Source: a virus | Lineage: Duplodnaviria > Heunggongvirae > Uroviricota > Caudoviricetes | IMG/VR virus record: IMGVR_UViG_2778261570_000020 | Strand: one strand, 5' to 3' | DNA: 6,008 nucleotides | Shown here: positions 1 through 6,008 of the stretch, one piece after another | How the letters are laid out: every line of letters begins with the position of its first letter | Numbering within the stretch: the first letter of the stretch is position 1 | The notes under the pieces: generated by a model | The model's database searches: none | Told to the model about the DNA's origin: nothing | Seen by the model: only the letters and a program-made list of their open reading frames with translations | Made by a program: the position numbers and the translations under genes

Positions 1-1
1 C

Positions 2-127
2 TGGCCTCTGTACGAGAAAATCGCGCAGGCATTTAAGCAGGCTGCCGCAGAGCTGAATACCCCCATCGAATGGGGCGGTGAGTGGCGGTCGTTAAAGGAC
101 GGGCCTCACTTTCAGCTGAAACGATAA
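2..127 (+). CDS. 3' end of a CDS truncated by the window start; possible peptidase M15-type phage endolysin (L-alanyl-D-glutamate peptidase-like)
   Basis: Open frame from position 2 to TAA at 125-127, translating ...WPLYEKIAQAFKQAAAELNTPIEWGGEWRSLKDGPHFQLKR. The C-terminal W-x-D-G-x-H-[FV]-[QE]-L pattern resembles the C-terminus of M15-family phage endolysins (e.g. the T5 endolysin ends ...YDGGHVELV). Position upstream of small membrane ORFs and a cos/terminase block fits a lysis gene. Only 41 residues are visible. Confidence 0.4.
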   Translation, partial: WPLYEKIAQAFKQAAAELNTPIEWGGEWRSLKDGPHFQLKR

Positions 128-134
128 ATAAGGC

Positions 135-172
135 AAAGCCCCGGTTGTTGGAGCAATCGGGGCTTTGTGTTT
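135..172 (+). terminator. Hairpin/terminator-like structure downstream of the first CDS
   Basis: AAAGCCCCG (135-143) is the exact reverse complement of CGGGGCTTT (158-166); the stem can extend inward to about 13 bp with one G-U, followed by GTGTTTA. The T-tract is interrupted, so terminator efficiency is uncertain. Confidence 0.45.
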
Positions 173-208
173 ATGGATTCATTTTGTGAATGCGCATGGG
201 GATCATTC

Positions 209-406
209 ATGCCAGTAAAGCCTAACACGACGAAAGATAAATTTGGAGATGATCTGATGATAAAAGCAGAAACCACCCCGCAGGGGGCTGATGATGCCGC
301 AAAAATCATCGCGGTATGCCGGGGCATCAGACACATACTAACGCCAGTTGCATGGATTATTTGTACCGCACTGGTTGCATACACAACAATTTATTTAAAC
401 AGATGA
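209..406 (+). CDS. Hypothetical small protein (65 aa) with a C-terminal hydrophobic segment
   Basis: ATG at 209 preceded by GGGGA; translation MPVKPNTTKDKFGDD...LTPVAWIICTALVAYTTIYLNR ends in a likely transmembrane helix. Its stop overlaps the next start in an ATGA unit (ATG 403-405 / TGA 404-406), suggesting translational coupling. No recognisable family. Confidence 0.3.
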   Translation: MPVKPNTTKDKFGDDLMIKAETTPQGADDAAKIIAVCRGIRHILTPVAWIICTALVAYTTIYLNR

Positions 407-519
407 GTGCTGATTTTATTCGGGCGGTGGCTTTTGCCATTAAGTGGGTGGCGGTTGGCATTGCCGTGTCTCCGATACTGTATGGGCTGGCAAAATTGAT
501 TGTTGCTCTGAAATCGTGA
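403..519 (+). CDS. Hypothetical 38-aa hydrophobic single-pass membrane peptide
   Basis: MSADFIRAVAFAIKWVAVGIAVSPILYGLAKLIVALKS is almost entirely one predicted TM helix. Start overlaps the upstream stop (ATGA) and its own stop TGA 517-519 overlaps a GTG at 516-518 in the next frame. No strong RBS, so confidence is low. Confidence 0.25.
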   Translation: MSADFIRAVAFAIKWVAVGIAVSPILYGLAKLIVALKS

Positions 520-527
520 GTGGTGAT

Positions 528-710
528 ATGACGCGAAAACACTGGACACACAGAATGCCGCGAACGGCGGCGAAATGGGCACTGGTAGCGATACTGGTGC
601 CTTTTTTCCTGGTGGGATGCGTCAGTCTGGATAAGGCGCGCCAGCTTTTCGATACGGCTTCTCAGGTCTGCGAAATTGTCGACGGTGTTCGACAGTGTCT
701 GCAGAGCTGA
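528..710 (+). CDS. Putative small lipoprotein (about 60 aa precursor; alternative GTG start at 516)
   Basis: Translation MTRKHWTHRMPRTAAKWALVAILVPFFLVGCVSLDKARQLFDTASQVCEIVDGVRQCLQS: basic n-region, hydrophobic h-region and an L-V-G-C lipobox, leaving a roughly 30-residue mature peptide with three Cys. Third member of the coupled trio downstream of the endolysin-like gene. Confidence 0.4.
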   Translation: MTRKHWTHRMPRTAAKWALVAILVPFFLVGCVSLDKARQLFDTASQVCEIVDGVRQCLQS

Positions 711-722
711 ACGCCCGTAAGA

Positions 723-780
723 GCAGAATATTTCGCTGAAAAATGAAGGGTGCGCCAGCGTCCGGAAAGCATGAAATTCT
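723..780. repeat. Copy 1 of a ~58-bp imperfect direct repeat (perfect 20-bp core CGTCCGGAAAGCATGAAATT at 759-778)
   Basis: The 20-mer at 759-778 recurs exactly at 5876-5895. Flanking sequence is also similar: GCTGAAAAATGA (735-746) versus GCTAAAAAATGA (5852-5863), and GCCAG before the core with a 1-nt indel. Confidence 0.7.
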
Positions 781-883
781 GCTGTGTGTGTCAATTTGTC
801 TTATACATTCTGAATTTTGCCTAATCAGGATGAACTTTGAACAACAGCCCGGGCGGCAAGGGGCATTTTTATCCGGAGGGGAT

Positions 884-1108
884 ATGAAGAGATTACTGGT
901 AACCGTAAAGCCCTTTAACGGAACGATTCCATTCAGGGTTTTGCAGCGTGGACGTGTTCTGGTTAAGGATATCTTCAGTGGTAAATGCACGGAGTGTTAT
1001 TCCCGGACATATGAAGTGGATGCCACGGATGAAGAAATTTCTGTTGAATGTGATCTGAACGCAAATATGGTGGGGATTGTAACGGCCACGTTGTTGCCTG
1101 TTTCATGA
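884..1108 (+). CDS. Hypothetical protein (74 aa)
   Basis: ATG at 884 preceded by the Shine-Dalgarno-like GGAGGGG with correct spacing; the 12-mer GGAGGGGATATG is identical to the initiation region of the small terminase gene at 2026-2039. Translation MKRLLVTVKPFNGTIPFRVLQRGRVLVKDIFSGKCTECYSRTYEVDATDEEISVECDLNANMVGIVTATLLPVS. The ORF track extends this frame upstream to 743, but that N-terminal extension lacks an RBS and has odd composition. Confidence 0.5.
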   Translation: MKRLLVTVKPFNGTIPFRVLQRGRVLVKDIFSGKCTECYSRTYEVDATDEEISVECDLNANMVGIVTATLLPVS

Positions 1109-1148
1109 ATGACATAGAATGTCTCTGGGTACCCAAAAGGAGAACACT

Positions 1149-1364
1149 ATGTTTGTAGAAAATAACCTGAAGGCTGATCCTGATAATCAGGGATGGGTTC
1201 TTGGTTGGGCTGTAGTACGTGACAAACCCTGGCATCTGGTCGGCATTTATGCAACGGAGGATGGCGCAAAGTCTAAACGCTCTGAATTGAATGGGGAGTA
1301 TGAAGTTCATTATGGTTCCCATCGTTTAGGTAGTGATGATTTTATGTCTGTCGGACTTAGCTAA
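1149..1364 (+). CDS. Hypothetical protein (71 aa)
   Basis: ATG at 1149 preceded by AAGGAG with good spacing; translation MFVENNLKADPDNQGWVLGWAVVRDKPWHLVGIYATEDGAKSKRSELNGEYEVHYGSHRLGSDDFMSVGLS. Followed by a strong intrinsic terminator. Confidence 0.55.
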   Translation: MFVENNLKADPDNQGWVLGWAVVRDKPWHLVGIYATEDGAKSKRSELNGEYEVHYGSHRLGSDDFMSVGLS

Positions 1365-1386
1365 CTGGCTGTGATGCCTGTTTGTA

Positions 1387-1410
1387 GCCCCGCAAATGCG
1401 GGGCTTTTTT
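1387..1410 (+). terminator. Rho-independent terminator
   Basis: GCCCCGC (1387-1393), loop AAAT, GCGGGGC (1398-1404), then TTTTTT (1405-1410): a perfect 7-bp GC-rich stem plus a T-tract. Confidence 0.7.
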
Positions 1411-1420
1411 ATATCTGGAG

Positions 1421-1723
1421 ATGATGATGGAAAAAACAGAAAACAAACCGGTTGCAATTGGTGCTGTGGCTGTTCCGTTTAAGTTTGAACTGTCACAACT
1501 GGTGGAGATGCGCATCAGTGATGAATGGGGTGAGGTTAAAGCCCGCGCGCAGTATGCGTATGGCGAAAACCAGTACCTGATCCACTACAAAGCAGCTGAT
1601 GGTCGCGCCACGACGGAGTGGTTTGGTGAGTCAATGCTGGAAGCAACAGAAGATGATCGTCATCCTGGTTGTCCGGTATTTGCCTGCATGAAATTACCGG
1701 AAGGCGCAGTCGTTACTGAGTAA
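1421..1723 (+). CDS. Hypothetical protein (about 98-100 aa; start at one of the tandem ATGs 1421/1424/1427)
   Basis: GGAG at 1417-1420 followed by three consecutive ATG codons; translation MMMEKTENKPVAIGAVAVPFKFELSQLVEMRISDEWGEVKARAQYAYGENQYLIHYKAADGRATTEWFGESMLEATEDDRHPGCPVFACMKLPEGAVVTE, stop TAA 1721-1723. Acidic and soluble-looking; no recognisable family. Confidence 0.55.
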   Translation: MMMEKTENKPVAIGAVAVPFKFELSQLVEMRISDEWGEVKARAQYAYGENQYLIHYKAADGRATTEWFGESMLEATEDDRHPGCPVFACMKLPEGAVVTE

Positions 1724-2036
1724 CAGGCATTACAGCAGCCCTTCAGTGTGAGGGGCTGCGATAATGCAGGTGTTAGAGTGTGTGCAAATGATAATTGCTC
1801 CCATTTTCACGGGTCCTCCCGGTGGGGTACCCTTGCCACGGGGCGGGAGCGGCGCGGAAAAAGGCTAGTTTTTGCATTTTCATTCATCATCATCATCTTT
1901 TCAATGCATTGAATTTAAACGAATTTTATTTTTAGTATGTTAATTTTGCGTGTTTTTTGGTCAACATATAACGCACTTTATAACGCTTTTTGAAAAGGTG
2001 TTCGCAAGATGCATGTTTAAAACGTCAGGAGGGGAT
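1724..2036. other. Putative cos / packaging-initiation region upstream of the small terminase gene
   Basis: A 313-bp non-coding interval immediately 5' of a Nu1-like terS. It contains a G-rich tract CGGGGCGGGAGCGGCGCGG (1839-1857) that resembles but is not identical to the lambda cohesive end GGGCGGCGACCT, then an AT-rich stretch with CAT repeats (1881-1896) and a perfect 14-bp palindrome TTCAATGCATTGAA (1900-1913). The roughly 190-bp spacing from the G-rich tract to the terS ATG matches the lambda cosN-to-Nu1 layout. Confidence 0.35.
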
Positions 2037-2528
2037 ATGGATCGTGAGTTGAAAAATCTGATGCTGAACATTAACCAACTGGCGGCAATAGCAGGTATAT
2101 GTCGTCAGACTGCGGCGGCAAGACTGCAAAACATCCAGCCCGCCGGAGGACATGACAAGTTAAAGCTCTACCGGGTGGCAGATATTGTGTCGGCATTTCT
2201 GGCATTACCACCGCCGGTTGCAGAAGGCGAAATGGACGCGCATGAGCGCAAAGCCTGGTATCAGTCTGAACGTGAGCGTCTTAAGTTCGAACAGGAAACG
2301 GCACAACTCATTCCGGCCAGTGATGTCAGACGGGAGTTTGCCATCTGGGCAAAAGCGGTCGTGCAGGTGCTGGAGACATTACCGGATATTCTTGAACGTG
2401 ACTGCGGTCTGCAGCCTGCCGCTGTGAGCCGTGTTCAGTCCATTATTGATGATCTGCGCGATCAGATAGCCCTGCGGGTGACTGAAGCAGGTGCGGATGA
2501 TGAGGAGGAATTACAGCAGGAGGAGTAA
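2037..2528 (+). CDS. Terminase small subunit, Nu1-like (164 aa)
   Basis: ATG at 2037 with a strong AGGAGGGG RBS. The N-terminus MDRELKNLMLNINQLAAIAGICRQTAAARL...KLYRVADIVSAF parallels the lambda Nu1 helix-turn-helix region (KKQLADIFGASIRTIQNW...VLYDSAAVIKWY), with an acidic C-terminus. Stop TAA 2526-2528 overlaps the ATG of the large-subunit gene (TAATG). The longer track ORF from 1950 would run through the cos-like region and is not preferred. Confidence 0.75.
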   Translation: MDRELKNLMLNINQLAAIAGICRQTAAARLQNIQPAGGHDKLKLYRVADIVSAFLALPPPVAEGEMDAHERKAWYQSERERLKFEQETAQLIPASDVRREFAIWAKAVVQVLETLPDILERDCGLQPAAVSRVQSIIDDLRDQIALRVTEAGADDEEELQQEE

Positions 2529-3523
2529 TGCTGAATCAGGAAACCGCAAAGGCAGCACGAACCGATTCAGGTTATATCCTTCGCGCACCGAGACGAATGC
2601 GGGTTGCTGATGCCGTTGCTCAGTATATGCGGGTGCCTATGGGGGCAGGGAACTCAGTCCCGTGGGATCCGCTGGTGGCACCGTATGTTATTGAGCCTAT
2701 GAACTGCCTGGCCTCGCGTGAATACGACGCAGTGATATTTGTTGGCCCGGCACGAACCGGCAAGACTATCGGCCTGATTGACGGCTGGGTGATTTACAAC
2801 GTGATTTGCGATCCTGCTGATATGCTGATCATTCAGATGACGGAGGAAAAAGCCCGCGAACACTCCAAAAAACGACTCGCCAGAACGTTTCGCGTCAGCC
2901 CGGAAGTGGTCAGTCGCCTGAGTCCGAACAAAAATGACAACAACGTTTATGACAGAACATTCCTTGCCGGCAATTACCTGAAAATCGGCTGGCCGTCAGT
3001 CAATATCATGTCCTCATCAGATTATAAATGTGTGGCGCTGACGGATTATGACCGTTTTCCGGAAGATATTGATGGTGAGGGGGATGCCTTCTCTCTTGCT
3101 TCAAAACGAACCACCACATTTATGTCCAGCGGTATGACGCTGGTGGAAAGTTCACCCGGCAGGGATGTGAAAGATGTGAAATGGCGACGGACTTCACCGC
3201 ATGAGGCTCCGCCAACCACGGGGATCCTGTCACTCTATAACCGTGGCGATCGTCGTCGCTGGTACTGGCCCTGCCCACACTGTGGTGAGTATTTTCAGCC
3301 CTGTGGCGATGTGGTTGCTGGTTTTCGTGATATTGCCGATCCCGTGCTGGCAAGTGAGGCAGCTTATATTCAGTGCCCTTCCTGTTCCGGGCGAATTATG
3401 CCTGACCAGAAACGCGAGCTGAACGGACGTGGGGTCTGGTTGCGGGATGGTGAATCCATCAATGCAGACGGCAGTCGTTATGGTGAGCCCCGGCGCTCAC
3501 GTATTGCGTCATTCTGGATGTAG
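2528..3523 (+). CDS. Terminase large subunit, GpA-like, N-terminal half only (331 aa; C-terminally truncated, likely remnant/pseudogene)
   Basis: Walker A-type motif VGPARTGKT and cysteine motifs WPCPHCGEYFQPCGD and CPSCSG that parallel lambda gpA (ACPHCGEEQYLKFGD, then GIWTRDG versus GVWLRDG here). Lambda gpA is about 640 aa; this frame stops at ...RIASFWM where gpA continues (...VTFHIWTAYSPF...), and no continuation is visible in any frame downstream. Confidence 0.8.
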   Translation: MLNQETAKAARTDSGYILRAPRRMRVADAVAQYMRVPMGAGNSVPWDPLVAPYVIEPMNCLASREYDAVIFVGPARTGKTIGLIDGWVIYNVICDPADMLIIQMTEEKAREHSKKRLARTFRVSPEVVSRLSPNKNDNNVYDRTFLAGNYLKIGWPSVNIMSSSDYKCVALTDYDRFPEDIDGEGDAFSLASKRTTTFMSSGMTLVESSPGRDVKDVKWRRTSPHEAPPTTGILSLYNRGDRRRWYWPCPHCGEYFQPCGDVVAGFRDIADPVLASEAAYIQCPSCSGRIMPDQKRELNGRGVWLRDGESINADGSRYGEPRRSRIASFWM

Positions 3524-3609
3524 GGTACATTTCTTACCTGTTTTTATGTTCTGGTGTCGTTTTGTAGTCTTTTCAATGAGTTGTGATTTTTTGTGTTTCC
3601 TCTCTTTAC

Positions 3610-3639
3610 TTGATAATGAGTTAGTTTATCGCTTGTTAT
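3610..3639 (+). promoter_or_regulatory. Possible sigma70-like promoter and direct repeats upstream of the integrase gene
   Basis: TTGATA (3610-3615), 18 bp, TGTTAT (3634-3639) in an AT-rich spacer; TTATCG is directly repeated at 3626-3631 and 3636-3641. Purely motif-based. Confidence 0.2.
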
Positions 3640-3684
3640 CGACTTGAAAGGACTACATGACGGACTAAAAAATGAGGGCGATAG

Positions 3685-4923
3685 ATGCCGGTAAAGCCAT
3701 TAACCGTGACTGAAGTTAAGGGGATGAAACCACGTGAAAAGGACTATGCCGTTTATGATGGGTTCGGTTTATTGCTGAATGTGAGTAAAGCTGGTGGGAA
3801 AGTGTGGCGTTTCCGTTATAGCCATCCGATAACGAAGAAACGGCAGACATACACGATAGGGCGTTTTCCTGAATTCTCACTCGCGGAAGCACGGGAAATA
3901 CGTGATGAACTTCGGCGAATGATTGCACGTGGAGTTGATCCAGTGACAGAGAAGAAAAATCGTAAAATTGAGATGTCACTAAAAAATCTACAAACATTTG
4001 AAGCTGTTGCTAATGCATGGATCGCTTTTAAAAAGGGATCGGAATTGCGGAAACCTACGCTGTATAATATCGAATATGAAGTATACAAATATCTTGTTCC
4101 TTTCTTTGGTAAGTACAGCATAGAGAAAATTACAGCGCCAGTAGCTATTAATGCTCTGGATGCCGTATCCGATAAGAATGCGTTGCAAAAAAAATTAATA
4201 TCAAGATTAAATGAAATTATGAATTACGCTGTAAATTGTGGAGCATTGAAAACGAATCCATTACTTAAGATAAAAACTGCATTCACAGGAAAGAAAAATA
4301 AATCATTAGCTGCACTACCTGTTGAAAGATTGCCTGAATTTCTGAGTTGGTGGGATAGTGTGCCTCATAAGTATCAAATAGCTCACAATGCACTTTTATT
4401 CCAGATATTGACAATGGTCAGGCCAGGTGAGGCGATTAAAGCAGAGTGGTCCGAGATTGATTTTGATTCTGGCTTGTGGATTATCCCTGCGCATAAAATG
4501 AAATGCCATCGTGAACATGTTGTGCCTCTCTCATCACAGGCTATTAGAATCCTAAGAACAATGCAGAAAATAAAAAGAGGGCGTTATATATTTTTTTCCT
4601 CCAGAACAAAAGATGCTCCTATGGGAAAGAATACTATCAATACCCCAATTGCTGCCAGCAAGTTCAAAGGGATTGTAACGTTACACGGTTTTCGTTCGAT
4701 GTGGAGTACGCTTTTAAATGAGGAGGGTTTTAACCCTGATGTTATTGAGGCTGCATTAGCACATAAAAGTGGTGATAAAATAAGAGATATTTATAATAGA
4801 ACTACTTATTTAGAACAACGCAAAATTATGATGCAATGGGTAGGAGATTTTTTTGATGAGGCGAGAAAAGGGGTAATTAATAGATCCGGTGGTAAGAAAG
4901 GTTTGAGAATAGTAAATGGTTGA
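3685..4923 (+). CDS. int: Tyrosine site-specific integrase, P4-type (412 aa)
   Basis: N-terminal arm-binding-type domain (MPVKPLTVTEVKGMKPREKDYAVYDGFGLLLNVSKAGGKVWRFRYSHP..., characteristic of P4-like integrases). Catalytic motifs are present: RPGE box (MVRPGEAIKAEW), HGFRSMWST (H-x-x-R) and the C-terminal tyrosine region AHKSGDKIRDIYNRTTY. RBS GAGGG upstream of ATG 3685. Gene is AT-rich relative to the terminase block. Confidence 0.9.
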   Translation: MPVKPLTVTEVKGMKPREKDYAVYDGFGLLLNVSKAGGKVWRFRYSHPITKKRQTYTIGRFPEFSLAEAREIRDELRRMIARGVDPVTEKKNRKIEMSLKNLQTFEAVANAWIAFKKGSELRKPTLYNIEYEVYKYLVPFFGKYSIEKITAPVAINALDAVSDKNALQKKLISRLNEIMNYAVNCGALKTNPLLKIKTAFTGKKNKSLAALPVERLPEFLSWWDSVPHKYQIAHNALLFQILTMVRPGEAIKAEWSEIDFDSGLWIIPAHKMKCHREHVVPLSSQAIRILRTMQKIKRGRYIFFSSRTKDAPMGKNTINTPIAASKFKGIVTLHGFRSMWSTLLNEEGFNPDVIEAALAHKSGDKIRDIYNRTTYLEQRKIMMQWVGDFFDEARKGVINRSGGKKGLRIVNG

Positions 4924-4935
4924 GGAGTTCAGCAA

Positions 4936-5139
4936 ATGAATACCAATGAAGATATTTTATTTACTAAAGACGTAATGAAAATTTTGCGCTATGGGGCAAT
5001 GAGCGCATTCATCAATTTCTGGAAAGATGAAAATAATGGTTTTCCTCAACCGTTCAGAATTGGGCGGCGGCATACCTGGCACCGTAGAGATGTAGAGGCA
5101 TGGTTAGATAAACAACGAGAACAGGCCAATCCCCACTAA
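4936..5139 (+). CDS. alpA: AlpA-family (excisionase-like) DNA-binding regulator (67 aa)
   Basis: Small protein immediately 3' of the integrase (13-bp gap, RBS GAGGAG). The pattern ...KDVMKILRYGAMSAFINFWKDENNGFPQPFRIGRRHTWHRRDVEAWLDKQ matches the AlpA / prophage CP4-57 regulatory protein architecture (HTH, then a conserved FP-x-P-hydrophobic-x-G motif, then W-x3-[DE]-x2-[EA]-W). Confidence 0.7.
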   Translation: MNTNEDILFTKDVMKILRYGAMSAFINFWKDENNGFPQPFRIGRRHTWHRRDVEAWLDKQREQANPH

Positions 5140-5153
5140 TAATATCTTTCATA

Positions 5154-5178
5154 CCCCGCACGCAATGCGGGGTTTTTT
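5154..5178 (+). terminator. Rho-independent terminator
   Basis: CCCCGCA (5154-5160), loop CGCAA, TGCGGGG (5166-5172), then TTTTTT (5173-5178). Confidence 0.75.
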
Positions 5179-5197
5179 GTATGTGAGGTAAAAAACG

Positions 5198-5779
5198 ATG
5201 AATAAAAATATTGCCGTGACGGGCAAGGGGTACGCTCGTTCAGTAAAAAAATTCTGCGATATTCGTGATCTTGTCGTTCTGCGCTTTGATGGCGTGGATG
5301 TTCGTGTGGTGTATCTGAACGGCGATCCGTGGTTTGTTGCAAAGGATGTTTGTGAAGCTCTGGAAATAAGCAACTCACGCGATGCTCTAAAAGCTCTGGA
5401 TGTGGATGAGAAGAATACCGTCGCTTTAAGCTACGGTATTCGCGGAAATCCAAATCATAGCGTCGTTTCTGAATCTGGTTTTTACAAGCTGATCGCCAGA
5501 AGTCGCAAAGCTGTTACTCCTGGCACGTTCGCCCATCGTTTCAGTAATTGGGTATTCAGAAATGTGATACCGGGTATCAGAAAAACGGGGGCTTATGGTA
5601 TCCCGTGGGGCGCATTGCAGGATTTTTCCCGCCGCAAAGAGCAATACCGGATAAGTGCCAGCGAGAAGGGGAGGGCGCTACAGGCATGTAAGCGCAAAAA
5701 GCGTGAACTGGAGGAAGAAGAAAAAAGGCTGATACGTGAATATCAGCCTGAGTTTTACTTTGGTGAGCGTATTCAGTAA
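5198..5779 (+). CDS. Bro-N domain protein (phage antirepressor-like; 193 aa)
   Basis: RBS TGAGGT 8 nt upstream of ATG 5198. Conserved Bro-N signature blocks: VVLRFDGVDVRVVYLNGDPWFVAKDVCEAL...SRDALKALDVDEK, then SESGFYKLIARSRKA...FAHRFSNWVFRNVIPGIRKTGAYG. C-terminal 50 residues are highly charged (KRKKRELEEEEKRLIRE). Confidence 0.8.
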   Translation: MNKNIAVTGKGYARSVKKFCDIRDLVVLRFDGVDVRVVYLNGDPWFVAKDVCEALEISNSRDALKALDVDEKNTVALSYGIRGNPNHSVVSESGFYKLIARSRKAVTPGTFAHRFSNWVFRNVIPGIRKTGAYGIPWGALQDFSRRKEQYRISASEKGRALQACKRKKRELEEEEKRLIREYQPEFYFGERIQ

Positions 5780-5824
5780 CCGCGTACGGTGCTGATTATA
5801 CGGTACATCGTGTTAACCGGGAAG

Positions 5825-5939
5825 TTACCCACCAGCAAGGCAAAATCTTCTGCTAAAAAATGACATATGGCCAGTCGTCCGGAAAGCATGAAATTTTACA
5901 AAAATGGAAAATGAAGATTTTTATTGTGCTGGTGGGTAA
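5825..5939. repeat. Perfect 13-bp inverted repeat (TTACCCACCAGCA at 5825-5837 / TGCTGGTGGGTAA at 5927-5939) enclosing an 89-bp spacer
   Basis: Exact reverse-complement arms read directly from the sequence; the spacer contains the second copy of the direct repeat. Confidence 0.7.
5840..5897. repeat. Copy 2 of the ~58-bp imperfect direct repeat (perfect 20-bp core at 5876-5895)
   Basis: See copy 1 at 723-780; the core CGTCCGGAAAGCATGAAATT is identical in both. Confidence 0.7.
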
Positions 5940-5970
5940 AAACAAAAAGCGCCCCGTTGCCGGAGCGCCC
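5938..5970 (-). terminator. Possible intrinsic terminator for a minus-strand transcript entering from beyond the right edge
   Basis: On the minus strand GGGCGCUCCGG-CAAC-GGGGCGC forms an imperfect GC-rich hairpin (about 8 bp including one G-U) followed by UUUUUGUUUUU (plus-strand AAAAACAAAAA at 5938-5948). Confidence 0.35.
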
Positions 5971-6008
5971 TTGCGAACAATTAACCTACTGCGCAAAAAA
6001 TGAATCTG

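Follow-up and report, generated by a model that had tools for sequence, protein, structure and literature searches.

The interval 209–710 of this 6,008-nt stretch of DNA (hereafter the window), which is late-region DNA of an E. coli prophage resembling phiP27, is probably, though by no means certainly, a mosaic of three independent genes. As judged from sequence comparisons, one of them, ORF3 or LPP, would encode a partnerless outer-membrane lysis factor, and the other two, ORF1 and ORF2, would be dispensable inserts. A census of spanins has raised the question of how the outer membrane is breached by the roughly 13% of phages of Gram-negative hosts without a recognisable spanin (Kongari et al. 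2018, PMC6139136). The phiP27-type cassette was formerly counted as solved; our comparison removes its i-spanin and leaves a conserved, partnerless lipoprotein of 30 residues.

Three small genes downstream of an M15 endolysin

The window opens with the 3′ end of an endolysin gene (Table 1). An E. coli genome with 99.8% identity has the complete gene, annotated as an M15 family metallopeptidase, with two holin genes ahead of it. The order upstream of the interval is Phage_holin_8, Phage_holin_3_7, Peptidase_M15_4, in agreement with the placement within a lysis cassette proposed in the original prediction. The three open reading frames on which that prediction was built (65 aa, 38 aa, and a lipobox-bearing frame ending at 710) are all present, and RefSeq PGAP annotates each as a hypothetical protein in the 99.8% identical genome. 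Their frames were assessed by counting synonymous and non-synonymous changes in the proposed frame against the other five. The proposed frame gave 35/28 (synonymous/non-synonymous) in the ORF1 core, 23/17 in the ORF2 core and 53/68 in ORF3, against 7–31/32–56, 5–15/22–33 and 25–46/74–95, respectively, in the other frames. For a closer set of ORF1 alleles the counts were 13/2 in frame and 2/13 and 1/14 in the other two plus-strand frames; the other plus-strand frames of the ORF2 core gave 9/29 and 5/32. On these substitution patterns all three are real genes, the frames of ORF1 and ORF2 being under purifying selection, and, together with the homologues found, the patterns bear out the expectation that the frames are conserved in related prophages. 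Longer alternative frames (plus strand, 316–519 and 444–710; minus strand, 357–794 and 112–384) received no support from the substitution patterns, and the interval is not accounted for by a single longer gene read in a different frame.

Searches of Pfam, NCBIfam and PADLOC (the last at E <= 1) returned nothing for the three ORFs or their relatives, defence systems included, and the PHROGs families that they match are all of unknown function, which agrees with the earlier view that no canonical Rz/Rz1 pair is found among them. The window has no match in Rfam, and a literature search found no paper mentioning the accessions or PHROG numbers of these families.

Table 1. Features of the lysis cassette end in the window (all on the plus strand).
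Feature	Position	Strand	Basis or remark
M15 endolysin, 3′ end (L-alanyl-D-glutamate peptidase type)	2..126	+	Peptidase_M15_4, E = 8e-7 on a 41-aa fragment
Strong terminator-like hairpin, 16-bp stem then GUUUAU	133..168	+	Left edge of the ORF1 cassette
ORF1, 65 aa, C-terminal TM segment	209..406	+	Homologues, in-frame substitutions, hydropathy
ORF2, 38-aa hydrophobic peptide	403..519	+	PHROG 1115, E = 1.3e-18
ORF3 (LPP), 60-aa prolipoprotein	528..710	+	PHROG 7528, E = 1.9e-37, full length
LPP signal peptide	528-617	+	Basic n-region, hydrophobic h-region
Intrinsic-terminator-like hairpin, 10-11 bp stem, loop GCGA, T6 run	577..608	+	Terminator scan
LPP lipobox LVGC	609-620	+	LVG/C (cleavage before Cys) invariant in the family
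Predicted mature LPP, 30-aa amphipathic helical peptide	618-707	+	Hydropathy, AF2
Invariant Cys of LPP: C31 (predicted lipidated), C48, C57	618-620, 669-671, 696-698	+	

Membrane segments were located with a Kyte-Doolittle scan. ORF1 has one hydrophobic stretch, C-terminal as predicted (residues 43–61 in the scan; TM segment set at about 43–63, window 335–397), behind a conserved hydrophilic or amphipathic N-terminal part. Three Lys or Arg residues flank this segment on its N side and one on its C side, and the predicted topology is N-in and tail-anchored. AF2 places a helix over residues 24–64, with a pLDDT of 82–90 over 31–60. Homologues form 35 clusters from E. coli and Salmonella (63–100% identity) that share the invariant core KAETT..G..R..H.LT..AW; in some relatives the start is Met17 (window 257). 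ORF1 was found in 69 of 5426 complete E. coli genomes, and prophage remnants of Salmonella carry it alone. It is cut to 26 aa by a +1 insertion within the G-run 283–287 in loci L081 and L060, that is, in two of the four loci compared directly and in two of the eight ORF1-bearing loci overall. The 96-nt stretch 120–215, which holds the upstream hairpin, folds at -41.3 kcal/mol (z = -5.25 vs shuffles). This very hairpin also precedes ORF1 in locus L024 despite a different gene upstream, and so travels with ORF1. Judged by its relatives, ORF1 is an accessory gene of a separate small family.

ORF2 is hydrophobic across residues 4–36, in keeping with the single-helix peptide first described. Its residues 3–38 align with positions 32–67 of the 67 positions of the PHROG 1115 profile: ORF2 corresponds to the C-terminal membrane segment of a family of 57–60 aa (full-length relatives in L004, L005 and L006) whose N-terminal ~25 residues have been exchanged for MSADFI. 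A 28-aa variant lies downstream of ORF1 in L024, L081 and L097. Two overlaps had been read as signs of translational coupling. The first, ATGA at 403–406, is kept wherever ORF1 occurs; no Shine-Dalgarno sequence precedes ATG 403, so that translation of ORF2 would rely on coupling to ORF1, and ORF2 may be poorly translated. The second, GTGA at 516–519, is no junction. The conserved start of LPP is ATG 528, neither GTG 516 nor the ATG 555 of PGAP, because the motif M-x-RKHWTHR is conserved in the family and PHROG 7528 aligns with residues 1–59 of 60; LPP therefore begins 8 nt past the ORF2 stop, with no overlap.

The n-region of the LPP signal peptide (MTRKHWTHRMPRTAAKW) is basic, conserved and unusually long. 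With 15 synonymous and 15 non-synonymous changes in the n-region vs 26/44 in the mature part, the signal peptide is at least as conserved as the mature peptide. The lipobox precursor with a Cys-containing mature part of about 30 residues was correctly foreseen: LVGC is followed by 30 residues, and three Cys are invariant. According to the Lol sorting rule, lipoproteins without Asp at position +2 go to the outer membrane. LPP carries the corresponding signal, a lipobox Cys followed family-wide by V, A, S, T or G at +2 and never by D. The mature part has a net charge of -1, a heptad pattern and a hydrophobic moment of 1.47 vs 0.67 for shuffles (p = 0.02), and AF2 models LPP as all helix at low confidence (pLDDT 64). 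Its C-terminal end (...CLQS) is hydrophilic, and past residue 37 there is no hydrophobic segment, the signal peptide being the only one. An intramolecular disulfide hairpin was considered and set aside, since Gly is missing from the putative turn in a divergent subfamily, whose Cys spacing is x9, not x8.

LPP homologues form 138 clusters, all from Enterobacteriaceae and all annotated as hypothetical. A profile search of 1.84 billion representative proteins aligned only 24 clusters (50% identity) and gave no link to any named family, and a scan of a genome collection found LPP in three species only. About 6% of complete E. coli genomes contain an LPP cassette; E. coli W has one, as does the Stx2e phage P27.

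The second hairpin of Table 1 is embedded in the codons of the signal-peptide h-region (-18.1 kcal/mol, z = -4.2). It was seen in 13 of 13 LPP genes folded singly, and its sequence recurs across the 197 LPP genes collected, divergent subfamily included. Pairing is preserved by seven one-sided changes in the stem, and one pair is lost in each of three single sequences; compensatory double changes are absent, and the covariation test is not significant. This terminator-like structure could limit LPP expression.

LPP at the spanin position of the cassette

In all 84 LPP loci with an upstream endolysin the gene order is holin(s), endolysin (M15 or GH108), a variable insert of 14 to about 1070 nt, and LPP; Rz occurs in none of them. 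LPP is the last gene of the cassette, downstream of the endolysin, at all loci examined. In 27 of the 84, as in L015 and E. coli W, the endolysin directly precedes LPP at a distance of 14 nt, with neither ORF1 nor ORF2 between them. Most LPP loci are indeed devoid of ORF1 and ORF2, and the complete set of ORF1, 38-aa ORF2 and ORF3 was encountered only in the window, L001 and L060. The idea of a coupled functional trio, conserved as a unit, has thus to be given up: the distributions of ORF1, ORF2 and LPP are independent.

A second set of 79 loci, picked for the PHROG 1115 peptide, places LPP in relation to known spanins. About 27 holA-holB cassettes in this set finish with LPP and about 51 pinholin/SAR-endolysin cassettes finish with Rz at the same place, and no cassette contains both genes intact. 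LPP is decayed in two phage types having canonical spanins: the GER2 copy has three in-frame stops, and the L097-type copy is deletion-fused and adjoins an intact i-/o-spanin pair. Relatives of LPP that are only 35–62% identical start between a 23-nt overlap with the endolysin gene and 6 nt past its stop. Their endolysins are of three types (M15, GH108 and an enzyme of 175 aa), and the accompanying holin sets number at least three. A specific pairing of LPP with holA or holB, suggested by perfect co-occurrence in a first survey, was abandoned, as these diverged copies follow other holin types.

The position of LPP alone is no proof of a role in lysis, since the same slot also accepts cargo: LT-II toxin genes fill it in Rac-SA53 and SerU-LTIIb, both without LPP and Rz. 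All three genes of the interval could accordingly be morons, gathered in an insertion hot-spot and active in superinfection exclusion, receptor masking, serum resistance or as membrane toxins, as the original prediction had also envisaged. Besides the LT-II toxin, KilA-N and a Cys-rich 93-aa protein are found between endolysin and terminase genes; ORF1 and ORF2 are patchy and independent of each other, and ORF1 has its own upstream hairpin and survives alone in Salmonella. Bor, Cor and Llp are precedents of phage lipoproteins acting as cargo or exclusion factors. We nevertheless consider a cargo origin of the whole interval rather unlikely. The LPP start ranges from a 23-nt overlap with the endolysin gene to 14 nt past its stop, and the two genes share a strand; this leaves no room for a promoter of its own and makes a moron or superinfection-exclusion role less likely for this gene; a promoter scan of positions 1–1200 found no plus-strand sigma-70 site. 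An adjacency that survives changes among three endolysin types and three or more holin sets would be unexpected for cargo. Mutual exclusion with Rz/Rz1, and decay where these are present, also speak against cargo.

ORF1 and ORF2 could also be lysis regulators at the holin level, similar to antiholins, releasins or Lcc6, that tune the timing of hole formation. Both are small single-pass inner-membrane proteins by prediction and lie within a lysis cassette, and there is a precedent in Lcc6 of LambdaSo, a 65-aa TM protein needed at the holin step (bioRxiv 10.1101/2024.01.23.576932). In locus L006, a 50-aa ORF upstream of the ORF2-family gene, a positional analogue but no sequence homologue of ORF1, has a faint match to a PHROG holin (E = 0.047). 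However, ORF2-family peptides accompany unrelated holins, endolysins and spanins; they occur with pinholin/SAR-endolysin systems and with large-hole holA-holB/soluble-endolysin systems, and are matched to no single holin. Many cassettes lack ORF1 or have it frameshifted, Lcc6 has the opposite topology and no sequence relationship to ORF1, neither ORF1 nor ORF2 has homology to Pfam or NCBIfam holins or antiholins, and ORF1 has no PHROG lysis match either. A dedicated holin regulator is therefore quite unlikely for the two ORFs. This explanation leaves LPP aside and does not conflict with an outer-membrane role for it.

The missing i-spanin

Rz1 has conserved periplasmic Cys, as has LPP, and LPP occupies the spanin slot. 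LPP might then be the o-spanin of a canonical two-component system that bridges and fuses the two membranes, with ORF1, ORF2 or a 64-aa ORF of phiP27 as the i-spanin. The phiP27 orthologue of LPP is the very protein listed in the spanin census as the o-spanin of a singleton 'PhiP27' family; its two-component system is classed there as 'separated', and its periplasmic span (32 + 30 residues = 62) is the shortest of that dataset (PMC6139136). The census i-spanin of phiP27 (20348–20542, 64 aa) runs antisense to a 90-aa minus-strand ORF. In one diverged relative (L033), this minus-strand ORF is kept at 46% identity and the plus-strand frame of the i-spanin is broken. The phiP27 i-spanin is thus probably spurious, its frame not being conserved.

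Candidates for another partner were sought by hydropathy. The screen recovered the controls, Rz and the spanin pair of L097, and flagged a SAR endolysin too. With these simple rules, which are blind to distant partners and to unusual topologies, no i-spanin-like ORF was found in the minimal cassettes, none recurred near LPP at 80 loci, and the whole phiP27 genome contained no plausible i-spanin. At the loci screened, no cognate i-spanin gene was seen embedded in, overlapping or adjacent to LPP, and a mature lipoprotein of 30 residues does not by itself span the periplasm: it cannot reach the inner membrane.

Within the interval itself, ORF1 would, by prediction, have its soluble part in the cytoplasm, and ORF2 lacks such a part; the ORF2 family is also found upstream of genuine Rz/Rz1 genes. 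ORF1, ORF2, PHROG 4906 and the phiP27 ORF are interchangeable or absent, down to the 27 loci where no gene separates endolysin and LPP. A two-component spanin is thus a very improbable explanation of the interval.

Three annotations would need correction: phiP27 L32 is in the wrong frame, the 51-aa models of PGAP have the wrong start, and the i-spanin of the census is probably spurious.

A proposed role for LPP and its relation to known lysis factors

The reading that we favour is that LPP is the constant fourth gene of a holin(s)–endolysin–LPP cassette, at the place of Rz/Rz1 in other lambdoid phages. LPP would be transcribed together with the late genes, and its product exported, lipid-modified at Cys31, as the lipobox suggests, and sorted to the inner leaflet of the outer membrane in line with its +2 residue. 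Once the cell wall has been destroyed by the endolysin, the amphipathic helix of 29 residues, with its two conserved Cys, would breach the outer membrane. Since no cognate inner-membrane spanin is encoded, we propose that LPP acts without a phage-encoded partner spanning the periplasm. ORF1 and ORF2 would be dispensable small inner-membrane proteins that recombination placed behind the endolysin, at a hot-spot preceding the spanin slot, and that are indifferent to the type of lysis system; most likely they would modulate the inner membrane or the timing of lysis in a general way, or act as morons. We also put forward, as a tentative extension that may well prove wrong, that LPP disrupts the outer membrane on its own and would add a third kind to the terminal lysis factors, next to spanins and the cationic disruptin. 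Its expression might be gated by the internal hairpin, such that a full-length LPP message would arise only from antiterminated late transcription.

LPP is found in E. coli, where the complementation test for lambda Rz/Rz1 is routine. If LPP is sufficient for the outer-membrane step, it would represent a new minimal mechanism; if it is insufficient, phiP27-type phages join the spanin-less phages. LPP also occurs in Stx2e, Stx2k and related toxin prophages, in which toxin release depends on this lysis cassette.

With Lcc6, the Mu releasin gp25 and antiholins, ORF1 (65 aa, the length of Lcc6) and ORF2 (38 aa) share a single-pass architecture and a position in or near the lysis genes. Lcc6, however, has an N-terminal TM segment, C-terminal in the non-homologous ORF1, and is essential for lysis, whereas ORF1 and ORF2 are dispensable in nature.

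LPP resembles o-spanins such as lambda Rz1 in being a small, predicted outer-membrane lipoprotein at the end of a lysis cassette, with conserved periplasmic Cys and the position that Rz/Rz1 hold in sister cassettes. In contrast to o-spanins, it has no cognate i-spanin and at no locus overlaps an i-spanin gene or lies inside one; its mature part of only 30 residues is helical and not proline-rich, and it matches no Pfam or NCBIfam model, spanin families included. In phage T1, too, one gene (that of the u-spanin gp11) occupies the spanin slot, and its product begins with a lipoprotein signal, but a u-spanin needs a C-terminal inner-membrane TM domain, which LPP lacks.

The colicin lysis or bacteriocin release proteins are lipoproteins of 28–33 aa when mature, and permeabilise the envelope partly via phospholipase A. 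LPP is comparable in its very short mature lipopeptide and in that it would act without a periplasm-spanning partner, and its conserved signal peptide recalls their functional stable signal peptides. There is no sequence similarity between them, however (no Pfam family at E <= 1, no NCBIfam family); LPP is helical with three Cys where release proteins are Gly/Ser/Pro-rich, and belongs to a phage holin–endolysin cassette rather than a colicin operon.

The disruptin gp28 of phage phiKT is reportedly soluble and free of a lipid anchor, whereas LPP, by its lipobox, would be lipid-anchored. It is a cationic antimicrobial peptide (bioRxiv 10.1101/515445), compared with the net charge of -1 of LPP. 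The likeness lies in the role: gp28, a small amphipathic peptide, has been proposed to open the outer membrane for a phage that has no spanins, and LPP would likewise be a substitute for spanins.

Gene order and reading frames of the window

The window belongs to a phiP27-like prophage of E. coli and constitutes its late region; the named phages nearest to it are the Stx2e phage phiP27, phiSTEC1575-Stx2k and 'Actinobacillus' phage pPE4. Over positions 1-1200 the identity to E. coli E9 is 99.8%, and RefSeq there lists, in gene order, a 'putative holin' with Pfam Phage_holin_8, another holin (Phage_holin_3_7), the M15 metallopeptidase endolysin and three hypothetical proteins that coincide exactly with the positions of ORF1, ORF2 and ORF3. 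When six frames were compared, the synonymous share of substitutions was highest in the proposed frame for each of the three ORFs; a single longer gene in another frame does not, therefore, account for the interval. Together with the RefSeq annotation at the same positions, this pattern bears out the original prediction that ORF1, ORF2 and the lipobox ORF are real genes. By hydropathy, ORF1 has a single hydrophobic segment, at its C-terminus (residues 43-61), ORF2 is hydrophobic over residues 4-36, and ORF3 consists of a basic n-region, an h-region, LVGC and then 30 residues.

Both junctions had been read as coupling overlaps. The ATGA does join ORF1 to ORF2, whereas the GTGA is probably incidental. 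The N-terminus of the ORF3 product (LPP), M-x-RKHWTHR-x-PR, is conserved family-wide and the PHROG 7528 alignment begins at residue 1, which places the start at ATG 528; ORF3 therefore begins 8 nt past the ORF2 stop. PGAP models starting at ATG 555 are too short for LPP, and in phiP27 (NC_003356) the L32 CDS (20630-20785) has been annotated in the wrong frame and the lipoprotein gene actually spans 20679-20861. No Shine-Dalgarno sequence was found upstream of the ORF2 ATG at 403.

Features of the lysis-proximal part of the window
Feature	Window position	Basis or property
Endolysin gene fragment	2-126	Peptidase_M15_4 match
Hairpin 5' of ORF1	133-168	perfect 16-bp stem, after the endolysin stop
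ORF1	209-406	sequence
ORF2	403-519	sequence; ATGA overlap 403-406
GTGA	516-519	sequence
ORF3 (LPP)	528-710	lipobox ORF; conserved start ATG 528
Terminator-like hairpin in LPP signal-peptide h-region codons	577-608	-18 kcal/mol, z = -4.2; T6 follows

Further downstream, the terminase large-subunit ORF (2528-3523) ends after 331 aa and retains the GpA ATPase domain alone; a tyrosine integrase (Arm-DNA-bind_3 and Phage_integrase) and then a Bro-N protein follow (coordinates listed as 3685-4923 and 5198-5779). At least 12 complete E. coli genomes contain most of this stretch (93-96% identity) and have the same genes in their annotation. A second mobile element seems to lie against or within the prophage, which may therefore be defective. 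The lysis region of PP818812 ('Actinobacillus phage vB_Apl-pPE4') is 92-100% identical to E. coli prophage sequence, with a 100% identical holin protein; judged from these matches, either its stated Actinobacillus host looks doubtful or the phage looks to be of enterobacterial origin.

A variable insert between endolysin and lipoprotein genes

We fetched 80 IMG/VR loci encoding LPP and mapped reference proteins onto them. All loci with sufficient flank showed the order holin(s), endolysin (M15 or GH108), variable insert, LPP. Insert length varies between 14 nt and about 1 kb, and in 27 of 84 loci, among them L015 and the E. coli W prophage, the endolysin stop and the LPP start are 14 nt apart with nothing between. 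Elsewhere the slot holds a 57-60-aa peptide of PHROG 1115, which may be accompanied by a 44-aa PHROG 4906 peptide; a Cys-rich protein of 93 aa; a KilA-N gene; a 90-aa gene on the minus strand (phiP27); or ORF1 paired with the 38-aa ORF2 or with a variant of 28 aa. Each predicted ORF thus recurs in related prophages, but not as the conserved coupled trio that had been proposed: ORF1, the 38-aa ORF2 and ORF3 occur jointly only in the window, L001 and L060, and prevalences differ (ORF1 in 69 and LPP in 312 of 5426 complete E. coli genomes).

The ORF1 family comprises 35 clusters in E. coli and Salmonella with a strongly conserved core, KAETTPQGADxAAKIIAxCRGIRHxLTPxAW; Met17 is the start in some relatives. 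AF2 models residues 24-64 as a long helix, with confidence over 31-60, and by the positive-inside rule the conserved N-terminal part should be cytoplasmic. Among closely related alleles, 13 of 15 substitutions are synonymous. A +1 insertion in a G-run (window 283-287; GGGGG to GGGGGG or GAGGGG) was found in two loci, L081 (~5790) and L060 (~2050), where the frameshifted ORF1 ends at 26 codons, leaving the transmembrane tail without a start codon. Because codons past the frameshift keep the synonymous pattern of the ORF1 frame, the alignments point to recent inactivation. ORF1 is thus a real gene that can be lost. Decayed Salmonella prophages carry it on its own, following a NanS-like esterase gene. 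The hairpin 5' of ORF1, within 96 nt (120-215) that fold at -41 kcal/mol, accompanies ORF1 into other contexts, for example behind a different gene in L024, and seems to mark the left edge of a mobile ORF1 cassette.

The match of ORF2 to PHROG 1115 is limited to the C-terminal membrane part of that family (ORF2 residues 3-38 to profile positions 32-67 of 67), full-length relatives having about 25 extra N-terminal residues. This family is confined to E. coli and Salmonella and annotated as hypothetical everywhere. The MSADFIR start and the ATGA overlap onto ORF1 are conserved and either of two C-terminal variants is attached, so that ORF2 looks like a recombinant of the ORF1 cassette with resident PHROG 1115 alleles. 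Changes in its core are conservative (I/V/L/M), and purifying selection on it is mild.

The lipoprotein gene at the end of the lysis cassette

A second survey covered 79 further loci, selected solely for PHROG 1115. The terminal gene was LPP in about 27 loci with holA-holB cassettes, and Rz, in the same position, in about 51 with pinholin/SAR-endolysin cassettes; about 2, with a lambda holin, a GH24 endolysin and an intact overlapped i-/o-spanin pair, carried a deletion-fused LPP remnant at the cassette end. Intact LPP never occurred together with Rz in these 79 loci. LPP is the conserved last gene of its cassette, positionally equivalent to and mutually exclusive with Rz/Rz1.

Decayed copies were seen in GER2 (L008 3980-4180), a phage with S, R and Rz whose LPP copy has three in-frame stops, and in L097 (3238-3513), where a deletion fusion lies alongside a canonical i-/o-spanin pair. 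In two LT-II enterotoxin prophages, Rac-SA53 (L091 5163-6938) and SerU-LTIIb (L092 4397-6368), eltIIA/B directly follows the holA-holB-GH108 cassette; both lack LPP and Rz, and the spanin slot is occupied by toxin cargo.

Since PHROG 1115 was found with both lysis systems, it is not tied to a particular holin, endolysin or spanin. A role of ORF1 and ORF2 as holin-level modulators, for which LambdaSo Lcc6 (bioRxiv 10.1101/2024.01.23.576932) is a precedent, appears to us rather unlikely; that they are morons is possible. What the data support best is that both are dispensable inner-membrane peptides, agnostic to the lysis system, that sit as insertions in a recombination hot-spot open to toxin genes too.

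A profile search of 1.84 billion representative proteins returned only 24 LPP clusters. Among them, a subfamily 35-62% identical retains the lipobox and both further Cys; its members start between a 23-nt overlap with and 6 nt past the endolysin stop, behind M15, GH108 or a 175-aa endolysin and with at least three different holin sets. The three species-representative genomes with an LPP copy (Salmonella, Citrobacter braakii and Lelliottia) have the same arrangement. The endolysin immediately upstream is the sole constant neighbour, which argues for a generic role in lysis and disfavours a specific holin partner. The main rival reading, that LPP is a cargo lipoprotein, is made less likely by an arrangement with no room for a promoter and an endolysin adjacency that survives module shuffling; we regard it as unlikely that ORF1, ORF2 and LPP are all cargo or morons.

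DNA just 3' of the LPP stop (…CGCTGAAAAATGAAGG…) is conserved across very different loci (window 735-760, L015 6208-6240, and phiP27, L002 4828-4860). The ORF that it opens (MKG/D.PASGKHEIL…) has no consistent frame downstream, and it may therefore be a regulatory or recombination sequence and not coding.

The lipobox is LVG|C and its +2 residue is never Asp. Under the Lol sorting rule, lipoproteins without Asp at +2 go to the outer membrane, which predicts that location for LPP. The mature part, CVSLDKARQLFDTASQVCEIVDGVRQCLQS, has a net charge of -1 and is amphipathic (p = 0.02 versus shuffles), with a heptad-like stripe (L4 A7 F11 A14 C18 V21 L28); AF2 gives one helix at low confidence. Its two invariant Cys are spaced x8 or x9, and since two Cys on a continuous helix cannot bond each other, intermolecular disulfides are plausible. 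The basic n-region (16 residues; 15 synonymous, 15 non-synonymous changes) is under constraint no weaker than that on the mature part (26 and 44). The h-region hairpin was present in 13 of 13 LPP genes folded singly, and its sequence recurs in the 197 LPP genes collected, the 35-62% identical subfamily included; by eye, third-codon positions are near-invariant within the stem and variable outside it. A covariation test on the stem registered no compensatory double changes and was not significant. It could be an internal terminator or attenuator passed only by antiterminated polymerase, and may account for the invariant h-region residues.

Search for an inner-membrane partner and comparison with known lysis proteins

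Kongari et al. 2018 (PMC6139136) entered phiP27 as a 'separated' two-component spanin, with an o-spanin at 20706-20861, an i-spanin at 20348-20542 and a combined periplasmic length of 62 residues, the shortest in the dataset. That o-spanin is LPP, which is thus not new as a protein. The i-spanin (L002 4282-4476) is an ORF of 64 aa with a TTG start, and it runs antisense to an ORF of 90 aa on the minus strand. L033 (3042-3317) keeps this 90-aa product along its whole length (46% identity, E = 3e-19), but its plus frame is down to 36 codons, so that on this comparison the i-spanin call is most likely spurious.

A simple screen for an N-terminal TM segment with a tail of at least 35-40 residues recovered Rz and the L097 spanin pair, and also flagged the SAR endolysin. 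It detected no i-spanin-like ORF in minimal cassettes, no recurrent one near LPP in 80 loci, and no plausible one anywhere in the phiP27 genome. Of the annotated, non-secreted phiP27 genes it flagged just L22 (14266-15495), a 409-aa 'GIY-YIG nuclease family' protein with a predicted TM segment at its start, an unusual combination. In the loci surveyed, LPP is without a cognate i-spanin.

What is new is that the catalogued phiP27 partner fails to hold up, leaving LPP as a partnerless occupant of the spanin slot. LPP would be produced late, lipidated and sorted to the outer membrane, and would take part in breaching that membrane as the final step of lysis, with the phage encoding no bridge to the inner membrane. 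It differs from a two-component spanin in two defining respects, the lack of a cognate i-spanin and of sufficient span, and from a unimolecular spanin in having no C-terminal TMD. Colicin lysis proteins, although not homologous to LPP, are the nearest functional analogy to this slightly acidic lipopeptide of 30 residues.

Follow-up and report, generated by a model that had tools for sequence, protein, structure and literature searches.

Among short intergenic units already described, the attC sites of integrons are units of about 60 bp that lie on the 3′ side of a cassette gene; their conserved ends form an imperfect inverted repeat and their centre varies. The classic linkers of lambdoid phages were postulated rather than defined. 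Such module 'linker' or boundary sequences of lambdoid phages are said to belong to the modular theory of Susskind and Botstein, and are reportedly discussed by Juhala et al. 2000 and Clark et al. 2001. Promoter-early stem-loop cassettes (PeSLs) of T4-type phages were reportedly presented by Arbiol et al. 2010, and are said to have been proposed there as mediators of modular shuffling.

AsxR and AgvB are prophage anti-sRNAs of EHEC (Tree et al. 2014, PMC4104026) and stand in Rfam as RF02702/RF02703 (Zhu, Shabalina & Storz 2026, bioRxiv 10.64898/2026.05.13.724894). Helper-embedded PICIs (HE-PICIs) were described in 2023 by Tommasini, Mageeney & Williams (PMC10111431). That paper reports DNA common to helper and satellite (cos, captured late genes), calls the Bro zone dynamic and summarises the CI/seqA/seqB/seqC immunity RNA system of P4 in satellite Bro-network genes.

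The window analysed here is the whole stretch of 6,008 nucleotides from IMG/VR virus record IMGVR_UViG_2778261570_000020. It is a lambdoid prophage in which a helper-embedded PICI satellite interrupts the large-terminase gene (terL) at 3520. A repeat search found the largest direct repeat of the window at 723-778 and 5840-5895 (56 nt, 75% identical), with the 20-mer CGTCCGGAAAGCATGAAATT exact at 759-778 and 5876-5895, both on the + strand. At three or fewer mismatches the 20-mer gave 2 matches against 0.01 expected from 200 shuffles. The similarity is far above chance, and a profile search widened it to 722-783 / 5839-5899. The repeat search and shuffle control thus confirmed the original prediction of an imperfect direct repeat with an exact 20-bp core, although the unit is about 60 nt long rather than 58 bp. 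The predicted positions of the copies were also correct. Copy 1 falls in the interval from the lysis genes to cos/terS, and copy 2 just downstream of the Bro-N gene, 60 nt past its stop codon (5777-5779). The features of the window are listed below.

528..710, + strand: lipoprotein-like ORF of 60 aa (lipobox LVGC; phrog_7528, unknown function), the final gene in the lysis cassette of the helper
723..782, + strand: copy 1, type A (our own label), from repeat, profile and motif searches and the conservation profile
723-746, + strand: left block of copy 1, GCAGAATATTTCGCTGAAAAATGA
747-758, + strand: free spacer of copy 1
759-782, + strand: right block of copy 1, CGTCCGGAAAGCATGAAATTCTGC
1801..1896, + strand: stretch of the helper cos region, with two 76-78% identical copies inside the homologous satellite of locus L001; a second sequence common to helper and satellite, unrelated to the repeat
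2528..3523, + strand: N-terminal 331 codons of the helper terL, gpA ATPase domain, cut short by the insertion
3514..3520, + strand: left junction of the satellite in the large-terminase gene, attL core CTGGATG, from comparison with loci L001 and L002
3685..5139, + strand: satellite integration zone, with a tyrosine integrase (3685-4923) and an AlpA-like HTH gene (4936-5139)
5198..5779, + strand: Bro-N domain gene, the satellite 'Bro zone' (PF02498, 1.6e-18)
5825..5939, no strand assigned: 115-nt hairpin/palindrome around copy 2; the outer arms (5825-5837 / 5927-5939) are perfect over 13 bp, and the inner stem is 9 bp long
5840..5899, + strand: copy 2, type B, from repeat, profile and motif searches
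5840-5863, + strand: left block of copy 2, GCAAAATCTTCTGCTAAAAAATGA
5864-5875, + strand: spacer of copy 2
5876-5899, + strand: right block of copy 2, CGTCCGGAAAGCATGAAATTTTAC
5945..5972, − strand: strong intrinsic terminator at the end of the satellite leftward operon (hypothetical gene and YlcI/YnfO)

Position 3520 of the window corresponds to position 9231 of the intact terL in the related locus L002; L001 has a homologous satellite, whose attR picks up again at L002 9226. In L001 the same int-HTH-Bro...primase element, about 9.5 kb long, lies between two terL halves, with a core of 6-7 bp, CTGGATG, at both satellite junctions. The window therefore holds an interrupted helper late gene of which L002 has the intact allele, and its zones follow the HE-PICI order of integrase and AlpA, Bro zone, replication/primase and late zone. 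Integrase, HTH and Bro-N genes lie inside the window; Icd-like, DUF4222, primase and capsid/ClpP fragments lie in L001 past the window end. The satellite integration zone is co-oriented with the helper late genes. Copy 1 begins 13 nt past the stop codon of the lipoprotein-like ORF. In relatives this gene comes after holins and endolysin, and from its position and lipobox we infer that it encodes an o-spanin. Copy 2 is within the 3′ flank of the satellite Bro-N gene, and the terminator at 5945..5972 lies directly before the hairpin containing it. The junction at 3514-3520 divides the DNA of copy 1, which is helper, from that of copy 2, which is satellite, and the two are very probably independent instances, one owned by the helper and the other by the satellite. 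To describe the pair as bracketing the packaging genes plus the integrase module was misleading, since these genes are split between two nested elements whose junction is elsewhere.

The element was found in well over 150 IMG/VR prophage contigs, as four sequence types in four unrelated contexts. The exact 20-mer is present in at least 120 IMG/VR stretches, and the left 24-mer in a further, partly overlapping set among the IMG/VR matches listed. In type A the element comes after the spanin-like gene of phiP27-type lysis cassettes, in type B after the satellite Bro-N gene, and in type C after an HNH/Ref-like gene, beside NinB. Type D begins at the endolysin stop in the Stx2 phages P13374 and Sakai Sp5, upstream of ant, with a separate terminator about 45 nt downstream. 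The flanks of the different types are unrelated to one another; a candidate homology between the satellite Bro-N and the Stx-phage ant beside type D was rejected, the match being faint and at Bro-N level only. The element is always 3′ of a gene and in the orientation of that gene, with one copy per phage or satellite, and nhmmer --max gave no further diverged copies elsewhere in the phage genomes. Type B stands at a constant distance past the homologous Bro-N gene in 27 of 29 instances (28 loci and the window), the other two being cut off by the contig end. Among 74 phages with the same spanin gene, 19 had no element or fragments only; the element is thus dispensable, about a quarter of related phages being without it. 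Exact and degenerate scans of GTDB species representatives gave nothing but one planctomycete match, which was taken as chance (about one expected). The element is restricted to the E. coli/Shigella prophage pool, including PICI-type satellites.

This distribution bears on whether the two copies mark the boundaries of a single unit, either mobile (att-like) or locally duplicated, that comprises cos, terS, terL′, int, HTH and Bro. Two direct repeats separated by 5.1 kb and enclosing an integrase have that appearance, and the arrangement recurs at 5.1-5.7 kb in four other loci. However, the insertion junction, which has its own CTGGATG core, maps to 3514-3520, many phages without a satellite have copy 1, copy 2 is present in satellites within a different terL type and with an unrelated integrase, and the helper of locus L114 carries type D in place of type A. 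Such ends are extremely improbable, and att-type direct repeats were rejected on the position of the junction and the presence of copy 1 without a satellite. The copies were not duplicated in this window and the pair delimits no mobile unit; their layout as direct repeats with 5.1 kb spacing is due solely to the satellite always integrating in one orientation at a site downstream of the lysis genes. A MITE or IS end was also rejected, since types A-D have no flanking duplication, each phage or satellite has a single copy, and no clean empty site was seen among 19 element-less relatives. The concern that the repeat might be a common fragment of a known gene or an IS end was not borne out.

The element consists of two conserved blocks around a freely varying spacer of 12-17 nt. 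The conserved left block, GCAGAATATTTTGCTGAAAAATGA, is common to types A and D, and the conserved right block, CGTCCGGAAAGCATGAAATTCTG, to types A, B and C. The block ends form a 14-nt imperfect inverted repeat. The 7-nt arms of copy 1, GCAGAAT/ATTCTGC, are complementary, those of copy 2 are complementary at 6 of 7 positions, and in Sakai Sp5 GAAGAAT...ATCCTGC breaks 2 of the 7 outer pairs. In the first sample the invariance of the 20-mer was partly ascertainment, as the 20-mer was the search key, and diversity was therefore taken from a sample anchored on the spanin gene and not on the element. In that sample nucleotide diversity was 0.023 in the left 24-mer and 0.049 in AAGCATGAAATTCTGT; the spacer reached 0.18, the coding DNA upstream 0.056 and the sequence just past the element 0.42. 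A 'hypervariable' spacer under diversifying selection was dropped, as 0.18 in this unbiased sample resembles neutral sites. Long exact conservation of the blocks points to a putative sequence-specific recognition rather than shape alone; neither a protein nor an RNA partner was found.

These values also bear on a neutral relic, that is, an old intergenic scrap carried along by repeated recombination without function. Its dispensability, its confinement to the E. coli/Shigella prophage pool and the lack of an assignable function would suit a relic. A relic should decay uniformly, whereas here the spacer drifts and the blocks vary less than the coding DNA next to them, and the blocks are identical across contexts with nothing common in the flanks. 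We give this explanation a poor chance.

The spacer itself was examined for a role. The distance from ATG to CGG is 17 nt in 130 of 135 instances, and spacers often contain perfect palindromes of 8-12 bp whose sequences differ. Within the same contig only inconsistent matches of up to 11 nt were found as complementary partners for the spacer. Three candidates were rejected. The type A spacer appeared to co-vary with the spanin lipobox 106 nt upstream, where the 12-mer identity is real and the within-genome pairing is not above random (p 0.17-0.28). The resemblance of the type D spacer to its own Rz1 lipobox scored inside the null. As a conserved hairpin, the spacer had a mean of −4.70 vs −4.62 kcal/mol for shuffled sequences.

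As predicted, each copy spans an ATG (743 and 5860), and the ORFs begin MKGAPASGKHEIL... and MTYGQSSGKHEIL... The common peptide SGKHEIL is no more than the identical 20-mer translated. A short ORF or leader peptide starting from the conserved AAAAATG (MKGAPASGKHEIL / MTYGQSSGKHEIL) is very improbable. Most copies do have the ATG, types A, B and C share (A/S)-S-G-K-H-E-I-L, and in the window the frame is open into the gene at 884. Against this, spacer variants of +1, −1 and −3 nt (lengths 18, 16 and 14 nt) shift or alter the frame, two variants have ATA or AAG in place of the ATG, and where the right half differs the ORF stops early, after 8 codons in type D and after 10 in L137. The freely varying spacer supplies codons 2-6, the ATG has no Shine-Dalgarno sequence ahead of it, and the sequence downstream is unrelated between variants. 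The real gene downstream of copy 1 starts at 884, and relatives are annotated from the equivalent position. On the minus strand, the common GTCAGCG variants place a TGA in frame within the ORF found there (MLSGR...). A small protein or leader gene should keep its start codon and frame among homologues, and here neither is conserved; the suggestion of a duplicated gene 5′ end or leader failed on these grounds. The element is non-coding because of the spacer indels that are not multiples of three, the loss of the ATG in variants and the stops on the other strand.

At the RNA level, Rfam 15 (including AgvB, AsxR, C4, isrK, Esr41 and STnc100) gave no match at E<=1 over either copy, and none for types A, B and D, which were searched in L126, L127 and L005. 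No intrinsic terminator was found on either strand at 723-783 or 5825-5939. RNA structure at the element is weak. The fold of copy 1 is no better than that of shuffled sequences (z −0.14 on the + strand and −0.53 on the − strand), and with RNAalifold a 3-bp stem alone remains (−1.05 kcal/mol). For the hairpin at 5825..5939 the z values against shuffles were −4.4 (+) and −5.2 (−). In a three-helix hairpin 89% of cells pair, vs 32-46% with slid partners, a control inflated by deriving the structure from the same sequences. A few changes in the hairpin are compensatory. Type B has a G:C to A:U change, and many A-U/G-U alternations pair in the + strand RNA only.

No sigma-70 promoter was found over either copy by scan, and by eye the best candidates had 3-4 of 6 positions per hexamer at wrong spacings. 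The conserved regulatory site that had been suggested is a speculative candidate. The element might also be a bipartite site on DNA to which a protein of host or phage binds, such as a regulator or nucleoid protein; the two blocks with an unconstrained spacer of near-constant length, the 14-nt ends in imperfect inverted repeat and the frequent spacer palindromes speak for this. Such a binding site is decidedly unlikely. The four contexts have no candidate protein in common, rare indels would equally give a constant spacer length, neither copy is overlapped by a promoter-like site, and the fixed orientation and place right after stop codons would be left unexplained.

For the copy 1 region, many of the matches in E. 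coli genomes end at window 781-796, and the same right arm leads into at least six different downstream continuations. The halves are reassorted among the types: A is L1+R1, D is L1+R2, B is L2+R1 and C is L3+R1. The junction in L136 has the left half alone, and an arms-only variant stands ahead of an HNH gene. Recombinants of A with B, which would delete cos-terS-int, were absent among 147 A-left and 28 B-left instances. Each outer arm of the hairpin around copy 2 carries a Chi octamer, CCACCAGC at 5829-5836 and GCTGGTGG at 5928-5935, facing each other. The hairpin with inverted Chi octamers surrounds type B in 24 of 25 type B loci, and no Chi sites were found near types A and C. One and the same sequence at unrelated module boundaries, with breakpoints and reassortment, is what a linker or shuffling cassette would be expected to look like. 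The suggested module boundary or recombination hotspot is supported in part, by the recurrence in four unrelated contexts, the collapse of similarity after the right arm and the reassorted halves; any causal role in exchange is putative.

On this evidence the element might be purely a DNA-level 'linker' of the Susskind-Botstein type, its halves serving as homology for module exchange by RecA or phage recombinases without any RNA function; in satellites the two Chi sites that face inward would assist the exchange. Two zones known as 'dynamic' contain the element, the post-lysis accessory region and the PICI Bro zone (PMC10111431). Homology breaks exactly at the right arm, where diversity jumps from 0.05 to 0.42, and the reassorted halves, the left-half-only junction in L136, the arms-only variants, the inverted Chi octamers of type B and the NinB/Orf recombination gene adjoining type C all agree with exchange. 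The identical blocks, however, are only 20-24 bp long, which is at or under the minimal length for efficient RecA-dependent exchange. A linker would not need strict orientation to the upstream gene, A x B hybrids are lacking among the same instances, and types A and C are without nearby Chi. A linker with no other function should also decay evenly, and here the blocks are constrained and the spacer is free. A linker of this kind is possible but on the doubtful side.

The two repeats are independent copies of one conserved, orientation-fixed, non-coding intergenic element of about 60 bp. Our preferred explanation, with moderate confidence, is a sense-strand 3′-UTR or boundary element that doubles as a crossover point. 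Within it, action at the RNA level, in cis on the transcript of the upstream gene, is a tentative proposal made because the element is always past a stop codon on the sense strand. It could take the form of a 3′-UTR or intercistronic hairpin, a recognition site for a protein or RNase, or a processing or stability determinant of late mRNA, and the conserved halves would double as short homology for swapping downstream accessory modules. A further step, that the element is a dedicated exchange point for phages and embedded satellites or that the satellite copy mimics a helper late-transcript signal, is unlikely. As an exchange point, the two conserved halves with their free spacer would allow cassettes such as Bro-network genes and small post-lysis ORFs to be swapped, and the inward-facing Chi sites would potentiate exchange in satellites. 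Under mimicry, the factor handling the helper lysis mRNA would also handle the satellite int-alpA-bro transcript.

A PICI embedded in a helper terminase gene is a setting already published (PMC10111431). The element itself seems undescribed. No Rfam family and no relevant text match was found for three strings from it, searches of the literature with stretches of its sequence and with locus tags of EHEC turned up nothing about it, nor did the papers on anti-sRNAs and Pas sRNAs, and the sections and terms of PMC10111431 that were searched describe no such 60-bp element. It is kept block by block in phiP27-type phages, in Stx2 phages including Sakai Sp5 and the O104:H4 phage, in the NinB/HNH-bearing type and in HE-PICI satellites with unrelated integrases, and in all these groups it sits where the neighbouring content changes. 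If it acts as a signal in RNA, lambdoid late transcripts would have a new cis element, present beside Shiga-toxin phage lysis genes. If it is a crossover point, it would offer a defined, mutable and testable sequence for the old 'linker' idea of modular phage evolution and one route of gene trade between satellites and helpers. The exchange point or the mimicry, if true, would provide a concrete and testable example of the 'linker' long postulated for modular phage evolution, here common to parasite and hyperparasite. If it is neither, it is still a useful marker for module boundaries in the annotation of E. coli prophages.

Compared with known systems, the locus has exactly the configuration of HE-PICIs, with integrase, AlpA-like HTH and Bro-N genes co-oriented inside an interrupted lambdoid late gene (terL). 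The new 'doubled DNA motif' of PMC10111431 flanks attP and not the Bro gene, and so differs from the element; the element is also not satellite-specific, most copies being in ordinary prophages. The P4 immunity system, as summarised in that paper, likewise has short repeats in and near a satellite Bro-network gene, and those of P4 act at the RNA level. The P4 repeats complement one another and give Rfam C4/isrK matches, whereas the copies here have the same sense, belong to two different elements and have no C4/isrK match at E<=1. AsxR and AgvB are alike in length (about 55-60 nt), in conserved lambdoid positions and in joining a conserved part to a variable part of 14-18 nt (PMC4104026). They differ in lying 3′ of pR′ and upstream of the lysis genes, with their own promoters and terminators, and neither family, nor any other Rfam family, matches the element. 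The likeness to attC is of form only, as RYYYAAC/GTTRRRY core sites, an integron integrase and cassette arrays are absent here. PeSLs are likewise small intergenic cassettes, repeated and with dyad symmetry, found next to accessory genes where the genome is plastic, but they include a promoter and are many per genome, whereas the element has no promoter-like site and is present once per phage or satellite. With lambdoid linkers it shares a short conserved boundary sequence, unrelated neighbourhoods and homology breakpoints at the edge. It differs from the classic linkers in its defined bipartite anatomy, fixed orientation and free spacer, and in extending into satellites.

The direct repeat at 723-778 and 5840-5895 represents a conserved, non-coding boundary element of fixed orientation, of which the helper prophage and its embedded satellite each inherited a copy independently. 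In the repeat search it was the largest direct repeat of the window (56 nt, 75% identical). The exact 20-mer core CGTCCGGAAAGCATGAAATT claimed for it was present at 759-778 and 5876-5895; searched on both strands with ≤3 mismatches, this 20-mer had 2 matches, against 0.01 expected from shuffles. A profile built later set the limits of the unit at 722-783 and 5839-5899. Both ATGs, at 743 and 5860, were also found as stated, together with the peptides read from them, and the S-G-K-H-E-I-L common to both peptides is mere translation of the identical 20-mer. The features concerned are:

528-710, lipoprotein-like ORF of 60 aa with an LVGC lipobox, the last lysis gene
723-782 (+), copy 1 of the element, type A
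2528-3523, large terminase gene (terL′), cut after codon 331
3514-3520, satellite junction with the CTGGATG core
3685-5779, satellite genes for the integrase, AlpA-like HTH protein and Bro-N
5829-5836, minus strand, Chi octamer in the copy 2 hairpin
5840-5899 (+), copy 2 of the element, type B
5928-5935, plus strand, Chi octamer in the copy 2 hairpin

At its start the window holds the last part of a lysis cassette, made up of small membrane ORFs and the 60-aa lipoprotein-like ORF, which we take to be an o-spanin from its LVGC lipobox and position. Its homologue in relatives is preceded by two holins and an endolysin. Copy 1 begins 13 nt past the stop codon of this gene. The cassette is followed by three small ORFs, a cos-like region, a DUF1441 small-terminase-like gene and a gpA-type large terminase gene. 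A small helper ORF upstream of cos (1421-1723) corresponds to phrog_1935. A weak GcvB-like Rfam match at 1277-1412 (+) (25.7 bits, E 0.013, short of the gathering score of 42) spans the 3′ end of the small ORF 1149-1364, with GUAGUGAUGAUUUUAUGU, and a terminator at 1386-1405. A related phage has this match too (L005 7267-7402), and it could be a 3′-UTR-derived GU-rich RNA or chance.

E. coli PSS-15 carries the same phage with terL intact, and in E. coli JNEC-KY179 the two terL halves are separated by an element of ∼9.5 kb bearing int, HTH, Bro-N, YlcI/YnfO, Icd-like, DUF4222, primase and capsid fragments. The satellite junctions in terL map to window 3520 and have the CTGGATG core in common. 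The tyrosine integrase, AlpA-like HTH and Bro-N genes run on one strand from 3685, and copy 2 lies in satellite DNA 60 nt beyond the Bro-N stop codon. The satellite in terL is a HE-PICI (helper-embedded PICI satellite), a class described by Tommasini, Mageeney & Williams 2023 (PMC10111431). Since terL is interrupted at 3520 by this HE-PICI, copy 1 belongs to the helper prophage and copy 2 to the satellite. The original prediction that the pair brackets the packaging genes and the integrase module was right as to arrangement but misleading: the junction is elsewhere and two elements are nested. That cos, terS, terL′, int, HTH and Bro come to lie between the copies is due solely to the nesting of the satellite in the helper, in a fixed orientation. 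That the copies are the ends of one unit is hardly credible, as the insertion junction lies at 3520 with its own CTGGATG core; an att site at the repeat was rejected on the same junction. A MITE was rejected as well, there being no target duplication, multiple copies or clean empty site. Types A and B occur on one strand, 5.1-5.7 kb apart, in four other contigs (D and B in the related locus L114), and in L005 a P27-type terL holds the same satellite module, there accompanied by an unrelated integrase.

Other features of the satellite were noted. The helper cos-region stretch 1801-1896 has two copies, 76-78% identical, in the homologous satellite of L001 (23627-23722 and 25309-25405), where they adjoin capsid/ClpP gene fragments; this would fit mimicry of cos by the satellite and its capture of late genes. 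A strong intrinsic terminator at 5153-5173 (+) separates the AlpA-like gene from Bro-N, which suggests that Bro-N is a separate, moron-like unit. Another strong terminator, at 5945-5972 (−), ends the leftward YlcI/YnfO operon of the satellite just before the copy 2 hairpin. In satellites of relatives the DNA downstream of copy 2 has an annotated YlcI/YnfO family gene on the opposite strand (L001 19641-19946 (−)), and in the related locus L136 a gene resembling this family (start MMETTENK) comes directly after a truncated element.

The 20-mer was found in at least 120 IMG/VR stretches; the IMG/VR count of the left 24-mer is likewise a lower bound. Instances aligned on the core fell into four types, A-D, whose flanks have nothing in common between types. 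Type A follows the spanin-like gene in phiP27-type lysis cassettes (in phiP27 itself at 20841-20940, without annotation). Type B lies at a fixed distance after a homologous Bro-N gene in 27/29 instances, the other two ending at a contig edge; its satellites sit in different terL types and carry the integrase of the window (92-100% identity) or unrelated integrases (23-30%). Type C is located 3′ of an HNH/Ref-like gene adjoining NinB and 5′ of an HTH gene; the head module of the phage concerned is a different one. Type D starts at the endolysin stop codon of Stx2 phages, upstream of ant, as in P13374 (O104:H4) and Sakai Sp5 (between ECs_1213 and ECs_1214). Each phage or satellite has one copy, oriented in every case as the preceding gene, and no diverged extra copies were found in the phages and satellites searched. 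Of 5,426 complete E. coli genomes, 228 match the region of copy 1 and 52 match that of copy 2 over its full length. GTDB species representatives gave no element except a single planctomycete hit, taken as chance because about one is expected; the element is therefore one of the E. coli/Shigella prophage pool.

The left consensus of types A and D is GCAGAATATTTTGCTGAAAAATGA, and the right consensus of types A, B and C is CGTCCGGAAAGCATGAAATTCTG; type D has the right block GGATAACACGAAATCCTG. In 135 instances the spacer between the blocks had 40 different sequences, and the ATG-to-CGG distance was nearly always 17 nt, rarely 18, 16 or 14. The outer 14 nt of both blocks form an imperfect inverted repeat. 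A bipartite DNA site bound by a protein is an unlikely reading of these two blocks. Because the 20-mer as search key inflates apparent conservation, a second sample was anchored on the spanin protein. Here the full element was present in 55/74 loci and absent or fragmentary in 19/74, so it is dispensable; that it is a relic ranks just after the bipartite site and is likewise improbable. Nucleotide diversity in this sample was 0.023 in the left block, 0.049 in AAGCATGAAATTCTGT, 0.13 in GTCCGGA, 0.18 in the spacer, 0.056 in the coding DNA upstream and 0.42 directly 3′ of the element. The blocks are therefore under at least as much constraint as coding DNA, the spacer is drifting, and on its right the element ends in a mosaic boundary.

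The type A spacer holds a 12-mer (e.g. GGATGCGTCAGC) that resembles, and in many phages equals, the stretch 106 nt upstream where the spanin-like gene encodes its lipobox (G-C-V-S). The match is perfect in 21/78 type A loci, in three haplotypes, and covers 9/12 nt in the window (611-640 versus 747-760); within genomes it was not significantly above random haplotype pairing. The resemblance could stem from gene conversion or from a partial duplication of old date, or be due to chance.

The proposal of a duplicated gene 5′ end or leader did not survive, as the frame is not kept and the ATG is lost in variants. The spacer occupies codons 2-6 of the proposed ORF, and lengths other than multiples of three occur. 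The ATG is replaced by ATA or AAG in two variants, and the frame ends after 8 codons in type D and after 10 in the related locus L137. DNA past the right block is unrelated from variant to variant, and the annotated start of the next gene in relatives is the equivalent of 884. A mini-ORF is thus very improbable. A minus-strand ORF is interrupted by TGA within common variants.

A recombination hotspot joining modules had also been proposed, and homology does break at the element. In many genomes the match to the copy 1 region stops at window 781-796, and the same right arm is followed by at least six unrelated continuations. Halves are reassorted (A = L1+R1, D = L1+R2, B = L2+R1, C = L3+R1), and the spacer GTTGGCCAAC is shared by types C and D, with a near-identical version on an A scaffold. 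In L136 the left half is joined to unrelated DNA, and three phages have the arms alone, GCAGAATATTTT...GAAATTCT, flanking the ribosome-binding site of an HNH gene. However, the 175 instances included no A × B hybrid, and for RecA-dependent exchange the stretches of identity are short. A DNA linker serving exchange alone is a doubtful, if possible, explanation.

Evidence for a structured RNA was mixed. A three-helix model had standard pairs in 89% of sequence-by-pair cells, against 32-46% with slid 3′ partners, the model having been read off the same sequences. Type B shows one G:C to A:U exchange, and several A-U/G-U and C-G/U-G alternations pair solely in the sense (+) RNA. RNAalifold lost all but a 3-bp stem, the copy 1 fold was no more stable than shuffles, spacer hairpins were on average no more stable than shuffled spacers, and two outer pairs are disrupted in Sp5. 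Copy 2 is enclosed by a strong 115-nt hairpin (5825-5939; z −4.4 and −5.2) with perfect 13-bp arms and one inward-facing Chi octamer per arm; this arrangement is conserved in 24/25 type B loci, and types A and C lack it. In the Stx2 phages an intrinsic terminator stands ∼45 nt past the type D element (e.g. L126 2560-2660; L307 7600-7680), which is compatible with a 3′-UTR setting. As its two unrelated sequence versions occupy the same position, a conserved 3′-end architecture after the endolysin gene, upstream of ant, is suggested. At the element itself no sigma-70 promoter or intrinsic terminator was found, and no Rfam family, including the prophage sRNAs AgvB, AsxR, Esr41 and STnc100 and the satellite immunity RNAs C4 and isrK.

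In the reading we prefer, the element would act in cis on the upstream gene's sense transcript, as a 3′-UTR or intercistronic recognition, processing or stability element, and may also happen to supply homology for the exchange of downstream cassettes; the RNA part of this reading is tentative. Our order of preference is cis RNA signal, DNA linker, bipartite site, relic, mini-ORF and unit ends. A description of the element was found neither in Rfam nor in the literature searched; its genomic setting, a HE-PICI in terL, is already known.

What the first reader, a model, noticed from the sequence alone, without database searches (positions are those of the whole stretch)
884..1723. Uncharacterised small-gene cassette between the lysis genes and cos
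Three ORFs of 74, 71 and about 100 aa have good ribosome-binding sites, and a strong terminator at 1387-1410 separates the first two from the third. None shows a domain I can recognise by eye. The 74-aa product has a C-x2-C-x16-C arrangement. The lysis-to-cos interval is a known moron insertion site in lambdoid phages, so these are candidates for host-interaction or anti-/pro-defence functions.
Basis: inference. Interest (0 to 1): 0.45.

Follow-up and report, generated by a model that had tools for sequence, protein, structure and literature searches.

The report
Small accessory genes after phage lysis genes
Three small, real but uncharacterised prophage genes sit between the lysis and DNA-packaging genes as two swappable cargo units; this is an ordinary kind of phage accessory region, and no function could be assigned.

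Summary
ORF1 (884-1108, 74 aa), ORF2 (1149-1364, 71 aa) and ORF3 (probably 1427-1723, 98 aa) have good ribosome-binding sites. A strong terminator (1386-1410) follows ORF2. All three match PHROG families of unknown function and are under purifying selection (dN/dS 0.14-0.31). None matches Pfam, NCBIfam, PADLOC or PDB sequences.

They form two independent units. ORF1+ORF2+terminator (791-1410) is a clean insertion/deletion relative to phage phiP27. ORF3 occurs in 164 of 5426 E. coli genomes, ORF1-2 in 44, and all three in 24.

An ORF1-like gene lies directly upstream of an ORF2-like gene in 48 of 80 viral contigs, with ORF2 identity as low as 51%. ORF2 relatives also occur alone, on the opposite strand inside tail gene clusters of Pseudomonas and Vreelandella prophages.

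The cysteine motif in ORF1 is not conserved, so it is not a metal site. ORF2 gives a confident model (pLDDT 94.9) with no significant structural neighbour.

The best reading is dispensable, late-transcribed cargo proteins acting by binding in phage-host or phage-phage conflict. This function is inferred, not shown.

Nearby, and already described in the literature, a helper-embedded satellite splits the large terminase gene.

The parts
723..778 (+). Conserved 56-nt element ('D1') at the left edge of the variable cargo region. It has box GCTGAAAAATGA, about 13 variable nt, then box CGTCCGGAAAGCATGAAATT. A second copy lies at 5840-5895 in the embedded satellite.
   Evidence: It is a direct repeat whose last 20 nt are identical. 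The 20-mer occurs in at least 120 viral contigs. The cargo downstream of it varies. Homology to phiP27 breaks at 790. No conserved RNA structure was found. Function unknown.
791..1410 (+). Unit A as an insertion/deletion block: leader, ORF1, ORF2 and terminator. phiP27 has about 79 nt here instead.
   Evidence: blastn of the window against phiP27 aligns 527-790 and 1411-1775 but not 791-1410. E. coli genomes carry 866-1417 without ORF3.
884..1108 (+). ORF1, 74 aa, pI 6.2, no signal peptide or membrane segment seen on reading the sequence. It belongs to a family of 70-81 aa proteins (MKxLxVT..F.V.Q.G.VLVED..SGK..Y.R.Y.V.A.D..L.VEH).
   Evidence: phrog_2571, E = 4e-28. 48 close homologs. 47 hits among 1.84 billion representative proteins. 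dN/dS 0.15-0.19. The cysteines are not conserved.
1149..1364 (+). ORF2, 71 aa, pI 5.1. It is a compact alpha/beta protein with conserved DPDN-GWVLGW and GSHRLGSDDF motifs.
   Evidence: phrog_4280, E = 2.5e-41. Homologs occur in Escherichia, Providencia, Serratia, Pseudomonas and Vreelandella. The AlphaFold2 model has pLDDT 94.9. No significant Foldseek match in PDB or BFVD. dN/dS 0.14.
1386..1410 (+). Intrinsic terminator closing unit A. It is also the recombination junction between units A and B.
   Evidence: Partial matches in E. coli genomes break at 1407-1417.
1427..1723 (+). ORF3, 98 aa (100 aa if translation starts at 1421), pI 4.8. It has a conserved beta-rich core at about residues 20-75 of the 100-aa form and a tail containing HPGCPVFA. 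It is a homolog of phiP27 L33.
   Evidence: phrog_1935, E = 1.8e-59. 82 homologs. 93% identical to phiP27 L33. dN/dS about 0.30. The AlphaFold2 model is unusable, pLDDT 45.

Best explanation
The interval holds two independently mobile accessory units in the late operon of a P27-like lambdoid prophage. They lie downstream of the lysis genes (two holins, an M15 endolysin and small membrane or lipoproteins) and upstream of the packaging genes. Unit A is ORF1 plus ORF2 plus a terminator. Unit B is ORF3.

Shown: all three are real, selected genes. They are dispensable, being present in only 0.4-3% of complete E. coli genomes and missing from close relatives. Units A and B are exchanged separately, at a conserved junction. 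Near-identical ORF3 copies travel with the lysis module and precede at least three different packaging modules. ORF1-like and ORF2-like genes are a recurrent adjacent pair. ORF2 can also stand alone in unrelated positions.

Inferred: in this phage they are transcribed with the late genes by antiterminated read-through, because no promoter of their own is visible. The products are small, soluble, neutral-to-acidic cytoplasmic proteins without catalytic motifs, so they would work by binding another macromolecule or a small ligand. ORF1 and ORF2 probably act together.

The most likely role is in phage-host or phage-phage conflict late in infection, such as blocking a host defence or excluding a competitor, rather than a core step of lysis, packaging or assembly.
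For: - Real genes.
- No known domain.
- Insertion/deletion of 791-1410 relative to phiP27.
- Independent distribution: all three in 24 of 5426 genomes, ORF1-2 in 44, ORF3 in 164.
- ORF1-2 sits behind an unrelated S/R/Rz lysis cassette and before a lambda-type Nu1 terminase in strain SBF22.
- ORF3 sits without ORF1-2 in strain EC11.
- Near-identical ORF3 copies always follow the M15-lipoprotein lysis module. They precede three different packaging modules: DUF1441 small terminase, HNH plus P27 small terminase, or ParB/TAGT plus a further small terminase type.
- ORF1-like directly upstream of ORF2-like in 48 of 80 viral contigs, in at least 8 spacing classes and down to 51% ORF2 identity. The pair is also seen in mEp237 and in L024/L025.
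- ORF2 alone, on the opposite strand inside tail clusters of Pseudomonas and Vreelandella prophages and a P. aeruginosa phage.
- ORF2 alone between Q and the holin in Providencia, and after the spanin in Serratia.
- No promoter-like site upstream of ORF1. ORF1 homolog overlaps the Rz stop codon by ATGA.
- pI 4.8-6.2. No signal peptide or membrane segment was seen on reading the sequences; no predictor was run.
Against: - No experiment or homology links any of the three to a defence or counter-defence activity.
- PADLOC gave nothing. No anti-defence library was available.
- The ORF2 model resembles anti-CRISPR AcrIIC1 only at noise level (TM 0.40, E > 1).
- The recurrent position right after the spanin gene (ORF1, ORF3), or next to the small terminase gene (ORF3 in P2-like phages), fits a lysis or packaging helper equally well.
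- G+C content (0.44-0.49) does not differ from the window (0.46), so nothing marks the genes as foreign.
- The lack of a promoter rests on a simple consensus scan.
Confidence: 0.45

Rival explanations
1. The proteins are auxiliary lysis or packaging factors. They would be small cytoplasmic regulators that tune the holin, endolysin or spanin (as T4 RIII or P1 LydB do), or that help the terminase at cos.
For: - ORF1 homologs overlap the Rz stop codon in Stx phages. They follow the last lysis gene in SBF22 and mEp237.
- ORF3 homologs follow the spanin-type gene (Pfam Phage_lysis) in Salmonella lambdoid and P2-like prophages.
- ORF3 homologs follow the small terminase gene in P2-like Yersinia and ESSI2 phages. 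One lies upstream of HNH plus small terminase in a Burkholderia phage.
- In 78 of the 80 closest ORF3 loci, ORF3 follows the lipoprotein lysis-module gene.
Against: - The genes are absent from many close relatives with the same lysis genes. About 35 D1-bearing loci with the lipoprotein gene have none of the three. phiP27 lacks ORF1-2.
- ORF1-2 works behind two unrelated lysis cassettes. ORF3 precedes at least three unrelated terminase types.
- ORF2 relatives sit in tail clusters or upstream of holins.
- No membrane segment and no similarity to known lysis regulators.
Confidence: 0.25
2. The genes are classical morons expressed from the prophage. They would have their own promoter and terminator and benefit the lysogen, for example by superinfection exclusion or a host-fitness trait.
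For: - Unit A ends in a strong terminator inside a late operon and is an insertion/deletion between relatives.
- ORF2 relatives on the opposite strand in tail operons must have their own promoter. One has a promoter-like site with an extended -10 about 50 nt upstream.
Against: - No promoter-like site lies in 711-883.
- In SBF22 only about 18 nt upstream of ORF1 are shared, and the gap to the preceding lysis gene is 24 nt.
- In Stx phages ORF1 overlaps Rz.
- The proteins have no signal peptide or membrane segment, unlike many exclusion proteins.
Confidence: 0.18
3. ORF1 is a small zinc- or metal-binding protein that uses the C-x2-C...C motif.
For: Three cysteines lie at positions 35, 38 and 56. 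C35 and C56 are invariant among close E. coli and Salmonella homologs.
Against: - C38 is replaced by S, G or L in close homologs.
- In more distant family members C35 becomes A, T, V or I and C56 becomes H or others. No column holding a cysteine is conserved.
- Only three potential ligands exist.
Confidence: 0.03
4. The ORFs are chance open frames or decaying pseudogenes in a prophage remnant.
For: The prophage is disrupted downstream, where a satellite splits the large terminase gene. The proteins are small and unannotated by function.
Against: - PHROG matches and dN/dS well below 1.
- Identical proteins occur in intact prophages with a complete terminase, portal and capsid (L007, L011).
- Homologs extend across genera.
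Confidence: 0.02

Closest known systems
Morons of lambdoid phages (the Hendrix/Juhala concept, e.g. lambda bor and lom, HK97 morons; from established knowledge)
   Same: - Extra genes inserted between conserved late modules.
- Present or absent between close relatives at a precise junction.
- Unit A carries its own terminator.
- The location, the lysis-to-packaging interval, is the one lambda uses for bor.
   Different: - No promoter of its own is detectable here.
- The genes are co-oriented with the late operon, and ORF1 is translationally coupled to Rz in some phages.
- Base composition is not atypical.
- No known phenotype.
PHROG families phrog_2571, phrog_4280 and phrog_1935; phiP27 gene L33
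   Same: The three proteins are members by sequence. ORF3 is 93% identical to phiP27 L33.
   Different: These families are labelled 'unknown function', so membership adds no mechanism.
Pfam DUF7336 and DUF2188 small proteins
   Same: Some ORF2 relatives match DUF7336 (6 of 33, best E = 6.8e-5). One matches DUF2188 weakly (E = 0.12), and one is named DUF2188 by UniRef. DUF2188 proteins have been noted next to defence operons in the literature.
   Different: The window protein itself hits neither family. Its only Pfam hit is DUF7457 at E = 0.15, below the cut-off. The families are themselves uncharacterised.
Small phage anti-defence proteins (anti-CRISPRs, Ocr-like mimics, nucleotide sponges such as Acb2 and Tad)
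   Same: Small, acidic and non-enzymatic. Patchily distributed accessory genes that move between phage genomes and positions.
   Different: No sequence or significant structural similarity. The best match is AcrIIC1 at TM 0.40, E > 1. No activity was tested.
Cytoplasmic lysis regulators (T4 RIII, P1 LydB; from established knowledge)
   Same: Small soluble proteins encoded with or next to the lysis cassette.
   Different: No homology. The genes are dispensable among phages with the same lysis genes, and ORF2 occurs far from lysis genes.
Helper-embedded satellites (Tommasini, Mageeney & Williams, bioRxiv 10.1101/2022.07.18.500453). This concerns the neighbouring feature, not the finding.
   Same: An integrase, an AlpA-like gene and a Bro-N gene are co-oriented inside a cognate of lambda gene A (large terminase), as that paper describes.
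   Different: None noted. It appears to be an ordinary member.

Membership tests
Moron (autonomous transcription unit inserted in a phage operon) | Present or absent between otherwise collinear relatives, with a sharp junction | tested here: met
   Window 791-1410 is replaced by about 79 nt in phiP27, while 527-790 and 1411-1775 align at 94%. Units A and B are found separately in E. coli genomes.
Moron (autonomous transcription unit inserted in a phage operon) | Own transcription terminator | tested here: met
   For unit A: stem 1386-1405 plus a T run, z = -3.24. No terminator-like site was listed after ORF3.
Moron (autonomous transcription unit inserted in a phage operon) | Own promoter | tested here: not met
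   No sigma-70-like site on the + strand in 711-883 or 1365-1426. ORF1 homologs abut or overlap the preceding lysis gene elsewhere. This was a consensus scan only, so weak or non-sigma-70 promoters are not excluded.
Moron (autonomous transcription unit inserted in a phage operon) | Base composition different from the flanking phage genes | tested here: not met
   G+C is 0.44, 0.44 and 0.49 for ORF1, ORF2 and ORF3, against 0.46 for the window.
PHROG phrog_2571, phrog_4280, phrog_1935 | Significant match to the family profile | tested here: met
   E = 4.2e-28, 2.5e-41 and 1.8e-59.
Pfam DUF2188 / DUF7336 (ORF2) | Score above the Pfam gathering threshold | tested here: not met
   Window ORF2 hits only DUF7457 at E = 0.15, 12.5 bits against a cut-off of 27. 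Among 33 relatives, 6 hit DUF7336 (best E = 6.8e-5) and 1 hits DUF2188 (E = 0.12).
Cysteine-based metal-binding motif, zinc-ribbon-like (ORF1) | Conservation of the liganding cysteines across the family | tested here: not met
   C38 is variable in close homologs. None of C35, C38 and C56 is conserved in the wider family.
Known anti-phage defence system proteins (PADLOC-DB) | Significant match to a defence protein model | tested here: not met
   No hits for ORF1 or ORF2. ORF3 has only Cas6_IIIh at E = 0.032, 11.6 bits.
Known anti-defence proteins (anti-CRISPR, sponges, DNA mimics) | Sequence or structural similarity to a characterised member, or demonstrated inhibition | tested here: inconclusive
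Two-gene functional module (ORF1 + ORF2) | Adjacency kept across diverged lineages | tested here: met
   48 of 80 viral loci have an ORF1-family gene directly upstream on the same strand. This spans at least 8 spacing classes and ORF2 identity from 99% to 51%. hhalign of the ORF1 profile against mEp237_060 gives probability 95%. The pairing is not obligate: each gene also occurs alone.
Helper-embedded satellite (neighbouring feature, 3524 to the window end) | Integrase plus AlpA, co-oriented, interrupting a prophage late gene, with the rest of that gene beyond the island | tested here: met
   In the window, the gpA-type large terminase stops at residue 331 (about 700 in intact copies such as L011). 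It is followed by an integrase, an AlpA-like gene and a Bro-N gene. In strain TUM1881 a related island splits a P27-type large terminase gene, and the C-terminal fragment follows the island. The family definition comes from the paper. The far end lies outside this window.

The most novel reading that the evidence does not exclude
ORF1 and ORF2 form a two-protein, late-expressed counter-defence or exclusion module. ORF2 would be a compact alpha/beta protein with no structural neighbour found, carrying invariant Trp, His, Arg and Asp residues. It would be the active binder, for instance of a host immune protein or a signalling nucleotide. ORF1 would be an accessory partner used only in enterobacterial lambdoid phages. 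ORF3 would be a separate inhibitor. The conserved D1 element would be the recombination linker that lets such cargo be swapped between helper phages and their embedded satellites.
Probability: 0.12. Interest if true: 0.6.

Novelty: new member of a known kind. Interest (0 to 1): 0.3.

Why it matters
If the conflict reading is right, these would be three more small phage proteins to test as inhibitors of bacterial immunity or of rival phages. ORF2 is the best candidate. It is widespread in Gammaproteobacteria prophages, it can be modelled with confidence, and it has no structural neighbour in the libraries that could be searched.

The analysis also shows how cargo is organised at the lysis-packaging junction of P27-like phages. 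Units are exchanged at a conserved 56-nt element and at a terminator. As it stands, however, the finding is a typical set of hypothetical accessory genes that are already catalogued without function in RefSeq and PHROGs.

Tried and rejected
- **Domain and sequence searches.** Pfam, NCBIfam, PADLOC and PDB-sequence searches, with single sequences and with profiles, gave nothing significant for any of the three ORFs.
- **ORF3 structure.** The AlphaFold2 model was too poor to use (pLDDT 45). Only its four predicted strands are noted.
- **ORF1 deep search.** The hits in long repetitive proteins (P0191, P0212, P0220) are cystatin or zinc-finger repeat proteins where scanned, and look spurious.
- **ORF1 and gpJ FNIII-A domains.** 4 of 28 family members match this domain weakly (best E = 0.02). 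A direct profile search of two J-like tail proteins did not support the link.
- **DUF2188 as a lead to defence.** The literature only notes neighbourhood with defence operons. ORF2 does not meet the family threshold.
- **Rfam.** There is only a sub-threshold GcvB match at 1277-1412 (25.7 bits against a gathering score of 42), probably driven by the terminator. No C4 or isrK immunity RNA was found.
- **D1 as a structured RNA or a small ORF.** This was rejected. RNAalifold gives -0.82 kcal/mol with no covariation. Single-sequence z-scores are not significant. 1-nt insertions/deletions break the frame from its ATG.
- **mEp460 record ends for locating cos.** The record starts at the small terminase start codon, so its ends are not the cohesive ends.
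- **Literature search by PHROG number.** It found nothing.
Full report
**What is in the window.** The window is the late region of a lambdoid prophage.
- It starts with the end of an M15-family endolysin (2-127; Peptidase_M15_4, phrog_465).
- Three small genes follow: 209-406; 403-519 (a hydrophobic 38-aa product, phrog_1115); and 528-710 (a 60-aa lipoprotein with an LVGC lipobox, phrog_7528).
- Then come the three ORFs of the finding.
- Next are a G+C-rich cos-like region, a DUF1441 small terminase gene (2037-2528) and a gpA-type large terminase gene.
- The large terminase gene stops after 331 codons at 3523. It is followed by an integrase (3685-4923), an AlpA-like gene (4936-5139) and a Bro-N gene (5198-5779).

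**Check of the observation.**
- ORF1 (884-1108), ORF2 (1149-1364) and ORF3 (1421 or 1427 to 1723) all have Shine-Dalgarno sequences at sensible distances.
- For ORF3 the third ATG, at 1427, has the best spacing (6 nt). It is the start used in public annotations, giving 98 aa.
- The terminator at 1386-1410 is one of the two strongest in the window. It folds far better than shuffled sequence (z = -3.24).
- The cysteines of ORF1 are at positions 35, 38 and 56, so the spacing is x2/x17, not x2/x16.

**Are they genes?** Yes.
- Each matches a PHROG family of unknown function with E between 4e-28 and 2e-59.
- Each has tens of homolog clusters in the 5.8-billion-protein collection.
- Comparison with diverged copies gives dN/dS of 0.15-0.19 (ORF1), 0.14 (ORF2) and about 0.30 (ORF3).
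- Identical proteins occur in intact prophages with complete packaging and head genes (L007, L011).
- No Pfam, NCBIfam, PADLOC or PDB-sequence match reaches significance, with single sequences or with family profiles.

**Two units, not one cassette.**
- Window 1-1767 is 99.6% identical to a P27-like prophage of E. coli PSS-15. There the same three genes are followed by an HNH endonuclease and a P27-type terminase rather than the lambda-type terminase seen here.
- Phage phiP27 aligns to 527-790 and 1411-1775 but has about 79 nt in place of 791-1410. So ORF1+ORF2+terminator is a clean insertion/deletion.
- Among 5426 complete E. coli genomes, 24 carry all three genes, 44 carry ORF1-2 sequence and 164 carry ORF3. 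Partial matches break at 1407-1417, on the terminator.
- In strain SBF22, ORF1-ORF2 sit behind an unrelated holin/lysozyme/Rz cassette and before a Nu1-type terminase, without ORF3.
- In strain EC11, ORF3 sits alone behind the M15 lysis genes and before yet another packaging module.
- Of the 80 closest ORF3 loci in IMG/VR, 78 have ORF3 downstream of the lipoprotein gene; in the other 2 no upstream gene was recognised. 11 have ORF1-ORF2 in between. The packaging genes that follow are of at least three kinds.
- So the close ORF3 copies belong to the lysis-side module, not to the terminase.

**ORF1.**
- Close homologs are confined to Escherichia and Salmonella.
- In Stx-converting phages the homolog starts with an ATGA overlap on the stop codon of Rz.
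- An exhaustive profile search of 1.84 billion representative proteins found only 47 hits. Most are 70-81 aa proteins sharing MKxLxVT..F.V.Q.G.VLVED..SGK..Y.R.Y.V.A.D..L.VEH.
- In this wider family none of the three cysteines is kept, and C38 already varies among close homologs.
- The sequence pattern suggests an all-beta domain.
- A weak resemblance to the FNIII-A domain of tail protein J was not confirmed.

**ORF2.**
- This family reaches Providencia, Serratia, Pseudomonas and Vreelandella. It has invariant or near-invariant residues in DPDN-GWVLGW, PW and GSHRLGSDDF.
- AlphaFold2 gives a confident model: pLDDT 94.9, pTM 0.83. It has a beta-hairpin sheet, one helix and two more strands.
- Some relatives weakly match DUF7336 or DUF2188, but the window protein does not.
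- Context is informative. In Pseudomonas and Vreelandella prophages and in P. aeruginosa phage YMC11/02/R656, the gene stands alone on the opposite strand inside the tail gene cluster.
- In Providencia it lies between the Q antiterminator and the holin. In Serratia it lies after the spanin gene.
- A gene that keeps its sequence while changing position, orientation and neighbours is unlikely to be a part of lysis, packaging or assembly.

**ORF1 and ORF2 as a pair.**
- In mEp237 the gene before the ORF2 homolog is a diverged ORF1-family member: hhalign probability 95%, about 35% identity.
- The same holds in two further contigs, L024 and L025.
- Across the 80 best ORF2 loci in IMG/VR, 48 have an ORF1-family gene directly upstream on the same strand. 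These fall in at least eight spacing classes, with ORF2 identity from 99% down to 51%.
- Given how rare the ORF1 family is, this association is not chance. It suggests the two products act together, although each can occur alone.

**ORF3.**
- It is the homolog of phiP27 L33 (93% identity). It is acidic (pI 4.8). It has a conserved core at about residues 20-75 that is predicted to be beta strands, and a tail containing HPGCPVFA.
- The model was too uncertain to search with (pLDDT 45).
- More distant relatives lie after the spanin-type gene in Salmonella lambdoid and P2-like prophages. Others lie between the small terminase and head-completion genes of P2-like Yersinia and ESSI2 phages. Others lie near HNH/terminase or among early genes in Burkholderia phages.
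- It is thus a late-operon gene in several phage types, but it is not universal in any of them.

**How it most likely works.**
- Shown: these are genuine, selected, dispensable genes, organised as two exchangeable units at the lysis-packaging junction. ORF1-ORF2 is a recurrent pair. ORF2 is position-independent.
- Inferred: in this phage they are transcribed as part of the late RNA. No promoter-like site precedes them, and ORF1 is coupled to Rz elsewhere. The terminators in the operon, including one after the endolysin at 134-167, would be read through by the antiterminated polymerase.
- Inferred: the proteins are small, soluble and non-enzymatic, so they should act by binding.
- Their patchy distribution, modular exchange and (for ORF2) freedom of position fit accessory conflict genes, meaning counter-defence or competitor exclusion, better than helpers of lysis or packaging. 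I put this at about 0.45.
- The lysis or packaging helper reading (0.25) is kept alive by the repeated position next to spanin or terminase genes.
- A prophage-expressed moron reading (0.18) is kept alive by the terminator and by the opposite-strand ORF2 relatives.

**The junction element.**
- Just upstream of ORF1, 723-778 is a 56-nt direct repeat of 5840-5895, which lies behind the Bro-N gene of the satellite. The last 20 nt are identical.
- The 20-mer occurs in at least 120 viral contigs.
- It has two conserved boxes around a variable stretch of about 13 nt.
- It follows the lipoprotein gene in about 80 cases and a Bro-N gene in 26. The cargo after it differs: none of the three ORFs, ORF3 only, ORF1-2-3, or ORF1 alone.
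- Homology to phiP27 breaks 12 nt after it.
- It shows no conserved RNA structure, and the reading frame from its ATG is not kept.
- It may be a recombination linker or a binding site. This is unresolved.

**The neighbouring satellite.**
- The truncated large terminase followed by integrase, AlpA and Bro-N is common in E. coli.
- In strain TUM1881 a related island of about 17 kb, carrying its own capsid, portal and terminase genes, splits a P27-type large terminase gene. The C-terminal fragment follows the island.
- This is the helper-embedded satellite configuration described by Tommasini, Mageeney and Williams. They mapped such islands to cognates of lambda gene A and other late genes. It is therefore known and not part of the finding.

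**Verdict.** These are uncharacterised accessory genes in a known accessory slot, already catalogued as hypothetical proteins. The added value is fourfold: the two-unit structure, the conserved ORF1-ORF2 pairing, the confident but unmatched ORF2 model, and the removal of the cysteine motif as a clue. Function remains inferred. Interest is modest at 0.3.

Noticed in passing
window 2528-3523 and 3524-6008; L034 (E. coli TUM1881) 1126-19777: The gpA-type large terminase gene is cut after 331 codons. It is followed by a co-oriented integrase, an AlpA-like gene and a Bro-N gene. In TUM1881 a related island of about 17 kb, with its own capsid, portal and terminase genes, splits a P27-type large terminase gene, and the C-terminal fragment follows the island. 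This matches the published 'helper-embedded satellite' type (bioRxiv 10.1101/2022.07.18.500453).
   Followed up: yes
window 723-778 and 5840-5895: A 56-nt direct repeat ends in an identical 20-mer, CGTCCGGAAAGCATGAAATT, that occurs in at least 120 viral contigs. It has two conserved boxes around about 13 variable nt. It sits at the boundary where the downstream cargo differs between phages, and also behind the Bro-N gene of satellites. It has no conserved RNA fold, no kept reading frame and no Rfam hit. Its function is unknown.
   Followed up: partly
window 209-710: The M15 endolysin is followed by three small genes instead of a recognisable Rz/Rz1 spanin pair. They encode a 65-aa protein with a C-terminal hydrophobic segment, a 38-aa hydrophobic protein and a 60-aa lipoprotein (LVGC lipobox). 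They may be an unusual outer-membrane disruption set.
   Followed up: no
window 134-167: A terminator-like hairpin (CAAAGCCCCGGTTG / CAATCGGGGCTTTG, then a T-rich tail) lies directly after the endolysin gene. The late operon therefore contains at least two internal terminators.
   Followed up: no
window 1368-1382 and 1722-1736: A 15-nt inverted repeat (14 of 15 complementary) brackets the terminator plus ORF3, that is unit B. It could be chance or a trace of how the unit moves.
   Followed up: no
window 1801-1895; L003 14627-14722: The cos-like region upstream of the small terminase gene is 76% identical to a segment near the right end of the satellite in E. coli JNEC-KY179. This is consistent with the satellite carrying a helper-like packaging site.
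   Followed up: partly
L012 (GCA_027276865.1) about 6226-12225: In one E. coli assembly a Mu-like transposable prophage (Mu transposase, TniB-like ATPase) sits directly after ORF1, where ORF2 and ORF3 would be.
   Followed up: no
window 1277-1412: A sub-threshold Rfam match to GcvB (25.7 bits against a gathering score of 42, E = 0.013) covers the 3' end of ORF2 and the terminator. It is probably driven by the terminator hairpin.
   Followed up: no
L006 (Yersinia phage vB_YpM_44) 3195-3908; P0103, P0133, P0136: Some ORF3 relatives are longer (130-237 aa). They have an extra C-terminal segment (…GKPEYSRIEVNNGHICLIPA) and, as annotated in the Yersinia phage, an N-terminal extension. The ORF3 core can therefore be part of a larger protein.
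   Followed up: no

Follow-up and report, generated by a model that had tools for sequence, protein, structure and literature searches.

A predicted lambda-type cos region with a recognition half shared with PICI-type satellites in a lambdoid Escherichia coli prophage

Introduction

The cos site decides which terminase packages a DNA, and thus which phages, cosmids and satellites move together. The question raised by the present locus is whether a G-rich interval upstream of a small terminase gene is such a site, and to whose packaging system its recognition elements belong. The stretch analysed here, called the window, is 6,008 nucleotides of the record IMGVR_UViG_2778261570_000020 and derives from a lambdoid E. 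coli prophage, of which it represents the late region. It opens in the 3' end of an M15-type endolysin gene, which is followed by small lysis and moron ORFs, and the order then continues with the cos interval, terS (2037-2528), a part of terL, an integrase gene, an alpA-like gene and a Bro-N gene. The GC content is 64-70% across 1800-1874 and 20-34% across 1875-2024. Our data indicate that 1811-2036 is very probably a cos, and that the lambdoid E. coli prophage to which it belongs has head genes of the mEp460/cdtI type. They also show that its recognition half is identical to that of a satellite.

Results

An earlier note on this DNA had described a lambda-like but non-identical G-rich core, and this was borne out, as CGGGGCGGGAGCGGCGCGG lies at 1839-1857. 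It forms part of a 22-bp cosN (1836-1857, plus strand) that reads CCACG/GGGCGGGAGCGG/CGCGG and aligns with TTACG/GGGCGGCGACCT/CGCGG of lambda. The nicks are predicted by homology after 1840 on the top strand and after 1852 on the bottom strand, and the CG 5' of each nick is conserved between the window and lambda (ACG/GGGCGG...GG/CGCGG, 1838-1857). The predicted 12-nt 5' cohesive end is therefore GGGCGGGAGCGG (1841-1852, plus strand). Its first six bases are the same as in lambda, and five of the six bases in its right half differ (positions 7, 8, 9, 11 and 12), which agrees with the statement that the core is not the canonical lambda sequence. It is known that in lambda-like phages positions 7-12 of the cohesive end vary freely, whereas cosQ, positions 1-6 and the nick-flanking CG are kept (PMC4669245). 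The differences of the window lie in these variable positions, and the site fits this rule. At position 12 the 88 related loci have either T or G, even within one cosB type.

The packaging-termination signal cosQ was found as the heptamer GGGTCCT at 1811-1817 (plus strand), identical to lambda 48473-48479. Its distance to the predicted nick is 23 bp, the same as in lambda. All 13 relatives compared contain cosQ, 22-24 bp before the nick (22 bp in the group of cdtI, Tritos and mEp460), and homology among the relatives starts at about 1809-1810, immediately 5' of it. The window contains the composite GGGTCCT-N21-CGGGGCGG a single time, against 0.01 occurrences expected by chance. An alignment to the lambda cos ends, which had been proposed as a check, thus agreed in cosQ, in spacing, in the left half of cosN and in the CGCGG that follows the end. 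The distance of about 190 bp between the core and terS also held, since the terS ATG at 2037 is 196 bp past the predicted nick and the corresponding distance in lambda is 190 bp; in both, a gpA-family TerL is encoded.

A sensitive search of phage genomes gave 38 records similar to the cos interval. Two of them, NC_009514 (cdtI) and OV696610 (Tritos), open at the base homologous to 1841, with GGGCGGGAGCGT, and close with ...GGGTCCTxCCGGTGGGG..CCTGCCACG. The group of cdtI, Tritos and mEp460 has the same cosQ, the same end save position 12 (T versus G), the same 22-bp spacer after cosN, a DUF1441 TerS and a gpA-type TerL. The site is a member of the known lambda-like group, and its variant of the cohesive end is already present at the ends of deposited genomes. 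In the literature, no published map of the ends was found for cdtI, Tritos or any DUF1441-type relative; the Tritos paper contains no description of the DNA ends, and according to the Ayreon note the start of that genome was an arbitrary choice and its cos had not been mapped. Hence the starts of the cdtI and Tritos records may follow the lambda analogy, and the nick positions stay predictions. A text search of the literature for the cohesive-end sequence returned only unrelated papers on G-quadruplexes and vectors, and Rfam gave no match over cos. The linear assembly of mEp460_4F5 (LR595868, L003/L004) starts 5 nt before the predicted nick and is without 3 nt of the end (GGGCGGGAG-CGCGG); this break looks like an assembly artefact at the physical ends and, like the two record starts, counts as indirect evidence for the predicted ends. 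The reading of the interval as a lambda-type cos is supported by cosQ and cosN's left half at lambda spacing, by differences that fall in variable positions, by the gpA-type TerL and by the two record starts.

A hairpin had been described at 1735-1759 in the same region. The inverted repeat is real and longer than was stated, with arms at 1727-1745 and 1749-1767 just past the stop of the ORF 1421-1723, and as RNA it has a folding energy of -32.4 kcal/mol (z = -4.2). However, it belongs to a different mosaic module. Its 44-nt core hardly changes between phiP27, Fels-1, phi458 and an Actinobacillus phage, that is, between phages of E. coli, Salmonella and Actinobacillus. At least 120 viral contigs contain the hairpin; its flanks fall into 43 different contexts, and its loop sequences vary. 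The copy in phiP27 is upstream of a cos annotated as 10 nt and of another type, that of HK97. Two of the ten prophages that share the window's cos exactly lack the hairpin, and in these homology breaks at 1809. For these reasons it was rejected as a part of cos and is taken as a separate widespread element that is not tied to a single type of cos. The possibility of an intrinsic terminator was also rejected: the stem is strong, but the tail GATAATGCAGG has no T run and a terminator scan did not report it. Rfam gave no match over the hairpin. A canonical intrinsic terminator (8-bp GC stem and T run) is present elsewhere, at 1386-1405, after the ORF 1149-1364, and a sub-threshold Rfam match to GcvB at 1277-1412 probably reflects only this terminator.

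The AT-rich cosB was assigned to 1853-2036. It begins with an I2-like spacer, CGCGGAAAAAGGCTAGTTTTTGCATTTTCAT (1853-1883, plus strand), between cosN and the first repeat, and DUF1441-type phages whose cosB differs otherwise hardly vary in the first 22 bp of this spacer. The CAT repeats of the AT-rich segment are present at 1884-1896 as three overlapping copies of TCATCAT on the plus strand (+44..+56) and form an R3-like site, a candidate for TerS binding. An IHF-like site, WATCAANNNNTTR, which would be the analogue of I1, follows at 1899-1914 with one mismatch per strand (given without strand), and overlaps the perfect 14-bp palindrome TTCAATGCATTGAA at 1900-1913, which is present as described. 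A putative R2-like site, TTAACAT, is inverted (1937-1943, minus strand, +97), and a putative R1-like site, TCAACAT, lies at 1961-1967 (plus strand, +121). A tandem 12-nt repeat, TATAACGCACTT and TATAACGCTTTT, occupies 1967-1990 just past the R1-like site. The segment of the window-type cosB in which it falls exceeds its mEp460-type counterpart by about 10 bp.

The order and orientation of these putative elements (site, IHF, inverted site, site) parallel R3-I1-R2-R1 of lambda. In lambda, R3 occupies about +48..+65 (PMC9026076). The I1 site of lambda, on the minus strand, is at +79..91, as compared to +62..74 on the minus strand for the IHF-like site of the window, and lambda R1 is at about +155, as compared to +121 for the nearer R1-like site. 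The two cosB regions share no sequence; the lambda repeats are CGTTTCC-like and those of the window are TCAWCAT-like. The comparison covered six diverged cosB alleles, all linked to distinct TerS N-termini, namely the window type, its satellite form, the mEp460 type, PhiR47_1, VT1-Sakai and mEp213. The 7-bp motif T[CT]RNCAY was found in all six on the plus strand at +121..123 and on the minus strand at +97..99, and in five of the six on the plus strand at +42..+57, often as overlapping copies. The motif is short and degenerate, with about one chance match expected per cosB, and its positional conservation could come partly from common descent.

A match to the IHF consensus with at most one mismatch was found on the minus strand at +62..76 in eight of nine relatives, one satellite allele being without a match. 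In the window this minus-strand match (1902-1914, +62..74, one mismatch) is formed by the right-hand part of the palindrome. IHF-consensus matches with up to one mismatch were not enriched in the window (7 found versus 7.9 expected), which rules out the site as a purely statistical signal; it is positional conservation alone that supports it. A perfect 14-mer palindrome arises in 34% of Markov-simulated 6-kb windows and in 3.5% of simulated 184-nt cosB stretches. By itself it is thus a weak signal, and at window scale it is not beyond chance. Only its right half, ATTGAA, is conserved and the left arm varies within the same allele family, which rules out a conserved symmetric operator. The suggestion that the CAT repeats and the palindrome are terminase or IHF elements therefore stands as far as position is concerned, the one being in the place of R3 and the other in the place of IHF in the relatives, but does not extend to the palindromic symmetry.

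It was also considered that the palindrome stretch could serve mainly in transcriptional control of terS, as an operator or promoter, and not as cosB. It does combine a perfect palindrome with AT-rich DNA upstream of a gene, and two weak promoter-like matches were found, both on the minus strand. However, these are at chance level (2 found versus 1.4 expected), the left arm of the palindrome varies as noted, and the putative layout matches cosB element for element. Lambdoid late genes are moreover transcribed by read-through from the late promoter. Control of terS as the main role is thus extremely unlikely, and the stretch is treated as cosB.

The small terminase gene terS (2037-2528, plus strand) encodes 163 amino acids and belongs to the family DUF1441 (PF07278, 6e-39). 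Its ATG is preceded by AGGAGG at 2027-2032, and the start MDRELKNL is common to all homologues. The spacing in front of the gene had been compared with that of Nu1 in lambda. BLASTP of TerS against lambda Nu1 showed no similarity, and Pfam assigns it to DUF1441 and not to the Nu1 family. Against PHROG, TerS matched phrog_141, annotated as terminase small subunit, with 2e-72 and phrog_57, the Nu1 family, with 1e-8. Lambda Nu1 gave the reverse pattern (phrog_57 with 1e-76, phrog_141 with 6e-8), and these reciprocal cross-hits each extend over nearly the full protein length. A profile of ten DUF1441 proteins was colinear with Nu1 in hhalign (E = 5e-4, probability 30%). Judged from these profile comparisons, TerS would be a remote homologue of Nu1, outside the Nu1 Pfam family.

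Searches of PDB by sequence, with the single sequence and with a profile, gave no relevant match for TerS. The AlphaFold2 model (pLDDT 80.8) predicts that the N-terminus consists of a helix, two more helices, a wing of two strands and a further helix, after which long helices follow. Foldseek hits of this model were below significance, the best relevant one being 6hn7_B (probability 0.87, E = 0.17). 6HN7 is an entry from a study of PICI hijacking of helper packaging, and the weak matches also include MerR-type winged HTH proteins. As modelled, the N-terminal part of about 45 amino acids is a winged-HTH-like specificity domain and the remainder is a body of the mEp460 type. In the literature no biochemical study of a DUF1441 small terminase was found, and a text search for DUF1441 returned unrelated phage papers. 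The large terminase gene terL follows (2528-3523, plus strand). Its N-terminal part, with the gpA ATPase domain (PF05876 GpA_ATPase, 1.7e-72), aligns to residues 1-333 of the intact 700-aa TerL, and intact relatives carry GpA_nuclease as well.

Comparison with satellites showed 100% identity between the tract 1834-2122 (plus strand), which comprises cosN, cosB and TerS codons 1-29, and the cos-terS unit in a helper-embedded PICI (L105). There are no differences in these 289 bp and dense differences from about 2160. Against a phage of the mEp460 type the differences are dense across 1875-2180, and there are only 3 across 2181-2559 (379 bp); the TerS body and terL are about 99% alike in the two, and cosB and the TerS N-terminus are a different allele. 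In a sliding comparison, 1871-2166 was nearer to the copy of the EJN001 satellite, and from about 2170 the window was essentially equal to the mEp460-type phage. The satellite-like island of EJN001 has a closely similar cosB and TerS N-terminus joined to another TerS body. The identity over 289 bp followed by a switch to phage-type sequence indicates that the cos interval is a recombinant patch, and as the remainder of terS is of the mEp460 type, it is the packaging specificity that forms the exchanged cassette. This exchange is well supported by the identical tract and its sharp breakpoints, and the patch was most likely acquired by recombination or gene conversion.

It was observed in 88 loci that each TerS N-terminal allele, of about the first 50 residues, is paired with its own cosB allele and that the C-terminal body is shared. 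This co-variation suggests that cosB and TerS residues 1 to about 45 behave as one specificity unit. The allele of the window is found in 3 of the 88 loci. In 5426 complete E. coli genomes the cassette was present at 95% identity or more in 4 and at 80-90% in 68, and the copies of the latter class that were inspected are satellite copies (for example EJN001). No complete E. coli genome matched 80% or more of the window. The exact TerS of the window occurs in 230 collection blocks, and in absolute numbers the chimeric phage is thus not rare. E. coli TUM1881 and PSS-15 are two strains that combine this exact cos with an intact terL. At all ten of such places that were inspected, 1810-2036 is 100% identical and is accompanied by an intact 700-aa TerL and full sets of head and tail genes; given this company, the cos is likely to be functional.

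Since the cosB/TerS N-terminal allele is found mostly in satellites, the cos-terS unit could also be a captured late-zone module of a PICI, belonging functionally to the satellite and serving its packaging. The genome counts above are in favour of such a module, several strains among the 80-90% matches carry int islands, and the allele is present at 91% in an ordinary tRNA-Pro PICI besides being identical in L105. However, the unit has phage lysis genes on one side and phage terL on the other, the very placement seen in the intact prophages, and the TerS body from about codon 48 and terL are of the phage type, with the 3 differences in 379 bp from mEp460-type DNA mentioned above. Moreover, satellite copies follow a satellite capsid gene and the copy in the window does not. 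We consider a satellite-owned module very unlikely, and the unit is regarded as the cos-terS of the prophage with an exchanged cassette.

A satellite is nevertheless present close by. In the window terL ends at 3523, after residue 331 or so of 700, and an integrase gene comes next (3685-4923, plus strand, integrase domains), followed by an AlpA-like gene (4936-5139, plus strand; weak HTH_17 match, phrog_66 excisionase/regulator) and a Bro-N gene (5198-5779, plus strand, Bro-N domain). All three are co-oriented with the interrupted terL. The same integrase comes after residue 333 of terL in EJN001, where terL resumes about 10.6 kb further on, at residue 326. The EJN001 junctions share CTGGATG, and joining them rebuilds an ORF of 2103 nt and 700 aa; the window contains attL alone, with the identity block CTGGATG at 3514-3520. 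Among 34 IMG/VR loci, defined by an integrase at least 93% identical and an upstream flank present, 29 have the integrase directly after a terL cut at about residue 333-356, and the host prophages of the integrase-in-terL loci have three TerS types. The island after 3520 is thus a helper-embedded satellite of the PICI type.

The interruption of terL raised the possibility that the cos is an inert relic of a defective prophage and is never used, as terL stops at 3523 (about residue 331 of 700) with the integrase behind it. Excision of the embedded PICI would, however, rebuild the 2103-nt, 700-aa ORF seen in the relative EJN001, and such excision has been shown by experiment for this class of satellites (PMC10111431). 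In addition, 10 prophages that have an intact terL carry this cos with 100% identity, and no decay was seen in cosQ, cosN or terS. A relic is therefore improbable. With terL interrupted, this copy of the prophage, carrying a cos that is likely functional, can package only upon satellite excision.

Some further features of the satellites were observed. Many of those examined (L009, which is EJN001, L099, L100, L105, L107, L125 and L133) carry two co-oriented cos copies about 2.5 kb apart, on either side of a capsid-protease fusion gene. In EJN001 the copy at 22406-22446 has a cdtI-type cosB and no terS, and the copy at 24942-24982 has a window-type cosB followed by the satellite's own terS. Such an arrangement could widen the helper range of a satellite. 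In the attL arm of the window, between the att core and int, there is an IHF-consensus match with one mismatch (TTTCAATGAGTTG, 3571-3583). A 56-nt direct repeat with 75% identity, ending in GTCCGGAAAGCATGAAATT, is present at 723-778, after the prophage lysis genes, and at 5840-5895, after the satellite Bro-N gene. Each copy overlaps the start of a small ORF that contains SGKHEIL, and Rfam gave no match for the repeat.

Discussion

The present study places the interval in front of terS within the lambda-type cos sites, as the earlier note had supposed. To the observed homology and positions of the elements, the gene families and the co-variation of cosB allele with TerS N-terminus, a mechanism can be added in which nick positions, TerS binding, IHF binding and function are all drawn from the analogy with lambda. 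It is proposed that TerS dimers would bind, through the N-terminal winged HTH, to the TCAWCAT-type repeats of cosB (R3 at 1884-1896, the inverted R2 at 1937-1943 and R1 at 1961-1967), and that IHF would bend the DNA at 1899-1914. The bound complex could then position the gpA-type TerL on cosN, where TerL would nick after 1840 on the top strand and after 1852 on the bottom strand and generate the 12-nt 5' end GGGCGGGAGCGG. At the end of packaging, cosQ (1811-1817) would signal the nicking.

In the cassettes of lambda, 21 and N15 studied by the Feiss laboratory, specificity resides in cosB and the TerS winged HTH, cosQ and cosN are interchangeable, and natural mosaics swap the unit. The present locus differs in that the swapped unit, whose function here is putative, occurs in satellites as well. 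It had been pointed out earlier that a divergent cos would matter for satellites, and this was apt, as it is the specificity part that is held in common with those of the PICI type. PICIs are known to have cosQ and cosN nearly identical to those of their helper together with their own cosB (PMC9026076), and the satellites described here carry one or two such copies. In the window, by contrast, the phage itself carries the satellite-type cosB and HTH. EcCICFT073 uses Rpp for packaging redirection, whereas the satellites here encode a full DUF1441 TerS instead.

The island also resembles the helper-embedded PICIs described by Tommasini, Mageeney and Williams in 2023 (PMC10111431). The likeness lies in the content of int, AlpA-like and Bro-N genes co-oriented with a late gene; in the relatives, genes for primase and SSB and captured late genes come next, and the interrupted gene is made whole by excision. 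The target differs, being codon 333 or so of a gpA-family terL in the window, whereas the published terminase sites belong to Terminase_1 genes, and 'GpA' is absent from the accessible text of the supplement. A site in a gpA-type terL may thus be an additional, unreported one.

How the cassette came to be shared can be judged only in part. Transfer from satellite to phage is the more parsimonious direction, though it is not proven. Through the embedding, the cos-terS units of phage and satellite become direct repeats at a distance of about 11 kb, and conversion would be favoured by this. That a PICI-type satellite and a helper-type prophage exchanged the specificity cassette, and that this exchange was adaptive, is a tentative reading which we hold to be possible and not probable, and its adaptive part is speculation. 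If it is true, the presence of a satellite's cosB and HTH in the phage would mean that phage DNA is also recognised by the satellite TerS. The phage could in this manner escape the redirection of packaging by satellites, or it could become a general helper.

A large group of lambdoid prophages of E. coli and Salmonella, which includes Stx- and Cdt-related ones, combines the cutting and termination signals of lambda with an unrelated recognition half, which would be read by a DUF1441 small terminase. What is less ordinary at the present locus is that the recognition half is that of a satellite, in a prophage whose terL hosts such a satellite. As this half is identical in the phage and in a terL-embedded satellite, packaging competition between the two is directly testable by simple swaps.

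Follow-up and report, generated by a model that had tools for sequence, protein, structure and literature searches.

The arrangement known as the helper-embedded PICI (HE-PICI), in which a satellite is inserted in the prophage of its own helper, was first described in 2023, with Eco567.11capE (11capE) of E. coli NRG857c as the founder (Tommasini, Mageeney & Williams; NAR Genom Bioinform 5:lqad036; PMC10111431). In the 11capE experiment, the composite excised and replicated before a late, precise excision of the satellite; virions of this founder could not be recovered, and many helpers look truncated, as that paper noted (PMC10111431). The accompanying survey took as its criterion a score of at least 400 bits to the 11capE integrase (Int), and its terminase sites all belong to the Terminase_1 family, with none of GpA type, and 'GpA' is absent from its text and the supplements searched (PMC10111431). 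Embedding in the helper has recently been recognised as a means by which a virus parasite wires itself into the late operon of that virus, such that helper assembly cannot finish until the satellite leaves.

Here, we describe a 6,008-nucleotide stretch of tailed-phage DNA, referred to throughout as the window. Our best explanation, to which we assign a probability of roughly 85%, is that positions 3514–3526 are the attL of a ~10.8-kb PICI-type satellite residing in the terL gene of its own lambdoid helper, a helper-embedded PICI whose cycle would resemble that of 11capE. The kind of element is already known; its site and its integrase lineage are new. The window contains the following features.

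1810–1895, + strand: GC-rich block CGGGTCCTCCCGGTGGGG...ACGGGGCGGGAGCGGCGCGGAAAAAGGCT, probable helper cos region (upstream of terS; alignment).
2037–2528, + strand: terS, helper small terminase, DUF1441 family (Pfam, PHROG).
2528–3523, + strand: terL-N, 5' half of the GpA-family large terminase gene in the helper prophage (Pfam, alignment to an intact homologue).
3514–3526, + strand: att core (attL, attR and empty attB compared).
3524–3684, + strand: integrase-side arm of the island attachment site, non-coding (motif scan, comparison with the integrase clade).
3685–4923, + strand: int, P4-type tyrosine integrase of the island (Pfam domains, catalytic residues).
4936–5139, + strand: AlpA-like HTH protein, 67 residues (PHROG 66, weak Pfam HTH_17).
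5153–5181, + strand: terminator-like hairpin ACCCCGCACGCAATGCGGGGT followed by a T run, 3' of the int-alpA pair (consensus scan only).
5198–5779, + strand: Bro-N protein, 193 residues, start of the island Bro zone (Pfam, PHROG).
5780–6008, no strand: start of the island variable region (homology to sampled island variants ends at 5777, 5897 or 6001).

GpA-family large terminases combine an N-terminal ATPase and a C-terminal nuclease in one polypeptide of ~640–700 residues. The terL-N product is 331 residues long, ends in ...RIASFWM and stops at a TAG (3521–3523), exactly where an earlier note on this DNA had placed the end of a gpA-like frame. The GpA_ATPase profile is matched end to end (2–247 of 247, E = 1.7e-72), and Pfam detects no nuclease domain in this ORF; terL-N is therefore a disrupted member of the family. 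An uninterrupted homologue in E. coli PSS-15 has 700 residues, of which 1–331 are 99.4% identical to terL-N, in line with the note's estimate of about half the normal length. In the intact PSS-15 protein, GpA_ATPase spans residues 41–304 and GpA_nuclease residues 326–644, so the stop at codon 331 of about 700 falls at the ATPase/nuclease boundary, at approximately position 6 of the nuclease profile. The AT-rich non-coding DNA noted past the stop corresponds to a drop in GC content from ~0.55 to ~0.42, and int begins on the same strand at 3685, 161 bp downstream, also as previously read; all of the note's coordinates hold. A scan found no terminator-like site between the terL-N stop and int.

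The helper genes upstream are those of a lambdoid prophage, as judged from related loci and deposited phages. The terS product matches Pfam DUF1441 (E = 1e-38) and PHROG 141, 'terminase small subunit' (E = 2e-72), deposited phages label their gene at this position 'small terminase', and translation probably starts at the ATG at 2037, which follows a GGAGG. The GC-rich block further upstream shows no variation when three helper copies, two island copies and the mEp460 phage right end are aligned, and its position makes a cos function probable. In the mEp460 record, the sequence is linearised at the start codon of terS, which leaves the cohesive ends unreadable there. A second copy of the block sits inside the island in related loci; window positions 1804–2326 are 82–84% identical to the island region just 5' of the island's own DUF1441 gene.

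Comparison of attL, attR and the empty attB defines the junction. The empty site, within an uninterrupted 700-residue terL, reads TTTTGGATGGAAGG. The window ends inside the island, with the replication zone, late zone, attR and terL 3' half beyond its edge; for this genome, we infer attR and the terL 3' half from loci 94–96% identical to it. Both things that the earlier note proposed to seek past the right edge, a direct repeat of the core and the missing half of terL, are present in related E. coli loci with the same junction, where the nuclease half lies 9.5–10.8 kb downstream, behind a repeated CTGGATG, and starts with the ATG that the core contains. The same attL is present at nine related E. 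coli loci, and eight of them carry the core CTGGATG[T/G]AGGG at both island ends; the ninth, L009, has attL alone. At the T/G position attL and attR differ, which puts the crossover inside CTGGATG (3514–3520), probably a 7-bp crossover segment. The T at 3521 comes from the island side and thereby generates the TAG stop, and the AGGG(T) that follows extends the attL/attR identity. This identity block is short, and the island carries no replacement terL sequence. Simulated excision at locus L001 yields a 700-residue ORF that is free of internal stops and shares 94.9% identity with the gene in its uninterrupted form. Together with the three-way comparison, this establishes the integrase-proximal att junction that the note had suspected in the prophage terL. 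It also qualifies the note's statement that the prophage cannot package DNA with this terL, which holds only as long as the island stays integrated; the split is built for reversal, and experiment has documented precise late excision for the analogous 11capE (PMC10111431). We predict that the right end of the island reads ...TTCTTCCTGGATGGAGGG, with the nuclease half of GpA continuing in frame after it and gpW-like, portal and capsid genes beyond, that the restored terL attB junction would read ...TTCTGGATGGAGGG..., and that the attP junction of the excised island would read ...TTCCTGGATGTAGGGTAC....

The island genes in the window follow the order of a PICI. The AlpA-like protein matches PHROG 66, 'excisionase and transcriptional regulator' (E = 9e-7), and Pfam HTH_17 weakly (E = 0.004, under the curated cutoff), and is probably an excisionase and transcriptional activator; its gene lies directly after int, the position it takes in the integration zone of HE-PICIs (PMC10111431). 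The Bro-N protein matches Pfam Bro-N (E = 1.6e-18) and PHROG 2593, 'anti-repressor' (E = 6e-82). Some PICI Bro zones are reported to contain the immunity RNA families C4 and isrK; neither Rfam family matches at the gathering threshold in the window or in the island of locus L007. Complete island copies encode Int, the AlpA-like protein, Bro-N, a D5 primase, SSB and a protease/major-capsid fusion, and also contain the helper's cos-like block in copy together with a terS homologue. These fall into four zones (int and AlpA-like gene, Bro, primase-SSB, late genes), the first two of which are in the window and all of which are in loci L003–L010. The island TerS is 66–75% identical to the helper TerS, and the island capsid fusion is 57% identical to the helper's. 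In related loci, the island is followed by the terL nuclease half, portal and capsid genes.

The integrase has 412 residues and the domains Arm-DNA-bind_3 (E = 3.9e-23), Phage_int_M (E = 3.2e-10) and Phage_integrase (E = 7.4e-21), with catalytic residues R246, H334-R337 (HxxR) and Y370/Y375, in keeping with the P4-type assignment made from the ORF. It is 33% identical to P4 Int (208 bits) and 25% identical to 11capE Int, and its 85.5 bits to the latter lie below the 400 bits required by the HE-PICI survey. In a bootstrapped neighbour-joining tree with 11capE Int as the outgroup, it forms a separate clade with eight sampled relatives (45–75% identical) in 187 of 200 replicates; no member of the nine exceeds ~90 bits to 11capE Int, which is the most divergent sequence in the neighbour-joining trees and falls outside all others under midpoint rooting. 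The nearest neighbours of the clade target tRNA or tmRNA genes, and of 60 relatives at 34–41% identity, 56 have a tRNA or tmRNA gene in the same orientation immediately upstream. Here, the target is the protein-coding terL, not the tRNA or tmRNA 3' end that is the criterion for P4-type integrases. All eight clade relatives, from Escherichia, Salmonella, Klebsiella, Raoultella and Pantoea, lie 115–215 bp downstream of co-oriented phage late genes. For two of them the gene is again a GpA terL; for the other six it is an S78 protease-capsid fusion, a major capsid gene (PF09950, cut at profile position 65 of 251), a DUF2213 head gene, a portal_3 gene, a 343-residue ORF 3' of a gene for a Terminase_2 (TerS) protein, and a gene from a lambda-type tail region.

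The arm between the stop and int contains a doubled GGACTA-N6-GGACTA (3650–3655 and 3662–3667), a doubled TTATCG (~3626 and ~3636) and a weak promoter-like site (3644–3673). In most of the clade members sampled, a doubled GGACTA-like motif recurs 20–45 bp 5' of the start of int; in L099, it lies ~55 bp upstream and its second half-site is degenerate. We lean, with moderate confidence, towards a second P4-type integrase lineage, apart from the 11capE clade, with the same tropism for prophage late genes. If so, helper-embedding evolved at least twice and reaches several non-lambda virion modules, which would contradict the picture of a single HE-PICI integrase clade. That a different lineage, closer to that of P4, has the same habit points to late-gene targeting being under selection, not to an oddity of a single clade, and surveys based on integrase similarity would undercount such elements.

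The excision and packaging of this island we infer largely by analogy with 11capE. The satellite most probably entered through a tyrosine-recombinase crossover at CTGGATG, in the orientation of the late operon. Upon SOS induction, the whole composite would excise and replicate, and Q-antiterminated late transcription would run through terS and terL-N into int and alpA. Late satellite excision would then restore terL and delay helper packaging. The restored helper terminase would cut satellite concatemers at the satellite's own cos, to which the satellite TerS may steer it, and the capsids that take up satellite DNA would contain the satellite's own capsid protein. The switch is placed in the packaging motor itself, TerL. 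Annotation pipelines record such a locus as a terminase pseudogene plus an orphan integrase, so completeness tools score the prophage as defective; prophages scored in this way may be conditionally functional.

The island could be genuinely helper-embedded and yet an immobile relic in a defective prophage, with no excision or packaging, which we regard as unlikely. The truncated look of many helpers (PMC10111431) would fit a relic, as would decayed copies: locus L001 has a fragmented capsid gene and no terS copy, one genome has an IS1 in the integrase, and L009 has a different right flank. The attP junction of the excised form, searched as a 28-mer, had no match in IMG/VR or JGI metagenomes, and a 20-mer with one N had seven matches there, all with unrelated flanks; these collections are mostly environmental, so the search has low power for E. 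coli elements. Against a relic, the window has intact ORFs for terS, terL-N, int, the AlpA-like gene and Bro-N, the arm motifs are conserved, and the contig collection indexes an allele identical to Int in 972 blocks. In eight places with the identical Int, the DNA is ~96% identical to the window. Among 5,426 complete E. coli genomes, the junction is occupied in 81 (~1.5%, O157:H7 and other STEC included) and the site is empty in about 1,047. The count of 81 comes from a 1-kb megablast query; with a 200-bp junction query, diverged copies interrupt the megablast alignment and the count drops to 25 genomes. With the whole island as query, megablast against INPHARED found no deposited phage record that holds it; partial matches are to helper-type phages (mEp460, cdtI, Tritos and others) over the cos, terS and capsid parts and to a 16.5-kb 'induced prophage' record over the primase. 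Separately, we considered ynfO beside nohA in the K-12 Qin prophage as a relic of such an island and dropped it because ynfO lies upstream of terS, on the phage side.

It is very improbable that the element is a generic integrative island for which a conserved phage gene is just a place to land, with no use made of the phage in transfer. In favour of it, Bro-zone and accessory genes differ between island copies, and some relatives carry defence-like or toxin-antitoxin-like genes (TumE, HVO_A0114). However, the island carries the helper's cos-like block with homologues of its terS and capsid/protease genes, it lacks tail and lysis genes, and its core genes all run in the direction of the late operon; in the window, int, the AlpA-like gene and Bro-N share the strand of terS and terL-N upstream of them. 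Taken together, these are hallmarks of a satellite that hijacks packaging. The integrative element raised in the earlier note thus stands as to its att junction in terL, but its gene content makes it a PICI-type satellite parasitising its host phage rather than a generic island.

The note's other proposal, a deletion scar in a cryptic prophage that lost the terL 3' half and has an unrelated integrase adjacent by chance, is hardly credible. The window has only the left junction and many E. coli prophages are degraded, including that of L001, which has an IS3 in a tail gene and pseudogenes. A chance deletion is contradicted by a break at the same nucleotide in 10 independent loci, Salmonella included, by the core repeated at the far island end directly 5' of the missing half, and by the ORF restored in simulated excision. 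The identical Int protein occurs on many E. coli contigs, and on the 24 contigs read it always follows a cut terL, in no other context. Finally, a naturally ~330-residue terminase, or a sequencing frameshift with the rest of terL in another frame, has nothing but ORF length in its favour and a negligible probability, given full-length homologues of 700 residues with a nuclease domain, RefSeq labels of equivalent cut genes as incomplete pseudogenes, and a tblastn search of the window in which none of the frames matched the C-terminal half of terL.

The helper-embedded satellite most closely resembles 11capE. Both are inserted, co-oriented, in a prophage late gene whose ORF precise excision restores, in simulation for the present island; they share the short att identity block without replacement sequence, the same four zones, late genes captured beside a cos copy, and a module of primase, an 81-residue ORF and SSB with 94% DNA identity over 2.3 kb. 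They differ in the target, here a GpA-family terL cut at its domain boundary, in an Int outside the 11capE clade, and in the island's own terS, which 11capE does not have. The doubled TGTATTGC, published at about -81 and +132 from the attP centre and present in 11capE (L012), is absent here. The GGACTA motif lies at +133/+145 with one copy at -72, so that the HE-PICI attP geometry is kept and the sequence is not.

With P4, the island shares the integrase architecture, including the N-terminal Arm-DNA-bind_3 domain, and the attP geometry: the annotated arm repeats of P4, doubled with 12-bp spacing, lie ~134 bp from the core towards int and ~75 bp from it on the opposite side, which matches the +133/+145 and -72 found here. 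The target of P4 is the leuX tRNA gene, which is restored upon integration at its 3' end, whereas the island cuts terL without restoring it. Pfam found no sid, psu or delta among the scanned or precomputed island ORFs, and the helper is lambdoid, unlike the P2-like helpers of P4-like satellites. Classical Gram-negative PICIs such as EcCICFT073 (Fillol-Salom et al. 2018, 2019) likewise have int, alpA, primase and a cos site, depend on a lambdoid helper and redirect packaging, as this island would. Classical PICIs occupy chromosomal sites and meet their helper only in trans, whereas this island lies inside it; EcCICFT073 uses Rpp and has no terS, whereas the island has a terS homologue and a capsid/protease fusion. 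Unlike capsid-forming PICIs (cfPICIs), the island in its complete copies has no portal, head-tail connectors or terL of its own, only the protease/major-capsid fusion and the terS homologue. The rebuilding of a split gene by timed, precise excision also recalls the gene switches of B. subtilis (skin in sigK, SPbeta in spsM) and Listeria (phi10403S in comK), except that the split gene here belongs to another mobile element, the helper phage, and the timing presumably serves the satellite, not the cell.

The terminase large subunit gene (terL) of the window breaks off at the very start of its nuclease domain and is followed by an integrase gene.

2528..3523, + strand: terL-N, the cut 5' half of terL, 331 aa, ending ...RIASFWM, with a TAG stop at 3521-3523
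Start at 3685, + strand: integrase, 412 aa, with P4-type tyrosine integrase domains

The 161-bp spacer between the terL-N stop and the integrase start is non-coding and lower in GC. The terL-N product aligns with the entire Pfam GpA_ATPase profile (2-247/247, E = 1.7e-72) and has no other substantial match; the integrase has Arm-DNA-bind_3, Phage_int_M, and Phage_integrase domains, with R246, H334-R337, and the C-terminal tyrosines preserved. In E. coli PSS-15, an uninterrupted homologue spans 700 aa, with GpA_ATPase at 41-304 and GpA_nuclease at 326-644; its residues 1-331 are 99.4% identical to the window product, and this alignment, proposed in an earlier note, places the breakpoint at the nuclease domain start. 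The same homologue excludes a naturally short terminase. The C-terminal half left no trace in any frame of the window. The reading of a GpA-like terL interrupted before a P4-type integrase is thus borne out by the ORF, its stop, the domains, and the homologue. Farther upstream (1119-1723), two small ORFs of 81 and 100 aa (PHROGs 4280 and 1935, function unknown) lie between the lysis region and the probable cos and are conserved in helper-type prophages.

By megablast, many strains among 5,426 complete E. coli genomes proved to carry the terL-integrase junction. The left junction reads ...GCGTCATTCTGGATG-T-AGGGTACATTT (attL), the right junction ...TTACTTCTTCCTGGATG-G-AGGGGCCGG (attR), and the empty site of PSS-15 ...GCGTCATTTTGGATGGAAGGCCCC. 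All three share the 7-bp CTGGATG, a length typical of tyrosine-recombinase overlap regions. From the T/G difference directly after CTGGATG, crossover can be placed inside these 7 bp, and the T that makes the TAG stop can be assigned to the island attP. Nine E. coli loci contain the window attL: L001 (strain JNEC-KY179) and eight found by exact match to the integrase protein. In seven of these eight, attR is present as well, 10.6-10.8 kb away. Simulated excision in L001 removes 9,502 bp between the cores and yields a single 700-aa ORF with zero internal stops, 94.9% identical to uninterrupted terL. The occupied junction was detected in 81 of the 5,426 genomes (1-kb junction-spanning query, >=80% covered) and the empty site in 1,047 (empty-site query, >=80% covered), so that roughly 7% of genomes with this terL type are occupied. 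In L007, another of the nine loci, attL (9830-9902) has G rather than T after CTGGATG, the junction TAG is absent, and the cut ORF continues through 21 codons of island sequence to a length of 352 aa; its attL/attR repeat is a perfect CTGGATGGAGGGT. In L009, a Peptidase_S74 tail-spike gene (20398-21239) follows the island in place of the terL 3' half.

The earlier note had weighed two readings, the att junction of some integrative element and a deletion scar. The scar is excluded by related loci, where attR and the missing terL half, together with the core repeat, lie downstream of the island and simulated excision rebuilds the ORF; the att junction is confirmed by this restored ORF and by the comparison of attL and attR with PSS-15, which has one CTGGATG core in an intact 700-aa gene. 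The further claim that the prophage cannot package DNA with this terL holds only while the island is integrated; by sequence, the disruption can be reversed, and no replacement sequence is present on the island.

The annotation of L001 shows the composite in order:

Left: DUF1441 gene, terminase pseudogene "missing C-terminus"
Middle: integrase, HTH, BRO-N, two minus-strand genes, Icd-like, DUF4222, primase, capsid fragments
Right: "terminase gpA endonuclease subunit, missing N-terminus", portal, protease/capsid fusion, tail genes

The gene content of the complete island was taken from copies in L003-L010, where all but a few small genes lie on the late-operon strand:

Integrase
AlpA-like HTH protein, 67 aa (PHROG "excisionase and transcriptional regulator")
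Bro-N protein
Small ORFs, DUF4222 among them
D5_N/DUF5906/Pox_D5 primase-helicase, 605 aa
81-aa ORF
SSB
ClpP-protease/major-capsid fusion, 637 aa, 57% identical to that of the helper
Terminator
DUF1441 protein, 161 aa
93-aa ORF

Since these copies contain a cos-like block, terS, and a capsid gene but lack genes for tail, lysis, portal, and terL, the island is a PICI-like satellite of the cos type, with mEp460/cdtI-type lambdoid phages as its helpers. Certain copies are decayed or rearranged: the 9.5-kb island of L001 has its capsid fusion gene in fragments (29282-30288) and lacks the terS copy, and strain IMT16316 (record H27, NZ_CP023815.1) has IS1 inside the integrase. In the phage collection, the 16.5-kb record LR881103.1 (Escherichia phage vB_KppS-Ant, "induced prophage") encodes a primase 78% DNA-identical to the island primase; judged by its length and genes, this record may be a satellite that was deposited under a phage name. 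Upstream of the island, the L007 helper prophage carries two cspA-thermoregulators and an STnc490 sRNA (1898-2290, 2592-2715, 5513-5898; Rfam gathering), a set typical of Qin-like prophages with cold-shock genes. The L001 composite is located at the Qin locus, adjoining rspB.

DUF1441 is the small terminase (TerS) of this phage group, as judged by a PHROG 141 match and the annotation of mEp460, cdtI, and others. The island terS and its upstream DNA are 82-84% identical to window 1804-2326, and a GC-rich block (CGGGTCCTCCCGGTGGGG...ACGGGGCGGGAGCGGCGCGG; window 1810-1895, L007 19285-19370) marks the exact point where this homology starts. The sequence of the block does not vary between helper copies, island copies, and the mEp460 right end. 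In the island, the block directly follows a terminator hairpin (GGGCGGCGATAGCCGCC, then a T run). From its position, the block is probably cos. Island and helper TerS are 66-75% identical (L007 19511-19996; window 2037-2528): the N-terminal DNA-binding part is nearly the same, and the last ~12 residues are exchanged, ...RMVKNDVVNEVAKQA in the island versus ...EAGADDEEELQQEE in the helper. In lambda, gpA is contacted by the C-terminus of Nu1, so the replaced tail could alter TerL engagement.

The integrase has graded closer relatives in a large protein database, from 96% down to 45% identity, in Enterobacterales. Upstream context was read for eight of these (45-75%):

Salmonella, 75%: after the same terL codon and core (...SRIASFWM and stop, TTTCTGGATGTAGGGTACA)
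Salmonella, 63%: after an S78 protease-capsid fusion gene
E. coli, 59%: after lambda-type E, FI, FII genes and two further ORFs
K. quasipneumoniae, 55%: at the homologous position in gpA of a Nu1/gpA phage
Raoultella, 51%: after a PF09950 major capsid gene, cut at profile position 65/251
E. coli, 50%: after a DUF2213 head gene
Pantoea, 48%: after a 343-aa ORF that follows a Terminase_2 gene
Pantoea stewartii, 45%: after a complete portal_3 gene

Truncation of the upstream gene is shown for the terL cases and the PF09950 capsid case only, and attR mapping is confined to terL members. In species-representative genomes, the closest relatives reach at most 41% identity, and for 56 of the 60 examined, a co-oriented tRNA/tmRNA gene is found 170-420 bp upstream, the classical P4-type arrangement. 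Three relatives of 34-36% identity from Xenorhabdus and Morganella (L065, L066, L072) have no such gene upstream. In neighbor-joining trees, which are distance-based and represent the published clade by one sequence, the window integrase and its eight relatives form one group (187/200 bootstraps, 11capE Int as outgroup), whose next neighbors are tmRNA/tRNA-targeting integrases, P4 Int included. No sequence in these trees diverges more than 11capE Int, which falls outside all others under midpoint rooting. Related embedded islands (L099-L101, L105) carry, in their Bro/accessory zones, minus-strand TumE/HVO_A0114-like gene pairs along with another ORF (292 aa) that faintly resembles Phage_integrase, possibly toxin-antitoxin or defense cargo.

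A doubled motif, GGACTA-N6-GGACTA (window 3650-3667), lies at +133/+145 from the crossover and overlaps a weak promoter-like site for int; a single further copy lies at -72. The doubled motif is conserved across integrases of only 45-75% identity. Among loci of integrase relatives (L093-L107), a GGACTA-like doubled motif mostly sits 20-45 bp 5' of the int start; in L099, the distance is ~55 bp and the second half-site is degenerate. On the other attP arm, GGACTA is followed by TAGGGGGCATAA, which matches the P4 arm repeat TTGGGGGCATAA at 11 of 12 bases. The motif positions resemble those in the P4 attP, with annotated doubled arm repeats ~134 and 75 bp from the core.

The island core genes are all co-oriented with the late operon, and a cos-like block and a terS of its own are part of the island. 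In the window, no terminator-like site occurs between the terL-N stop and int, and a strong terminator-like hairpin lies 3' of the AlpA-like gene (5153-5173). From the 11capE experiments and standard lambdoid biology, we infer that the helper would sense SOS, excise, and replicate with the island as passenger. Q-modified late transcription through terS and terL-N would then reach int and alpA, and late excision of the island would rebuild terL, delaying helper packaging. The helper terminase would package the island from its own cos, possibly steered by the island TerS, into capsids that may include the island's own capsid protein. The island (10.8 kb) is about one-quarter of a 44.5-kb mEp460-type genome; packaging via small capsids or via multimers is conceivable. 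For the window's genome, the right end, excision, and packaging are predicted from related loci and 11capE.

Helper-embedded PICIs (HE-PICIs) reside within helper prophage late genes and are co-oriented with them (Tommasini, Mageeney & Williams 2023, PMC10111431; referenced in de Sousa et al. 2023). Under mitomycin C, the composite is excised and then replicated, and the satellite is excised late and precisely (PMC10111431). Because the founder, 11capE (L012), matches the island in gene order and is 94% identical to it in DNA across the primase, 81-aa ORF, and SSB module, the helper-embedded configuration of the window is of an already known kind, published in 2023. The arm-motif positions also nearly match the HE-PICI geometry (+132, -81), whereas the attP of the window island lacks the doubled motif TGTATTGC, which PMC10111431 presents as exclusive to HE-PICIs. 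The published survey kept integrases with >=400 bits to 11capE Int; the window integrase, at 85.5 bits and 25% identity, falls under this cutoff. Among the 14 published sites, terminase targets are solely of the Terminase_1 family; the term "GpA" is absent from the text and the available supplements, and further literature searches turned up no GpA-terminase site. The present case adds to this known kind a new target site (GpA terL, where the ATPase and nuclease domains meet), a terS borne by the satellite, and an integrase of a separate P4-like lineage, which appears to share the late-gene tropism.

Follow-up and report, generated by a model that had tools for sequence, protein, structure and literature searches.

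The window analyzed here is the entire 6,008-bp contig NLMT01000131.1, to which the other exact matches are shorter contigs only. Its left part carries two plus-strand packaging genes of a lambdoid prophage, namely, a small terminase gene of the DUF1441 family (terS, 2037 to 2528; Pfam DUF1441, 1e-38; PHROG 141 terminase small subunit, 2e-72) and a 5' fragment of a gpA-family large terminase gene (terL, 2528 to 3523; GpA_ATPase, 1.7e-72, residues 41 to 304). The fragment ends within a 13-bp attachment core, CTGGATGTAGGGT (attL, 3514 to 3526), which is followed on the same strand by the left arm of the putative satellite, corresponding to the P' arm of its attP (3527 to 3684), and by genes for a 412-aa tyrosine integrase (int, 3685 to 4923), a 67-aa HTH protein in the alpA/xis position (4936 to 5139), and a 193-aa Bro-N or anti-repressor-like protein (5198 to 5779; Pfam Bro-N, 1.6e-18; PHROG 2593 anti-repressor, 5.8e-82). 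All three genes are intact and, as the preliminary description had stated, lie on one strand (3685 to 5779). Bro-N, with which the variable Bro zone of the satellite begins, is the last gene of the contig, and attR and the remainder of the element would lie beyond its end.

The integrase has a P4/CP4-57 IntA-like architecture, with Pfam matches to Arm-DNA-bind_3 (3.9e-23), Phage_int_M, and Phage_integrase (7.4e-21). Its top NCBIfam match, NF007246 (PRK09692), which was taken as the CP4-57 IntA-type model, scored 324.5 bits, below the cutoff of 434. The 67-aa protein had been called AlpA-like. This label is only partly right. It is supported by matches to PHROG 66, "excisionase and transcriptional regulator" (9.3e-07), and, by BLASTP, to the bona fide AlpA of the helper-embedded PICI (HE-PICI) 11capE (E = 4e-05), but not by Pfam membership, as Phage_AlpA (PF05930) gave no match even at E ≤ 10, while it matches the 11capE protein at 2.8e-15. 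A match to HTH_17 reached 17.7 bits (cutoff, 27), and a PDB sequence search against lambda Xis was non-significant (E = 0.78). We conclude that the 67-aa protein is probably an excisionase/activator.

The base composition of int differs sharply from that of the terL fragment (GC, 0.387 versus 0.534; GC3, 0.323 versus 0.535; chi-square p = 4e-12), and int contains 29 AAA, 11 AGA, and 12 ATA codons. The integrase gene is thus indeed much more AT-rich than the terminase genes (38.7% GC and 32% GC3, against 53% GC for terL), and composition is not uniform across the window. The description of the whole module as AT-rich holds for int and the HTH gene (GC, 0.407) but not for Bro-N (GC, 0.471), since the latter differs only weakly from terL (p = 0.017). 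The break in composition falls exactly where all phage homology ends, at position 3526, and both observations agree with the earlier view that the module and the packaging genes differ in origin.

A terminator scan identified an intrinsic terminator on the plus strand (5153 to 5180; ACCCCGCACGCAATGCGGGGT with 8 pairs, 6 of them G-C, then a T-run). It marks the end of the int-HTH unit and lies ahead of Bro-N. Between terL and int, a sigma-70 promoter scan returned 3 matches compared to 6.0 expected in shuffled sequences, which gives no evidence for a promoter of the module's own. These two results, a terminator after the HTH gene and promoter-like matches no commoner than chance, count against the reading adopted below, whose transcriptional logic is inferred. 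On the minus strand, the intrinsic terminator at 5935 to 5972 (stem from 5972 to 5945, with 12 pairs, 7 of them G-C, then TTTTTGTTTTT, the T-run extending to about 5935) had been read as announcing a converging gene or a module boundary. The terminator proved real and, in relatives, closes a converging set of leftward genes: in the annotated relative L001, minus-strand genes lie about 170 bp beyond it, and the genes found in relatives are a small hypothetical gene and one of the YlcI/YnfO family. In the present contig, such genes would fall past its right end.

The interrupted terminase gene and its attachment sites

The reading frame of the large terminase breaks off at codon 331 of 700, exactly between the ATPase and nuclease domains, at a TAG stop (3521 to 3523) that lies within the att core. 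The 5' fragment holds the complete ATPase domain, and the nuclease domain is absent by Pfam. In the intact 700-aa TerL of phage phi458, GpA_nuclease spans residues 326 to 644; the cut, at codons 329 to 333 (FWMEG), falls at about position 5 to 6 of that Pfam profile. Homology to phages mEp460, phi458, and Ayreon ends at position 3525/3526, and megablast of the sequence to the right of 3526 gave no phage match. The module had been placed from position 3524, which is the first base past the terL stop, but the true recombination junction is the core at 3514 to 3526.

The other half of the gene was found in relatives of the element. In L001 to L007, nucleotides 1 to 999 of phi458 terL correspond to the left flank and nucleotides 987 to 2103 to the right flank, with a shared 13-bp core, and past the element terL continues in register with its 3' half, behind a repeated CTGGATG. 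The size of the element in seven relatives ranges from 9,502 to 10,824 bp. Excision of the L001 element in silico restored an uninterrupted 700-aa TerL. On the basis of the flanks in relatives, we defined attB as CTGGATGGAGGGT and attR as ttcttcCTGGATGGAGGG(G/T); the probable 7-bp crossover segment is CTGGATG (3514 to 3520), and the junctions predicted after excision are TTACTTCTTCCTGGATGTAGGGTACATTTC for attP and GCGTCATTCTGGATGGAGGGTCCGGC for the repaired attB. The in-frame TAG is created by a T at position 3521 that derives from the attP side of the core, and the lysogen would therefore make only a 331-aa, ATPase-only TerL. In the relative L006, the TAG is missing and the terL reading frame runs on to 352 aa; the clean stop is thus not shared by all copies.

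No tRNA or chromosomal gene was found at the junction. The packaging block, previously regarded as a neighbor of different origin, is thus more than that, as the element sits inside terL and splits it. Since the element is inserted in terL, its att target is a late gene of the helper itself, in contrast to the tRNA or chromosomal att sites of P4 and the classical PICIs. Within the left arm, the 10-mer TTTATCGCTT (3625 to 3634), accompanied by a second half-site, TTATCG (3636 to 3641), recurs in the same orientation in the reconstructed attP, at -98 and +111, and an integrase lineage 59% identical to the one studied here shows a similar pair, TTTTTTATC(G), at -122 and +107. Judging from this recurrence, the 10-mers are candidate arm-type sites of the integrase.

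Identity, distribution, and rival readings

Relatives carrying the identical Int extend the gene order beyond the window. After Bro-N they encode an Icd-like protein, DUF4222, a D5/P4-type primase, SSB, a ClpP-protease/major-capsid (MCP) fusion, and a DUF1441 TerS, in keeping with the earlier proposal that int and its regulator form the leading edge of a PICI- or P4-like satellite. The sequences of relatives diverge directly downstream of Bro-N, at the equivalent of position 5777 or 5897. The core set that SatelliteFinder uses for Gram-negative PICIs comprises int, a regulator, pri-rep, a capsid gene, and terS, without tail or lysis genes (PMC10085698); all five components are present in L002 to L007, and the window contains int and the regulator. 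The late zones of relatives hold only the protease-MCP fusion, TerS, and a 93-aa open reading frame, and assignment to the capsid-forming PICIs (cfPICIs) was rejected on this ground. The satellite fusion is 57% identical to that of the helper, and the satellite TerS is 75% identical to the helper's at the amino acid level. When positions 1804 to 2326 were compared by blastn with the late zones of L002 to L007, a copy of the helper terS and of the roughly 230 bp preceding it (starting at about 1804) was found inside related satellites at 82 to 84% nucleotide identity.

The identical 412-aa Int is indexed in 972 assembly blocks. Among 5,426 complete Escherichia coli genomes, int occurs in 89 (about 1.6%), and the terL-int junction is found in 88. 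Carriers include Shiga toxin-producing serotypes (O157:H7, O121, O145:H28, O111:H8, and O45:H2), and the element is also present in Salmonella. About 2,250 genomes have a homologue of the terL, mostly unoccupied and often in more than one copy (up to 5 places per genome). The codon interrupted is the same in Salmonella and in E. coli, where three or more divergent terL alleles are hit, and the helper backbones differ, one being Qin-like and another a lambdoid prophage with tRNA genes. Each helper sampled over its full length carries its own integrase elsewhere, the helper's integrase and excisionase being at its far end. Here and in every relative, int, the HTH gene, and Bro-N are co-oriented with terS and terL in the Q/late operon of the helper, as are the satellite genes from Icd-like to TerS in relatives. 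Taken together, these data make it very probable that positions 3514 to 6008 are the int-proximal left end of a PICI-type satellite of about 10 kb that is integrated site-specifically in, and lies in the same orientation as, the terL of a DUF1441-TerS lambdoid prophage and is thus helper embedded.

On the model that Tommasini et al. 2023 (PMC10111431) put forward for HE-PICIs, induction of the helper would lead to Q-antiterminated late transcription, which would pass through terS and the 5' part of terL and go on directly to int and the gene of the Xis/AlpA-like protein. Int and the HTH protein would then release the satellite by recombination within the 7-bp CTGGATG overlap, yielding an intact 700-aa terL, after which the satellite would replicate by means of its own D5/P4-type primase and SSB. 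Packaging would fall to the helper terminase once this is repaired, with the satellite DUF1441 TerS and a captured cos-proximal region redirecting it, and the capsids would probably be built with the satellite's own protease-capsid fusion. As the contig ends after Bro-N, the genes for these replication and packaging steps are seen only in relatives. Because excision restores terL, packaging of the helper would be held hostage until the satellite leaves.

Whether the satellite is still active is the point on which another reading carries some weight. Several helpers look defective, being Qin-like remnants or carrying IS insertions (IS3) and pseudogenes; copies of the satellite itself have decayed in L014 (IS66, frameshifts) and L001 (MCP fragments); and the founding HE-PICI study recovered no virions (PMC10111431). 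Many satellite copies may for these reasons be immobile fossils, and one could suppose that the element, having once entered terL, now survives as a cryptic remnant that is inherited vertically and plays no part in mobilization or regulation. We consider this unlikely, as the int, HTH, and Bro-N genes of the window are undamaged, most relatives retain complete primase, SSB, MCP-protease, and TerS genes, the identical Int recurs across the 972 assembly blocks, and its presence in different prophage backbones and terL alleles requires repeated independent integration. We regard as less probable still, indeed as improbable, that the insertion serves mainly in defense or interference, the ATPase-only TerL, with or without Bro-N, poisoning the terminase of related phages, whether superinfecting or co-resident, and mobilization being secondary. 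The cut exactly between the two domains, the clean stop supplied by the core, and the several terL homologues of many genomes would suit such a role; against it stand the read-through in L006 and the absence of any defense-family match for Bro-N or the neighboring cargo. PADLOC and Pfam searches of Bro-N and of the variable cargo that relatives carry on the minus strand gave only a SWIM finger and subthreshold matches, so that the anti-phage cargo anticipated for such an element did not materialize: no defense system was found in the variable zone of relatives.

Two further readings are hardly tenable. Viewed alone, the window shows just a truncated terL followed by an integrase of P4/IntA-type architecture, as would an ordinary P4-like or CP4-57-like island that adjoins a deletion-truncated prophage by chance. 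This is effectively refuted by the 3' half of terL, which resumes in register past the element behind the repeated core, and by the junction in 88 genomes against int in 89; moreover, the same codon is struck in divergent terL genes and in Salmonella, and no tRNA or chromosomal gene adjoins the junction. Nor is it to any appreciable degree credible that int, the HTH gene, and Bro-N are the integration or moron module of the lambdoid phage itself, common as integrases and Bro-N/Ant-like genes are in lambdoid phages. This ownership was rejected, as the far end of the helper already encodes an integrase and an excisionase of its own and no phage was found to carry the module: no close Int occurs among 50,697 phage genomes (best match, 39.5% identical), which also answers the earlier concern that its homologues might belong to complete lambdoid phages, megablast found no phage match right of 3526, and the intact helper relatives mEp460 and phi458 have an uninterrupted terL.

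The reading as a helper-embedded satellite bears on annotation, as automated pipelines report such a locus as a "partial terminase" pseudogene next to an orphan integrase. Since the split terL is repairable, calls of prophage "defectiveness" based on it need correction, and recognizing it affects predictions of which prophages remain mobilizable. The att sites defined here make the cis-regulatory "hostage" model directly testable.

Comparison with known satellites and a possible second integrase clade

The helper-embedded arrangement was first described in 2023, and both the integrase lineage and the target site found here differ from those of that paper. A literature search for satellites embedded in a gpA-type terL returned nothing beyond the 2023 HE-PICI study and papers that cite it. 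For HE-PICIs, represented by Eco567.11capE, whose excision was shown experimentally, 14 late-gene sites were mapped plus 1 putative site, and four ordered zones were recognized: Integration, Bro, Replication, and Late (Tommasini, Mageeney, and Williams 2023, PMC10111431). Relatives with the identical Int have all four zones, and the window covers Integration and the first Bro gene. Both here and in 11capE, the insertion breaks the target gene, and attP contributes nothing to replace what is cut off: the match to phages breaks off at 3526, the sequence right of the core shows no terL homology, and the two parts of terL lie on either side of the element in relatives, with a core in common. The relatives and 11capE further share a primase (87% identical), DUF4222, Icd-like, YlcI/YnfO, and SSB genes, and copies of head and packaging genes captured from the helper.

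Other features differ. Int is only 25% identical to that of 11capE and scores 85.5 bits against it, compared to the 400-bit cutoff of the published integrase search (PMC10111431). The target is a gpA-family terL, hit at the start of the nuclease domain, whereas the terminase sites of the paper are of the Terminase_1 type (PMC10111431); in the accessible part of its supplementary files, "GpA" and k-mers of the present att sites are absent. The HE-PICI arm motif, a doubled TGTATTGC at about -81 and +132 of attP (PMC10111431), is found on neither strand of the reconstructed attP, where a pair of TTTATCGC replaces it. In addition, the satellite relatives carry their own TerS, while 11capE lacks terS, and the regulators differ in Pfam AlpA membership as described above. 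Helper-embedded satellites hence extend beyond the integrase clade in which they were discovered, and the gpA-family large terminase (lambda A type) is added to their targets, with an insertion that parts the ATPase from the nuclease domain.

Seven sampled Int lineages, 47 to 75% identical to one another, all lie within prophage late operons, at a minimum of six sites: the gpA-type terL of DUF1441 phages in E. coli and Salmonella, the homologous codon of lambda-type gpA, an S78 protease/capsid gene, a Major_capside gene, a DUF2213-gp24 junction, the gene directly after a Terminase_2 terS, and a neck/tail gene. These seven score 52 to 90 bits against the 11capE Int; the published HE-PICI Int is 22 to 33% identical, and the nearest outgroup sampled (IntA-like, 38 to 43% identical) occupies chromosomal sites. 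The location of all seven lineages in late operons suggests, and we lean toward this view, that the Int of the window represents a second integrase clade, one that arose independently and systematically targets the late (packaging and head) genes of prophages. If so, helper embedding would be a convergent satellite strategy, far wider than the single clade described.

The classical PICI EcCICFT073, which is listed under phoQ in the att-site files of the HE-PICI study (PMC10111431), resembles the element in its order of int, regulator, primase, and capsid/TerS, its size of about 10 kb, its lambdoid cos-type helper, and, as proposed here for the element, its redirection of packaging by a TerS homologue. 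Classical PICIs, however, occupy sites in chromosomal genes and meet their helper in trans only, in contrast to a satellite inside the helper terL. With P4 and islands of the CP4-57 IntA type, the element shares an integrase made up of Arm-DNA-bind_3 and the catalytic domain, a small Xis/AlpA-like HTH gene after int, an Icd-like gene, and a D5/P4-type primase. It differs in its lambdoid rather than P2 helper, its non-tRNA target, and an NCBIfam IntA score below cutoff. An Rfam scan of the window, L001, and L006 at the gathering threshold gave neither C4 nor isrK, and assignment to the P4-like satellites was rejected, given the lambdoid helper and the lack of the CI/seqA immunity RNA (C4, isrK).

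Intervening elements can confer "regulated gene integrity," as does the skin element in sigK of Bacillus subtilis, where the split gene is rebuilt on excision. The present case is alike in that an integrative element interrupts a gene, which would be rebuilt only once the element has excised. Such elements were also discussed for HE-PICIs (PMC10111431). Here, in contrast to skin, the split gene is that of the helper phage, and its regulation would serve the satellite, not the cell.

Insertion of the element within terL

The window corresponds to the entire draft contig NLMT01000131.1 (assembly GCA_002228995.1, 6,008 bp), both ends of which probably fall in repeats common to several prophages, and all its credible genes lie on the + strand. 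The helper part carries the 3' end of an endolysin gene and several small lysis-region ORFs, a DUF1441 small terminase gene (2037-2528) and a gpA-family large terminase gene (2528-3523), whose 331-aa product consists of the ATPase domain alone (GpA_ATPase, 1.7e-72) and lacks the nuclease domain. The lysis-proximal part (1-1775) is a mosaic, matching phiP27 in three pieces (93% identity over parts), unlike the terS-terL part, which resembles mEp460/phi458-type phages. These are followed by int (3685-4923, 412 aa), a gene encoding a 67-aa HTH protein (4936-5139) and a Bro-N gene (5198-5779; PHROG anti-repressor, 5.8e-82).

A megablast search of the window in a set of 50,697 phage genomes found similarity (92 to 95% identity; mEp460, phi458, Ayreon and others) as far as 3525/3526 but none to its right. 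The intact phi458 terL (2,103 nt, 700 aa; ATPase 41-304, nuclease 326-644) matched both flanks of the element in seven related loci, with nt 1-999 on the left and nt 987-2103 on the right, the two halves overlapping by 13 bp. The terL site, attB, is CTGGATGGAGGGT (codons F-W-M-E-G), the window attL is CTGGATGTAGGGT, and the attR of relatives is ttcttcCTGGATGGAGGG(G/T). On the basis of the single att mismatch, we assigned the crossover to the 7-bp CTGGATG (3514-3520); the TAG ending TerL at residue 331 thus comes from the satellite side. In L006, a related locus, attL (9830-9842) is CTGGATGGAGGGT without TAG and the truncated TerL runs on to 352 aa, indicating that a clean junction stop is not universal. 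The site lies at about position 5-6 of Pfam GpA_nuclease, i.e., at the ATPase/nuclease domain boundary, and in silico excision of the element from locus L001 regained the 700-aa ORF. Elements measured 9,502 to 10,824 bp. The insertion into terL is precise, with a duplicated core and a repairable ORF.

The preliminary description had taken int, alpA and Bro-N for an AT-rich satellite leading edge distinct from the terminase genes. The gene plan of relatives bore out the leading edge, although its embedding in terL had been missed. Composition differed between int (GC 0.387, GC3 0.323) and the terL fragment (0.534 and 0.535; chi-square p = 4e-12), and int was indeed rich in AAA (29), AGA (11) and ATA (12) codons. 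The HTH gene was also AT-rich (0.407 and 0.403), whereas Bro-N (0.471 and 0.456) scarcely differed from terL (p = 0.017). The terminator described on the minus strand at 5938-5970 proved real (stem 5972-5945 plus a T-run). A strong + strand intrinsic terminator (5153-5180) separates the HTH (Xis/AlpA-like) gene from Bro-N, so that int and the HTH gene form a unit apart from the Bro zone, unless antiterminated.

Satellite gene content in relatives

Content was read from loci encoding the identical 412-aa Int. There, int is followed by the HTH gene, Bro-N and variable leftward genes (YlcI/YnfO, SWIM or unknown), then by Icd-like, small ORFs and DUF4222, and then by a replication block of D5/P4-type primase, 81-aa ORF and SSB. 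A ClpP-protease/major-capsid fusion and a DUF1441 TerS (57 and 75% identical to their helper counterparts, respectively) come next, and a 93-aa ORF precedes the terL 3' half. Anti-phage genes are, according to the preliminary description, frequent in the cargo of such islands; among the variable-zone genes of relatives (a SWIM-finger protein, YlcI/YnfO and unknown ORFs), no match to a known defence system was obtained. Window matches of L002 to L007 end at 5777 or 5897, while L001 and O157-type copies reach ~6001, showing that the region right of Bro-N is a variable hotspot. In L005, a GmrSD_N/HEPN pair (2762-4614) lies in the helper between the Q antiterminator and lysis genes; this pair represents defence cargo of the prophage and has no relation to the satellite. 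Two loci are decaying: in L014 (SCU-171, 17000-22300), IS66 has inserted and the primase and SSB genes are frameshifted, and L001 (JNEC-KY179, 29282-30288) has its protease-capsid gene in fragments and TerS gone.

The satellite is co-oriented with the helper late operon and carries its own TerS and capsid-protease. Window 1804-2326 (helper terS plus ~230 bp upstream) is 82 to 84% identical in DNA to the satellite TerS region, located in the late zone of L002 to L007 at ~19.1-19.8 kb. Judged from this likeness, the satellite region may be captured helper terS plus the cos-proximal packaging signal, which would allow the satellite to redirect packaging. Following the HE-PICI (helper-embedded PICI) model and general lambdoid biology, Q-antiterminated late transcription would run on from the 5' part of terL into int and the Xis-like gene, and satellite excision would rebuild terL. 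The satellite would then replicate, and the helper terminase, once repaired and redirected by satellite TerS, would package it. Bro-N may act on the regulation of helper or satellite.

Site specificity and related integrases

The int gene was present in 89 of 5,426 complete E. coli genomes, and a 600-bp terL-int junction probe was covered to at least 80% in 88. Since ~2,250 genomes had a terL homologue with a match ending exactly at the junction, most target sites are unoccupied. Three terL alleles that diverge from one another (window, …RRSRIASFWM; SCU-171, …TPRNSRIASFWM; and an O121 allele) are all interrupted at one codon, prophage backbones differ (Qin-like; lambdoid with tRNA genes), and a 75%-identical Int uses the identical site in Salmonella. 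L001, the sole helper sampled full length, has an integrase/excisionase pair at the prophage far end. The occurrence pattern reflects site specificity, not inheritance. STEC serotypes O157:H7, O121, O145:H28, O111:H8 and O45:H2 carry the terL-embedded element (H15-H25, H66-H68 and H76 among the genome matches), with terL annotated as two pseudogenes, which bears on judging whether STEC prophages are defective.

Integrase homologues were sampled, in small number, down to 50% identity and their contexts inspected, the right-hand flank for the window type and P0014, and for P0042 by annotation alone. In Salmonella, P0004 (75% identical to the window Int) occupies the window site in gpA terL, and P0009 (63%) lies inside a Peptidase_S78 protease/capsid gene. 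In E. coli, P0014 (59%) uses the homologous codon of lambda-type gpA (core ACATCTGGAC, 5' fragment of 331 aa), P0042 (50%) lies between DUF2213 and cement gp24, and P0036 (50%) in the gene directly 3' of a Terminase_2 terS; P0044 (51%, Raoultella) is inside a Major_capside gene. The seven lineages, including the window's, share 47 to 75% identity, and the nearest non-embedded relative sampled (Pectobacterium IntA-like, 38 to 43%) uses chromosomal sites. This suggests a second integrase clade aimed at late genes.

In three complete genomes, the P0014 type is found instead within the neck/tail region, interrupting a gene of a prophage that carries subtilase (SubAB) toxin genes; L020 (E. coli SA53-3; 14528 and ~25409) holds one such satellite. 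Because this prophage keeps an intact gpA terL of its own, the site is an alternative or off-target one. In L027 (~1000-1100), another clade member with a 50%-identical Int splits the gene directly 3' of a Terminase_2 terS, at a sequence (…IKEVFILIPKNN*) that resembles a terminase Walker-A region and is perhaps one more terL target, from a different terminase family.

Comparison with known satellites

The gene plan seen in relatives is that of a Gram-negative PICI. Identity as a cfPICI was rejected, since tail, lysis, terL, portal and head-tail adaptor genes are missing from the relatives' elements. A P4-like element in the strict sense was likewise rejected, as no C4/isrK RNA was found and the helper is not P2-like. 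The configuration instead matches the HE-PICIs of Tommasini, Mageeney and Williams (PMC10111431), in which attP has no replacement sequence, hence "regulated gene integrity", and induction proceeds from excision of the composite through replication to satellite excision. The founder element, 11capE, shares its backbone with relatives of the window element (primases 87% identical).

However, the 11capE and window Ints are only 25% identical (85.5 bits, below the published cutoff of 400 bits), and the seven lineages score 52 to 90 bits (22 to 33% identity) against 11capE Int. The doubled TGTATTGC arm motif of published HE-PICIs does not occur in window-type attP, which has instead a TTTATCGC pair at -98/+111; a similar pair is found in a sister integrase lineage. 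The earlier "alpA" label does not strictly hold for the HTH protein, which is not a Pfam AlpA, whereas that of 11capE is. Published terminase sites are Terminase_1-type genes, in contrast to the gpA-family terL used here. Neither "GpA" nor window-type att k-mers were found in the supplementary files of PMC10111431, including the portion covered of one spreadsheet, and a literature search found no further description of such an element beyond that paper, whose authors foresaw further such elements. The HE-PICI concept is already published, and the window element is of this kind, distinguished by its integrase lineage, arm motifs and own TerS and by a new target site. A second clade targeting late genes in STEC and Salmonella would be a useful, testable extension of that concept.

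Follow-up and report, generated by a model that had tools for sequence, protein, structure and literature searches.

Exact Chi octamers in both arms of a 13-bp inverted repeat at the base of a predicted hairpin in a helper-embedded PICI satellite

Helper-embedded PICIs are satellites whose architecture has been described previously (PMC10111431), with an int gene, an alpA gene, a Bro zone, a replication zone and a late zone in this order, inserted in a late gene of the prophage and co-oriented with it. Inverted repeats and small RNAs are not mentioned by those words in that study. The immunity region of P4, in which the Bro-network gene eta is found together with the CI RNA and seqA (PMC10111431), offers a second point of comparison. 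Mobile elements with Chi are well known, as are stable 3′ stem-loops. Chi sites accumulate in those lambdoid phages that lack RecBCD inhibitors (PMC3784561, PMC12315714), and with the terminase genes placed to the left it is the top-strand orientation that is active (PMC12315714); within the 3′ flank of Chi, A or G at nucleotides 4–7 (e.g. AAAA) enhances cutting while C or T depresses it (PMC5041463). Stable stem-loops in 3′ untranslated regions include RNase III retroregulation sites such as λ sib.

Here we examined a stretch of 6,008 bp from the viral record IMGVR_UViG_2778261570_000020 (Caudoviricetes), referred to as the window. Its left half is a lambdoid prophage with the end of an M15 endolysin gene, a gene for a spanin-like lipoprotein and small cargo genes, followed by a DUF1441 small terminase gene (2037–2528, identified by domain search) and a gene for a gpA-type large terminase (2528–3523), of which only the ATPase half is present, the gene stopping after that domain at 331 codons. 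The element that interrupts terL has a tyrosine integrase gene at 3685–4923, followed by a gene for an AlpA-like protein (4936–5139, domain search) and, on the plus strand, by a bro gene with a Bro-N domain (5198–5779; PF02498, E = 1.6e-18). In the related locus L125, the N-terminal part of terL (16751–17743) is followed by the satellite and then by the C-terminal part of terL (27899–29020), and in E. coli SCU-125 the C-terminal half resumes about 10 kb after the break. The SCU-125 element continues with a YlcI/YnfO-family gene, an icd-like gene, genes for a RepA helicase and an SSB, a prohead protease/capsid fusion and a DUF1441 gene of its own. The window is a lambdoid prophage in which a helper-embedded PICI satellite splits terL, the satellite having the same zones and the same co-orientation as the described elements (PMC10111431).

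A strong intrinsic terminator on the plus strand (5153–5173) was observed between alpA and bro, so that expression of bro may require read-through or a promoter belonging to bro itself. A hairpin of 9–10 bp within the 3′ end of bro (5726–5749) is followed by a T-run on the minus strand and could stop antisense transcription escaping the sRNA terminator and the repeat hairpin described below. Within the helper part, a sub-threshold Rfam match to GcvB was found at 1277–1412 on the plus strand (25.7 bits, the gathering score being 42; E = 0.013). The match spans the 3′ end of a small cargo gene, the G/U-rich GUAGUGAUGAUUUUAUGU and a terminator at 1386–1405, and could be either an sRNA derived from a 3′ untranslated region, with a GcvB-like seed, or a chance match.

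A preliminary description of this DNA, made from its letters, had pointed to a perfect 13-bp inverted repeat with an 89-bp spacer. Our repeat search of the window returned the same pair, TTACCCACCAGCA at 5825–5837 and TGCTGGTGGGTAA at 5927–5939, which are 100% complementary over 13 nt and 89 nt apart. No other perfect inverted repeat of at least 13 nt with a loop of at most 150 nt exists in the whole window, and such a repeat appeared in 7 of 1000 dinucleotide-preserving shuffles of the window (40 of 1000 when repeats of at least 12 nt were counted). In most related sequences the outermost pair of the arms is a C·A mismatch, which makes 12 bp the usual arm length. The repeat lies in the 3′ untranslated region of bro, in the spacer between bro and a convergent, sRNA-like gene on the minus strand.

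Within the 13-bp repeat, a perfect 9-bp inner stem pairs AAAATCTTC (5842–5850) with GAAGATTTT (5913–5921), both given as on the plus strand, in the minimum-free-energy structures of RNA from both strands and of DNA. The two stems form a composite hairpin of 22 bp with a 4 × 5-nt internal loop, the two sides of which are unlike (AGGC vs. TATTG), and with about 60 nt enclosed. Folding of the repeat region gave −37.6 kcal/mol for the plus-strand RNA (z = −4.4 relative to shuffles) and z-scores of −5.5 for both the minus-strand RNA and the DNA, so that RNA of either strand and DNA alike fold far better than shuffled sequences. Presumably the RNA hairpin forms and matters. The 5825–5939 hairpin is not an intrinsic terminator, because a U-tract is absent after it on both strands, the plus strand continuing with AAAAACAAAA and the minus strand with CTTCCCGG. 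A retron msr/msd region, with its a1/a2 repeats, was ruled out because there is no reverse transcriptase gene nearby, and a cos site or a replication origin at the repeat seemed unlikely from position alone, as gene order and the usual layout of such elements would put these elsewhere.

The decisive property of the arms, absent from the preliminary description, is that each of them contains an exact E. coli Chi octamer, GCTGGTGG, which in the right arm occupies 5928–5935 of the top strand and in the left arm 5829–5836 of the bottom strand, the two copies being oppositely oriented. The right-arm Chi is co-oriented with terS/terL, as λ-active sites are (for the satellite, the direction of packaging is deduced solely from the order of its genes), and its 3′ flank is GTAAAAA, so that nucleotides 4–7 read AAAA, the preferred context. 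The left-arm Chi, on the other hand, is oriented opposite to the terminase genes, and its 3′ flank is GTAACTT, with the disfavoured ACTT (GCTT in most copies) at nucleotides 4–7. Thus, the published rules on orientation and 3′ flank fit the right arm and not the left. RecBCD may act on these sites, and the left arm would then be a passenger. Chi cannot by itself account for five further identical flank bases or for the 9-bp inner stem, and at about 1 Chi per kb an inverted Chi pair within 100 bp is unremarkable in itself.

Chi is over-represented throughout the satellite family. The window holds 5 Chi sites vs. 0.18 in shuffles, the satellite of E. coli SCU-125 has 9 (0.23 expected), the CFT073 island has 8 (0.19 expected) and the helper prophage around the satellite has 15 (1.4 expected). 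Among 29,168 strand-collapsed octamers, Chi ranked first in 52 mutually related satellite segments totalling 473 kb (for example, L125 17744–27898 and L003 2924–10072), where it occurred 510 times, 295 on the top strand and 215 on the bottom, which is more than twice the count of the runner-up, itself a Chi overlap. The density in the PICI family is about 1.1 per kb, roughly 40-fold what shuffles predict. Chi sites cluster in the non-coding zone around the sRNA (−115, −16 and +211), and the Chi 211 nt to the right of the sRNA terminator is kept in 79 of 82 loci. No Gam or Abc2 gene, as a RecBCD inhibitor, is annotated in the satellite.

The satellites thus resemble the Chi-rich lambdoid phages and E. 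coli Chi (PMC3784561, PMC12315714) in having the exact octamer, in its strong enrichment and in being mobile elements with no annotated RecBCD inhibitor, and the right arm resembles them in its top-strand position relative to the terminase genes and its purine-rich 3′ flank. They differ in that the carrier is a PICI satellite and not a phage, and in a strand ratio of 295 to 215 compared with about 7:1 on one strand in the phages. A further difference is that two copies, here putative Chi sites, are complementary to each other within one predicted hairpin. The word "satellite" is absent from the main text of both Chi studies (PMC12315714 and PMC3784561), and a full-text literature search on Chi/RecBCD in PICI satellites gave no title or abstract addressing the topic. 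The over-representation of Chi on both strands of PICI satellites may perhaps be new in detail.

The inverted repeat had also been said to enclose the second copy of a direct repeat, and it does: the direct repeat, of 56 nt and with 75% identity between its copies, lies at 723–778 (copy 1) and 5840–5895 (copy 2). Both copies belong to a hairpin motif, here denoted by D1, which is about 65 nt long, is hypervariable in its central 13 nt and is found directly after the endolysin/spanin genes of many lambdoid prophages and in two satellite lineages. With a covariance model, D1 was located on the plus strand at 718–792 for copy 1 (94 bits, consistent with its fold), directly 3′ of the helper's spanin-like lipoprotein gene, and at 5835–5909 for copy 2 (74.9 bits, together with variant lists and pair counts), in which the 19-mer GTCCGGAAAGCATGAAATT occupies 5877–5895 and the hypervariable centre about 5862–5876. 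The preliminary description was right that copy 1 has no such inverted-repeat arms, and it has no Chi arms either, but a closing stem of its own, of 8 bp (AGCAGAAT/ATTCTGCT), is present.

More than 100 viral contigs have the 19-mer, which in nearly all cases immediately follows the final lysis gene of a lambdoid prophage, and the copy-1-type motif has the same position in more than 100 viral contigs. In the predicted fold of the phage type, a GCAGAAT/ATTCTGC closing stem, a TGCT/AGCA stem and a variable inner hairpin are stacked. Other sites of the motif include L125 13911–13985 and L171 2115–2189, and the covariance model revealed more copies without the exact 19-mer, some after endolysin genes and others in the second satellite lineage, whose closing stem shares part of its 3′ strand with a top-strand Chi (ATTTTGCTGGTGG). 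In the "phages" collection the repeat unit was unmatched and the phage-type D1 copy matched only phiP27 and one Actinobacillus phage, while species-representative genomes gave four chance matches to the 19-mer, in unrelated phyla. The occurrence of this hairpin motif after lysis genes may also be new in detail.

Over 70 distinct D1 sequences, pairing was kept in 83% of cells and in 88% of those in the outer helix. The closing-stem pairs 9–63 and 10–62 exchange among G-C, A-U and G·U, and a third pair is G·U in 31 of 70 rows, as would suit RNA of the plus strand better than DNA or minus-strand RNA. Support from covariation is modest: the score, from an alignment fitted to the model, was 0.153, compared with 0.115 in shuffles (above all 500) and 0.03–0.08 with slid partners; in this model-fitted alignment, pairs changed on both sides numbered 8 vs. 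6.5 in shuffles, a value reached by 88 of 500 shuffles. It is probable, but unproven, that D1 is a structured RNA. In the predicted structure of the satellite copy, the repeat arms and the inner stem lengthen the base of the D1 hairpin.

To see how the repeat unit varies, we compared the junction types upstream of the sRNA terminator and found it in 32 of 80 related satellite copies; the junctions without it have a truncated bro, or alpA directly adjacent. As the unit is absent from most satellites of the family, it is dispensable. Wherever present, it is linked to the same bro 3′ end. All copies are at least 95% identical with no covariation within the arms, and because of this identity the conservation of the arms at homologous loci, which the preliminary description had taken as a test of the structure, cannot discriminate. 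Two arm variants were seen, both G·U-compatible on the plus strand, which is weak evidence for pairing in RNA. The right-arm Chi was lost in three sequences and the left-arm Chi in one; the arms are decaying in the variants L076 and L125, and the natural deletion variant L183 keeps the right arm while the left one is gone. A metagenome scan gave six near-identical copies of the unit and no added diversity. In one metagenome contig (L188, 7225–7417), the sRNA is replaced, immediately behind AAAAAGCGCCCCGT, by another terminator and by a sequence in which the eye recognises an apparent tRNA gene 3′ end; the junction is either a different integration context or an assembly chimera.

On the minus strand, a terminator scan identified an intrinsic terminator with a stem of 12 pairs, 7 of them G-C (5972–5945), followed by a T-run at 5944–5935 that overlaps the right arm, and the probable minus-strand terminator of the preliminary description is confirmed by this. 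Relatives that extend past the window have, immediately after base 6008, an extended −10 promoter that does not vary (TGATATAAT). On the minus strand it precedes the terminator by about 75 nt, and the upstream minus-strand gene has a terminator of its own. The sRNA promoter and terminator are kept even where the middle of the RNA differs between lineages. This conserved pair indicates that the terminator ends a putative sRNA of about 72 nt, and not a protein gene. The body of the sRNA, at 5940–6008, is cut by the end of the window and its continuation can be seen at L001 9160–9266.

Of 5426 complete E. coli genomes, 420 share the segment 5937–6008, among them O157:H7 and CFT073 with its prototype island EcCICFT073. 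The sRNA pattern gave no matches in species-representative genomes, and Rfam scans, including C4 and isrK, gave no match at E ≤ 1 in 5780–6008 or in the whole homologous region of L002. Pairing of the sRNA with the D1 hairpin motif was considered and dropped, as many duplexes had similar energies and that with the motif copy came no higher than sixth. Judged by its conserved signals, the minus-strand RNA is an undescribed, widely conserved sRNA candidate, perhaps new in detail.

A frame scan of the satellite loci showed that a plus-strand frame starting at 5915 and open to the end of the window (6008) remains stop-free for 300–820 codons in 53 of the 61 distinct loci. Before it enters the icd-like gene, it crosses the sRNA, a small hypothetical gene and the YlcI/YnfO gene in antisense, as well as intergenic DNA, with continuations at L126 3638–5026, L125 20179–21231 and L003 4760–6046, and in the variants with alpA adjacent it begins with an ATG about 20 nt after the alpA stop. 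The frame recalls eta of P4, whose translation controls read-through. As in the P4 immunity region (PMC10111431), a regulatory small RNA would lie inside the Bro zone of a satellite and a long reading frame starting just after alpA spans the RNA gene; unlike in P4, the sRNA is on the opposite strand and matches neither the C4 nor the isrK family of Rfam, and the inverted repeat has no described counterpart there. Beside the sRNA, on the minus strand and shortly past the window end, proteins of the YlcI/YnfO family are encoded (L001 9623–9802, L125 20625–20822, L003 5467–5646). They have 59–65 residues, are homologous between satellites and close with a basic tail that is conserved as RRQRRKAKEQE or a similar sequence. 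Judged by eye, they look like small DNA-binding proteins of the ribbon-helix-helix kind and would thus be candidates for repressors.

An ATG at 5860 opens a plus-strand frame of 47 codons ending with a stop at 6001–6003, as the preliminary description had it, and the doubt expressed there about its coding proved justified, since the frame is not conserved. Only 10 of 21 distinct versions keep the 47 codons; in the other 11 the start, stop, frame or length is lost, with five losses of the stop, three earlier stops, one frameshift caused by an extra A, one nonsense change at codon 14 and one loss of the start. Every substitution in codons 1–6, which correspond to the hypervariable centre of the motif, alters the residue, and the 3′ half is conserved in satellites and islands that have no 5′ half. 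There is no Shine-Dalgarno sequence before the frame and no Pfam match to it, and it is missing from all gene tables examined. The ATG, the short hydrophobic run KIFIVLVG and the overlap with the antisense sRNA might suggest a small basic protein, or a type I toxin under the control of that sRNA; however, that run is too short for a membrane helix and, given the broken frames, such a product is scarcely credible. A type I toxin-antitoxin locus was ruled out by the comparison of variants, and we judge that the 47-codon ORF is not a gene.

How the repeat arose and what it does can be explained in several ways. Among the architectures considered in the preliminary description, a paired operator, a long RNA stem and the termini of a miniature element, only the RNA stem survives, with the arms extending the base of a recurrent hairpin motif. 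Terminal inverted repeats around a unit of about 115 bp would suit a miniature transposable element, but no target-site duplication is present (GAAG vs. AAAC at the flanks), the flanks are identical in every copy, a search for the arm 12/13-mer found none beyond this junction in 1.7 Mb of related loci, and the phage motif to which the interior is homologous lacks arms; this origin is barely conceivable. An operator pair, bound for instance by Bro-N or by the YlcI/YnfO-family protein of the minus strand and looping about 100 bp of DNA, would agree with the centre-to-centre distance of 102 bp, close to ten helical turns, and with the DNA-binding proteins encoded on both sides. It is nevertheless very unlikely, for there is no further arm copy in the 1.7 Mb searched, no sigma-70-like promoter in or beside the unit (5780–5945) and no internal palindrome to make the arms half-sites, and most satellites with these neighbouring genes and regulators do not have the unit. 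Perhaps the hairpin serves only at the RNA level, as a stabiliser of the 3′ untranslated region or an RNase III site, and Chi is a coincidence of a G+C-rich stem. The fold statistics and the covariation of the motif, with G·U pairs on the plus strand, are in its favour. The probability of Chi in either orientation in a 13-bp stem is, however, about 2e-4 under uniform composition, an estimate from octamer frequency and not a simulation, and by estimate remains well below 1% even at the local Chi density; as Chi adjoins the motif in the second lineage as well, we find coincidence quite improbable.

It is also conceivable, if unlikely, that both arms were selected only as DNA signals for RecBCD and became complementary through inverted duplication or template switching, with no role for a hairpin. 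The arms would then face outwards, so that RecBCD arriving from either side meets an active Chi first. Chi is indeed the top-ranked octamer and common on both strands, each arm is the first correctly oriented Chi from its own side, and L183 keeps the right arm alone; what such selection leaves unexplained is the disfavoured 3′ flank of the left arm, the 9-bp inner stem and the extension of an already predicted hairpin motif, and a simple template switch would have copied the internal loop too, yet its sides are AGGC and TATTG. The unit could otherwise be a neutral relic, in which the hairpin and Chi, functionless in themselves, are by-products of recombination in the fast-changing Bro zone and of the general Chi enrichment, tied to one bro allele. 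Its presence in a minority of junction types, its constant linkage to one bro 3′ end, the decaying arms in L076 and L125, and a diversity so low that conservation is untried by time are all consistent with this, which we nevertheless regard as rather improbable: the repeat is statistically unusual (7 of 1000 shuffles), the right-arm Chi has an optimal flank and the active orientation, and the interior motif recurs in several lineages with covariation.

The reading that we prefer, tentatively and as one that falls somewhat short of probable, is that the repeat forms the outer stem of an elongated plus-strand RNA hairpin that carries Chi, the left arm being the obligatory complement. Between bro and the sRNA, in non-coding DNA, the 13-bp repeat would close a long hairpin as its outer stem, and the interior would be an elongated copy of the lambdoid post-lysis motif. 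It would be transcribed on the plus strand as the 3′ untranslated region of bro and by read-through of the helper's late transcription. At the point where bro transcripts would run into the antisense sRNA, the stable stem would most likely be a 3′ barrier or a processing structure, and we infer 3′ protection or RNase III processing as its role in the RNA. In this it resembles λ sib and other stable stem-loops or RNase III retroregulation sites of 3′ untranslated regions, having a long imperfect stem with an internal loop (13 + 9 bp), downstream of a gene and with no U-tract, in a region of convergent and antisense transcription; there is no sequence similarity, and the analogy is one of form only.

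Such a stem would be constrained in its complementarity and not in its sequence, and the free sequence could have been taken over by Chi under strong Chi selection. The right arm, in the λ-active orientation and with its AAAA flank, would be a functional Chi, at which RecBCD that had entered packaged or rolling-circle DNA by its open right end would be switched from degradation to RecA loading, while the left arm would have a bottom-strand Chi in a poor context just because it must complement the right. A hairpin with Chi of this kind accounts for the octamers in both arms, their unequal contexts, the identical flanks, the inner stem and the presence of Chi beside the motif elsewhere.

A more specialised role, which seems highly improbable to us, is that of a dedicated device for protecting DNA ends. 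RecBCD would nick just 3′ of the right-arm Chi, and the 3′ tail ending in TGCTGGTGGGTAA would fold back onto the left arm about 100 nt upstream, giving a self-primed or hairpin-capped end closed to re-entry of RecBCD, by which a satellite with no annotated Gam could survive rolling-circle replication or entry. If this were true, the Chi on the 3′ side of the same motif in the second lineage would be there by design.

The comparison removes a false small gene, assigns the terminator flagged earlier to an sRNA candidate and defines a recurrent hairpin motif after phage lysis genes. Established principles are unchanged, and we consider the result ordinary to moderately interesting. What had been an anonymous palindrome becomes a testable object, two Chi signals in a satellite without an annotated RecBCD inhibitor. 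If these satellites depend on host RecBCD-Chi recombination as Chi-rich lambdoid phages do, their replication, their survival during transfer and the shuffling of their Bro zone would be affected.
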